Shown one piece after another: positions 1 through 55,001 of a stretch of DNA of 55,001 nucleotides. Each line of letters starts with the position of its first letter. The stretch's first letter is position 1. This DNA is from Macrostomum lignano (taxonomy: Eukaryota). Location of the stretch: positions 1-55,001 of the forward strand of contig NIVC01004210.1 of the NCBI GenBank assembly GCA_002269645.1, in the 5' to 3' direction. Both the position numbers and the translations under genes were made by a program. The notes beneath the pieces were generated by a model. It was not told where the DNA came from and made no database searches. It worked only from the letters and a program-made list of their open reading frames with translations.

Positions 1-287
1 AAATTAGGGATTTGAATTTACTTTTGCAAGAAAAAATAATTTCACAAATATGTATTTCAGCAAATTTCCTCCTCTAATTCTCTCATCGAAAATGCTCTAA
101 GCCGTGTCATCAACCGAACCGAGATGGCTTCTTCGAGAGACACTTCATCATCATCATCAGCAAGTGATCGGCCGCTTGAGTCTACCAATTTTGCTATCGA
201 AATCGAACCAACCAGCAATCCAATGTGATTAGTAAAGCCAGTAAAGTAGACTCTTCCCTCTATAAATACAAGCAAAAGTAGTCACGA

Positions 288-1256
288 AACCCGATTCCCG
301 ATTCGCCGATTCACCGATTCCCGATTCACGATTCACGCGATTCACTGATTCCCGATTCACGCGATTCCCGAATCGCCGATTCACCGATTCCCGATTCGCC
401 GATTCACCGATTCACTGATTCTCGATTCACCGATTCACTGATTCTCGATTCACCGATTCACCGATTCCCGATTCACCGATTCCCGATTCGCCGATTCACC
501 GATTCCCGATTCCGATTCCGATTCACTGATTCCCGATTCCTGATTCACTGATTACCGATTCACCGATTCCTGATTCGCCGATTCCCGATTCACGATTCCC
601 GATTCGCCGATTCCCGATTCACCGATTCCCGATTCGCCGATTCCCGATTCACCGATTCCCGATTCGCCGATTCCCGATTCACTGATTCCCGATTCGCCGA
701 TTCCCGATTCACCGATTCCCGATTCGCCGATTCCCGATTCACCGATTCCCGATTCGCCGATTCCCGATTCACCGATTCCCGATTCGCCGATTCCTGATTC
801 ACCGATTCCTGATTCACCGATTCCGATTCCCGATTCACTGATTACCGATTCACCGATTCCTGATTCGCCGATTCCCGATTCACGCGATTCCCGATTCACC
901 GATTCCCGATTCACACGATTCCCGATTCACCGATTCCCGATTCACTGATTCCCGATTCTGATTCACTGATTACCGATTCACCGATTCCTGATTCGCCGAT
1001 TCCCGATTCACCGATTCCCGATTCCGATTCCCGATTCACCGATTCCCGATTCGCCGATTCCCGATTCACCGATTCCCGATTCGCCGATTCCGATTCACCG
1101 ATTCCCGATTCGCCGATTCCCGATTCACCGATTCCGATTCGCCGATTCCCGATTCACCGATTCCCGATTCGCCGATTCCTGATTCACCGATTCCTGATTC
1201 GCCGATTCCCGATTCACTGATTCCTGATTCACTGATTCCTGATTAACCGATTCCCG
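288..1256. repeat. GATTC-based tandem array (7-8 bp monomers gattccc/gattcgcc/gattcacc, ~30-bp higher-order unit)
   Basis: Directly visible. It generates the spurious (GIGES)n and (ESVNR)n ORFs at 552-914 and 590-838. Confidence 0.95.
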
Positions 1257-1288
1257 CACCATAATGAGGTGGAATTAGGATTATGATT

Positions 1289-1318
1289 TATAAATTTTAA
1301 CTGTCGAGTGAAACGCGT
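1289..1318 (+). promoter_or_regulatory. Putative pPolB promoter: TATAAAT (1289-1295) and ACGCGT (1313-1318)
   Basis: Motifs lie 35 and 12 nt upstream of the pPolB ATG at 1330. Motif match only. Confidence 0.35.
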
Positions 1319-1329
1319 ACACCAACAAC

Positions 1330-4300
1330 ATGCTAATTCATGCAGGCATTCAATTCAGCTCGGCTATTCACGCTAGTGCGCATGATGACACGCTGCAGGT
1401 CAGACGCTTCACTCCAGCATCAAGAGATCTCGAGCCATTTCATTTTTTATCATCAACGAAGTTTGCAGTGCTACAGGCTGTTGAGATGAGATTCGATTCA
1501 TCCGAGAATAATTCTATTCGAGCGCAGCTCAAGTTCAACATCAGAATGGTGAGAATCAAGGAAGCTGCGGTAATCAATGCAGAAGATAAGTGGATCGCAT
1601 GCGGTCTTGAGCTTCTCTCTGATCTAAGAGATTTTGAATTGTGGTGGTTGCAGCAGTTTTCTGAGCTGGAACGCAAGATTGATGCCTACAATTCAAATGG
1701 GAGCGGTTGGATAGTTGAGCAAATCAACTATTTTGATCTGTGCTCTGCCCTCACTGATCGCATTCGCTACTATCGTGGACGATGCGCGAATTTTTCTTTG
1801 CCCAATCAGCTGGCCGTTAAGAAGGCCATAATCAACCCACCGAGCGATGGAAACAATTGCTTTCTGTTTGCCTGTCTCGCTTACCTGCACATCAGAGATC
1901 CAGGTGTGATGAAGTCTTGCCATCGACTAACAACTTACAGCAGATGGTTGGATGAAATCGATCTGAGCGGCATCGCACTACCAGTCGCAATTTCCGATTT
2001 AGACGTTATAGAGGAAAAGAATTCCGAAATCTGTTTCACAGTTTTTAGCTGGGAAGATGATGAGGCCTATGTCATTCGCCAGCCTCTTCCTGGGATTTGT
2101 GCCTCTCGCAAGGTTATTCCTCTACTCTTGCTTCGCAACTCCAGCTCCGATGATGCTGATGATGATGATGTGGTGATGAGAATTGTGGGACTGGACACTG
2201 GTGTGCAGTTTCGAACCTGGACCGGCTCCTGAACAGCAAAAAAGGTCTGAGGAATCGCAAATGGTGTGAGAAGTGCATTTCTCCGTTTCGATTCCAGGAA
2301 GAGTTGGAGCAGCATCGAGACAGCTGCAATCCTCAACTGAAACCAGCCATCATGGAGCGCATGCCTGATGCAAGTAGCAACACAATGCAGTTCATGGCTT
2401 GGGAAAAGACAATCAGTCCCCCATTTGTTGTCTACGCAGATTTTGAAGCTCTGAACACCCCACGTGAACCAGTGAAGCCTGAAAGAGAAGTTACTGTCAC
2501 CAAGTTAACTGAGCATGTACCTGTAGCTGCTGGCTACATTGTTATTCCAAGAGAGGGTATGAGCAGCAAAATTCTGAGGCCGAGTGAGGATGTTTTCCTC
2601 TGCAGCGGACCCAATCCGAATTCTGTCGTGAAACAGTTTTTGGCCTCACTCGAACGTCTTGCTCGTGAAGTTTATGGTTGGAATACCGAGTTTAGTCATC
2701 AGATTGCTGACAGAAACAGTGATGACAACAGGCGCAGCTTTCAAGATGCCACACAGTGCTATTTATGCAATGCAGTGTTCATTTCATCTTCTGACAAGCA
2801 CTGGGATCACGACCACCTCAGCGGTGAATACAAGGGTGCTGCCTGCGCTTCGTGTAACAAGCTTGCTCGGCTGAAACGGCGATTTTTGCCAATAGTTTTC
2901 CACAATCTTCGCGGATATGACCTGCATTTGATTTTCTCAACTGCGCTGGGTGACATGACTGGTTGGAGGGTGAGCGTCATCCCCAAACTGCTGAGTCGTA
3001 CCTCTCCATGAGGGTCGAGTTCCAGATTGATGAGTATGAGAAAGATGGCGTAAAAAAGCCCCTGTTTTTCACGCTACAATTCATCGACTCACTGCAATTC
3101 CTACACAGCAGTCTCTCTCAACTTATTAAGAACTTGCCGGAGGACAACTGTCCCATCACTAATGCGATGCGATCAAAGTATCCAAATCTCTCAAGCGATG
3201 TACTGTTTAGTAAGGGAGTTTTCCCGTATGATTATCTCTCGAATTTAATGTGCTTGATGATCGCCAACTACCAAAAGTAGAAAGCTTTTTTAACCGACTC
3301 ACCAACAGCCACTGTACCGAGGCGGAGTATCGGCATGCGCAGAAGGCCTGGACTGAATTCGAATCTACAACATTGCGCGATTACATGCTCTGCTACTTGG
3401 AGCTGGACATCAGGCAACTAGCAGATATCTTTGAAGGGTTTCGAAGGCTGAGTTTGCAGGAAGACAAGCTAGATCCGGTGCATTTTGTGTCAACTCCAGG
3501 CTTATCATTCGCTTCTGCACTAAAGTCTTCTCAAGTCAAGATCGAACTGCTAACTGACCTCGAGATGTATAAAATGTTTGAGAAAGGAATTCGGGTGGAA
3601 TGTCTTTTGTCAATGTACATCATGTCCAGAGCGAAAGTAGTGATGATGATAATGAACCAGCAGGTAGGAGTTTACTGGCTGTTGATGCTAATAACCTTTA
3701 TGGTCATGCGCTCACAATGCCCCTACCTGTTGGCGGCTTTCGCTGGCTCAGTCAAGAGGAGCTGTGCTCCTGGTCCGAGTGCCGCTTTCTTTCCCTGGAT
3801 GATGACGCTCCAATCGGCTACCTTGTCGAAGCGGATTTGCTCTACCCAGCCGAAATCCACACGGCAACGGAGGATCTTCCATTCGCCCCAGAGAAAAGGT
3901 GTCCGAATTTCGAAGAATTTCCGCAGTACATGCGAGAATTATGGGTACTGCTTCAACATGACAATGATCATTCTCATCATCATCAGCAGCAGCAGCCCGA
4001 CGCGAACACGAGAGAATCCTACCGTTGCGCGCTACCGTGGAGTACAAAAATTAATGCTCACATGCCACAACAAGTTTTCCTATGTACTGCACTCGTCTGC
4101 TCTCCGATTCTATCTATCGCACGGAATGAAGTTGCATGGGCTCCACAGGATGATCGAATTCAGGCAAGAACCTGTCTTCGCGGACTACATTAAGATGAAT
4201 AGCGAGAAGCGCTCTATGGCGAAAAATGATTTCGAGAAGGATTTCTATAAACTGAAAAATAACTCCCTGTTTGGCAAAACAATGGAGAACGTGCGCAAGC

Positions 4301-5071
4301 GGCGGGACATCAGAGTGTGTACTGACCAAGACTGTTTCTTCTCCAACCAAATGTCGCATCATTCACAATCATTACACCGTCACTCAGCATCTTTGAGCTT
4401 CAAAAGCACGAAGTAACTCTTGATCGCCCAATCTTCATGGGGCAGTGTGTTCTAGATCGCTCCAAGATCATCATGTATCGACTTTACTATGACAAAATAA
4501 AACCCATGCTAGAATTCCGTGATGGAGCAAGAGTTCGAGTTTGCGGTGGCGATACAGACTCGTTGTTTTTGAGCTTAGAGAACCTTAGTTTGCAGAGAGA
4601 AGTGCTGCCAATCCTGCATGCCGAAGGCCTCTTGGACACCTCCAATTTTTTCACTAATCATCCTCTCTTCTCGAATCGGCTAAAGGCCAAGCTAGGCTGC
4701 ATTAAAGATGAAGCTGGTGGACTGCAACAGATTGAGTGGGTGCTGCTAAGGCCCAAGCTCTATTCTTTCCTCGCTGAAAGCTCGGCGGCATGCAAAGCAA
4801 AAGCAAAAGGCATCCAACGAAGCGTGCTGAAGAATGAAGTCTCCCACGACGACTACGTCAAGATTTTCAAGGGGGCTTCAAAGCTGTCGCTCACTGTTCG
4901 TCGAATTGGAAGTGAGAAACATCGCGTTTTCACCATTGAGCAACGTAAGCTCGCTCTCAGTATCTGGAGGACAAGCGAGCGTGGACTGGCTCGAACTCAA
5001 GTCTTCCGTTCGGCCACTTTCAGCTGTTAATCAGGGGTAGTCCGAAAAGGACAGCGGACTGCTTAGAGTGA
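1330..5071 (+). CDS. Protein-primed family B DNA polymerase (pPolB), split by 7 frameshifts as assembled (~1,245 aa when corrected)
   Basis: N-terminal GSGW and KKAIINP..DGNNCF; ExoI PFVVYADFE; EndoVII-like CYLC..DHDHLSGEYKGAACASCN; ExoII HNLRGYD; KGVFPYDY; motif A DANNLYG; motif B KLKNNSLFGK; motif C GGDTDS; C-terminal EDKR..NSSLPFGH in the shifted frame ending at TGA 5069-5071. Frame changes near 2170, 2985, 3255, 3597, 4010, 4335 and 4966. Confidence 0.95.
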
Positions 5072-5791
5072 TGCTTTGCACATCTGTGTAACCTTGGCGT
5101 TGAAATTTATTGACTTTTACTTATGTACTCCATGAATTGTTTCTGTGGTTTAATTAATCTGAATGATGATGATGATGATGATGATAATGATGGATGATGA
5201 TGATAATGACAATGCTGGAACGAATAGAGCCAATTCAGTTAGTTACATATTTGTAGTCTCTAAGCAACTAACTGAGCGTAACATTTTCGAGTTGAGTTGT
5301 TCCAGATTTATTTCAATACGAACTTGTGAAAGCCATGTTGGAATAATTTGCGTCATATTGGTCTGGCTTTCCCCTTTTTTATATCCTTGAATTTTTGCAC
5401 AATTGAATGAACTGAGTTACTGTCCTTTTTTATCTTTGCTAGCTTTGCTACTCATATTTTTTTGTAACCATTATCCAATGATTATCTGAAAAATATTTGC
5501 TTCCTTTTTCATTTCTGCTAGTTCTTGTTCGTTTTTGTCTTAGCAGTGCATAATCTGAGTGATGGGTGTGCTTTTTTTTCTTGAGTTGGTGGTGGTCTGA
5601 TTAAATTTTCTATACTCAAACTAATATTGCGATTTCAGTTTTGAAAATAAAGAAAAAGTCGATCGAAGTCTGATTTTCAGGTATATTGATTAAAATGCAC
5701 GCATCTTAATACGTGGTATATGCATGCAAAATTATTATATTTTTGTTCAGCTGTCGTCTTTTTATTTAATTGTTGAAACATATGGTTATTA

Positions 5792-6355
5792 TTAGCACAG
5801 AAAACGGACAAGCAAGGAAAAGTCGGAAATTAGCATGCTCATTGTTTTTGCACCACTGAGAACAAATGAGCCATTGTGAAAAAGCAGGCATTTGCAGAAG
5901 CTTAGTTTGCAGATCAAAGCAGAAAATGATTCTGGCTCATATTGAGCACTTGGTAAAGTGTTTACAAGATTAGCGAGGGGAAGTGCTCTGCACAAGTCAA
6001 TCTTCCCATGAGCAGTAATAGTTTTAATCCGCACATGCACAGCTTGATGAGGCAGCAGTTGAGCAGGCACTCTGCGATGCAGCATAGCCACGAAGCGACG
6101 AGCGGCCCTGACTGAGGCCGAGTAGCTCCGGGCGCCACAGATACTCAGTTGTCCAGTCGGATAGAGCAATAGAGTCACTCTGGGATTCCGCATCCTCTTG
6201 ATAAGCACTCGGGGCCAGACGGGACGATAGATGACATGAGCCATGCTGAGAGCCAGTTCCCGCAGAGGCAATTGGGCACCCCTGCCTCCAGCAAGTCTCA
6301 GATCCACGCCGCCGACCAGATTGGTCACTCGCAGGGCTGTCGCAGGTGTACTCAT
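5792..6355 (-). CDS. Divergent TATA-box-binding protein (TBP) homolog, core domain only, encoded within the Polinton
   Basis: Both TBP repeats align by eye to the canonical core: NLVGGVDL~NIVSTVNL; RMRNPRVTLLLYPTGQLSICGARS~[24 protein letters not shown]; AARRF~AARKY; YEPESFSAL~YEPELFPGL; LLFHNGSFVLSGAK~LIFVSGKVVLTGAK. 187 aa, intronless; AATAAA follows at ~5762-5767 on the - strand. Confidence 0.9.
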   Translation of the reverse strand: MSTPATALRVTNLVGGVDLRLAGGRGAQLPLRELALSMAHVIYRPVWPRVLIKRMRNPRVTLLLYPTGQLSICGARSYSASVRAARRFVAMLHRRVPAQLLPHQAVHVRIKTITAHGKIDLCRALPLANLVNTLPSAQYEPESFSALICKLSFCKCLLFHNGSFVLSGAKTMSMLISDFSLLVRFLC

Positions 6356-6869
6356 TTAGAGAGTCCTTTCTGCCTGTGGTACTGTCTTTGCGAGCTTTTG
6401 AGTGGTGCGGGCACACCTCGCTTCTTAAGTTGATACAGAACTTCGGTTTCAGCCAGTTGTAGTACAGTAATACATTTTTCACTGCGCAACCAGTATCAGA
6501 TGCTTGAATCAAAGGTGATCCCAGATCCTCTAGGTTGTACACCTGTCTGCCAAGCAGCTCAGTCAGAAAGATGGACTTCTTCACCCCGCTTGTCCAGGTG
6601 GGACCGTAAGCAATGTTTAGAATGTCATTTGCCAAATGCATGTACGGTCGAGATCCATCTGTCCACTTGAAATGATGCAAATTCTTTGAGAGCTTTCTGT
6701 AATGCACTTGCATCTCAGGTGAGATTCTCTCCCATGAGAACGGAGAGGCGTACACGTGATGAGTGATATGGTAACTGCCAGCCCGGACTTGGGCAATGGC
6801 CAGCTCCTTCACAACGAAATCTCTGCTCGATCTCTCGCGTGGGAAGCCTTGGAAGTCAATATAGTTCAT
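6352..6869 (-). CDS. Polinton-associated DnaQ/DEDD-like nuclease-fold protein (IDFQGF...VKELAI...NLEDLG...CAVKNV), one probable frameshift
   Basis: Motif pattern typical of a small ORF family found in invertebrate Polintons. Adding one A in the run at ~6447-6449 gives ..NWLKTEVLYQLKKRGV..KGLSK* with the TGA overlapping the TBP ATG (ATGA). As assembled, the ORF instead runs on to 6024. The nuclease assignment is inference. Confidence 0.6.
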
Positions 6870-6922
6870 GATCGGATGGTTTCAAGACGCAAGATGTCGG
6901 GAAGCCGACTCAGTTCCCCTTC

Positions 6923-7584
6923 TTAAATAGTTTTTTTCCTGCTCAGCTGTAGCCAGGCTCTCCCACTCCCGAATCCCTTAACTGTATGATGTGCAGGGGT
7001 GGCCTCTGGAGAAACAGCCGGTTTAGAAATTAGCTGCCTTACTGACTTTCCTATAGCCGAAGCTGGGATGTTAAGCTTTTTGTCTTGAAGCAATGAGACA
7101 AACTCACTCCAGCCTACCGGCTCGTTGGCACATTTCGAATCCCTCACCGCACTGTGAAACAAATCCAGGATGTTTGAGGAGGGTATTGTCTTCCCAGAAA
7201 TTTGCGCCTCGCCATTTTCGGACACCTGAATCAGAGAGGGATTGCCAGATAGGATGGCCCATAGACTGCGGGCTCTCGCTTTAAACTTCTGCGGCACGGA
7301 TTGGGTGATCTTTTCCCCCCAGCTGCTGGGTGCAATATCAGTTTTCAGCATCTTTGCATCACTCGCAGGTACCGCACCATCCTTTCCAGTCCGCTTGCGC
7401 TTGGCCAGCAAACTCTTCATCGCATCATGGTACATGGCAGCTTTCACATCGTCTGGGCAATCCTCGGCAAGCAAAATATCATTGCATTTCCTCTGCGCAT
7501 ATCTCACAGCAGTGTCCATTCAGACTCGACTGGCTTCAAATTCTGTGTGAGCATGTCGTACTCTGACTTGGGGATCAGAACCAT
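6923..7584 (-). CDS. Conserved Polinton accessory protein (GE..I.G..IP.SNI.DL...P.GW..F family), one probable frameshift at ~7520
   Basis: ENGEAQISGKTIPSSNILDLF..EPVGWSEF motif. The upstream frame from ATG 7584 gives the family-like start MVLIPKSEYDML, joined by restoring one A (gaa atg). Confidence 0.75.
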
Positions 7585-7593
7585 TCTGAGAAC

Positions 7594-7911
7594 TTATTCA
7601 TTTTGCTTCTTTTTCTTCACTAGCTTTATTAGAATGTAGAGAATTTTGATAAAACCCGTATTTAGCAGATCCGCAGTTCTTCTATGTGTAGAAATTTTGC
7701 GGATTATTTGCTTTTGCTTCACCAGCGCTGCCTTTTGAGTGAGTGAGAACGACAGAGTGTTTTGCAATAGGTTGTAGCAGGCCTCAATGAGAAATTCACG
7801 TACGGCTTTTGGACCCGCTCTGATCAACAGACGTTTAAAGCTGATGGAATATTTCGGTGACGCGAGAACATCAAACAAACTTTCATGTGAGTCAAAGGTT
7901 TCCATTATCAT
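7594..7911 (-). CDS. Small conserved Polinton protein adjacent to the ATPase (..FLIEACYNLLQNTL...QKAAL...TGFIKIL)
   Basis: Resembles the ICEC..N.L.G...QK..L...GGFL small Polinton ORF. The first ATG is at 7911 or 7905, overlapping the ATPase end. Confidence 0.6.
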   Translation of the reverse strand: MIMETFDSHESLFDVLASPKYSISFKRLLIRAGPKAVREFLIEACYNLLQNTLSFSLTQKAALVKQKQIIRKISTHRRTADLLNTGFIKILYILIKLVKKKKQNE

Positions 7912-8611
7912 TAGTGTTGCAGAATATAGAACAAATGGCGAAATCTCGGCTGTTATTCTTAAGTGTAAACAGGTGGGGTCGCTGATTGGGCAGGATTCGA
8001 GCCCGGACGCGCAGCTCATCAGGGGTGGAAGGGTGAAAATCCAGGAGCAGGTAGGCTCCCCTGCCGTGCGATGTCACGTGCTTGAACACTGACAGCAGAA
8101 AGCCGGGCTTCTCAGCAAAGCACTGCCTGCCCAGCGCTGCAATCTGCAGCTGGTCTCTGGGGTTCTTCATGATCACAAAGTACATCGCATTCAGACTCAT
8201 TGTTCGCAACTCCTTCCCTTTAAAAAATACATTTTGGGTGAGCATAACCAGAAAGCAGGGCAAATGATGGGCAATTCCAGTGAAAACATTTCGCATTGCA
8301 GCAGAATTGGAAGTTTCTTCAATCAGGTCATCAAATACAACCAGGTCATTGGGTCTCAGTGCGGTCTCGATACTGCTGGGAAATCCCTGCTGCAGGTGCA
8401 CGCCGAGACTGCTGAGCTCAGAGTGTGCTGCTTGTGAAATCCCGTAGTACCACAGAACTCTCCCAGGCTTCACATCAAACATGACATCCTTGTATTGTAT
8501 CAGATGTTTCACGAAGGTTGTCTTTCCTGCATTTGTAGGCCCGCTGACAATCATGCAGCTTCCCTGTCGCAGGCGCACATCATAACAGTTTATCCGCTCA
8601 CGTGTTTCCAT
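7892..8611 (-). CDS. A32/FtsK-HerA-like genome packaging ATPase
   Basis: Walker A GPTNAGKT, Walker B LVVFDDL, and the HH..C...LTQN and N..Y....KNPRD motifs. Intact, 239 aa. Confidence 0.95.
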   Translation of the reverse strand: METRERINCYDVRLRQGSCMIVSGPTNAGKTTFVKHLIQYKDVMFDVKPGRVLWYYGISQAAHSELSSLGVHLQQGFPSSIETALRPNDLVVFDDLIEETSNSAAMRNVFTGIAHHLPCFLVMLTQNVFFKGKELRTMSLNAMYFVIMKNPRDQLQIAALGRQCFAEKPGFLLSVFKHVTSHGRGAYLLLDFHPSTPDELRVRARILPNQRPHLFTLKNNSRDFAICSIFCNTNDNGNL

Positions 8612-8636
8612 TGCCTGTTGAGCTAAATCTTGATTT

Positions 8637-9161
8637 TTAAAATCTAATTAAATTTCTTTTTCTTAAGCAACTCTCAAACCTTTGCAGAATTCTTTCATTC
8701 AAGTGGCTCTGCTGATTTGCATGGAGGTGCCGCAGAACCCACTCAAACGAGCGCTTGAAACGAAACTTTTGATAGGCAAACAAGAGACAGAACAAACCGC
8801 ATTTAGCAGAGTTGCAGCTCTGAATTCGATTCACATTGCTACGTAAGTAGAATGGAGAATACCAAAAGGATTTCAGTGCTCTGTGAATGATCTCTAAAGT
8901 GCTGGAGTCCCAGCCCAGAGAGTTAAAGAGTTCTATGGAATTCTCCTTATCAGTATAACAAACCACCCAGTGACCGAAGGATGAGCTGTACTGAAGCAGA
9001 AAGAAAATAAACTTACATCGAGATAAATTTCTTTTGAGAGTTGCTCGCTGAATAAAGTTCAAAGCATAAGATGTTTTATTTATTGAATTCAAGACAATAA
9101 TTAAACAGTTATTTTGTGGCAAAAAGCTTTTAGCCAGTTTAAGCAGTTGAAAAGCATCCAT
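8637..9161 (-). CDS. Adenain-like (clan CE) maturation cysteine protease
   Basis: GHWVVC...ELFNSLG...RIQSCNSAKCGLFCL matches the HW / FDSFG / Q..S..CG.FC pattern. Intact, 174 aa. Confidence 0.85.
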   Translation of the reverse strand: MDAFQLLKLAKSFLPQNNCLIIVLNSINKTSYALNFIQRATLKRNLSRCKFIFFLLQYSSSFGHWVVCYTDKENSIELFNSLGWDSSTLEIIHRALKSFWYSPFYLRSNVNRIQSCNSAKCGLFCLLFAYQKFRFKRSFEWVLRHLHANQQSHLNERILQRFESCLRKRNLIRF

Positions 9162-9184
9162 ATTAGCGTTGCGCCAGCGTACTC

Positions 9185-10468
9185 CTAGGATGGAAAATCT
9201 AGCAGAATCTCCCTGTGCTTCGTGACCTCAATCAGTGAGTCATACAGGCACATAACAATCAGAGATACAGGCTCCTCCAGGGCCTGTCGGAAGCGAATCT
9301 CCAGCCGCAAATTGCCCTCCTTCTGTCCGTACCACAGGGCCGCTCCCTCAGGCGTGAGATCGAATGCGAAAGCTGTGTTGCCGTTGGAGAACAACTGGTA
9401 GGGGACCCACGGAACCGAGTTGGTAGGGCTGGCTGACTGACAGCTTTTCAGGTAGTGCAAGTACTCTCTCACGAATGAATTATTCTCAGGTGCAAATGCA
9501 GCGTGGCACATGGCTTCACCACCTTTCTTTAGTGCTAGCTGGCTGAGGTTGAAGCTCTGGAACTCGAAGGGGCTGGAATGGTGATGGCCATTGAAGGCTC
9601 GGTGGTTCACGAAGACCAGCATAACGAACTTCGGCAGTTTGCCATGGGTGAATCCTTCAATGTTTTTTGACTGAATTCCCTGTGGTAGAATGAAGTTTTG
9701 CATTTCGGTTCGCTCGATGGGGTAAAGTGCGTTCTGATTGGTCAGTCCCTGCTCATGCGCCAGGCTGATGTGAGGCGCCACTTTGACTCGGCGCAGGTTC
9801 AGAATGCAGTGGGAGATTTCCATTCGGTAGGCTGTGTTGTTCTCATCTGGGGTTCGGATGGCGAATGCAGTATCGCTGGGCATCAGCTTGATGTGCAGGT
9901 GTAAATTGTTCAGCAGCAGAACAGGACACTGGAAAATGTCGCTGAGCAGTGGTCCCGCATACTCCACCCAGCGGGACTCCCTGTGTCTCTCGGCATGCCC
10001 CTCAGCAGCAGTTTCGGGTTCCAGGAATCCGGCGGGGTAGAACTTTAACTGCTGAGCATCGGATGAGCTCATGAGAGCTTTTAGGTAGGCATGGTAGGGG
10101 TAGAGCTGGTCTCCACCTGATACAATGCGCTGGTTGATGCTCACGATTACATCTGAGAATGCCGTAGACAGGACAAAGTTTTCTGGGTGCACCCCACTGT
10201 CTCTGCGCTCAGTGACAACTCCATCGGCATTTCGAACCTCCTCCCTCATCAAAGCCCCGCCAAGCCGGACTAGGCGACAGCGAATATACAGGAATGAGCT
10301 CAGCAGATCAGTGTACTCATCAGCCGATGGATGACAGTCGAATTCAATAGGTGAGTTAGTAGCAATAGAGTTCACGGGGTGAATATCAACATATGTGGAT
10401 TTTTCAATGGCAGTCTGCAGCACGGGGGACTTGAACAAATCGAGTCTCGGGTTGAATCCGTAAGCCAT
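9185..10468 (-). CDS. Double-jelly-roll major capsid protein (hexon-like, Polinton PY)
   Basis: LDLFKSP..QTAIE..YVDIHP...PIEF, GPLLSDIFQ..LLLNN, LPKFVMLVFV..AFNG..SPFEF, FAFDLTP, GNLRLEIRF motifs. Intact, 427 aa. Confidence 0.93.
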   Translation of the reverse strand: MAYGFNPRLDLFKSPVLQTAIEKSTYVDIHPVNSIATNSPIEFDCHPSADEYTDLLSSFLYIRCRLVRLGGALMREEVRNADGVVTERRDSGVHPENFVLSTAFSDVIVSINQRIVSGGDQLYPYHAYLKALMSSSDAQQLKFYPAGFLEPETAAEGHAERHRESRWVEYAGPLLSDIFQCPVLLLNNLHLHIKLMPSDTAFAIRTPDENNTAYRMEISHCILNLRRVKVAPHISLAHEQGLTNQNALYPIERTEMQNFILPQGIQSKNIEGFTHGKLPKFVMLVFVNHRAFNGHHHSSPFEFQSFNLSQLALKKGGEAMCHAAFAPENNSFVREYLHYLKSCQSASPTNSVPWVPYQLFSNGNTAFAFDLTPEGAALWYGQKEGNLRLEIRFRQALEEPVSLIVMCLYDSLIEVTKHREILLDFPS

Positions 10469-10470
10469 TG

Positions 10471-10881
10471 CTATGAGAGCGAGTCCAGAACACGTTTAAC
10501 AGTCTTTTTGCTCACTTTTTGCTTTCCTTTGCCTGTTTTCTTGCTTTGAGTTTTAGACCTCCCTTTCTTAGGTTTATTTCGCCCTGACTGGCTTCTTTTC
10601 GGTGATTTCTCCGTCTTACTCTTTTTCTTCTTTTTTGTCTGCTTCTTACTGCCCTGTTTGACTAGTCGCTGCTTTGGTCTGTTTCTATTGCTTCTGCTGT
10701 TGCTGCTGCTACCGCTGGCGGTGGTATGCCCTGGCTTTGATAGCGATATTGACTTTGTGGAAGCTTCTGGAGGAGGCTGGTAAGTCATGATTCCTGGAAA
10801 ACTCCCACAGCCATAGAGCGCCGGCTTTTGGCTTCCTGCCAGAGTCCCTGAATACTGACGAATCAGCTGTTGGTAGTTCAT
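10471..10881 (-). CDS. Lys/Arg/Ser-rich basic protein, probable virion core (DNA-condensing) protein
   Basis: Located between penton and MCP; strongly basic C-terminal half; LYGCG fits the adenain (M/L/I)xGx|G consensus. Function inferred. Confidence 0.65.
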   Translation of the reverse strand: MNYQQLIRQYSGTLAGSQKPALYGCGSFPGIMTYQPPPEASTKSISLSKPGHTTASGSSSNSRSNRNRPKQRLVKQGSKKQTKKKKKSKTEKSPKRSQSGRNKPKKGRSKTQSKKTGKGKQKVSKKTVKRVLDSLS

Positions 10882-11687
10882 TGTATTAGCCTTTCCCGAA
10901 TATGAACTGTGAGCAGAACAGGGCTGCTGCTCCGAGCAGTCAGTGAGTAGCCAAAGATGTCACGCAGTTGAAATCTAATGCCATGTAGAAAATTAGCTTT
11001 CTGAATCGGGAAGAATATTGCTTTCTTAAACACTTTGCTCATGTAGCTGCCCCATTCGACATCGGATGACATGCTCACAGTTCGCAGCACGGAGTTCCAG
11101 TTACAGTTTGTTCGCTCCACAATGCTGCAGTGCAAGTTGATCAGGTTGGTGGGCGGACAACCGATGCAGCAGAGTGACACTTGCCGTCCGGGTGGGATCT
11201 TCACAGGCTGGTTTCCGAATCCCAGCCACTGCAGAATTTTACTTGATGGAAGGAACAATTCTGCTCGAGCCGTGTTGTTGAGCACTACCGTTCTCAACTC
11301 TTGGATTTCAAACTTTATGCCAATATCTCTAGCGCTGCTTCGCCCCATTAAACCGGACTCATCAGCTTCCATTTCAGACTCCCTTTCGCTCATTGCATCG
11401 AAGAACAGTGACTCAGAGTTGGCCAGCAGCTCATTCATGCGCTCAACCAGTTCCTCCACTCTAGCAAAGCGTCCGGGTTGAAGAACCAGGGCCTCATGCT
11501 CTCTTCCATCTGAGACAGTGAAGCAGTAAGGCTCGTCAACATTGAACCATGCAGCAGGCAGATGGATTTCAGCCAGACCTGCCTCATAGTCCACATTTCG
11601 ATCCAAGTAAATAGGTGAAGGCAGGTGAAAATGAAAGTCACTAGGAGTACCTTCAGCATTTTCGCTACAAATGATGATGCTTCTCAT
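10878..11687 (-). CDS. Penton / minor capsid protein (single jelly roll)
   Basis: GTPSDFHFHLPSPIYL..YEAGLAEIHLP..WFNV and NLINLHCSIVE...VLRTV..FFPI..IRFQLRD..G motifs. The first ATG is at 11687; the stop overlaps the next ATG (ATGA). Confidence 0.88.
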   Translation of the reverse strand: MRSIIICSENAEGTPSDFHFHLPSPIYLDRNVDYEAGLAEIHLPAAWFNVDEPYCFTVSDGREHEALVLQPGRFARVEELVERMNELLANSESLFFDAMSERESEMEADESGLMGRSSARDIGIKFEIQELRTVVLNNTARAELFLPSSKILQWLGFGNQPVKIPPGRQVSLCCIGCPPTNLINLHCSIVERTNCNWNSVLRTVSMSSDVEWGSYMSKVFKKAIFFPIQKANFLHGIRFQLRDIFGYSLTARSSSPVLLTVHIRERLIQ

Positions 11688-11717
11688 AGTTGGGAATGGC
11701 TGCACAATGTCGGTATC

Positions 11718-12785
11718 TTACACTTTTCTTAAGTCCTTCTCATCCACCCAGTCAGTGGACTTGTAGCCGGCCCACTTGACGAGATATCGGATCTTTCCCT
11801 TCCGCTTCTCAGTCTTCAGAACCTTCTCGATTACATACAGCCGCTGCGAGTCCGGAACAGCTTGCAGCTCATGCTCATGGAAGAGGCCTCTAATGTCTTC
11901 CCCCTTCATGTCTCGAATCCTGTACATGTAGGGATAATGCTTTGGTGCCCTAAACACTATGGTGTACACCTCCTCGCTCCAGTTCGCCTTGTATCCCTTC
12001 CTGAAGAGTCTGGGTGCATTGGAAATCCGCACTGATTGGTTTTCACAGAACTTCGGTTTTCTCAGTTTCTCAACTGTCTCAATCGCTTTCCCATCATAAA
12101 GGTTCATCCACACTTCAGTCTCGTTTGCTTTGCTGACATTCATTGGTGTAGTCTTGATGCTTCTGTGGAAAGTATTGTTATAGGACTTGACCAGTTTAGG
12201 CAGCACATCAAGCCATTGTAGAGTGCTGTTGTGAGTAAAGTAACGCCACATCTTGCTTTTTAAAGTTCGATTCCATCTTTCAATTATGGCTGCTTTGTGC
12301 TCACTGCTAGTTGGAAACGCCAGAATCCCCCGGTCTATGCAGAACTGGCGAAAAATTGCGTTGACAAACTCCTTTCCCTGATCTGTGCGGACAGTGCGCG
12401 GCTGCCGCTTTGAGCTCTTCAGCATGCTCTCAAACGCAGATTTCACTTCTGCCGCGCTCTTAGACTTCAGTGCTCGGGCCATTGCAAATTTAGACAAAAC
12501 ATCAATGCAGGTGAGAATGTATTTATGCCCGCGATTATACTTTGCAAACGGAATCATTTCCACCAGATCCATCTCCCACTGATCATCAATGGCCCTCACT
12601 ATTATTGGCGCCCTTGGAAATCGTACTCTAGCTGGCTTATGCAGAGTGTGTACTGGCTGCTGACTTAGCCACTTCTCAATGCTCTTGACTCCAATATGCT
12701 CGCCTCTTTTTCGCAGTTCACGTTGCAGTTTTGAAGAACTGCAATAGCTCGCAGGCTGATTTGGGTTGAAATAAATTTTTTCCAT
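11718..12785 (-). CDS. Retroviral-type (rve) integrase with C-terminal chromodomain
   Basis: YFNP..PASY, TLHKP, WEMDL / RTDQGKEF / IIERWNRTLK (D-D-E triad intact); chromodomain YVIEKVL..YLVKWAGY..DW. The likely start is MEKIY at 12785. Confidence 0.95.
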   Translation of the reverse strand: MEKIYFNPNQPASYCSSSKLQRELRKRGEHIGVKSIEKWLSQQPVHTLHKPARVRFPRAPIIVRAIDDQWEMDLVEMIPFAKYNRGHKYILTCIDVLSKFAMARALKSKSAAEVKSAFESMLKSSKRQPRTVRTDQGKEFVNAIFRQFCIDRGILAFPTSSEHKAAIIERWNRTLKSKMWRYFTHNSTLQWLDVLPKLVKSYNNTFHRSIKTTPMNVSKANETEVWMNLYDGKAIETVEKLRKPKFCENQSVRISNAPRLFRKGYKANWSEEVYTIVFRAPKHYPYMYRIRDMKGEDIRGLFHEHELQAVPDSQRLYVIEKVLKTEKRKGKIRYLVKWAGYKSTDWVDEKDLRKV

Positions 12786-12955
12786 TTTCGGAAACAAAGA
12801 AGCATTTTTATTTTTAGGTTTTCTTAAGACATTGAAAATGTATAGCGCATGTGAAAGCAAGCATATATTTTTTATTTTCAAACAAAGAGATGGAAAGCAG
12901 GTCTGGATAAAAAGCTCGTGGCACAGAGTTTGTCTTAATGTCAGAGGGTCTGCAA

Positions 12956-13723
12956 TCAGTCGAAGCACGGCCTGGGCAGCTTCATGGCATCCAATCTGCG
13001 CAGAGCGAACGGCGGCTGCTTGCGTTTCCTGGCGTTCTCAGCGGCGGCTGCTTCAGCTCGGAACTGGTACCAGACTGGGTCCTCTTGCAGATCAGTGTCC
13101 TGCCGAGGAATCGCTCCAGCTGCTGGCTTGGTCAGTTGCAGAGGCGTTGAAGTGGCAAACGCTGTGTCGATTTGCAGATTGGATGGCATGCCAGCCACAT
13201 CGCCAGCAGCAGCAGGAGCATCGTCCTCCGCCTTCACTACCGGCTTGGTCTCTTCCGCGTTTTCGCCAGCACCGTCTTCATTTTCGATGCTGTTGGAGGA
13301 AGATCCCGACTCCAGCTCGTATACATCGGAAATCTCACGTGGAGCCGATAGCTGCTCGTCGATCCAATCCGCGTACTGCCACAGCTTTCGCCACAGCGGC
13401 GGTGTCAGCGGCACGGTGTTCCGCTTAAGAAACTCGTCGCAGCAGTCCTCCGGCAATCGCTTTAACCAGATAATGCCGTTTTTCACTTCGATGAACTTAT
13501 CGAAGCCGAGTTTGACAACCTTTGGCTGTTTGTCCAAGGCCGCCTTGACAAGCGATCGCTTCAACTCCTTGAGCTTCTCCCACTGACGGATGTTCAAATT
13601 GAAGCCGGGGACTCCAGGTTTCAAACTCGCAGTGCTGCCATGTCGGTAAAATTTTCTGATAGCAATGAACATAACTCCTTCATACTCCTGTATTTGGAGT
13701 TTATATCCTTCGCCGATGTCCAT
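12956..13723 (-). CDS. Protein with two tandem PC4/Sub1-like ssDNA-binding domains and an acidic tail
   Basis: DIGEGYKLQIQEYEGVMFIAIRKFY...KPGVPGFNLNIRQWEKLKE aligns to PC4 ([43 protein letters not shown]). A degenerate second copy follows: KLGFDKFIEV..IIWLKR..VPLTPPLWRKL. Confidence 0.82.
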   Translation of the reverse strand: MDIGEGYKLQIQEYEGVMFIAIRKFYRHGSTASLKPGVPGFNLNIRQWEKLKELKRSLVKAALDKQPKVVKLGFDKFIEVKNGIIWLKRLPEDCCDEFLKRNTVPLTPPLWRKLWQYADWIDEQLSAPREISDVYELESGSSSNSIENEDGAGENAEETKPVVKAEDDAPAAAGDVAGMPSNLQIDTAFATSTPLQLTKPAAGAIPRQDTDLQEDPVWYQFRAEAAAAENARKRKQPPFALRRLDAMKLPRPCFD

Positions 13724-13800
13724 GACTTAAAATCTAACAGAATAAACTATCTCGTCGAAAAAAAATCGTTTTTTCATGAATCAAAGAGATTTTTTGGTCC

Positions 13801-13807
13801 TTATATA
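13801..13807 (-). promoter_or_regulatory. TATATAA box upstream of the - strand viral cassette
   Basis: ttatata on the + strand, ~78 nt upstream of the PC4-like ATG. Motif match only. Confidence 0.4.
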
Positions 13808-14006
13808 GACTAAACCACTGCAGCAGACATACAGCAATAGAAAAACATAGGCCTATGTTCTCTCACTAAGGCCCCATGGAATTTCCATGGCTTTCCCTGC
13901 GGCAGAGTCCACCAATGCATTTACATAGGCGCTATGTTTACACACTACAGGCCCGTGGTTTTCCCACGGAAATTCCTGCGGCAGAGTCCACATTTCCCCT
14001 ACTACT

Positions 14007-14220
14007 GAGAGAGGAGAGGAGAGAAGAGAGGAGAGGAGAGGGGAGGAGAGAGGACAGGAGAGAGGAGGACAGAGAGGTGAGGGGGAGAGAGGAGATATGA
14101 GAGAGGCGGAATGAGAGATGAGAGATGAGAGAGAAAGCCAGAGATGAGAGGAGAGAGGAGAGAGGGGAGAGTGAAGATTAGAAAGGAGAGGAGATTAGGA
14201 AAAAGCTGAGAAGAGACAAG
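14007..14220. repeat. GA-rich simple repeat flanking the Polinton right terminus
   Basis: Directly visible. Confidence 0.9.
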
Positions 14221-14437
14221 CCTAGAGCGAGCCGGATTGCCATTGTAAAGTTTCAAAGGACCCGAGGGCCAGATGGAGAGGCTTTGCGGGCCGGAGTTTG
14301 CCCTAGAGTATGCTCTAGAGCATACTGAATTGACTAGTAATGCGAAAAAAATTCTAAAAAACTCTAATACAGCGCCCTTCCACTGCAGTCTCCCATTTTT
14401 CCATTTCAATCATCTCCTTCACGTTTCCCTCGTCGAG

Positions 14438-17400
14438 GTGGAGCGGCTGGTCCCCCTGTCAGGCGTTGAGGAGGTCACCGCATTCGAGAACGTGTTCTGG
14501 ACGCGAACGCAGAAGAATTTCACGGACGGTCACATCTGGCTGTCGGTGGTCACCAGGCCTCCAAGGTCCCGATTCACCAGGGTTCAGCGAGCGACCGCCT
14601 GCCTGACGCTGCTGATGTCCACCATGATGGTCAATTTGATGTTCTACGGCCAGGCCGAGCGCGTTGAAAGTCCCAAGCTGGTCGAGCTGGGCCCGGTGAA
14701 ATTCACCCTGCACAGCATCTACATTGCCACGGTATCGTCGCTGATTATTGTGCCGATCAACCTGCTCATTGTGCTGCTGTACAGCAAACGACGGAACCGT
14801 ACAAAGCGGACCAACTCGTCCGTGGTGAAGCCCTGGTCTCCTGAATCTGCTGCGAGAGACAAAGATTCTAATAGAATTCAAGAGGATATAGCTGGTGACC
14901 ATGGCGATGGGGATGAATCTGTCGTTGTAGAGACTACTCAGGATAGTCCAGTCGCGGCACCTGAGAAAGAGACGCTCAGTAAGCATGCTTGTAAATCGTA
15001 ATACAGAATTTAAACAGCCATGAGACTCACTCCAGCACAATATCACGCTCTAAACACCCATGAGACTCACTCCAGCACAATATCACGCTCTAAACACCCA
15101 CGAGACTCACTACAGCACAATATCACGCTCTAAACACCCATGAGACTCACTCCAGCACAATATCACGCTCTAAACACCCACAAGACTCACTCCAGCACAA
15201 TATCACGCTCTAAACACCCACGAGACTCACTCCAGCACAATATCACGCTCTAAACACCCACGAGACTCACTCCAGCACAATATCACGCTCTAAACACCCA
15301 CGAGACTCACTCCAGCACAATATCACGCTCTAAACACCCATGAGACTCACTCCAGAACAATATCACGCTCTAAGCACCCACGAGACTCACTCCAGCACAA
15401 TATCACGCTCTAAACACCCACGAGACTCACTCCAGCACAATATCACGCTCTAAACACCCATGAGACTCACTCCAGCACAATATCACGCTCTAAACACCCA
15501 CGAGACTCACTCCAGCACAATATCACGCTCTAAACACCCACGAGACTCACTCCAGCACAATATCACGCTCTAAACACCCACGAGACTCACTCCAGCACAA
15601 TATTACGCTCTAAACACCCATGAGGCTCACTCCAGCACAATATCACGCTCTAAACACCCACAAGACTCACTCCAGCACAATATCACGCTCTAAACACCCA
15701 CGAGACTCACTACAGAACAATATCACGCTCTAAACACCCATGAGACTCACTCCAGCACAATATCACGCTCTAAACACCCACGAGACTCACTCCAGCACAA
15801 TATCACGCTCTAAACACCCACGAGACTCACTCCAGAACAATATCACGCTCTAAACACCCATGAGACTCACTCCAGAACAATATCACGCTCTAAACACCCA
15901 TGAGACTCACTCCAGCACAATATCACGCTCTAAACACCCACGAGACGCACTCCAGCACAATATCACGCTCTAAACACCCACGAGACTCACTCCAGTACAA
16001 TATCACGCTCTAAACACCCACGAGACTCCGGCTTCACGCACTGAGTCTGAACATTTAAACCTAACATAGCAACCCAATTCTCATCCCCACAGAAGGCCGT
16101 CTTCGCAGTTTTGCCCGCCTATTTTTTCCGCTGCCCTGGTGGTCGCACATTGTTGCGCACTGCCTGGCCGCTGCCTCGGTGCTGGCCTCGATCTACCTCA
16201 TGGTGGAGTTCGCCGGGGTGCTCGGTGAACAGAAGACGGCAGAGTGGCTGGCCGCCATGACCGTCGGCCTACTGCAGTCAATCCTGCTGGTGCAGCCCAT
16301 CAAGATCGTCATTGTGGCTCTGTTCTACGCCGTTGTGGTGAAGAAGCCCGAAGAGGACGAAGACGAGATGGCCAAAGCGTTGCTGACTTCCGGCATGCCG
16401 CCGATGCACAAAGCCCTGACTCTGCGCGACCTGTCCGACCCGGAGAAGCTGGCCGAGCTGGCCAAGAGGAAGAGGGCGAGCCGGCCGCCGCCGGACCTGT
16501 GCTCGCTGGCTGCTCTGCGGGAGAAGCGGTGGGTTGCTCATGGTTTGGAGATAATTGGGGTGGAGATTTAAGTGTTGCTAGTGAGTGGTATCCAGTGCTC
16601 AATGGTGAGTGGTATCCAGTGCTCAATGGTGAGTGGTATCCAGTGCTCAATGGTGAGTGGTATCCAGTGCTCAATGGTGAGTGGTATCCAGTGCTCAATG
16701 GTGAGTGGTATCCAGTGCTCAATGGTGAGTGGTATCCAGTGCTCAATGGTGAGTGGTATCCAGTGCTCAATGGTGAGTGGTATCCAGTGCTCAATGGTGA
16801 GTGGTATCCAGTGCTCAATGGTGAGTGGTATCCAGTGCTCAATGGTGAGTGGTATCCAGTGCTCAATGGTGAGTGGTATCCAGTGCTCAATGGTGAGTGG
16901 TTTCTGCAGTAATCAAACCAAATAATAAAAATACGCAATGCTCAAATCCATTTGTCAACAGCGAGCGGGAACTGAAGATGCAGGACATTATCAAGGACAT
17001 CCTGTTCTACATCCTGTTTCTCATCCTGCTGATGGTGACGGCCTACAGTCACCAGGACTACCGGAATCACATGCAGAATCAGCTAGTCAAGCGGATGATG
17101 TCTACCGGGCCGCTGACGCTGTCATCTCGCGCCAATGGTAGCGCCTGGATCCGCGCCAATCCAACGCTGTGGCGCGCCGATCGACGCTCGATGGTGCTGG
17201 ATGCCCTGCAGCAGCACCTGGTGCCGCAGCTCTACCCGCGGCTGGCAGAGGCCGATCCTCGAGCTGCCGGCCAAGTGGAGACCGAGGCCGGGCGCACCTG
17301 GACCAGCGACGCGAACCTGCTGCTGGCGCGCAGTCTGCAGCTCCGGCAGTTGCGCGCCGCGCCAACCAGCATCTGCCGGGTGTCCGCCTACTTCGTCGAT

Positions 17401-20400
17401 TTCATCACCGCCTGCCGACCGGAGTACGTTGTATGGAATGAGGACTCGGCCGACTACAATGGCAACTGGAGCAACCGGGTGTCAGCTATCCAATCCACCG
17501 GTTAGGCGGCATTCATGATTTGTTCCGCATCTGCATGTACCTATTGAGTCTGCCTCCCAAAGATGAGAACTACAATGGCAGAGGGATTAGGGACATAGTA
17601 ATAGAGAGGATAGAGAGAAAGACTAAGAAGGAAGGGAGACAAGGAAAGGAAAAAGGAGTGCGGTGAATCCTTAGACGTGACATAAACAAACAACCAAAGT
17701 GCCGACACAGCATGCAGTGGCGACTGTGGACAGACTGATTTAAACTTACTTCAAATTCTCTTTTTTGCCTGTGAGGATTATGCACAACGTGCCTTTTAGA
17801 TTTATAGTTCACTCATAGACTAAACAATGTACCTGACATGTTAACATGTAACAACCCCCCACCCCCACTGTCATTGGTACCCAGTTCTCACCTGTTTATC
17901 TGATGGTCTCAGTCTACACACGCACCTGAGGTCTGCACATCCCATTTCTATTATCTCGATCTAAATTGTGTGCCTCCACCTCTCTCATCTTCCGATTGCA
18001 GGAAGAAAAATCGAATTCAATTTCGATTTCGATTTGAATTGAAAAAATAATTTCGATCCATCTCTAAAACCTACCTCATTCCACACCACCACTCACCTCA
18101 CTCCACACCACCACTCACCTCACTCCACACCACCACTCACCTCACTCCACACCACCACTCGACTCACTCCACACCACCACTCACCACTCCACACCCTAAC
18201 CACCTCACTCCACACCCCAAACACCTCACTTCACACTCCAACCACCTCACTCCACACCCCAACCACCTCACTCCACACCCCAACCACCTCACTCCACACC
18301 CCAAACACCTCACTCCACACCCCAAACACCTCACTCCACACCCCAACCACCACCCCACGCCCGACTCACCCCGCTGTCTCTACAGCTCTATCCAGCACCC
18401 CCGCACGCAAATGGCATGGCCGCAACTGCTCACTAAAATACCCGCCCCCATCTCCCTCTTCTCCCCATCAGACGACTGGCTCGTATCCGCCTACCGATTC
18501 GAGAGCGCCCTCCGCATGTACGGCACCCCCTACTCTGGCCAGCTGGCCGTCTACGGCGGCGGCGGCTACGTGGCTTCGCTGGGCCGCAGCCGGGACCAAG
18601 CCGACACCCGCCTGGACCAGCTGCGGGCGTCGGGCTGGCTGGATCTGCGCACCCGGGCCGTATTTATCGAGTTCCTGCTGTACAATCCCAACACCAACCT
18701 TTACAGTTACTCGGGCTCAATTGTGGAATTCTTCACCGGCGGAGGCGCGATGTCGAAACTGTTGGTGTCGACTTTCTCGCTGAATCGATACGTTGGACCG
18801 ACGTCTGTTTTCTATTTGGCTCTGGATATTTCATCGCTAATCTGCATTCTAGTGTTCATCTATAGAGAGCTGTGCCAGCTGCACCAGAGAAAGTGCGCTT
18901 ATTTTAAGGTGCGACGTTCTTTCTTTGGCTTAATTACTCGAAACTCAGCATCGGTTCTTCAGCGTATCGAATCTTGAGCACGAGCATAAATGCCCTACTT
19001 TTTTACCCTTGATCTACTCACTCCTCCTCGTACTAATCAACTTTCAGAACGCTTTCGACGTCATGGACTTTTTATTCATAATCGTGGCTATTATTGAAGT
19101 CGCCATGTTCAGCATGAAGACAGCGGTTTCCAAGGTGATGGTCGGCCAGCTTGCCAGCGATGGAGAAAAACTGTTCAGCTTTGCTTGGTTGAATACTTGG
19201 CAGGAGGTGAGCGGTCTTGATGGGTTTTTATTGGCATGTTTCGACCAGGTGGGGCTTGGTTAAATTTGGGGTGGGTGTCAGTGGAGAGACTGGGGCTTGG
19301 TTCAATTAGGGGTGGGTGTCAGTGGAGAGACTGGGGCTTGGTTCAATTAGGGGTGGGTGTCAGTGGAGAGACTGGGGCTTGGTTCAATTAGGGGTGGGTG
19401 TCAGTGGAGAGACTAGGGCTTGGTTCAATTAGGGGTGGGTGTCAGTGGAGAGACTGGGGCTGGTTCAATTAGGGGTGGGTGTCAGTGGAGAGACTGGCGC
19501 TTGGTTCAATTAGGGGTGGGTGTCAGAGGAGAGACTGGGGCTTGGTTCAATTAGGGGTGGGTGTCAGTGGAGAGACTAGGGCTTGGTTCAATTAGGGGTG
19601 GGTGTCAGTGGAGAGACTAGGGCTTGGTTCAATTAGGGGTGGGTGTCAGTGGAGAGACTAGGGCTTGGTTCAATTAGGGGTGGGTGTCAGTAGAGAGACT
19701 GGGGCTTGGTTCAATTTGGGGTGGGTGTCAGTGGAGAGACTGGGGCTGGTTCAATTAGGGGTGGGTGTCAGTGGAGAGACTAGGGCTTGATACAATTTGG
19801 GGTGGGTGACAATGGAAAGACTGGGGCTTGGTTCACTCTTGAGTGGGAGCGAATAACTTATTTCTTACCTCCCTCCGCAGATGAGCCAGCTGTTCATCGG
19901 GCTCATAGTGTTTCTGTTCACCATCAGATTCCTGCGCATCCTGTCCTTCAACCGGAAGATAAACATGCTTGCCGAGGTGCTGCAGGAAGCAGCTAAACCG
20001 CTGCTGCACTTTATGTTCGTCTTCGCTATAATGGTGTTCGCCTTTGTCCAGCTGGGCTACTTGCTTTTCTACAAGACTGTGGACTCCTTCAGAACAGTGG
20101 TCACTTCGCTGGAGACACTGGGGATCATGACTTTGAGTGAGGGCGCACGATTTGTAAATAAACGGGCCTTTGATGACCGCCCCCAAATTTGACATTTTAT
20201 CCTTTGATGAGCCGCCACCCTTTTACCCTTTGTGATAAGCCGCCACCATTTTACCCTTTGATGAGCCGCCAGAATTTTACCCTTTGATGAACATCCACCC
20301 TTTTACCCTTTGATGAGCCACCACCCTTTTACCCTTTGATGAGCCGCCACTGCACTTTTACCCTTTGATGAGCCGCCACTGCACTTTTACCCTTTGATAA

Positions 20401-23214
20401 GCCGCCTCCCTTTTATTCTTTGATGAGCCGCCACCCTTTTATTATTTGATGAGCCGCCACCATTTTACCCTTTGATGAGCCGCCACTGCACTTTTACCCT
20501 TTGATGAGCCGCCACCCTTTTATATTTTGATGAGCCGCCACTGCACTTTTACCCTTTGATAAGCCGCCTCCCTTTTATTCTTTGATGAGCCGCCACCCTT
20601 TTATTCTTTGATGAGGCGCCACCCTTTTACCCTTTGATGAGCCACCACTGCACTTTTACCCTTTGATAAGCCGCCTCCCTTTAATTCTTTGATGAGCCGC
20701 CACCCTTTTATTTTTTTATGAGCCGCCACCCTTTTACCCTTTGATGAGCCGCCACCCTTTTACCCTTTGTGATAAGCCGCCACCATTTTACCCTTTGATG
20801 AGCCGCCAGAATTTTACCCTTTGATGAACATCCACCCTTTTACCCTTTGATGAGCCATCACCCTTTTACCCTTTGATGAGCCGCCACTGCACTTTTACCC
20901 TTTGATGAGCCGCCACTGCACTTTTACCCTTTGATGAGCCGCCACTGCACTTTTACCCTTTGATGAGCCGCCACCCTTTTATATTTTGATGAGCCGCCAC
21001 TGCACTTTTACCCTTTGATAAGCCGCCTCCCTTTTATTCTTTGATGAGCCGCCACCCTTTTATTCTTTGATGAGGCGCCACCCTTTTACCCTTTGATGAG
21101 CCACCACTGCACTTTTACCCTTTGATAAGCCGCCTCCCTTTTATTCTTTGATGAGCCGCCACCCTTTTATATTTTGATGAGCCGCCACTGCACTTTTACC
21201 CTCTGATAAGCCGCCTCCCTTTTATTCTTTGATGAGCCGCCACCCTTTTACCCTTTGATGAGCCGCCACCCTATTATCCTTATGAGCCGCCACCCTTTTA
21301 CTCTTTGATAAGCCGCCGCCACCCTTTTACCCTTTGATGAGGCGCCACCCATTTACCCTTTGATGAGCCACCACCCTTTTATCTTTGATCAGCCGCCATC
21401 CCCTCTATTATACAAGCCAATATAAAAGCCTCCAACTTGACTCTAAGAACGTAAAATGTCAAAATTTTTCGACCAACAGACAAGTTCGACTTCCGGAAGT
21501 TTGTATCCGGCGCCAGCGTGCTCGGTCCAATATTCTTCTTCATTTACATCCTCTTCGTTTCCTTCATCCTGATCAACTTCTTTGTTTCAATCATATCCGA
21601 GTCGTTCAAACGAGTCCGCCTGAACTGGGCCGCCACGTCCAACGAGTACGAAGTTATCGACTACCTGAAGGAGAAGCTGGGCGGTCTGGTCGGATGGGGC
21701 GCGCAATCCAGCGCCAGTGTCGATCGCCGGTTCCAGTACATCCAAGGTAAAACAACTGTTCTCAACAATGATTGGCTTGTTAACTTTACACTTGGGGACG
21801 CTAGCAAAGTTAAGCAACTTGGCCTCGGTTAGCACGTAGATGAATAGGTCATTATTTAACTCAGCCAGATACTGAACAAATGCATCGTACATGTATTTAA
21901 CTCAGCCACATACTGAACAAATGCATCGTACATGTATTTTGCTGAGCCACATACTGAACAAATGCATCGTACATGTATTTAACTCAGCCACATACTGAAC
22001 AAATGCATCGTACATGTATTTTGCTCAGCCACATACTGAACAAATGCATCGTACATGTATTTTGCTCAGCCACATACTGAACAAATGCATCGTACATGTA
22101 TTTAACTCAGCCACATACTGAACAAATGCATCGTACATGTATTTTGCTCAGCCCAGAGATAATAAACCAAGGGCTACTCAAGTCAAAGTACGGGAAACTA
22201 CTTTTCTTGGAAAATTTTAGGAAGCAAGTTTTACCAAAAAAGACATTACGAATATAGGAGATTTTCATTTTCAGCACAAGAATTGTTTTTGCTTTTGATA
22301 GGAGGCAGACCCAGTGTTCATATTTAGATAAGACTTGCCTTTATTACACTTTGTATCTCTATCGATATTCATAAAGCTTTTCGTTTATAAAATTAGGATT
22401 CTATGTAAATTTTATATTCTACGCACATGTCTTGTTGCTTAAAAGTTAAAAATAAAAATGGCACTGCTCATTGCATGGTTTTATGAATCAATTTTATCTT
22501 AGCTCAATGACTGCACCAAAATTGTAATGGAATGATAGATTTAGATTTAGGTTTCTAAAACCATGAGTCAATTTTTGCAATTTCATTTAATTTTTTATAC
22601 ATACGACATGTACGTGGGATATAAAATTTACATAGAATCCTGATTTCTAAACGAAAATCTTTATGAATACCAACAATAGAGCTATGAGAAAGGCAAGACA
22701 TATCAAAAGATGAACAATGGGTTGCCTCCTATCGAAAGCAAAAACAATTCTCTTGCTGAAAAATGCTAACCAACCTTCTAGAATTTTCTAAGATACGTAT
22801 ACTTTCCCGTCCTTCTACTTTAGCCGTCCTTGTACTCAGTCACGTGATATAAGTTGTACATGAGTGAGCTAAGTGTAGATCGGGATCAACTGTGGAAAAA
22901 AGCTGTGGTTTGGCAGCAGCTCTGAGCTGGAGTAATTTTTTTATTTCATTGCCATTTAATTTTTTGAGATCTAACTTCCGCGCTACTCTACTTGTTAGTA
23001 GGATATTGCAGAAAGTGCATGCTAAATAAAATCAAAGGCATTCCCGCTAACTGCAGACAAGCACGAGGAGCTTCGCGACGAGTCGGCGGAGGTCATCGCC
23101 GAAACGTTGGACCGATTGTTCGACCATCTCGGCCTGATGGATTTGACCACGGAGCCGGCCGCCGCGAACGCGAACCAAAAGCGGCGCATGGTGACTGCTG
23201 GAGACGACAACTGA
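14438..23214 (+). CDS. Polycystin-1 family (PKD1L/PKDREJ-like) 11-TM channel gene, 3' portion. Exons 14438-14978, 16093-16528, 16962-17500, 18472-18908, 19048-19206, 19881-20136, 21480-21746, 23057-23214
   Basis: DGHIWLSVVTRPPRSRFTRVQR, LPWW, QSILLVQPIK, YGGGGY..LG, WLDLRTRAVFIEF.LYNPN and LGPIFFFIY..INFF motifs. All seven introns are GT-AG with phases I checked to be compatible; stop TGA 23212-23214. The 5' exons (GPS/PLAT) are not in the window. Confidence 0.9.
15021..16027. repeat. 40-bp minisatellite (~25 copies), intronic
   Basis: Unit catgagactcactccagcacaatatcacgctctaaacacc. Confidence 0.95.
16581..16900. repeat. 24-bp minisatellite (~13 copies), intronic
   Basis: Unit atggtgagtggtatccagtgctca, near-perfect copies. 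Confidence 0.95.
18075..18352. repeat. CA-rich ~19-21-bp minisatellite, intronic
   Basis: cacctcactccacacc(cc/ac) units. Confidence 0.85.
19262..19835. repeat. 41-bp minisatellite (~14 copies), intronic
   Basis: Unit gtggagagactggggcttggttcaattaggggtgggtgtca. Confidence 0.95.
20195..21390. repeat. ~26-29-bp variant minisatellite, intronic
   Basis: Core ttttaccctttgatgagccgccac with recurring variant blocks. Confidence 0.95.
21853..22152. repeat. 41-bp minisatellite (~7 copies), intronic
   Basis: Unit tttaactcagccacatactgaacaaatgcatcgtacatgta. Confidence 0.93.
22169..22832. mobile_element. Fold-back / MITE-like element with long imperfect inverted arms
   Basis: 22250-22345 is the reverse complement of ~22688-22765 (aaaggcaag..tgcctcctatc.aaagcaaaaacaattct), and 22370-22435 pairs with 22600-22668 (ataaaatttacatagaatcct). 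Confidence 0.75.
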
Positions 23215-23734
23215 CTTATTGTTTAGGCAGGGAGAATTTTCGCTGAAAACTCATTTATTGGGATATAGGAAAAATACTGCTTACTAATACAAATTCCTCG
23301 GTTCTGTTTATATTGGTTTGGGAGATGTTTATCTATATCTGGTGTTCTGCAGGTGCCCGAAGTTTTAGCAGTATAGCTACTAAGATTTTATCTGACTAGG
23401 GTATGCAGCTAGTAGCTGTGTCCAAAGAGCTGCAATCAAAAATTTCACAGATTTGCAACGCGTCTATCGGGTGGGATAGGCCTACAAGTTATTCCTACCA
23501 GATTTCTTAGAAACTACATCGGAGGGCGAGATCTAATCAAACAAAAATGAACACAACTTTTCAAGGATTAAGAGATAATTAAACTCACAGAAAGCAAAAA
23601 ATGCTTGTAAACAATGCTACGAGCGTATTTATGAGCTGAGCTTTGAGAATGCTTCTTAGAATAGAGATTTTATTTGTCAAGGTGGGATGCAAATCAGTGC
23701 GTAAGGTTGGTGTCGAAATACTTAGTGAAGAGTG

Positions 23735-24195
23735 ACAGGGCGTGGGGTGGGTGTCAAAGTACTTATTAAGGAAAAACAGGGGATGGGGTAAGGTGTCAAA
23801 GTATTTAGTGAGGAGGGACAGGGCGTGAGGTGGGTGTCAAAGTACTTATTGAGGAGAAACAGGGGGTGGGGTAAGGTGTTAAAGTATTTAGTGAGGAGGG
23901 ACAGGGCGTGAGGTGGGTGTCAAAGTACTTAGTAAGGAGGGACAGGGCGTGAGGTGGGTGTCAAAGTACTTAGTGAGGAGAAACAGGGGGTGGGGTAAGG
24001 TGTCAAAGTATTTAGTGAGGAGGGACAGGGCGTGAGGTGGGTGCCAAAGTACTTAGTGAGGAGGGATAGGGCGTGAGGTGGGTGTCAAAATACTTGGTGA
24101 GGAGGGACTGCGCGTGAGGTGGGTGCCAAAGTACTTAGTGAGGAGGGGCAGGGCGTGAGGTGGGTGTCAAAGTACTTAGTGAGGAGGAACAGGAA
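23735..24195. repeat. 41-44-bp minisatellite
   Basis: Unit gggtgtcaaagtacttagtgaggagggacagggcgtgaggt, with variants. Confidence 0.9.
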
Positions 24196-24914
24196 GTGAG
24201 TGGGGGGCGTTGATGTAAATATTAGAGTTTAGCAAGATATATTTGGATTTAAGCGTATGACTGCAAGCTCAGCTAACAAATGAAGGTCAGAAGTATTTTT
24301 GCTACCAGCCAGTTTAAAGTAGATTTATTTAATAAAAAAGATAGGCAAGCCTGTGAACACCGCTTTAAAAGCAAAATTGGCAGTTGCAAAACTAGTAGTT
24401 AGTGTAATTTTTCGAGCACAGGCTTGCACACGAGCGCACACGCACAAGTCCTTAGTAAACTATAGACTATTCTGCCTCCTTAATAACACTGCTTATACTC
24501 TGTTCTCTCTTGGCTGGAGTGCGTGCTTTTAGACAGCTCAAACTTTCAGGCAAACTTTCAATTACTCGCTTATTTTCTCTATCTTTCTCTGAATAGAATA
24601 CGCCTCTTGCGACTTACTTCTATTACGCTAGCACTAGTGGATGCTTTACTGAATAAAGAATTATATATTTTTCTGCTACGATGTTTCAAAAATCTGTCTT
24701 TTAAAACTGCCTAGCTTAAGCTTAAAAAACAGAGTTTGTGCTTTTTAATCAAATACACCGGTAGTACCTGGCAAAGAGACGATTCTTCTCCTGTAGATTT
24801 TTCTCCACTGACTGGCATGACAACCGCGCAGTGTGTACGCTGCAGCTTGTTATTGTTTTCTAATTTTCGAGAAAGCCAAAAGTATAGTTGAAAAGATATA
24901 CGGCTCGTATATGA

Positions 24915-26000
24915 AGGAGAGTCAGAGACGGAAGGGTGACAGCGGAAGGAGAGTCAGACACAGAAGGGTGACAGCGGAAGAAGGAGAGTCAGAGAAGGAA
25001 GGGTGACAGCGGAAGGAGGAGAATCAGAGACGGAAGGGTGACAGCGGAAGGAGAGTCAGAGAAGGAAGGGTGACAGCGGAAGGAGGAGAATCAGAGACGG
25101 AAGGGTGACAGCGGAAGGAGAGTCAGAGACGGAAGGGTGACAGCGGAAGGAGAATCAGAGACGGAAGGGTGACAGCGGAAGGAGAGTCAGAGAAGGAAGG
25201 GTGACAGCGGAAGGAGGAGAATCAGAGAAGGAAGGGTGACAGCGGAAGGAGGAGAGTCAGAGACGGAAGGGTGAGAGCGGAAGGAGGAGAGTCAGAGAAG
25301 GGAGGGTGACAGCGGAAGGAGAGTCAGAGACGGAAGGGTGACAGCGGAAGGAGGAGAGTCAGAGACGGAAGGGTGAGAGCGGAAGGAGGAGAGTCAGAGA
25401 CGGAAGGGTGAGAGCGGAAGGAGGAGAGTCAGAGAAGGGAGGGTGACAGCGGAACGAGAGTCAGAGAAGGGAGGGTGACAGCGGAAGGAGAGTCAGAGAA
25501 GGGAGGGTGACAGCGGAAGGAGAGTCAGAGACGGAAGGGTGACAGCGGAAGGAGGAGAGTCAGAGACGGAAGGGTGAGAGCGGAAGGAGGAGAGTCAGAG
25601 ACGGAAGGGTGACAGCGGAAGGAGAGTCAGAGAAGGAAGGGTGACAGCGGAAGGAGGAGAATCAGAGAAGGAAGGGTGACAGCGGAAGGAGAATCAGAGA
25701 CGGAAGGGTGACAGCGGAAGGAGGAGAGTCAGAGACGGAAGGGTGAGAGCGGAAGGAGGAGAGTCAGAGACGGAAGGGTGAGAGCGGAAGGAGGAGAGTC
25801 AGAGACGGAAGGGTGAGAGCGGAAGGAGGAGAGTCAGAGACGGAAGGGCTGAGAGTGGAAGGAGGAGAGTCAGAGACGGAAGGGTGAGAGCGGAAGGAGG
25901 AGAGTCAGAGACGGAAGGGTGAGAGCGGAAGAAGGAGAGTCAGAGAAGGGAGGGTGACAGCGGAAGGAGGAGAGTCAGAGAAGGAAGGGTGAGAGCGGGA
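24915..26000. repeat. ~30-35-bp purine-rich minisatellite
   Basis: Unit gagagtcagagacggaagggtgacagcggaagga(gga). Confidence 0.95.
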
Positions 26001-26868
26001 GAAGTCAGAGAGGGTGGGGAGAGGTGGTTTACGCTCGTATAGGGAGAAATCAGATGGGAAATTAATAGGAGGCTGTGGGAAGAAGCCGGAACGGTGGATC
26101 AGAGCAGCTGCAAGCACAGAAGCGGGGAATCGGATAAAGAAAACGCAAGCCCGTTACTAATAGGAAACAAAAGCAGTCATGAAACGAGTGAGCCTATGCA
26201 ATACAAGCGAATAACATTAGCGTTAGGGCAATAAGGTGACTTCTGCTGCAGCGGCTTTACCTTATTTGCTTGTGTTCGGGATCAGAGACCCAGAGACACG
26301 CGGAGAGACAGGGGAGACAGACAGTCCGCGGATAGGGCACTCACTAATGAGTGAAAAAAAGGGAGGCAGGCAAACAGCCCTCAGTCTCCCAACCCCCCCT
26401 CCAAAGTCGGGTGAGGGGTTAGGCTGGGGGCAGCGGCTAAGAGTAGGCGACTCAAAAGAGAAAAGCTCGCTTGTGTCTTATCGGTCTCCCTAGAGTTGCT
26501 CTGTGTCTTCTATCTAGCCGAGCAAATGGCTGAAGCGCCGGCTAGTGGTCGCGAAATATGCCTTGTATCTCATCTTAGCTAATCCCAGTTTACTGCGCCT
26601 ACAGTTCTAGTACGGCACGATTTGTAGCTAAGGCCTAACTAACAGCTGGGATGGAAACTGCATCACACCAGACTGTGGGCTAGGAACCACAGATACCTCC
26701 CCCGCTGAAAGCAAAAGCTTCAAAGCGATTATTTGTTACTTTTTATTAGTCTGCTGTTTCGACTGATGTCAAAATGTCAGTTGTATAGGGGCGTCGCCGG
26801 TTGGGGGTTAAGCCAACACCAAGAATTCTAATGGAAAAGTTTGGGAGTCCGATTTGTTATTAGTACAT

Positions 26869-27615
26869 TCATTTTAGCGCCGCGGGCACTCATTTTAGCG
26901 CCGCAGGCATTCATTTTAGCGCCGCAGGCATTCATTTTAGCGCCGCAGGCACTCATTTTAGCGCCGCAGGCACTCATTTTAGCGCCGCAGGCACTCATTT
27001 TAGCACCACAGGCGCTCATTTTGGCACCGCAGGCACTCATTTTAGCGCCACAGGCACTCATTTTAGCACCACAGGCACTCATTTTAGCGCCGCAGGCACT
27101 CATTTTAGCACCACAGGCATTCATTTTAGCACCACAGGCACTCATTTTAGCGCCGCAGGCACTCATTTTGGCACCGCAGGCACTCATTTTAGCGCCGCAG
27201 GCACTCATTTTAGCACCACAGGCATTAATTTTAGCACCACAGGCACTCATTTTAGCGCCACAGGCACTCATTTTGGCACCGCAGGCACTCATTTTAGCGC
27301 CGCAGGCACTCATTTTAGCACCACAGGCATTCATTTTGGCACCGCAGGCACTCATTTTAGCACCACAGGCACTCATTTTAGCGCCACAGGCACTCATTTT
27401 GGCACCGCAGGCACTCATTTTAGCACCACAGGCATTCATTTTAGCGCCACAGGCACTCATTTTGGCACCGCAGGAACTCATTTTAGCACCACAGGCACTC
27501 ATTTTAGCGCCACAGGCACTCATTTTAGCGCCGCAGGCACTCATTTTAGCGCCACAGGCACTCATTTTAGCGCCACAGGCACTCATTTTAGCGCCGCAGG
27601 CACTCATTTTGGGGC
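26869..27615. repeat. 21-bp minisatellite (~35 copies)
   Basis: Unit tcattttagcgccgcaggcac; source of the spurious (ALILAPQ)n and (MSACGAK)n ORFs. Confidence 0.95.
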
Positions 27616-28304
27616 CACAAGCACTGATTTTACAGAACAGGTCACAGAACGTACTGCTTTGACCAGTCTGGGCACAGTTTCCAATCCGGATTTAAAGAGT
27701 TTCGAGGTCCATGGCGGCTCATGCCATACTAACATACCAAGCCTCGATAATTGGAGGGAAAAAGAGGGGGAGAAAATTTGGAAGGCTGAACTCGACTTGG
27801 GGAGGGATGGGGAAGGAAGGCGGCGGATCGACTTTGAGGGACTGAGAGAGCGAGAGAGAGAGAGAGAGAGAGAGCAAGAGAGGTGGTGGAAGAAGAAGTT
27901 CAAAGTCACTGTCGGCCAAGAAACACAGTTTATCGCTTGAAACCCGCCGGGGTAACGCAGTAAAAATTACTAAAAATACACGCGTAGCCCAAGACGTTTC
28001 AGACGCGACCTTCAAAAGGTATATCTAATGTTGCAAAAACGCAAAAACGAGGTAATTTTTACATTGAACGTTAATGTTCTATTTTTACTGCTGAAGCAGA
28101 AGGGTCACAACGGCTAACATTTCTCACCTTATGACCTACCTGATTTGAAAGCTTATCTACTCGTATAGGATGAAGTTTGCAACGAAAGAAGATTATTGAT
28201 AAAGACTAAAAGCGTGTAAACAAACAGCTGAAACAACTTGCTTTCTGGTTCAGTGGCGTAGTGTCACAATACCATAGACAGTGTCATTGATAACTATTCA
28301 GGCG

Positions 28305-28744
28305 AATATTTAGCGCCACTGTAGCCCCGAGGGCGAGAGTTTAGCGCCACTGTAGCCCCCTGAAGCGAGAGTTTAGCGCCACTGTAGCCCCCTAAAGCGA
28401 ATATTTAGCGCCACTGTAGCCCACCAGGGCGAGAGTTTAGCGCCACTGTAGCCCCCTAAAGCGAGAGTTTAGCGCCACTGTAGCCCCCGAGGGCGAGAGT
28501 TTAGCGCCACTGTAGCCCCCGAGGGCGAGAGTTTAGCGCCACTGTAGCCCCCTAAAGCGAGAGTTTAGCGCCACTGTAGCCCCCTAAAGCGAGAGTTTAG
28601 CGCCACTGTAGCCCCCTAAAGCGAGAGTTTAGCGCCACTGTAGCCCCCGAGGGCGAGAGTTTAGCGCCACTGTAGCCCCCGAGGGCGAGAGTTTAGCGCC
28701 ACTGTAGCCCCCGAGGGCGAGAGTTTAGCGCCACTGTAGCCCCT
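28305..28744. repeat. 28-bp minisatellite
   Basis: Unit tttagcgccactgtagcccccgagggcgagag and variants. Confidence 0.93.
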
Positions 28745-28745
28745 G

Positions 28746-29514
28746 GGGCCAATTTTATAAAGCCTTGATCATAGATAAAAATCTATGGAACCGTTGATTT
28801 TATCATGTGCCACTTTTATCAAGAAGTGATAAAACTTGTATCGCCCCACCATTGATGAAAAACTAGCGATAAAATCATACGATTTTCAATCCTGCTTGTG
28901 ACTAGGATAAGTCTTCATCATCATCATGGATTTTATTCAAATTTGGGATGTTGAGGACGAGGCGCACAACCGGGCTCCTCGAGTGTTCATTCCCCGCGAA
29001 TTTTTCGACGGCGAGACCGACTTTGTCCAGCGCTTCCGCCTCAATCGTGCATCCTCAAACGAGACGTCGCGCAAGTGTTGAAGCCATTCGCGTTTAGGAC
29101 GTCTAGAATTTTCTGCCAGGCTTCGTTCTTTCTTCTCGAACCGTCCGCGAAGTTGGCGAAGCTTCCAAAGATGATCTCCTTACGGTGAAGAATCTCCCGT
29201 AGCAGAAGTAGCTTTTGCTCTTTAGAAAATCTTTGCTTAGATTAATGTATGAATAAGATCGTTATAGGCAAAGATTTAGAGTAAAAGAGCTGTATGCAGA
29301 GCGGCGTTGGTACCACTTGACCAAATTAGACTGACGAGACGTCTATGGGAGAACTTTCAAATTTGGGACTAAATAAAGTTCTTTCCATTCATACCAACGC
29401 TGACTCAGTTTTCATCATGGCTTTATAAAATATGATTTCAATCGATTGATAACTGGTGGGCCATCTGCGATTTTTAACCATAGATTTTTTACCAAGGCGT
29501 TATAAAATTGGCCC
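28746..29514. mobile_element. Internally deleted PIF/Harbinger DNA transposon
   Basis: TIRs gggccaattttataa.gccttg (28746) and caagg.gttataaaattggccc (29514); CTG TSD on both sides. A + strand transposase N-terminus (MDFIQIW..RAPRVF..ETDFVQRFRLNR from 28926) is fused to a convergent - strand Myb/SANT fragment (KQRFSKEQKLLLL..IIFG..KNEAWQKI..LNANG, ~29235-29055). Confidence 0.88.
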
Positions 29515-30344
29515 CTGGGGGCGATTAAAAATAAAAAAATTGTACTCAAAGCGTGTGTGGGCATTGGTGCCTACCCTTCTAGCGTTTGATTCGGCCATAG
29601 ACACTTGGTGCTGATTTTAATCGAATTATTTACTTGCTTGTTTATAAACTTGCAGTAACGCGCGAATGCACTCGACAGCGGCTTATGTGTAAGACAGGGT
29701 AGACTTATTTTCTTAGTACTTACGAGCGTAGTAGGACAGCTTAGTCTATTACATATATACAATCTTAGCCAATTCTCACGATCTAACGAGCTACAGTGGA
29801 GTGGCTTCTATGCGCTGCAGTTTCTAATTTAAAAGAAAACGCAAGAGAAAAAAATCTGCACAGAGAGCGCCAGAGTCAGTCAAGCGAAAGATTTTGAGAC
29901 GCGCCTAGAGAGAGAGAGAGAGAGCTATACAGCTGGGTCTGTCGCATCAAATCTACAGCATGCCGGGTCTGACAGGCTGCTACCTGGGCTGGGAGTGACT
30001 GAGAGAGAGAGAGAGAGAAAGTGTGTTTGCTTCACTCGTGCCATATTGAAAGCATAACTGATTTTGTAGCTAGATTTCCGCATGCGATTCGTTTTGTATT
30101 TCATTCTCCCCTCCCCCAATTTCCCATTTCCCGTGATTGCAGCGTCCTTTTATAATGGATTCATAGCTAATTGCATAACTATTTTTAATGTTTAGCATTT
30201 TGCATGATTAAACAATGAGAAAATGAAATTAGTGGCTGTTAAACCATGAGAAAATGAAATTAGTGATTGTGAAGCGTATGAGCTCGTAAGAGGCTGTGAA
30301 AAAATGAAAAGGTCTCTTCTCTGTCTCTTAGACGTGCACCCCGG

Positions 30345-30835
30345 TCTCTTAGGTGGGTACCCCTGTCTCTTAGGTGGGTATACCCCTGTCTCTTAGGTGG
30401 GTACCCCTGTCTCTTAGGTAGGTACCCCTGTCTCTTAGGTGGGTATACCCCTGTCTCTTAGGTGGGTATACCCCTGTCTCTTAGGTGGGTATACCCCTGT
30501 CTCTTAGGTGGGGTACCCCTGTCTCTTAGGTGGGGTACCCCTGTCTCTTAGGTGGGGTACCCTTGTCTCTTAGGTGCGTATACCCCTGTCTCTTAGGTGG
30601 GTATACCCCTGTCTCTTAGGTGGGTATACCCCTGTCTCTTAGGTGGGTATACCCCTGTCTCTTAGGTGGGTATACCCCTGTCTCTTAGGTGGGTATACCC
30701 CTGTCTCTTAGGTGGGTATACCCCTGTCTCTTAGGTGGGTATACCCCTGTCTCTTAGGTGGGTATACCCCTGTCTCTTAGGTGGGTATACCCCTGGCTCT
30801 TAGGTGGGTATACCCCTGTCTCTTAGGTGGGCACC
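30345..30835. repeat. 21-23-bp minisatellite
   Basis: Unit ggtgggtatacccctgtctctta. Confidence 0.95.
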
Positions 30836-31602
30836 CTTAGCACTGCTGTTGTCGATCACCCATTCCATTCATCAAGATTGTTGGCCTCTCATCTGAGGGG
30901 CGCTTTCCCATTTTGTGTCTTCCTTAGTAAACAGTGTTTCAGCCTTATTCCGTTAAAGTAGCAAAATCAACAAACAACCCTGTCATCTTTCATTTTGCAT
31001 TTCTGATCCAAAGAGAAGCAGAACGGGGAATAAAAAGGCGATCAGAGGACGCCTGGCCGAAATTTAAATTTAAAAACTTTTTTTTGCAAATCACAATTAG
31101 TTCCTTTGTAGTTTAACAAATTCTACAACAAACATAGTATAATAAAAATCAAACATATATATATATATAAATTAGCTTACTAGCAAACGGGATTTATTGC
31201 CACATTGATAGACGCAGGTACGAGTTCAACAACAAACATGTTTATAGAATAGAGCCTTCGAGGTAATGTTATACAAGTAGCTATATATAAAATGATTTAC
31301 AATGCATACGGATAAAGCTGAGCTGCTGCGCGCAGAATTTGAGAAGACGAATAGCCAGACAAAAAGGTCAGCTCTTGAGTAGCTACATTCACTTTTTAGG
31401 TTACAAAGCGAAGCCAAAATAGCATAAATTAATCCGCGAGAGGAGGCAAGCAGAGGGGGGGGGAGGCCATCCAGGATTTCCCAGGGCCGCCTGCCCCAAC
31501 CCCCTCTCTTTACCTCGGGCAGCTCAATCTGATCCAATGTCAGGAAACGAATAGGCAAAATACACACTGAGATACACGTGTTCACGACACAATAGACAAG
31601 GT

Positions 31603-31905
31603 TCCTTAACTCTTCGCTGATTGGTCAATTTAGATGGATCCTTAACTCTTCGCTGATTGGTCAATTTAGATGGATCCTTAACTCTTCGCTGATTGGTCAA
31701 TTTAGATGGATCCTTAACTCTTCGCTGATTGGTCAATTTAGATGGATCCTTAACTCTTCGCTGATTGGTCAGCTAGTATTGATCCTTAACTCTTCGCTGA
31801 TTGGTCAGCTAGTATTGATCCTTAACTCTTCGCTGATTGGTCAGCTACCTTAACTCTTCGCTGATTGGTCAATTTAGATGGATCCTTAACTCTTAGCTGA
31901 TTGGC
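31603..31905. repeat. 36-bp minisatellite containing a CCAAT box in each unit
   Basis: Unit ccttaactcttcgctgattggtcaatttagatggat. Confidence 0.92.
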
Positions 31906-32009
31906 CAGGATGAATCCTACTGAGCATTCGAACAAAAAAATTAGCCCGATATTCCCATAAACAAGCGATCGCAAGCAACACAAGGGAGAAGCAATGCAAC
32001 TGCGTGCTT

Positions 32010-35000
32010 CTACTTTGCCGAATTGAATTCGGCTCCTCGGCTGGACAGATCGTCAATCCGGGCCTCGATCCGGTCCAGCCGCTCGTTGATCCGCTTCTCC
32101 ATGGTGTCCAGGCGGCAGTCCAGCCACTGTCGGAGGCCCTGTATCGAGGCCTGACTGGTTGATACTGACCGGCTAACGCCTCCTCCGACTCCGCCGCTAG
32201 CCGCTGTCACCAGGTTGAGCAGGGAGCGCGCCTGAGACGACAGTTCTACCTCGGAGAGGCGCTCAAGAAGCGACGTGACGCTCAGCGCTCGGTCGGACGG
32301 ATGCGCCGGCCAGTTGTGCTGCTCCAACTGGATGCTGACGCAGGCCAGCTTCAGAGAGCCGGGCCCGGCCAGGGAGAGGAACTGCGGGATGCAGGAATAG
32401 AATGGATTGCTAATCTAGCCAACTTCATGGATGCAGAAATAGAAGGGATTGCTAATCTAGCCAACATTGTGGATGCAGAAATAGAAGGGATTGCTTATCT
32501 AGCCAACATTGTGGATGCAGAAATAGAATGGATTGCTAATCTAGCCAACATTGTGGATGCAGAAATAGAAGGGATTGCTAATCTAGCCAACTTCATGGAT
32601 GCAGGAATAGAATGGATTGCTAATCTAGCCAACATCATGGATGCAGAAATAGAATGGATTGCTAATCTAGCCAACATCGTGGATGCAGGAATAGAAGGGA
32701 TTGCTAATCTAGCCAACACCATGGATCCAGGAATAGAAAGGATTGCTAATCTAGCTCATCATGGACGAAATAATTTCTAAATCATGCTCTCAGATTACAA
32801 ATCACGGGTTTCAATCGAGTACAGTCTAAAAGCAGTAAAATAATTGGAGCAGAAACAAGCAAAACACCTATAAAAGGAAGCTAAGAAAAAGCAGGTGTCC
32901 TTAAACAGTCGCATTTTGATGGGATTTCGCTAGGAAATTAATCCTAGACGCTGAATGCAATGGCAATAAAAGCATTTTCCATTGGGAGCTGTTAAATATT
33001 TATTTCTAATTTTTGTTGCCGTCCTTGTCTATACAAGCTATGAGCTGGTTTATGAAGGCCGAAAATGATGATTAGGGCAAAGTCCTCTCTGTGTAGCGAC
33101 TCTAGTCCTCTCAGATTTGTTATCTGTAACAGAGTAGTCATTAGATGCAGTTGGGCGCATTATCTGCTGCTAGGAGAGGGCGGGGCTGACGATAAGCTTG
33201 CAACGAGGATATCCATAAAATTAGGCGCACAGGACGCGCGGCCAGCCGCCTATCACGCTACAAGAGGACCAAACCCGATAACCATGGATGGAGATGAGAT
33301 GAGCGGGGCATCAATTCGAATCGTGCAGAGATTCCGCATTCGAAATTAGCAGCTCAGACAAGCCTGCAGACTTGTGTCAGATAGAGCCAGTCCACAAATT
33401 GAGAGATTAAAGAGGGGAGAGAGAGAGCTAGCTAAGCAGTCAGAGGCCTCTCCTACTTTCAGACAACTGTAGGCTGACTGCAGTGTTTCGGTTCCCTAAA
33501 TTTCAATAGCTAGAGTAGACAGAAGTTCATAATAGCCTAAGCTCATAGGCTATTTCTTAGAAGGCACACCAGGATCAGTGGCCGAGTCAGGCTACAGTTG
33601 TCTGAAATTGCCAGTTCTGGTTCCGGATCTCATTGCAGATCGGCACAGCGGGATCAGTGGCCGAGTCAGCCTACAGTTGTCTGAAATTGCCAGCTCTGGT
33701 TCCGGATCTCATTGCAGATCGGCACAGCGGGATCAGTGGCCGAGTCAGCCTACAGTTGTCTGAAATTGCCAGCTCTGGTTCCGGATCTCATTGCAGATCG
33801 GCACAGCGATCAGTGGCCGAGTCAGCCTACAGTTGTCTAAAATGCCAGCTCTGGTTCGGATCTCATTGCAGATCGGCACAGCGGGATCAGTGGCTGAGTC
33901 AGCCTACAGTTGTCTGAAATTGCCAGCTCTGGTTCCGGATCTCATTGCAGATCGGCACAGCGGGATCAGTGGCTGAGTCAGCCTACAGTTGTCTAAAATG
34001 CCAGCTCTGGTTCCGGATCTCATTGCAGATCGGCACAGCGGGATCAGTGGCTGAGTCAGCCTACAGTTGTCTGAAAATGCCAGCTCTGGTTCCGGATCTC
34101 ATTGCAGATCGGCACAGCAGATCAGTGGCCGAGTCAGCCTACAGTTGTCTAAAATGCCAGCTCTGGTTCCGGATCTCATTGCAGATCGGCACAGCAGAAT
34201 CAGTGGCCGAGTCAGCCTACAGTTGTCTAAAATGCCAGCTCTGGTTCCGGATCTCATTGCAGATCGGCACAGCGGGATCAGTGGCTGAGTCAGCCTACAG
34301 TTGTCTAAAATGCCAGCTCTGGTTCCGGATCTCATTGCAGATCGGCACAGCGATCAGTGGCTGAGTCAGCCTACAGTTGTCTAAAATGCCAGCTCTGGTT
34401 CCGGATCTCATTGCAGATCGGCACAGCGGGATCAGTGGCCGAGTCAGCCTACAGTTGTCTAAAATGCCAGCTCTGGTTCCGGATCTCATTGCAGATCGGC
34501 ACAGCAGAATCAGTGGCCGAGTCAGCCTACAGTTGTCTAAAATGCCAGCTCTGGTTCCGGATCTCATTGCAGATCGGCACAGCGGGATCAGTGGCTGAGT
34601 CAGCCTACAGTTGTCTAAAATGCCAGCTCTGGTTCCGGATCTCATTGCAGATCGGCACAGCGGGATCAGTGGCTGAGTCAGCCTACAGTTGTCTGAAAAT
34701 GCCAGCTCTGGTTCCGGATCTCATTGCAGATCGGCACAGCGGGATCAGTGGCCGAGTCAGCCTACAGTTGTCTGAAAATGCCAGCTCTGGTTCCGGATCT
34801 CATTGCAGATCGGCACAGCGGGATCAGTGGCCGAGTCAGCCTACAGTTGTCTGAAAATGCCAGCTCTGGTTCCGGATCTCATTGCAGATCGGCACAGCGG
34901 GATCAGTGGCTGAGTCAGCCTACAGTTGTCTGAAAATGCCAGCTCTGGTTCCGGATCTCATTGCAGATCGGCACAGCGGGATCAGTGGCCGAGTCAGCCT

Positions 35001-38000
35001 ACAGTTGTCTGAAAATGCCAGCTCTGGTTCCGGATCTCATTGCAGATCGGCACAGCGGGATCAGTGGCCGAGTCAGCCTACAGTTGTCTGAAAATGCCAG
35101 CTCTGGTTCCGGATCTCATTGCAGATCGGCACAGCGGGATCAGTGGCCGGAGACAGAGATCAAAAATAGGCTGAAAGAAGGGGAAGCAGTAGCTATCAGG
35201 GCAATTGCTGGAGTATCTATCTTCTATCTGTCTGTCTAAGTTTTCTCTCAGTTTGGACGGAGTCATGCATTCAGAGAGAAAGAGAAAAATAATATATTTT
35301 AGAGACAGTCAAGCCAGCCACCCAGCCGAGCTTGTCCCCTGCTCTATATATCTAGTCAGCTAGATCTCCACCCAACCTCTCTACGTCCCATCCCATCGGC
35401 CGGCCCATTTCGGCCGCTGCCGCCGCTGCGACCACCGCCGCTCTCAACTGTCACATCGAATGAGGACTTGAGCCCGGCTGATTGGGAAAAAGAGAGAGGG
35501 GGTAGGCAGAGGCGGGCCAAGTGAGAGCTTTCTCTCACTCTCTCACTCACTCGCTCTATCTATATTTTCTCTGACGGAGGTGTTAGGAGATTTTCCCTCC
35601 TCCCCCAGCAGAGTGCAAATATCCTTGGTGGCTCATTACGATTCTTTTGTTTATAGGGGGATGGGGGATGGGCGCCCTTCCCGGTTGAAGAAGAAAAGGA
35701 TAAAAACAACTGAAAAAAACATGCAACATTGTAGTGTTCTCAAAAAAGTTGCACGCGAAGCCATAGACGGAGAGGCAAAACTGCTGCAGCCGTAAGAATG
35801 TTCTGCTTCTTCTCAGCGAGGCCTCACTAGCAATATAGACTTCTATTATTGCAGAGAAAAGGCACCGTTAGAAACCTGTTGCCGGCTTAGGCTAAGGCGG
35901 GGGTAATGAACAGGAAAAAAACTGTATTTCAGATGAGGCGGAAGCTTGGCTATAAAGAATTCAACTATGAATAGATAATGATGATGATGATGATGATGAG
36001 TAGGCTAGAGTTCTGCAGCTTGAATAGCCAATCCAGCATATCCTATAGGTGAGACAGCTATATAAGGGAAGAGGCCAAGGGGGGGGGTAAGTCAACTGTA
36101 TGATGGGATAATGGGATGCGGCTCTCTCCATCCCGATAGACGGGCAAGTGCATATCTCGGCTCCCCTTCTCCCACTCCCAAATCTCTAATCCCGAGAGCG
36201 CGCGCCGCTGTCACTGAGGCTGGGTTGGTTAGGGGTGCATCTGAAGGGCGTCCATCCGCGAGGTGCCTAATTTTCAATAGTCGCCACGAAGTGGGAGACC
36301 GCGAGCGAAGATAGAGATTAATAGGAGGTGGGGGGAGGCACTAGAGAGCGGGCACACTGCAGTATTTTCCAAGTCAAATAAGCAGCTAGCGTTCAAGATC
36401 GAAATCTTCTTCTGGTAATCAGCATAACTTCAGTTTGGCTGAAATCGATTTTCAACCTTTATGAATATTCCTAGTTTTTATGTGAAACAAAATCGAATAT
36501 TCAAACAACTTGAACGGCCACAGCAGTTCAAGGATGCGGAAAATGGTTATTTTTTCTAGTCAGTGAATTTCCCCACCAGATGCTCTGTCTAGAACATCCT
36601 GGCCTCTTTCTGCTCCCTTCATTATTCAACCCCGCCCCCCGCGCAGCAAAAAGGTATACGAGTGTACAGTTAGGTGTTAGGCATGGCAACTCGGCAGTGT
36701 GTGCATAGAGCTACTGTTGCTGACTCATTTGGCAAGTCCTGACTCGCAAAGATGGCACGAAATGAAACGAAACGAAGGAAGCGGAAAAAAGCTTTTGCAC
36801 TTCAATCAGGCCAGCTCGATTTGCCAATTATCTCTCCTGCGCCGATAGAGGGAGAGAGAGAGACAAGCCGCCCCCGACGCCACTCCCCCAGCTGTGCACC
36901 CCTCCTCATAGCAACTCTAAAAAACTGTCTCCATATTTCTCTCTCTCTCTCTCTCTCGGATTTGCCGCCACCTTGTCAAAGAAGCGTTTTTTGTAGAATG
37001 AAGGTACTTTTTTTCTCTCAGCCACATATTCAGCAAGAGAAAGTGGAAGCGTTGTTGGGAGTTGCGCGCTTCTATAAACCCTCGGTGACTGACAGCTTCA
37101 AGTCTGGCGTGAGGCGGCTAGTTGAGTGGCTAGAATAAATCAAGAGTTTATACTAACTGCCTGCTTTTTGCGCCCTTAATTGCAATAAGTAGCAAATGTC
37201 TGACACGCGCAGCTGGAGGGACTGCTACTCTAAGAACTTTCGCTTTGAATAGAGCGGGGACGACAGCGCTGCATCCGCTAAATGCCATTGTTAAGCTTAG
37301 CCTACCTAGCTCACTTGGTCGCACTCTAACCATTGCTTATAACGTAGTTTAAGTGAACTTAAAGTGAATCATCAAAATCGAGTCTAATTCAAATTTTAAT
37401 CTACAAACAGTTTAAGAATAGTCTAAACAGTCTTACTGAGCTTCTCTGCCGAACATATTCACTAAAACTCCACTCCTCAGCGACCCCACTCCTCAGCCAC
37501 CCCACTCTTTAGCCACCCCACTCTTTAGCCACCCCACTCCTCAGCCACCCCACTCCTCAGCCACCCCACTCCTTAGCCACCCCACTCCTCAGCCACCCCA
37601 CTCCTTAGCCACCCCACTCCTCAGCCACTCCACTCCTTAGCCACTCCACTCCTCAGCCACCCCACTCCTTAGCCACCCCACTCCTCAGCCACTCCACTCC
37701 TTAGCCACTCCACTCTTCAGCCACCCCACTCCTCAGCCACCCACTCCTCAGCCACCCCACTCCTTAGCCACTCCACTCCTCAGCCACTCCATCCTTAGCC
37801 ACTCCACTCCTCAGCCACCCCACTCCTCAGCCACCCACTCCTCAGCCACCCCACTCCTCAGCCACCCCACTCCTCAGCCACACCACTCCTCAGCCACCCC
37901 ACTCCTCAGCCACCCCACTCCTCAGCCACCCCACTCCTCAGCCACCCCACTCCTTAGCCACCCCACTCCTCAGCCACCCACTCCTTAGCCACTCCACTCC

Positions 38001-41000
38001 TCAGCCACCCCACTCCTTAGCCACCCACTCCTCAACCCACCTCATACCTCCACTCACCTAGCTCCATCACCCACCTCACTCCTCCAGCCACCCACTGGTT
38101 TACCTACCTCATTTCGGTAGACATCGCACTCCATAAAATACACAAATAAATTTCTAAGAGTCACAGTACAAATATGTAATTATTAGTCATTTCCATTGAT
38201 TGTTCTTCAGTTGTCAGTGCTTTATCTAAAAAGCATCTTAAGAGTACAACACAATGCTCCCATGAAACTGTCGCAGCAAATTCAGTCAGTTTGTACCCTC
38301 TCCCTCCAAATAAAAATCTCAAAGCACAGAGCAACAAAACCGGATAGAATGGCGGAGAATCCCAAAACAAGGCCGGTCATCCTCAAGCAACGCGGCGAGG
38401 TCACGCGGGCTATAGGCAAAAATAAAACCTGGGCTAGAAGTGAAACCGAAGTCAGAGGGGGCGTTGTGTTGCTTTTTCAAAATCACGAACCACAGAGGAA
38501 GGGTAGCGAATGGAATGAATAGCTGAGGACTCAGACTCAGCGGGTGGTATGCTGATTAAGGGGGTGGGGCAGTACAGTAGCCCGAAACAAACGTGCCGGA
38601 GACCCGAGGGGATTGGAGTGGGCTGGTGGCAGAGAGGAACATCAACAAGAGTAAAAAAAAACAGGGAACGCGAGATGGGAAAGTTGCCATTGGCCTTTGG
38701 GTGAGCTTAGGCAGATATTAAAGTTGCAGGCATTGAGTATGACTGAGGCAGCGTTCGTTTCACTTCTGGGAATTTTCTATTGTATTACTATATATTCTAG
38801 TTCGAGATGAGGATTGCCAACATTTTCGCTCGACTTGTGGACGATTCATGTCAGGGTTGAGGGTTGGTGTTTTGGTTAGGGCTCGGTTAGGGTTAAAGGT
38901 TGGTGTTATAGGGCTAGTGTTTTGGTTAGGGTTAAGGGTTAGTGTAATTTTTTAGATCTAGTTGTATAGATAGGGTTAGTGTTTTGGTTAGGGCTCGGTT
39001 AGGGTTAAAGGTTGGTGTTATAGGGCTAGTGTTTTGGTTAGGGTTAAGGGTTAGTGTAATTTTTTTAGATCTAGTTGTATAGATAGGGTTAGTGTTTTGG
39101 TTAGGGGTCGGTTAGGGTTAAAGGTTGGTGTTATAGGGCTAGTGTTTTGGTTAGGGTTAAGGGTTAGTGTAATTTTTTTAGATCTAGTTGTATAGATAGG
39201 GTTAGTGTTTTGGTTAGGGTTCGGTTAGGGTTAAAGGTTGGTGTTTTAGGGTTAGGGTTTTGGTTAGGGTTAAGTGTTAGTGTAATAGGGTTAGGGTTTC
39301 GGGTAGGGTTAGGTACGTCAGTCAGTTTGTGTTAGTCAGGTATCGTGGACATATTTCTACCCCAGCTCAGACCTGCTACCCTATCACAGTGCGGCGAACT
39401 AAGAGCTCAGCTTTATTGACTGCGACTGTTTTCTGGGGCAACACAAGCTGCGCCTATTCAGCTGCGTACTAACCAAGACAATATCTGCTTAACTTGCAGC
39501 GCTACTCAATAAAATTACCATAATATGCTTTCGTTGCTCTCCAATCAATATACATTATAGCAATATTTGTAAACACTTTCCACCAGATTAGTCGGCTTAG
39601 GCAAATTCAATAATAGCTTTGAAGAGAAGTAGGGAGAGAGCGGATCAATGTTAATGTATTGGCTGTTCACTGCTTGAAGGGAAAGAAGAGTGTCAAAGAC
39701 TGGTCCAATTCTCCGCATTGGGGACGCTGATGATTTATTATTATATTAGCTATAGCTGCTCAAACTGCTCACTCTCTGCTCACACTCTGTACAGCGCTCA
39801 CTAAGGCCAGGGCAGGGGCTTCCGCCTAGGCAGAGAATTAAGGCAAAATAGGATTTAGCCTGAGTATTCAAATTCCATTTTAAAGGCTGACACAAACTGA
39901 ATCCCTGATTGAAAGGTATATATTTCAGTATATATATATATATACCTTATGCGTTGTTTTTCATCACTGGAAGCTTTGTTCTATTAATGGTGCAGATATT
40001 TTCAAAATTGAAAATTCTCTTTGTCTTTTTCAGTAGACTATGCCTCTGAATGCTTCTTAACCCACAGCCCTTTGAAAATAACACAAAAAACAACAGCCGA
40101 GTTCTAATAGATTTGGTTTTTGCTCGAATATATCCACTTCGTAGGTTAAAGAAACAGGCAATTTTAGAAAGTTAAAACAATAAAAGTTGCTTTTCGTGTA
40201 CCGTAGAACACGTTGTTCGTTGTTTTGAGAATAGAGAATAAGACGATCTTACAAATCAATTTAAAATAAGGTGTGATTTGTTAACTTAGCTTCCACACTA
40301 AACAAATGCATTGTGTATGTAATTCGTTCTTTGAACAGATTCTTTTTCCATCACTAATGCTAATTTTGATAAGATAAGGAGGGATAGATAATAAAGGTGG
40401 GATAAGCAGTCACGTGATGAAATGCGTACATGGGGTTATAACCTAGGTATGAGAGAGCACAAGGCGAGCCAATCAAAGAGCAGGACAGACCAGCACTGCG
40501 AAATGATTGGCAAAACTAAACTAATTGCTAATACTTAAATTAAAAATATATAATAATATAAGATATAATTCACTTGATATTGGCTCTCCCCTGCTGAGTG
40601 AAATTAGCTGGCTTGGGAGAGGGGGGTTGTGGCGTGAGGTGGGCCTGTGTCTAGGGGGTAGGCATTTACTTATTTTCCTGCCCCCATGTACATTAGTCGT
40701 GTACATTCTTAAGCGTGTAACAATGTACTTATAGAGTTAGGCTGAACCAGAGTTGTTGGAACAATGAACTTTCGAACTCTTTTCCAAGAAATGTTTCTCA
40801 ACTTATGAGCAAACCACTTTCGCGCTCACCTTGAACTTAACCTCGTAGTTCGGATCTGGAAGGTTGCACTCGAATACGTGCCAGTTGGCGGCGGCCCCGG
40901 CCGCCATAGGGGCGCCCTGTACAGTGCAGATGTAGTCTCCGCGCCTGTCGTACACTTCAACATTGCGCGCGGTGGCTACAAGGCGCACAGACCGGATGCT

Positions 41001-41170
41001 CAGATTGTGATGCGCGTCGCAGTGCAGGCGCAGCTCGCAAGCATCTCGCGAAGGATTCGTCAACTCCGGATGCTCGAATGGACAGAGGCTGATGTAGCGC
41101 TTCGGCGGCTGCGACTGCTGCAGTATAGATTCTGTCTGGTTGCCAGTCTGTGGGCTGTTGGTACGACTGC
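32010..41170 (-). CDS. C10orf88/PAAT (DUF4506)-like gene. Exons ~41170-40830 and 32381-32010; first exon not located
   Basis: VATARNVEVY..DYICTVQG resembles SSARNMEVY..EYCGTSRG; the junction EVKFK|FLSL matches CKIK|LLSF; ELSSQARSLLNLV resembles KLSPGAQQLMDMV; C-terminal coiled coil LDTMEKRINERLDRIEARIDDL. A phase-0 GT-AG intron of ~8.4 kb joins the two exons. Confidence 0.7.
32387..32755. repeat. 42-bp minisatellite abutting a splice acceptor
   Basis: Unit gatgcagaaatagaatggattgctaatctagccaacattgtg. Confidence 0.93.
33573..35148. repeat. ~79-bp satellite (~20 copies), intronic
   Basis: Unit ggatcagtggc(c/t)gagtcagcctacagttgtctgaaaatgccagctctggttccggatctcattgcagatcggcacagcg. Confidence 0.96.
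37475..38035. repeat. 17-18-bp C-rich minisatellite
   Basis: Unit ccaccccactcct(c/t)ag. Confidence 0.92.
38853..39312. repeat. Interstitial TTAGGG-rich repeat with ~112-113-bp higher-order unit (~4 copies)
   Basis: gttttggttaggg.tcgg recurs at 38869, 38981, 39094 and 39207. Confidence 0.85.
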
Positions 41171-44100
41171 CTCTTTAATTTTAAAATTAAATAAAAAGGA
41201 ATATCATATGATCTTTGATAATATCTAGACAAGGTAGTACTAAGTCGTACGTTTAACTGCAATTCTATCATTATTGGAAATTAAAAAATGAATGTTGAAC
41301 AAATCAAACATAGACAGAAAATATATAATTATATAAACAAATATGCTAACATATCTATATTCTATTTAACATTCATATTTAAGTTTTTGACCCTGATTTA
41401 AAAATTTAGACACAAAATATCGAGACAGTAAAAACAGATATTTACCTAGCACTTTATCGAATGAATTAAAGTATTTAGACAATTCTTATGTAATTAAAGA
41501 TTTAAAACTGGACTATAAAGGACTTGAAGAATAGTGAAAAAAAGTCTTTTTAAGTGCACATGAAACAAATAAGTAAGAATACAATACATTCATTAACTTA
41601 CGTGTCGCTAGAAAGATCTTCGTCACTCTTTTCCGGTAAGCTTATAACACTTTGCGATATAATGCTGCGCAGTTTTATATTGTCTTGAATCTCCCAACTA
41701 ATAAAAGCATTGCAGGACATTGCTTGACTCTAAACAGTAGATAAAGTAAATAGTCGATGCTATCTTGGAAAATTATTGAAATTACTTGGAATTTAAGACC
41801 AAAAAACTAAGCCAACAGATTATTTTGGGCAGGGGTCGATTTTTTATAGAATAATTTCCGTCACTTCAGTTGCAGAAATTCAGGCTTAAAAAATTAAACC
41901 GGTGCTTTTTGTTTGCGCTTTAAGGACTTTAGGGTATGAAAGAATTAGTAAGTCATTTTTATATTTTAAAAAATACTGCAAATCAATGGCAGGTAAATAA
42001 CTACTCATTTTGATATCTTACTTATCCTGCGTGATTTTTTGTTAAAATGCTTGTTAAAAACCCGACAAAATAAACTTGATGAATTCGGTATCAAATAATC
42101 AGAATACGTATCTTCCTTTCCACTGTTGGATTCGTGTGAAAAAATTTAATACGTTGCCTTAACTGTTACATTTATTTGCTTATTAACATGTAATTATATA
42201 CTGTAGTACCCCTAGTGCCCTTAGCTTGTGTCCACCTAGCATATGTGTTAAGATATTTCATTCTTGCGTTTTGAATTCTGTACCGTGCAGTATACTGTAT
42301 TGTTGCAAGATTATGCTGTAACCTAAATGCTATTCTGATGCCGGCTTTGGGTTCTCGCGCCGATATTGTACGGTTTCAACACCGATCGTTTAATTGATCC
42401 AAAGGACGTGGACTCTGCATGTAACTTAAGAAAGACTCGATCTGCAGTCGCGAATGGTCCATTTTTTGAAGGCTGGACTTAAAATTTATATTTTTTCTGA
42501 ATGGCTTCATGTAAAGGGCTAACTATTTTGTACTTTGTTCAGATTTTCCAAGGACCACTTGCAGACAACCCCAGTTTTGTATTTGCCTCATGTATACCCG
42601 AAGGCAATTTCGATTGGAAACTTTTAATCCAGGAAATTTTAGTTTTTCTTTTGTGTTGAAAGACTGCAACACAACAAATGTACCCCATCTATTTTTGTGT
42701 GTAGATACGAACCGCGAGTGCAGCGTTTTTAATAAACTATATACATGTACTTAGACGTCCTTTGCAGTATTGATCTTGGGTATAGCTTGTGCATGGTGTG
42801 ATGGAGTTGGCCATGGTCCATTCTGCTAAAATAGTGTTTGAGGATACATAATACCAAAAAGATGTGGCTGCCAATTCCTGATGCACACGTAGACAGCTGA
42901 AGTAGGACGCTGCACTCATTTTTCTTCGATATGAGCTGCAAGCTGGTCTAAGGATTGGACTTTTTGTAGTGCAGCTTATTCTTGACCGCATTTGTCTATA
43001 GCCAAACCCCATTCAGCATTATGCCCAATGCACTGGCGATACGACAACTGTGCGTTCCTTACCGGCATCAGGCTCATTTCTAAGAAAATCCACATGACAA
43101 ATGGGAATGACTTACGGCGATGGAATTAAAAAAAGGGGCACCATGATGGGTGTGAATGATTCTGAACTAAAATAGAGAGGTTGCTGTTGGCATACATGTA
43201 TAAGGAGTAGGATGGGTGTAAGGAGTGAGTCATCGATGAGTCATCAGGTGGGCTTGTATCTAAATTTCGAGACCAAGTACAGTACCATAATGAAACCAAG
43301 TGGTCATCATAATTAGCCTACTGATCGGGCCAAACGAAGTCTTTTCCAGTTGACAGTTTTGGGAGCCCTGGCATCTCGTACACCAACATGTATACATGTA
43401 ACAAATGGGTCTTTGTCTGATCTCAGCAACAGACCCGGCACTGCAGGCTCAACGGCTGGATATTCTGAGAAGGCGCCAGGCCAGTTGCATCTCTTATCTA
43501 GATATGAAGACACGCTATTGAAAGAATGCTTGTCGGCCATAAGCTGCGACAGCTGCCGAAGCGATGAAAGGTGCCGGACAGAACTAGGCTTGAGGCTGAG
43601 ACTGTAAATTTGGATGCGCCCGCGCTCTAAGCACTAAAATCCGACCGAAAACTGCCACCGACGTCACCCCACCTATCCAACAACTGCTGCCGAATACATT
43701 GCGCTCGACACCAGCGTTAATAGCTCTCTCAGCTCCCCTTCCACTGCCGCTACTTGCGAAGCGTGTCAAGCGAAGCCGCTTGCATTTTGATGATGTTGCT
43801 GCAGTCAGCCCCCCCCCCACTCTCTCTCGCTATGCGGCGGCTGGTTTTGAAAAAAAGAACGGGGAATTCCGGGCGTGCGCGGCGCCGCCGTGTCTGGGAG
43901 GAAGCCTTGATAATTTCTCTCGAACGGCGACTGGACAGGAAGTGGGAATCTGCGGCCCAGATGCCCGGGGGAAATAGAAATAGATGGGGAAGAAGGATGC
44001 CCACCCAAGTAGAGAAAATGGAGAGAGAAGGAATTCCTTTTATCCTGCTGGTTGACAAAGTATGCCTATTGGTGATTGATAAAAGCAGGATTTTGCCGAT

Positions 44101-44339
44101 TTGTATGGATAGATCTTGTTCCTGTCGCATCAACAGGGACAGGGTCTATAGCTTTCGTTGCTTTATTTAAATCCGCAAAAATATCGTGTCTGCATCTTTG
44201 ATTTTATTTAGTATATGGAACAGCGGCAGTGTTATTGAGGAAACAGAACCGACAGAAACAAGGAAGAGATAAGGCAGAAATAATATAGAGATTAGAAAAC
44301 GATAAGTGAGAGTTAAAGGAGAGATCAGAGAGGTAAGAG

Positions 44340-44389
44340 AGAGATTTTATAGAGTGATCAGAGATCAGAGATATATATCAGAGACAGAC

Positions 44390-44446
<57 letters not shown>

Positions 44447-44875
44447 TCAGATTAAAAAAGCGAGATGAGAGAGAGATAAGAGAGAAAGAGAGAGATCAGA
44501 GAGAGAGAGAGATCAGAGAGAGATCAGAGAGAGATCAGAGGAGAGCTGAGAGATCAGAGAGACATCAGAGAGAGATCAGAGAGCGATCAGAGAGAGATAA
44601 GAGAGAAAGAGAGAGATCAGAGAGAGAGAGAGATCAGAGAGAGATCAGAGAGAGATCAGAGAGAGATCAGAGAGATCAGAGAGAGATCAGAGAGAGATCA
44701 GAGAGAGATCAGAGAGAGATCAGAGAGAGATCAGAGAGAGAGAGAGATCAGAGAGAGATCAGAGAGAGATCAGAGAGAGATCAGAGAGAGATCAGAGAGA
44801 GATCAGAGAGAGATCAGAGAGAGATCAGAGAGAGATCAGAGAGCGATCAGAGAGAGATCAGAGATAAATGAGAGA
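44340..44875. repeat. (GA)n / (GAGAGAGATCA)n simple repeat
   Basis: Directly visible. Confidence 0.93.
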
Positions 44876-45619
44876 GACAGAGAGAGAAAAACACCCAGAA
44901 CAGTGGCAGCCCAGGTCACAGTTGAGTGCGCCGCAAAATACGAGCACGATCGTAGCACAATGGCTTCGCCAGCCACTTGGCCTGAAAAAAAGTGGCTTTG
45001 CCAGATAGAAGAACCGCAGCGGATCAAAGCTCCTTCAACTGCATAGCCAGCTATTGAAATTAGCAAGTTGTCTAACTGAAGTGGGTTGGCTAAATAGAGA
45101 TTGGAACACTGTATCATACTGCAGTAGACAATGGCTGCTGAGATAGAAGCCGTATGTTTATTACAGTTGAAAAGATTTTAGCCTAGTGTCGATAGTGTGC
45201 CGCATTGTCGCAAGCATACGCTGCGTTAGCCCAATGGCACCTGCGAAGTTAGTTAGCGCCTTATAGAGCTTGCTAATTGTGTAACCTCACTGGCTGCTGG
45301 CCTTACCTGCTCAATAGCTCAACAACAGCAACAATCGCTGCAGGCGTGTTGAGTCGCACGTATCTAATTGCTCACTAAATGAAATTCGCCGGCGTGAATA
45401 GCGGCAGTAAATCACTGCCATCTGAATTGCTCGAGAGAAGGCGACAAAATTTCTTTTATTATCGGGTGAAAATGCTTTGTCGGCGAGTTCTTCTTCTTAG
45501 TTGGCTGCTGCTCTCGCGTCTCTGTGCAGTTTGGCCTAAGCTGGCTCTCCGCCATGGAGTTCTTAATAGAGCATCTGGACGGGAAAACAAAGTGCAACAC
45601 CGGCTCATTTACTCAGCAA

Positions 45620-46165
45620 CAGTCAAAAGTTCCACCCTCCAAGTGAGGTGAAAAATTTCTCACTTACGAGTATTGCGACAACTTCTCACTCGCAATTTAA
45701 ACCTCAAGTTGCGCAACTAAGCCGCCGCGAGGAGGGAAAGTTCATTGAATCAATAATAAACGTCAGTAGCACAAAATCATAACAGTTAGTTTTTTATGCT
45801 ATTTTTAGTTAGAATCGCGATGCTTAATAAAGCGTGTGGGATCCCCTTGCACGCAGAAGTGTGGTGACTCTTCGGTGCATCCCAGGATGAGGCGGCGCAG
45901 AAAGTCCTGGAGAAGCTGCTGCCAAGCGTTTTCAATGGCATGACGCAACTCCGCAACATTCTGTGTTGGATTCTCTTTTCGAATACTGCGTTTTAAGGTC
46001 CCAGACATGGTCGATGGGATTCAGCATCGGCTCGGTGAACGGCATCCTGGACCATTAAGCAGAACCAAGCCACCCCCAAGTAGCAATAAGCTTTGCGCGT
46101 GCCTTAAGTTGCGTCACTCGCAGTAAGTGAAAAAAATCTCGCTTGAAGGGTGGAACTTCTGACTC
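45620..46165 (-). mobile_element. Tc1/mariner deletion derivative with a degraded transposase C-terminus
   Basis: Inverted termini cagtcaaaagttccaccctccaag and cttgaagggtggaacttctgactc. Internal - strand LNPIDHVWD / LKRSIRKENPTQNVAELRHAIENAW matches the Tc1 SPDLNPIE.W..LK...EL...I...W motif, frameshifted. Confidence 0.8.
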
Positions 46166-46614
46166 TTTCTGAGTATAAGTTAAGCGAAATTGATCCAGGT
46201 TAGTACTCGTACGCATTTGACTACGATTTAAGGTTTAGCAGGTTTAGTGAGTTTCCAATCCAGATAGCGCGTTCAAAAAGTCCATGACAGTGCTTAAACC
46301 AAGCTATCTTTCAGATATTTTGTCACCATTGTTTGAAAAGTTTTATAATGGACTGCTTGGCACAGGGGTGGGAGGAGACAAGACGTCTTTTTCTCTCTTA
46401 CCTTAACCTGACTGCGTCACCCCAAAGTAGGTGCTAAAATCTTCGAAAACGAAGTAACGCTAAAATCCCCACCCCGTGATCCTCAATTTAGCTTTAGCAG
46501 CAATCCCATTGGCTGGCTGGTGAATTCTTTATCCTCCCGCCAAAGTCTGTTAAGTCGCAGCAGGAGTTTGGAGACTTCATCTGAGAGAATTTGCTCCTGA
46601 ACCGGTTCGACCTG

Positions 46615-47474
46615 ATGGAGATTGCAAAGATTCTGGAACTAAACGATCAGCCGGCAGCGAAAAGGGTCTGCGGTGGCGGCGGCGGCGGCGGCGGTGCCTC
46701 GTCGGTCTGTACTGGCAAAGAGCCGCAGCACCATCATTATTATCATCATCAGCTTCATCTTTGGCAGCAGCAGCAGCATCAGAATCAGACGCACAGCACT
46801 GGATCCAATGGCGAACTGCTGCAATGTGAAATGAAGTAAAAACAAATGCGTAATTGTCACATTATCTACAATAACTCGTATTATTTTCTAGTAAAACTTG
46901 ACGATTAGAAAGTCAGGGCCGCTGTACACTTAAGCGTACGCCCAGGGCTTAGCGGAATGAGGCTGGGCTGCCTGCAGTGCCTAGAAGAACACTTTGTAAA
47001 ACTCAAGAACTCACTCAGCGAACTACAGTAGGCATGATAAGCATGTAAAATTTGCTCTCAACCCCAACCACTTTTGAACTCGTGATTATCCAGCAAACTG
47101 TCCAGCGAGTTGACTGAAATCCGTCGCGAACTGCAAGCGGCTGCGGCGGCTCACGACGAACAATTGAAAAGTATTGACGGCTACAGTCGCGAGCTCGATT
47201 CCATGCAACGGGAGCGGCTGGCTCACGTGCAGCAGCTGCGGAGTCTGCATGCCAGCATCAGCTCGGTGAGGCTTTGGGCAGTGTCCGTGATGCCTGAGCA
47301 GTGTTCATGCTGACTGATGCCTGAGCAGTGTCCATGTTGACTGATGCCTGAGCAGTGTCTATGCTGACTGACTGTCTAACTGTCTGCCTGTCTGTCTGTG
47401 TGTCTTAGTGCTTGTCTTAGTGTCTGTCTTAGTGTCTGTCTTAGTGTCTGTCTTGTGTCTGTCTATCTGTCTTG

Positions 47475-47513
<39 letters not shown>

Positions 47514-47691
47514 GTGTCTCTCTGTCTGTCTGTCTGCCTGTCTGTCTGTGTGTCTTAGTGCTTGTCTTAGTGTCTGTCTTAGTGTCTGTCTTAGTGTCTG
47601 TCTTAGTGTCTGTCTTAGTGTCTGTCTTAGTGTCTGTCTTAGTGTCTGTCTTGTGTCTGTCTATCTGTCTTGTGTCTGTCTATCTGTCTTG

Positions 47692-47762
<71 letters not shown>

Positions 47763-47803
47763 GTGTCTCTCTGTCTGTCTGTCTGTCTGTCTATGTCTTA
47801 GTG

Positions 47804-47842
<39 letters not shown>

Positions 47843-48864
47843 TTCGTCTGTCTGACTGACTGAGCAACCGCGCACCCCTCGCCACCGCAGGCCGAGCACA
47901 GCCTGAAGCGGGCTGAGCAGTCGCGGCAGCGCGAGATCGCAAGGGCACGCAGTCTGGCCGACCGCTACGACGGGCTGCTTGGCCGGCTGAATCGGTTGCG
48001 CCTGCTGAGCAGTCTGGAGCCGCTGCCGATGCTGCCGGAGTCGCCAGCAGCCACCAGCGACTGCGGAGATTGTGTCGCCGCCGCATCGGCAGTCTTCGTT
48101 TCCGGATCTTCATCAGCTGAGTTGAGTCTGGAGGGTTTGTAAAGCCGGGGAAAAACGTTTCTTACTGTCGAATTAATCAAGTTGTGAACTAGCGAAGTGA
48201 CTAAGCAAGAAGTTTTCTACGATGTGAAGTTTCAAGCTTGTGTTGGGAGGTTGTAAAACGCCTCCCCTTTAACTCACTAGAAAAGCAACTAAGAATTTTT
48301 TACCTTGATCGTATTTTAACATTTTAACTTTTGTTGGGCTGAATGCAAATTAGTGCAGTTCGTTGTTTTCTGTTTGCAAGGTTATCAGAACTTCAAGTAA
48401 AGAACAAAAGATGGAACTCAGTTATACTCATAGTATGCAGATTGCTTTAACCGCGTTTTACCAAAATTTTCAGCTACACTTCCTGCCTGGTGCCGCTCCG
48501 TCCGCCTTTTCATCTAGCGGCTCTGCCGTCATTTCTACCTCAATTTCCACCGCCACCGCCGCTAATTCCGCCGACTTTCCTGTCGCCGCCAGCGCCACCA
48601 CCATCAAGTCCGCCCAGCCGACAGCAGCAGGTCGTGAATCATCGCCAGCCACCAAGGCAGTCACCATCAGCCTCCTCCTGCTCATCGGCATCTAAACAAC
48701 AACAACAACAGCAGCAGCAAAGGTCTCAGCTGCCTCAGCCGCCAATGAAGGCCTGCCTGTCCTGCCAGCAGCAGATCCATCGGAACGCTCCGATCTGCCC
48801 GCTATGCAAGGCCAAGAGCCGATCAGCGCACCCGAAAAAGCAGAAAAGAAAGGCGGAAAGTTAA
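46615..48864 (+). CDS. ZC4H2: Zinc finger C4H2 domain-containing protein. Exons 46615-46835, 47094-47265, 47891-48138, 48474-48864
   Basis: C-terminal [34 protein letters not shown] is nearly identical to ZC4H2; coiled coil [21 protein letters not shown] resembles [21 protein letters not shown]; GT-AG phases are compatible; AATAAA at ~49029. Confidence 0.92.
47290..47855. repeat. Compound (TCTG)n / (GTCTTAGTGT)n / (GCCT)n microsatellite, intronic
   Basis: Directly visible, within ZC4H2 intron 2. Confidence 0.93.
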
Positions 48865-49369
48865 AGTTGATGCCCAGGATGAAATGACTATCGATGCAAA
48901 CGTTGAGCGACGAAATCTGCTTAAATCTGCGATGCTAACACGCTTCCAGCCTATTAAATGTGCCTTGTACTGCAGAGTCACAATCATTTTGTAGAATATA
49001 GCTTGAAGTGAAACCGCTCTTTGGTACAAATAAAAGCGTATGCAGTACGGAGCATACGCTACTCATCCACCCTGTCCACTCTAAAGCTATACGAGTATAC
49101 GAGTACACTTGATGTCGAACATTTTTTATTGTACAAAAAATTAGCGTTCGAGCAGAGTACAGTTTGGCTTGTACGATAGTGTTTGAAAAGTAACAAGAAT
49201 TTTGTAATAACTTTTAAATGGGTAAACTTATCAACTTGACATTTTTATGTAGCAAGTTTGAAAATATGGAGAGCACACAGCTTCAGGTTCAACCTTAACA
49301 ACCTGCATGCGTCAGAGATATCTTACAGGAAAGTTCAGACCTCAAGATTAATAGCTACGATCAGGCATT

Positions 49370-51557
49370 TGATGTAACCACGCTCTGGTCGCGGGATAGG
49401 GCATGGGAACTTTTTCGAAAGTGCCTCCTATCCCGTGCACCCTCTGCACAGAGCTGTCGAGACTCGGCCAGGTCTCCGACCGGGCCTGGAGACTCCCGCT
49501 CTGCTGCACCCCTCCTGCTGCCTTGGTCCGTCTCCCCTGCCGCCACACCTGCCTTTCCGGAGCCCCCTACCCCTTTCTGTACCCCCCCCTCTACCCTACC
49601 TCTTCTGTTTTCCGCCCTATTCTTCCTGTACTTTCCCTTTCCCCCCCCCCTCTTTTTGTCTCTCTCTGCACTCTTTTCCTGCGCTGTCCCTCCTTCTCTG
49701 TGTCTACTTACAGTATTTTGTGTGCTCACCGTCTCCCCATCCCCTCCCAAACTCCCAAACGGTGACGCAAGACGTGTGACCCCTTCTTCCCCCCGATGAC
49801 TCATCGATGACTCATCCCCCTCTCTTGCGCAACCTTTTCTCATGCCATTGTTCTCCTCCCCAAATTTCTCATGTGACACCCACCCCACCTCCGCTTCTAT
49901 TGTTCTCGTTTTTGCTTCTTTTGTTCTCTCGAGCCCCACCAATTATCACATTTTCTCCGATTTTCTCTTTCTTTTGTTCTCGTTTTCGCACCTAATTATC
50001 ACCTTTTCTCCAATGTTTACTTTTCCATTGTTCTCAGTTTTCCCCAATTATCCCCGATTTCCAATTCCTTTGTTCTCGACCCCAGCCCTATTGTTCTCAA
50101 TGTTTGCTTGCGCAACACTTTCGCGACCACCCGCTGCGCCAATTATCCCCCCACCCCACCTCCGGATTGCGAAATTTCCCTATTTCTCATGTTGCTATGC
50201 CGGTCTCATGCTTCTCATCATGACTCATTCTGACGTCATTCTGCCGGCAGCCAATCAGAGAGAGGGAGCCATGGTAACGACCTTGAGGAGGCGGCTGTGA
50301 GGTCTATAAAAGGAAGCGATTTCGGCATGAGAAACCTCAACCTTGTGCCTCTCCTCGTCCTTCTTTGGACTTGCAGTCAGATTGAGTTCTGACCCATTCG
50401 TCTATAAGACGAATCCCTGCCGGTCCGCGGTCTGTTACCGCCAAGTATCCTTAGCTCCCCAAGTGAGCTCGCCTATCAGCCAGCGGTCTGATACCGCCCA
50501 GCATCATCAGCATCGCCTGATCTACATCAGCGCCTCGTCGCTCCAGCGCATCGCCGCTTCACTGTCTGCCTGACTGCAGCCTACAGCCGCCCTCGGTCAC
50601 TCCGCCTCTCTCTCTCTCTGTGCAGCTGCCGGTAAGTTCCTGTTACTAATTTGTGCTCTAATTGCCTTTGCTTATCCGGGGTTTGCCTATTTTCCATTGT
50701 CTGATTAGAGAGCTGAGCCAATTGTGATACCGTATCTTTTGCTGTATTTACTCAATAGTGAAGCCGCCTAATTGCCTGATTATTCGCCTAAAGGCCTAAT
50801 TATTAACTATTAACTAACTTCATCATTATTCAATCTTTCACCATCATTTCACTCATGGCTTGCTAAGCCTTTCTCCCTGGGTGGCAAAGCATAAGGAAGT
50901 TTGGGTAAGCTAATGGCCTCTCCCCGTGCAAAGCCCGCCTGTGAGTGCGTGCAGTAGAGGGATTAGCGAGTCTTGGCACAGAATGGCAGTAGGAAGGTTG
51001 CAACCCCATGCTAACGCGTCCCTTCGCCCTGAGCAATCTAAACTGTAGACAGTACATGTTCGCCTCATACTACTCTTAGTAATCAAAGTCGCAAGTCAGC
51101 CTCGCTCACAGCCACAAAGGATCCCCTGCTGAGAAATCCTCCAGGATTGAGCCCAGAGTTCCCGATCATGCCCCAAGCAGAGTCCCTGTACTCGGCTGCA
51201 TGCGTCTCCCCTGTTAGCCTAAATCCCCTGGTAACCAATCCAGGCGGGGCTCTAGCCTCGAGAGGTCTGGTAGAAAGATCCAGGTGCGCCAGGTCACATA
51301 GAGTGGTGGCAGCCACTCGGTCATACCATGACCGAGTGACCAACTATTGCACCTTGGCTACAGGTGGGGTCCATGTGGGTCCTTGGCCCTCTGGTCACGA
51401 AGCGCTACCAAAAGCTACTAATCATGTGGGCGGGACAGTCTGGTGCTGGAGGTCCGTCAGGTCGTTGCCCGGTCATAGGCAGCCTACGGTCATTGCCCCC
51501 TCTAGTCATGCGTTCGTCTCTCTACGGAGCGGGCAGGCGACAAGGGCGGTTACATCA
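49370..51557 (+). mobile_element. Solo LTR (~2.19 kb), probably Ty3/Gypsy-type
   Basis: Termini TGATGTAACC...GGTTACATCA (perfect 10-bp inverted repeat, TG..CA) flanked by a 4-bp CATT TSD; internal Pol II promoter cluster; no gag/pol homology recognised. Confidence 0.8.
50221..50311 (+). promoter_or_regulatory. LTR U3 promoter: AP-1 TGACTCA (50221), CRE TGACGTCA (50231), CCAAT (50251), TATAAAA (50305)
   Basis: Four consensus motifs in canonical order and spacing within 90 bp. Confidence 0.7.
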
Positions 51558-53071
51558 CATTCGTGTTCTTGTTGTGCTAAAAATTGGATTTTAGGTTGTT
51601 CCATAGTCTCATTTATTAAATGCACTGTTAAGTCAAGAATTTGCATTACTTTTCTCATGGACAGCAGATCGTAATTATTCACACAAGATATCACTTAATG
51701 CACGTAAGCTGATACAGTAGAAACTGAAGCTGCATGCTAAATCGCATGAGGGTAAAAATTTCAAGTTGATGAATTTATGACAAAATTCTCCTAACTTTCG
51801 AACACCCCTTGTAACTGCAGATGTCCAAAATAAACATAACAGGGTTGGACTCATTGCAGTGAGTAGTCTACTAAGGACTTCCACTACTAGTGGCCCTTAA
51901 ACCAGCTTTGTGCATCCTGGCGCACCTTAAGCGACATTGTCACACAACCGGCGAGAGGCATTAATAATAATTGTGGCAAATATTTTTTTAGAAAAAGTGA
52001 GCCTTAAGTGTCCAGTCCTTCATTGACTGATTCTATCGATCAAAATAAGATCCAATACTGTCCGTCAATGTTAGGCAAACAATGATAGTACAATATATAT
52101 GCGAACTTTCGCGGAATGTTTATCGAAAAGTACATTAATAGCAACACCAACACACACAGGGACAAGATCTTGTTAGGAGAAGGCTTGTCGCGAGGATTTT
52201 TCGTTACATTCTGCCTGAGAACACCGAAGACAGTTGACTCGACGGCTCCAATGCCGATTCTTTAGGCATTGCTTTGTATAAGACCATATGGCTTTCTGAC
52301 CAATTTTCTGGAGCGTGCAGCAGCGACGACTGTTTTAATGGTAGCTCTTCGTACAGCGATACAAATCCAAGGCGCAACAGTAAATAACATCGGAGTAGCT
52401 ATGCTAGTAGTCAGTACAATCACGTGCTACATAGTAATGGATTTGTGACAGATATTGCTACTAACGAGTTGGCTTTGACAGATGTCAGAAGTAATATGCA
52501 GCTCACTTAACTCCATTTTGATTGTTTTGTTTTTTACTCGTAACTTCATGCCTTTTAAAGGCAGCTTTTTGAAACATAAAACTGGGTGGTCTTTGAGAGA
52601 GCGGGGGCACTTAGCAGACACTGATATTGGCAGCATGACTACAAGCAAGTAGCAAGCCTCAATCAGACTTCAAACACGGTTAACGGTTTAAAAAGACATG
52701 GTTGGCGCAACTGTGTGAATTCCTTCAGCATATTATCATTTTCCGCTAATGGGGAAAGTTTTGGAAGCGGGTCTGCCGCTTATTGCTTTTCCCTGTGCAA
52801 CAAGAATCTTAACCTTAAACTGCTTGTTATTTATGCCTCAGCATGCCGTTTTCTCACTCTTCACCCGTGATTATTCAGATTTGCTGAATTCCTCTTCTGG
52901 AGCATAATTCTGTCGGCAACGCCGCTCTGTATAAAATGAGGATTCTGCATCCAGATCCTTGACGTTCTTTCACCAAAGCGATGCCAAGTGAGATTGTATG
53001 TAAAGTATCCCTTATTACAGCAAGCAGAGAGTTCCCGACGTCGCTGACAAATACGTACTTTTACATCACAT

Positions 53072-53371
53072 CAGGGACGTCGCTATGGATTTTATGGGGG
53101 GGGGGGCAAAGCTAAGAATTCTACCTGCACATGTACATTTTTAGAATCGGTGTTGTCAGCGCTCGGTGCTCATTTTAGCGCCGCATGCACTCATTAGCGC
53201 CGCAGACATTCATTTTGGCGCAGCAGGTGCTATATTTTGTCGCCCTGAAGCAAAATTATTGATTTCCATAACGGACACAAAGTTGGGTGGGGGGGAGGGC
53301 AAAGCATTGGCATGCAGCCAATATCTTTTACTGGGGTGGACATGCCCCCCCCCCGGGTGGCGACGCCCCTG
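53072..53371. mobile_element. 300-bp MITE
   Basis: TIRs cagggacgtcgct and ggcgacgcccctg (11/13 match); flanking CAT on both sides, a possible 3-bp TSD. Confidence 0.65.
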
Positions 53372-53954
53372 CATTACATTAACAAATACGAAGTATAACG
53401 TCACACGTCGTGTAATGTACAAATAAATATTTGTCAGCGACGCGGGAACGTACGAACGATTGCTGTACGGTCATACAAGATGTCAAACAAGATTATATTA
53501 TAATTTGTCGCAGCAATCGCCAGCAAGACTCCAAAGTGAATTTCGCTGGTTTGAAAGCCGAAGAACGAAGACTACTTGATGATGAGAAAAACATGCAGGC
53601 CTGCACAATATTAACTGTTGTTTCGACTGGTTAAAGAATCTGTCGTTTGCTGATCGCAGTAAAAAGAATAAAGAAAATGACGCTTTTTTTTTTTTTTCTC
53701 AAAACAGCTTCCTCTAGTCAATTACCTGACGAGAGTATCTGTTAAAATTTTATTTTTATCCACAAAACCACAGCGCCTTCACTATGAAACGTGTGCGCAG
53801 ACACACCAACAAGCTGGGTCCGGAGGGTTGACTTCAAATCTAGAATCAACGCAAAACGGCTGGCAATACAGGAAAGGCTAGAAAGAAACAATGCAACTAA
53901 GCAGTCAGTCATCAAGCATAGATCATTGCTGCGTACTGTTGTTTTGCTCTCCAC

Positions 53955-54341
53955 TCAATCGTCGCCGCCTTCATCGTCAGCCTCCTCGCTATTGATGTTG
54001 AAGTACCTGAGCTCGTAGGTGTCCTTCTCCGTGGCAACTACTCGAAGCCAGTCGCGTAGAGAATTCTTCTTCAAGTACTTCTTAGTCAGGTATTTCAGAT
54101 AGCGCTTGGAGAATGGTATGTCGGCCGACACGGTCACTTTGCTCTTGTTCCGTTCAATAGTGACTAAATTCTGCAGGTTATTGGTTTTGCCCTGCACCTT
54201 GATCCTCTCGGTGAGGAATTTCTCAAAGCTGGCCACATCCATGATGCCGTCCTCAACTGGGTGGGTGCAGTCGATGACGAACTTGTGAGTCTGCTTCTTT
54301 TTCTTGCCCTTCAGATTTGAGCGGCGTGGCACCTTCGGCAT
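53955..54341 (-). CDS. RPL22: 60S ribosomal protein L22 (eL22)
   Basis: [31 protein letters not shown] and [36 protein letters not shown] at 54341, preceded by acceptor cccgcag 5 nt upstream; 128 aa. Confidence 0.97.
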
Positions 54342-54544
54342 GTCGGCTGCGGGCTCATGAATGGGAGGCACACAGGCGGCCAGATTAGTAAGGTAAATTA
54401 AGTCTAAATATTTTTTGTTATAATTTTCGCCACAATTCAAATTTTGTCAATGCTACTGATAGTAGGATGCATCAGATGGAAAACTAGATGTTTCAAGAAT
54501 GGATTTAAATGCTACGTTACTAAAGTCCTTTTAGGGGAAATTGC

Positions 54545-54800
54545 TGAGATGTCAAGGCTTACGGGGGCATTGCTGAGGTGTCAAGGCTTACGGGGGGCAT
54601 TGCTGAGGTGTCAAGGCTTACGGGGGGTATTGCTGAGATGTCAAGGCTTACGGGGGGTATTGCTGAGGTGTCAAGGCTTACGGGGGTATTGCTGAGGTGT
54701 CAAGGCTTACGGGGGGTATTGCTGAGGTGTCAAGGCTTACGGGGGATTGCTGAGGTGTCAAGGCTTACGGGGGGTATTGCTGAGGTGTCAAGGCCTATTG
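54545..54800. repeat. ~30-bp minisatellite
   Basis: Unit ttgctgaggtgtcaaggcttacggggggta. Confidence 0.9.
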
Positions 54801-55001
54801 GGGATAATACTGAGTGTCAAGGCTCACGCAAATAAATTTTGTCCATTGCTTATTGGCCATCCCGAAGGGGGCACTAGATTGCTAATTTCTTTCTATATAT
54901 TTAATAAACTTACCAAACTAAAATTACACAAGCACCATTAATTGTAGCAATCAATGCTACATACATGTTTAGGCAAATATTCAGTGTTTATATTACTTAA
55001 G

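Follow-up and report, generated by a model that had tools for sequence, protein, structure and literature searches.

Introduction

Beta- and gammaherpesviruses encode a viral TATA-binding protein (vTBP; BcRF1 in EBV, ORF24 in KSHV and MHV68, UL87 in HCMV), which works with a TATT box (PMC4893493; PMC7498053). TBP genes have also been reported sporadically in mirusvirus-like elements (PMC10675990). Closer to the locus described here, Starrett et al. (2021; PMC8502044; related preprint, 10.1101/697771) labelled a TBP-like gene, in the legend to their Fig. 5, in a MELD virus or element with an adintovirus-like PolB. A TBP-like gene in a polinton-like genome is thus already on record through that label, and the suggestion in the initial annotation of the present locus that such genes were unreported was too strong. 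The words "promoter" and "Macrostomum" are absent from the main text of that paper, and TBP, TATA and Macrostomum from the text of its supplement, in the versions available to us; a search of the openly accessible literature turned up no work devoted to TBPs of Polintons or to their promoters.

At issue in animal Polintons is how they turn on their capsid genes and whether a helper virus is needed for it. The window analysed (the whole stretch of 55,001 nt, from the first base of contig NIVC01004210.1 of the laboratory flatworm Macrostomum lignano) carries a Polinton whose TBP-like gene is genuine, belongs to the element and is under selection, and for whose protein a candidate promoter box is described below.

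The Polinton cassette

The cassette around the TBP-like gene, read as viral by the initial annotation, is that of a Polinton: an rve integrase (PF00665) and pieces of a protein-primed DNA polymerase B (pPolB; PF03175), which together mark Polinton/Maverick elements, are accompanied by a C5 protease, a P-loop ATPase, a PC4-domain gene and an AGTAGT end at position 14006. Its features, with coordinates in the window, are as follows.

1330..5030 (+): protein-primed polB, in several pieces in the assembly (PF03175, PF02945)
5761..5766 (−): AATAAA just past the TBP stop, a putative poly(A) signal read from the sequence
5792..6355 (−): TBP-like gene of 187 aa with two repeats, stand-alone, at the end of the integrase-to-TBP block (Pfam, PDB and model matches)
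6024..6869 (−): exonuclease/Maelstrom-like ORF (tentative name, from an Atlas lead), whose final ~110 codons share their DNA with TBP codons 1-110, read in a different frame
6923..8019 (−): two accessory ORFs, 6923-7519 and 7594-8019, with no known family in Pfam
7892..8611 (−): P-loop packaging ATPase, from its Walker A motif and position; P-loop library matches weak
8637..9161 (−): adenovirus-type C5 protease (PF00770 over cut-off), without a box in family 1
9185..10468 (−): putative major capsid protein, from size and position
10471..10881 (−): basic K-rich ORF, core-protein-like, containing CCTAAGAA ~100 nt upstream of the capsid ATG
10878..11687 (−): putative minor capsid protein, from position; no library match
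11718..12785 (−): rve integrase with chromodomain (PF00665, PF00385)
12956..13723 (−): PC4-domain protein (PF02229)
13872..14006 (−): terminal inverted repeat of the right end, starting AGTAGT; visual comparison was with the left end of another copy

The ORF at 9185-10468, which we take to resemble a Polinton major capsid protein, found no match in profile-library searches, and its single-sequence model reached a pLDDT of 31; a Pfam search with the exonuclease-like (exo-like) ORF likewise gave no match. The window holds only the right end of the element, the left end being missing because the window starts at base 1 of its contig. In related copies of both Polinton families described below, both ends are seen, with terminal inverted repeats starting AGT and a 6-bp target duplication. 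Contigs from four sequencing runs, guessed to be RNA but possibly DNA, cover the Polinton including TBP. Small indels set these contigs apart from the window, and a number of the frame breaks may accordingly stem from assembly errors.

Within the Polinton, a 15-bp tandem array lies at 290-1260, upstream of polB. A left-end gene seen in other copies (L035:2170-3709 and L048:6402-7736) has a Cys/His-rich N-terminus, tandem repeats and a weak, sub-cut-off match to FAM76. The right end is adjoined by a host polycystin (PKD1-like) gene at 14273-20192, and a ribosomal protein L22e ORF lies near the window end (53955-54341).

The TBP-like protein

The ORF at 5792-6355 (−) is intronless and encodes 187 aa. 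Two stretches of the protein match PF00352, the TBP family (E 1.6e-21; 76.3 bits, cut-off 22.9), and its counterpart in a second Polinton family scores 72.8 bits. All 35 distinct PDB sequence matches are TBPs or TBP-containing chains. An AlphaFold2 model built from a 15-row alignment (pLDDT 82) has the saddle fold and matches solved TBPs with TMq 0.66-0.80 (best E 1e-13; 23-28% identity); the matches among viral structures in BFVD, which are TBP homologues of NCLDVs and mirusviruses, are weaker than those to cellular TBPs (8-19% identity). The intronless two-repeat TBP recognised from the letters by the initial annotation is borne out by the Pfam, PDB and model matches, and the structure comparison that it had proposed returned the expected fold.

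The element protein is 27% identical to host TBP and 28% to host TRF2. When aligned with host TBP (alignment A3), its C-terminal repeat retains YEPESF and LLF, and elsewhere VWP stands for KRF, LLY for LIF and IKT for IQN; this agrees with the initial reading, in which the YEPE stirrup and the Phe residues of ESF and LLF were kept and these three motifs were replaced. Two of four intercalating Phe and one of two central Asn are therefore present, which falls short of the canonical set, the roles of the compared positions being assumed by us from canonical TBP. The AGGRGA insertion that had also been pointed out exists in the window's TBP, but it is no general trait: it is confined to family 1, is missing from family 2 and is shorter in P0013.

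Across both families, E140, P141, E142, F144 and F159 are invariant in 11/11 rows of alignment A2, and the acidic C-terminal stirrup, by sequence of the TFIIB-contact type, is kept in all 11. The families also have derived changes of the DNA face in common ([WH]PR, YP[TS]G, [IV]KTI[TS], K155 and FH), and the replaced residues R49, Y65, K111, T112, K155 and H160 are invariant or nearly so across TBPs that are 30-34% identical. Conservation of these replacements suggests that the specificity of the element TBP has been changed rather than lost. The Val of host GKMV in the N-terminal repeat, presumably a minor-groove-lining residue, is Ser or Thr in 11/11 rows of element TBPs, a change that could leave space for the guanine 2-amino group of the box described below.

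Copies, families and distribution

The genome holds at least 152 matches to the element TBP, a count based on the scoring of 150 among 234 candidates. Among the matches scored, 19 are near-identical copies (98-100% over the full length, without stops), and the others are subfamilies down to ~70%. In the 10 family-1 loci with long flanks, TBP follows the exo-like ORF in every case and polB lies on the other side in 9. With P0003 as query, 17 more genome matches were found at 36-38%, and all seven of those examined that have long flanks belong to a second Polinton family, which is 34% identical to the first in TBP, 55% in integrase and 41-45% in capsid. The gene order integrase ... ATPase, exo-like ORF, TBP is common to both, and these two TBP-bearing families were the only Polinton families among 99 of 464 candidates scored, with no Polinton lacking TBP among them to serve as a control. 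The host genome retains canonical TBP and intact TRF2, at three loci each. With identity to host TBP and TRF2 at 27-28%, a recent retrocopy of host TBP is ruled out; the initial annotation had considered one present in this copy only, which is also at odds with the number of genome matches and with the second family.

Copies of family 2 at L071-L072, L075-L076 and L079-L080 measure 11-12 kb, have both ends and target duplications, carry little or no polB, and are deletion derivatives. In both families a PC4-domain gene lies by the terminal repeat, behind an ordinary TATA (window 12956-13723; L073:8252); where this gene stands with respect to the block is not the same in the two. The family-2 integrase gene has, by eye, an apparent 95-nt GT-AG intron (L074:6409-6315, minus).

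Beyond this genome, the named near-identical proteins in databases are from Macrostomum lignano. When 1.84 billion representatives were searched with a profile, eight matches fell below 1e-30, one of them a plant TBP and seven with the family motifs: four gene models containing pieces of the TBP gene (two of them M. lignano), one Logan, one ENA and one JGI protein. Database gene models P0008, P0010, P0011 and P0014 join element TBP pieces to unrelated exons and are probably annotation artefacts. No relative was found in IMG/VR scans with A1, P0013, P0058, P0089 and the capsid alignment, and a JGI metagenome scan returned 34 loci with best segments at 23-39% identity, in 0/34 of which a neighbour matched the window's other genes. 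Many further short divergent TBPs are on record; those with IFHxGK in public assemblies (P0058, P0067, P0089, P0090, P0101 and P0125) may be other viral TBPs.

Selection, overlap and recombination

The TBP gene is kept by purifying selection. In pairwise comparisons of 11 subfamily representatives (55 pairs), codons 8-109 gave a dN/dS of 0.10-0.22 between the two main groups; codons 110-182 gave 0-0.31 wherever dS was finite (38 of 55 pairs), the other 17 pairs being saturated. The three closest pairs, which have few changes, gave 0.32-0.58 in codons 8-109. Neutral evolution across copies, which the initial annotation had named as a ground for refutation, does not fit values that lie mostly at 0.1-0.2.

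The tail of the exo-like ORF overlaps TBP in another frame, over codons 1-110 in family 1 and 128 in family 2, a feature that the initial annotation did not mention. This second frame is open in nearly all copies examined of both families, and synonymous shuffles leave it open in 0.1-2.7% of trials (10 genes). Within the overlap, variation is highest at third positions of TBP codons (46 of 102 columns variable, vs 19 and 17 at the other two), which shows the TBP frame to be the constrained one and the exo-like tail to be held open without much sequence constraint.

Within two subfamily groups, identity of 91-99% gives way to 61-80% near TBP nucleotide 330 (window ~6025), the junction of the two repeats, and polB stands at 57-67%. 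This step indicates a recurrent recombination boundary between the repeats, with the N-terminal repeat travelling with the structural block and the C-terminal repeat with the polB side.

The YWTAAGAA box

New here is a pattern of YWTAAGAA boxes in the integrase-to-TBP block, common to both families: most genes of the block are preceded by the motif in sense orientation, at a distance of 35-74 nt or, in the case of two genes, 107-149 nt. It aligns with TATAAAAG, with G at position 6 and often C at position 1 and T at position 2. Between 6355 and 12900 of the window, 7/7 sites are in the sense orientation and 6/7 lie 43-74 nt before an ATG. The sites, and the ordinary TATA boxes of the element, are as follows.

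6422..6429 (−): box CTTAAGAA, 74 nt upstream of the TBP start codon, within the exo-like ORF; same place in family-1 loci
6920..6927 (−): box TTTAAGAA, 58 nt upstream of the exo-like start codon; likewise in L047, L052 and L074
7956..7963 (−): box CTTAAGAA, 52-58 nt upstream of ORF 7594, which likely starts at 7911/7905
8660..8667 (−): box CTTAAGAA, 56 nt before the ATPase ATG
11023..11030 (−): box TTTAAGAA, 149 nt before the basic ORF; 149 nt in L047, 140 nt in L074
11726..11733 (−): box CTTAAGAA, 46 nt upstream of the minor-capsid start codon, in the last integrase codons; same codons in family 2
12821..12828 (−): box CTTAAGAA, in non-coding DNA 43 nt upstream of the integrase start codon
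13802..13807 (−): ordinary TATA (TATATAAG), 84 nt before the PC4 ATG
1289..1294 (+): TATAAA of the ordinary type, 41 nt upstream of the first start codon in polB

The pattern recurs in other copies. In L047, from another subfamily, 8/8 sites are sense and each precedes a gene, at 39, 53, 149, 110 (capsid), 42, 47, 47 and 65 nt from the ATG; in L074, from family 2, 6/6 are sense, at 35 or 12 nt (minor capsid), 140 nt (basic ORF), 107 nt (capsid), 35 nt (ORF 7594-like) and 53 nt (exo-like), and a box also precedes the integrase, whose start position is uncertain. Chance expectations are 1.77 sites for L047 (0/200 shuffles) and 1.60 for L074 (2/200 shuffles), values that take as given a motif already chosen by eye in the block. 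A canonical TATAAAAG stands 53 nt ahead of TBP in family 2. In family 1 no box precedes the protease or ORF 6923, and the capsid site of the window reads CCTAAGAA instead of YWTAAGAA.

Most polB and PC4 sides lack the motif, and the whole 55-kb window is not enriched in it (12 sites vs 9.9 expected). Scans found no site in the polB-side loci L031, L033, L040, L042, L043, L046, L048 and L049 or in the family-2 PC4-side loci L071 and L073; polB-side loci L035 and L037 have two sites each, outside polB, and family-2 copies L079, L086, L088 and L090 have one ~100-130 nt downstream of TBP. Most box sites lie within coding sequence, some at stop codons or conserved Lys-Lys or Leu-Arg pairs. Since the contexts include non-coding DNA (integrase), Leu-Arg codons and aromatic-Lys-Lys codons, no single protein motif accounts for the box.

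An ordinary TATA precedes PC4 in the window, in L047 and in family 2; a polB TATA like that at 1289 was not found at the corresponding place in L048. The sense strand from 5383 to 13700 contains no TATAWA, and a TATAAAC-type box for the block was rejected on this ground. The initial annotation had proposed the TATA sequences at 1289 and 13801 as targets of the viral TBP, but as ordinary polB and PC4 boxes they are more likely to be read by host TBP, and YWTAAGAA takes their place as candidate target. Wild-type TBP has been crystallised with G(−26) and T(−30) variants of the TATA box (PDB titles), so host TBP may read the new box too.

Several ATGs within 7585-13725 (minus) follow short pyrimidine-AG stretches that resemble splice acceptors; trans-splicing or alternative leaders are possible explanations of these stretches.

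A model for late transcription and its alternatives

The reading that we prefer, with a probability of roughly 0.55, is that the viral TBP reads YWTAAGAA and recruits host TFIIB and Pol II to the late genes, as the element's own late-transcription factor. The proposed scheme would start from a TBP-fold protein held under purifying selection in two distant Polinton families and from the sequence pattern in which YWTAAGAA precedes integrase, capsid and packaging genes and an ordinary TATA precedes PC4. Host TBP would start the early genes; the viral TBP would first be made from the canonical TATAAAAG in family 2, and in family 1 by weak host reading of its own box, leading to positive feedback. 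The viral TBP would then bind YWTAAGAA through its remodelled DNA face, and its invariant C-terminal stirrup (EPExF) would recruit host TFIIB and Pol II, so that transcription would start ~25-32 nt downstream of each box. The outcome would be an early-to-late switch without a viral RNA polymerase and without a helper virus.

A first alternative, which we regard as unlikely, accepts the box as a real promoter element but assigns it to another reader, either host TBP or TRF2 acting on a weak TATA variant or the RNA polymerase of a helper virus with a baculovirus-like (A/G/T)TAAG signal, and leaves the viral TBP with a separate job. The late consensus of baculoviruses is ATAAG/TTAAG, which the box resembles; virophages and PLVs depend on helper giant viruses; and the host has an intact TRF2. 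In addition, single changes to G(−26) or T(−30) are tolerated by wild-type TBP (PDB titles). However, the consensus takes in more than TAAG (YW..AA), the smallest spacings between box and ATG group at 35-47 nt, as for starts ~30 nt downstream, and a TBP is present in both of the families that carry the box. We also know of no such helper virus from flatworms.

The protein might instead be a dominant-negative decoy or repressor that binds TFIIB (or Brf, TFIIA, NC2 or Mot1) or occupies TATA boxes, damping host or early viral transcription late in infection. TRF2 does not bind TATA, and the element TBP resembles it in having both N-terminal intercalating Phe and the second Asn replaced, while its TFIIB-side stirrup is invariant; moreover, the gene closes the late block, and the family-1 gene itself stands behind a late box. 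We consider this reading improbable, since DNA-face replacements that are invariant or nearly so across 30%-identical proteins fit a new specificity better than a lost one, and since it leaves the box unexplained. Of the two roles offered by the initial annotation, the promoter-specificity factor is thus favoured by selection, retention in two families, the invariant stirrup and the non-canonical box, and the decoy, which fits the box poorly, is not.

Very improbable, in our judgement, is a third explanation, in which the box is an RNA-processing signal (a branch point or trans-splicing element) of a long polycistronic late transcript, with the TBP acting at one or two promoters only. Trans-splicing is common in Macrostomum lignano, the block genes are packed head to tail, AG-like acceptors precede several ATGs, and the motif is strictly sense-strand; against this, purines rather than a pyrimidine tract follow the motif, and WTAAGAA is entirely absent from 13432-37411, the region with the intron-rich host polycystin gene. 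Finally, a passenger or decayed host retrocopy, conserved only through the open second frame that codons 1-110 overlap in nearly all copies examined, is largely refuted, as identity to host TBP and TRF2 is 27-28%, dN/dS is low outside the overlap too, and it is the TBP frame that is constrained within it (third positions vary most).

Should late transcription by the viral TBP be confirmed, starts ~30 nt past each box would depend on this protein, and the pair would constitute a natural altered-specificity TBP with the TFIIB contact kept, of use for understanding TATA recognition, and an orthogonal promoter/factor pair. A self-encoded TBP with a matching box is a specific answer to the question of capsid-gene activation that can be tested in a laboratory flatworm. 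Other Polinton lineages may have their own TBP paired with other boxes, as natural TBP-box specificity pairs.

Comparison with known systems

The MELD case of Starrett et al. (PMC8502044) is alike in having a TBP-like gene in a polinton-like genome; it differs in being a legend label in a section on non-animal datasets, unaccompanied by analysis in the main text as available. Cellular TBP and TRF2/TLF (PF00352) have in common with the element protein the two-repeat saddle, the C-terminal EPExF stirrup and the C-terminal Phe pair, and TRF2 has lost intercalating Phe residues as the element TBP has; unlike both, the element TBP has no N-terminal tail, and its pattern of DNA-face replacements is found in neither host paralogue. 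TBP homologues of NCLDVs and mirusviruses are likewise virus-encoded TBP folds and were matched structurally in BFVD, but at 8-19% identity they stand below cellular TBPs (23-28%). NCLDVs, moreover, largely bring their own RNA polymerase.

The herpesvirus vTBPs offer the closest functional parallel: these viruses, too, have no RNA polymerase of their own, encode a TBP-fold protein and express late genes from a TATA variant (PMC4893493; PMC7498053). As described in those sources, however, the vTBP is a domain within a large protein, ~10% identical to TBP, that belongs to a six-protein complex and binds Pol II directly, whereas the element TBP is a 187-aa core only, 27% identical to host TBP, with the TFIIB stirrup kept and YWTAAGAA as its candidate box. 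A Pfam search of the element's ORFs gave no match to the herpesvirus-type partner families, and no partner set is recognisable among them. The late-gene TATA variant common to the two is thus a likeness in how they may work and not a sign of membership. We see about even odds that these animal Polintons run an autonomous early-to-late programme built from one captured, re-specified TBP, the YWTAAGAA box and host TFIIB and Pol II, which would be the smallest viral late-transcription system and convergent with the vTBP/TATT system of herpesviruses.
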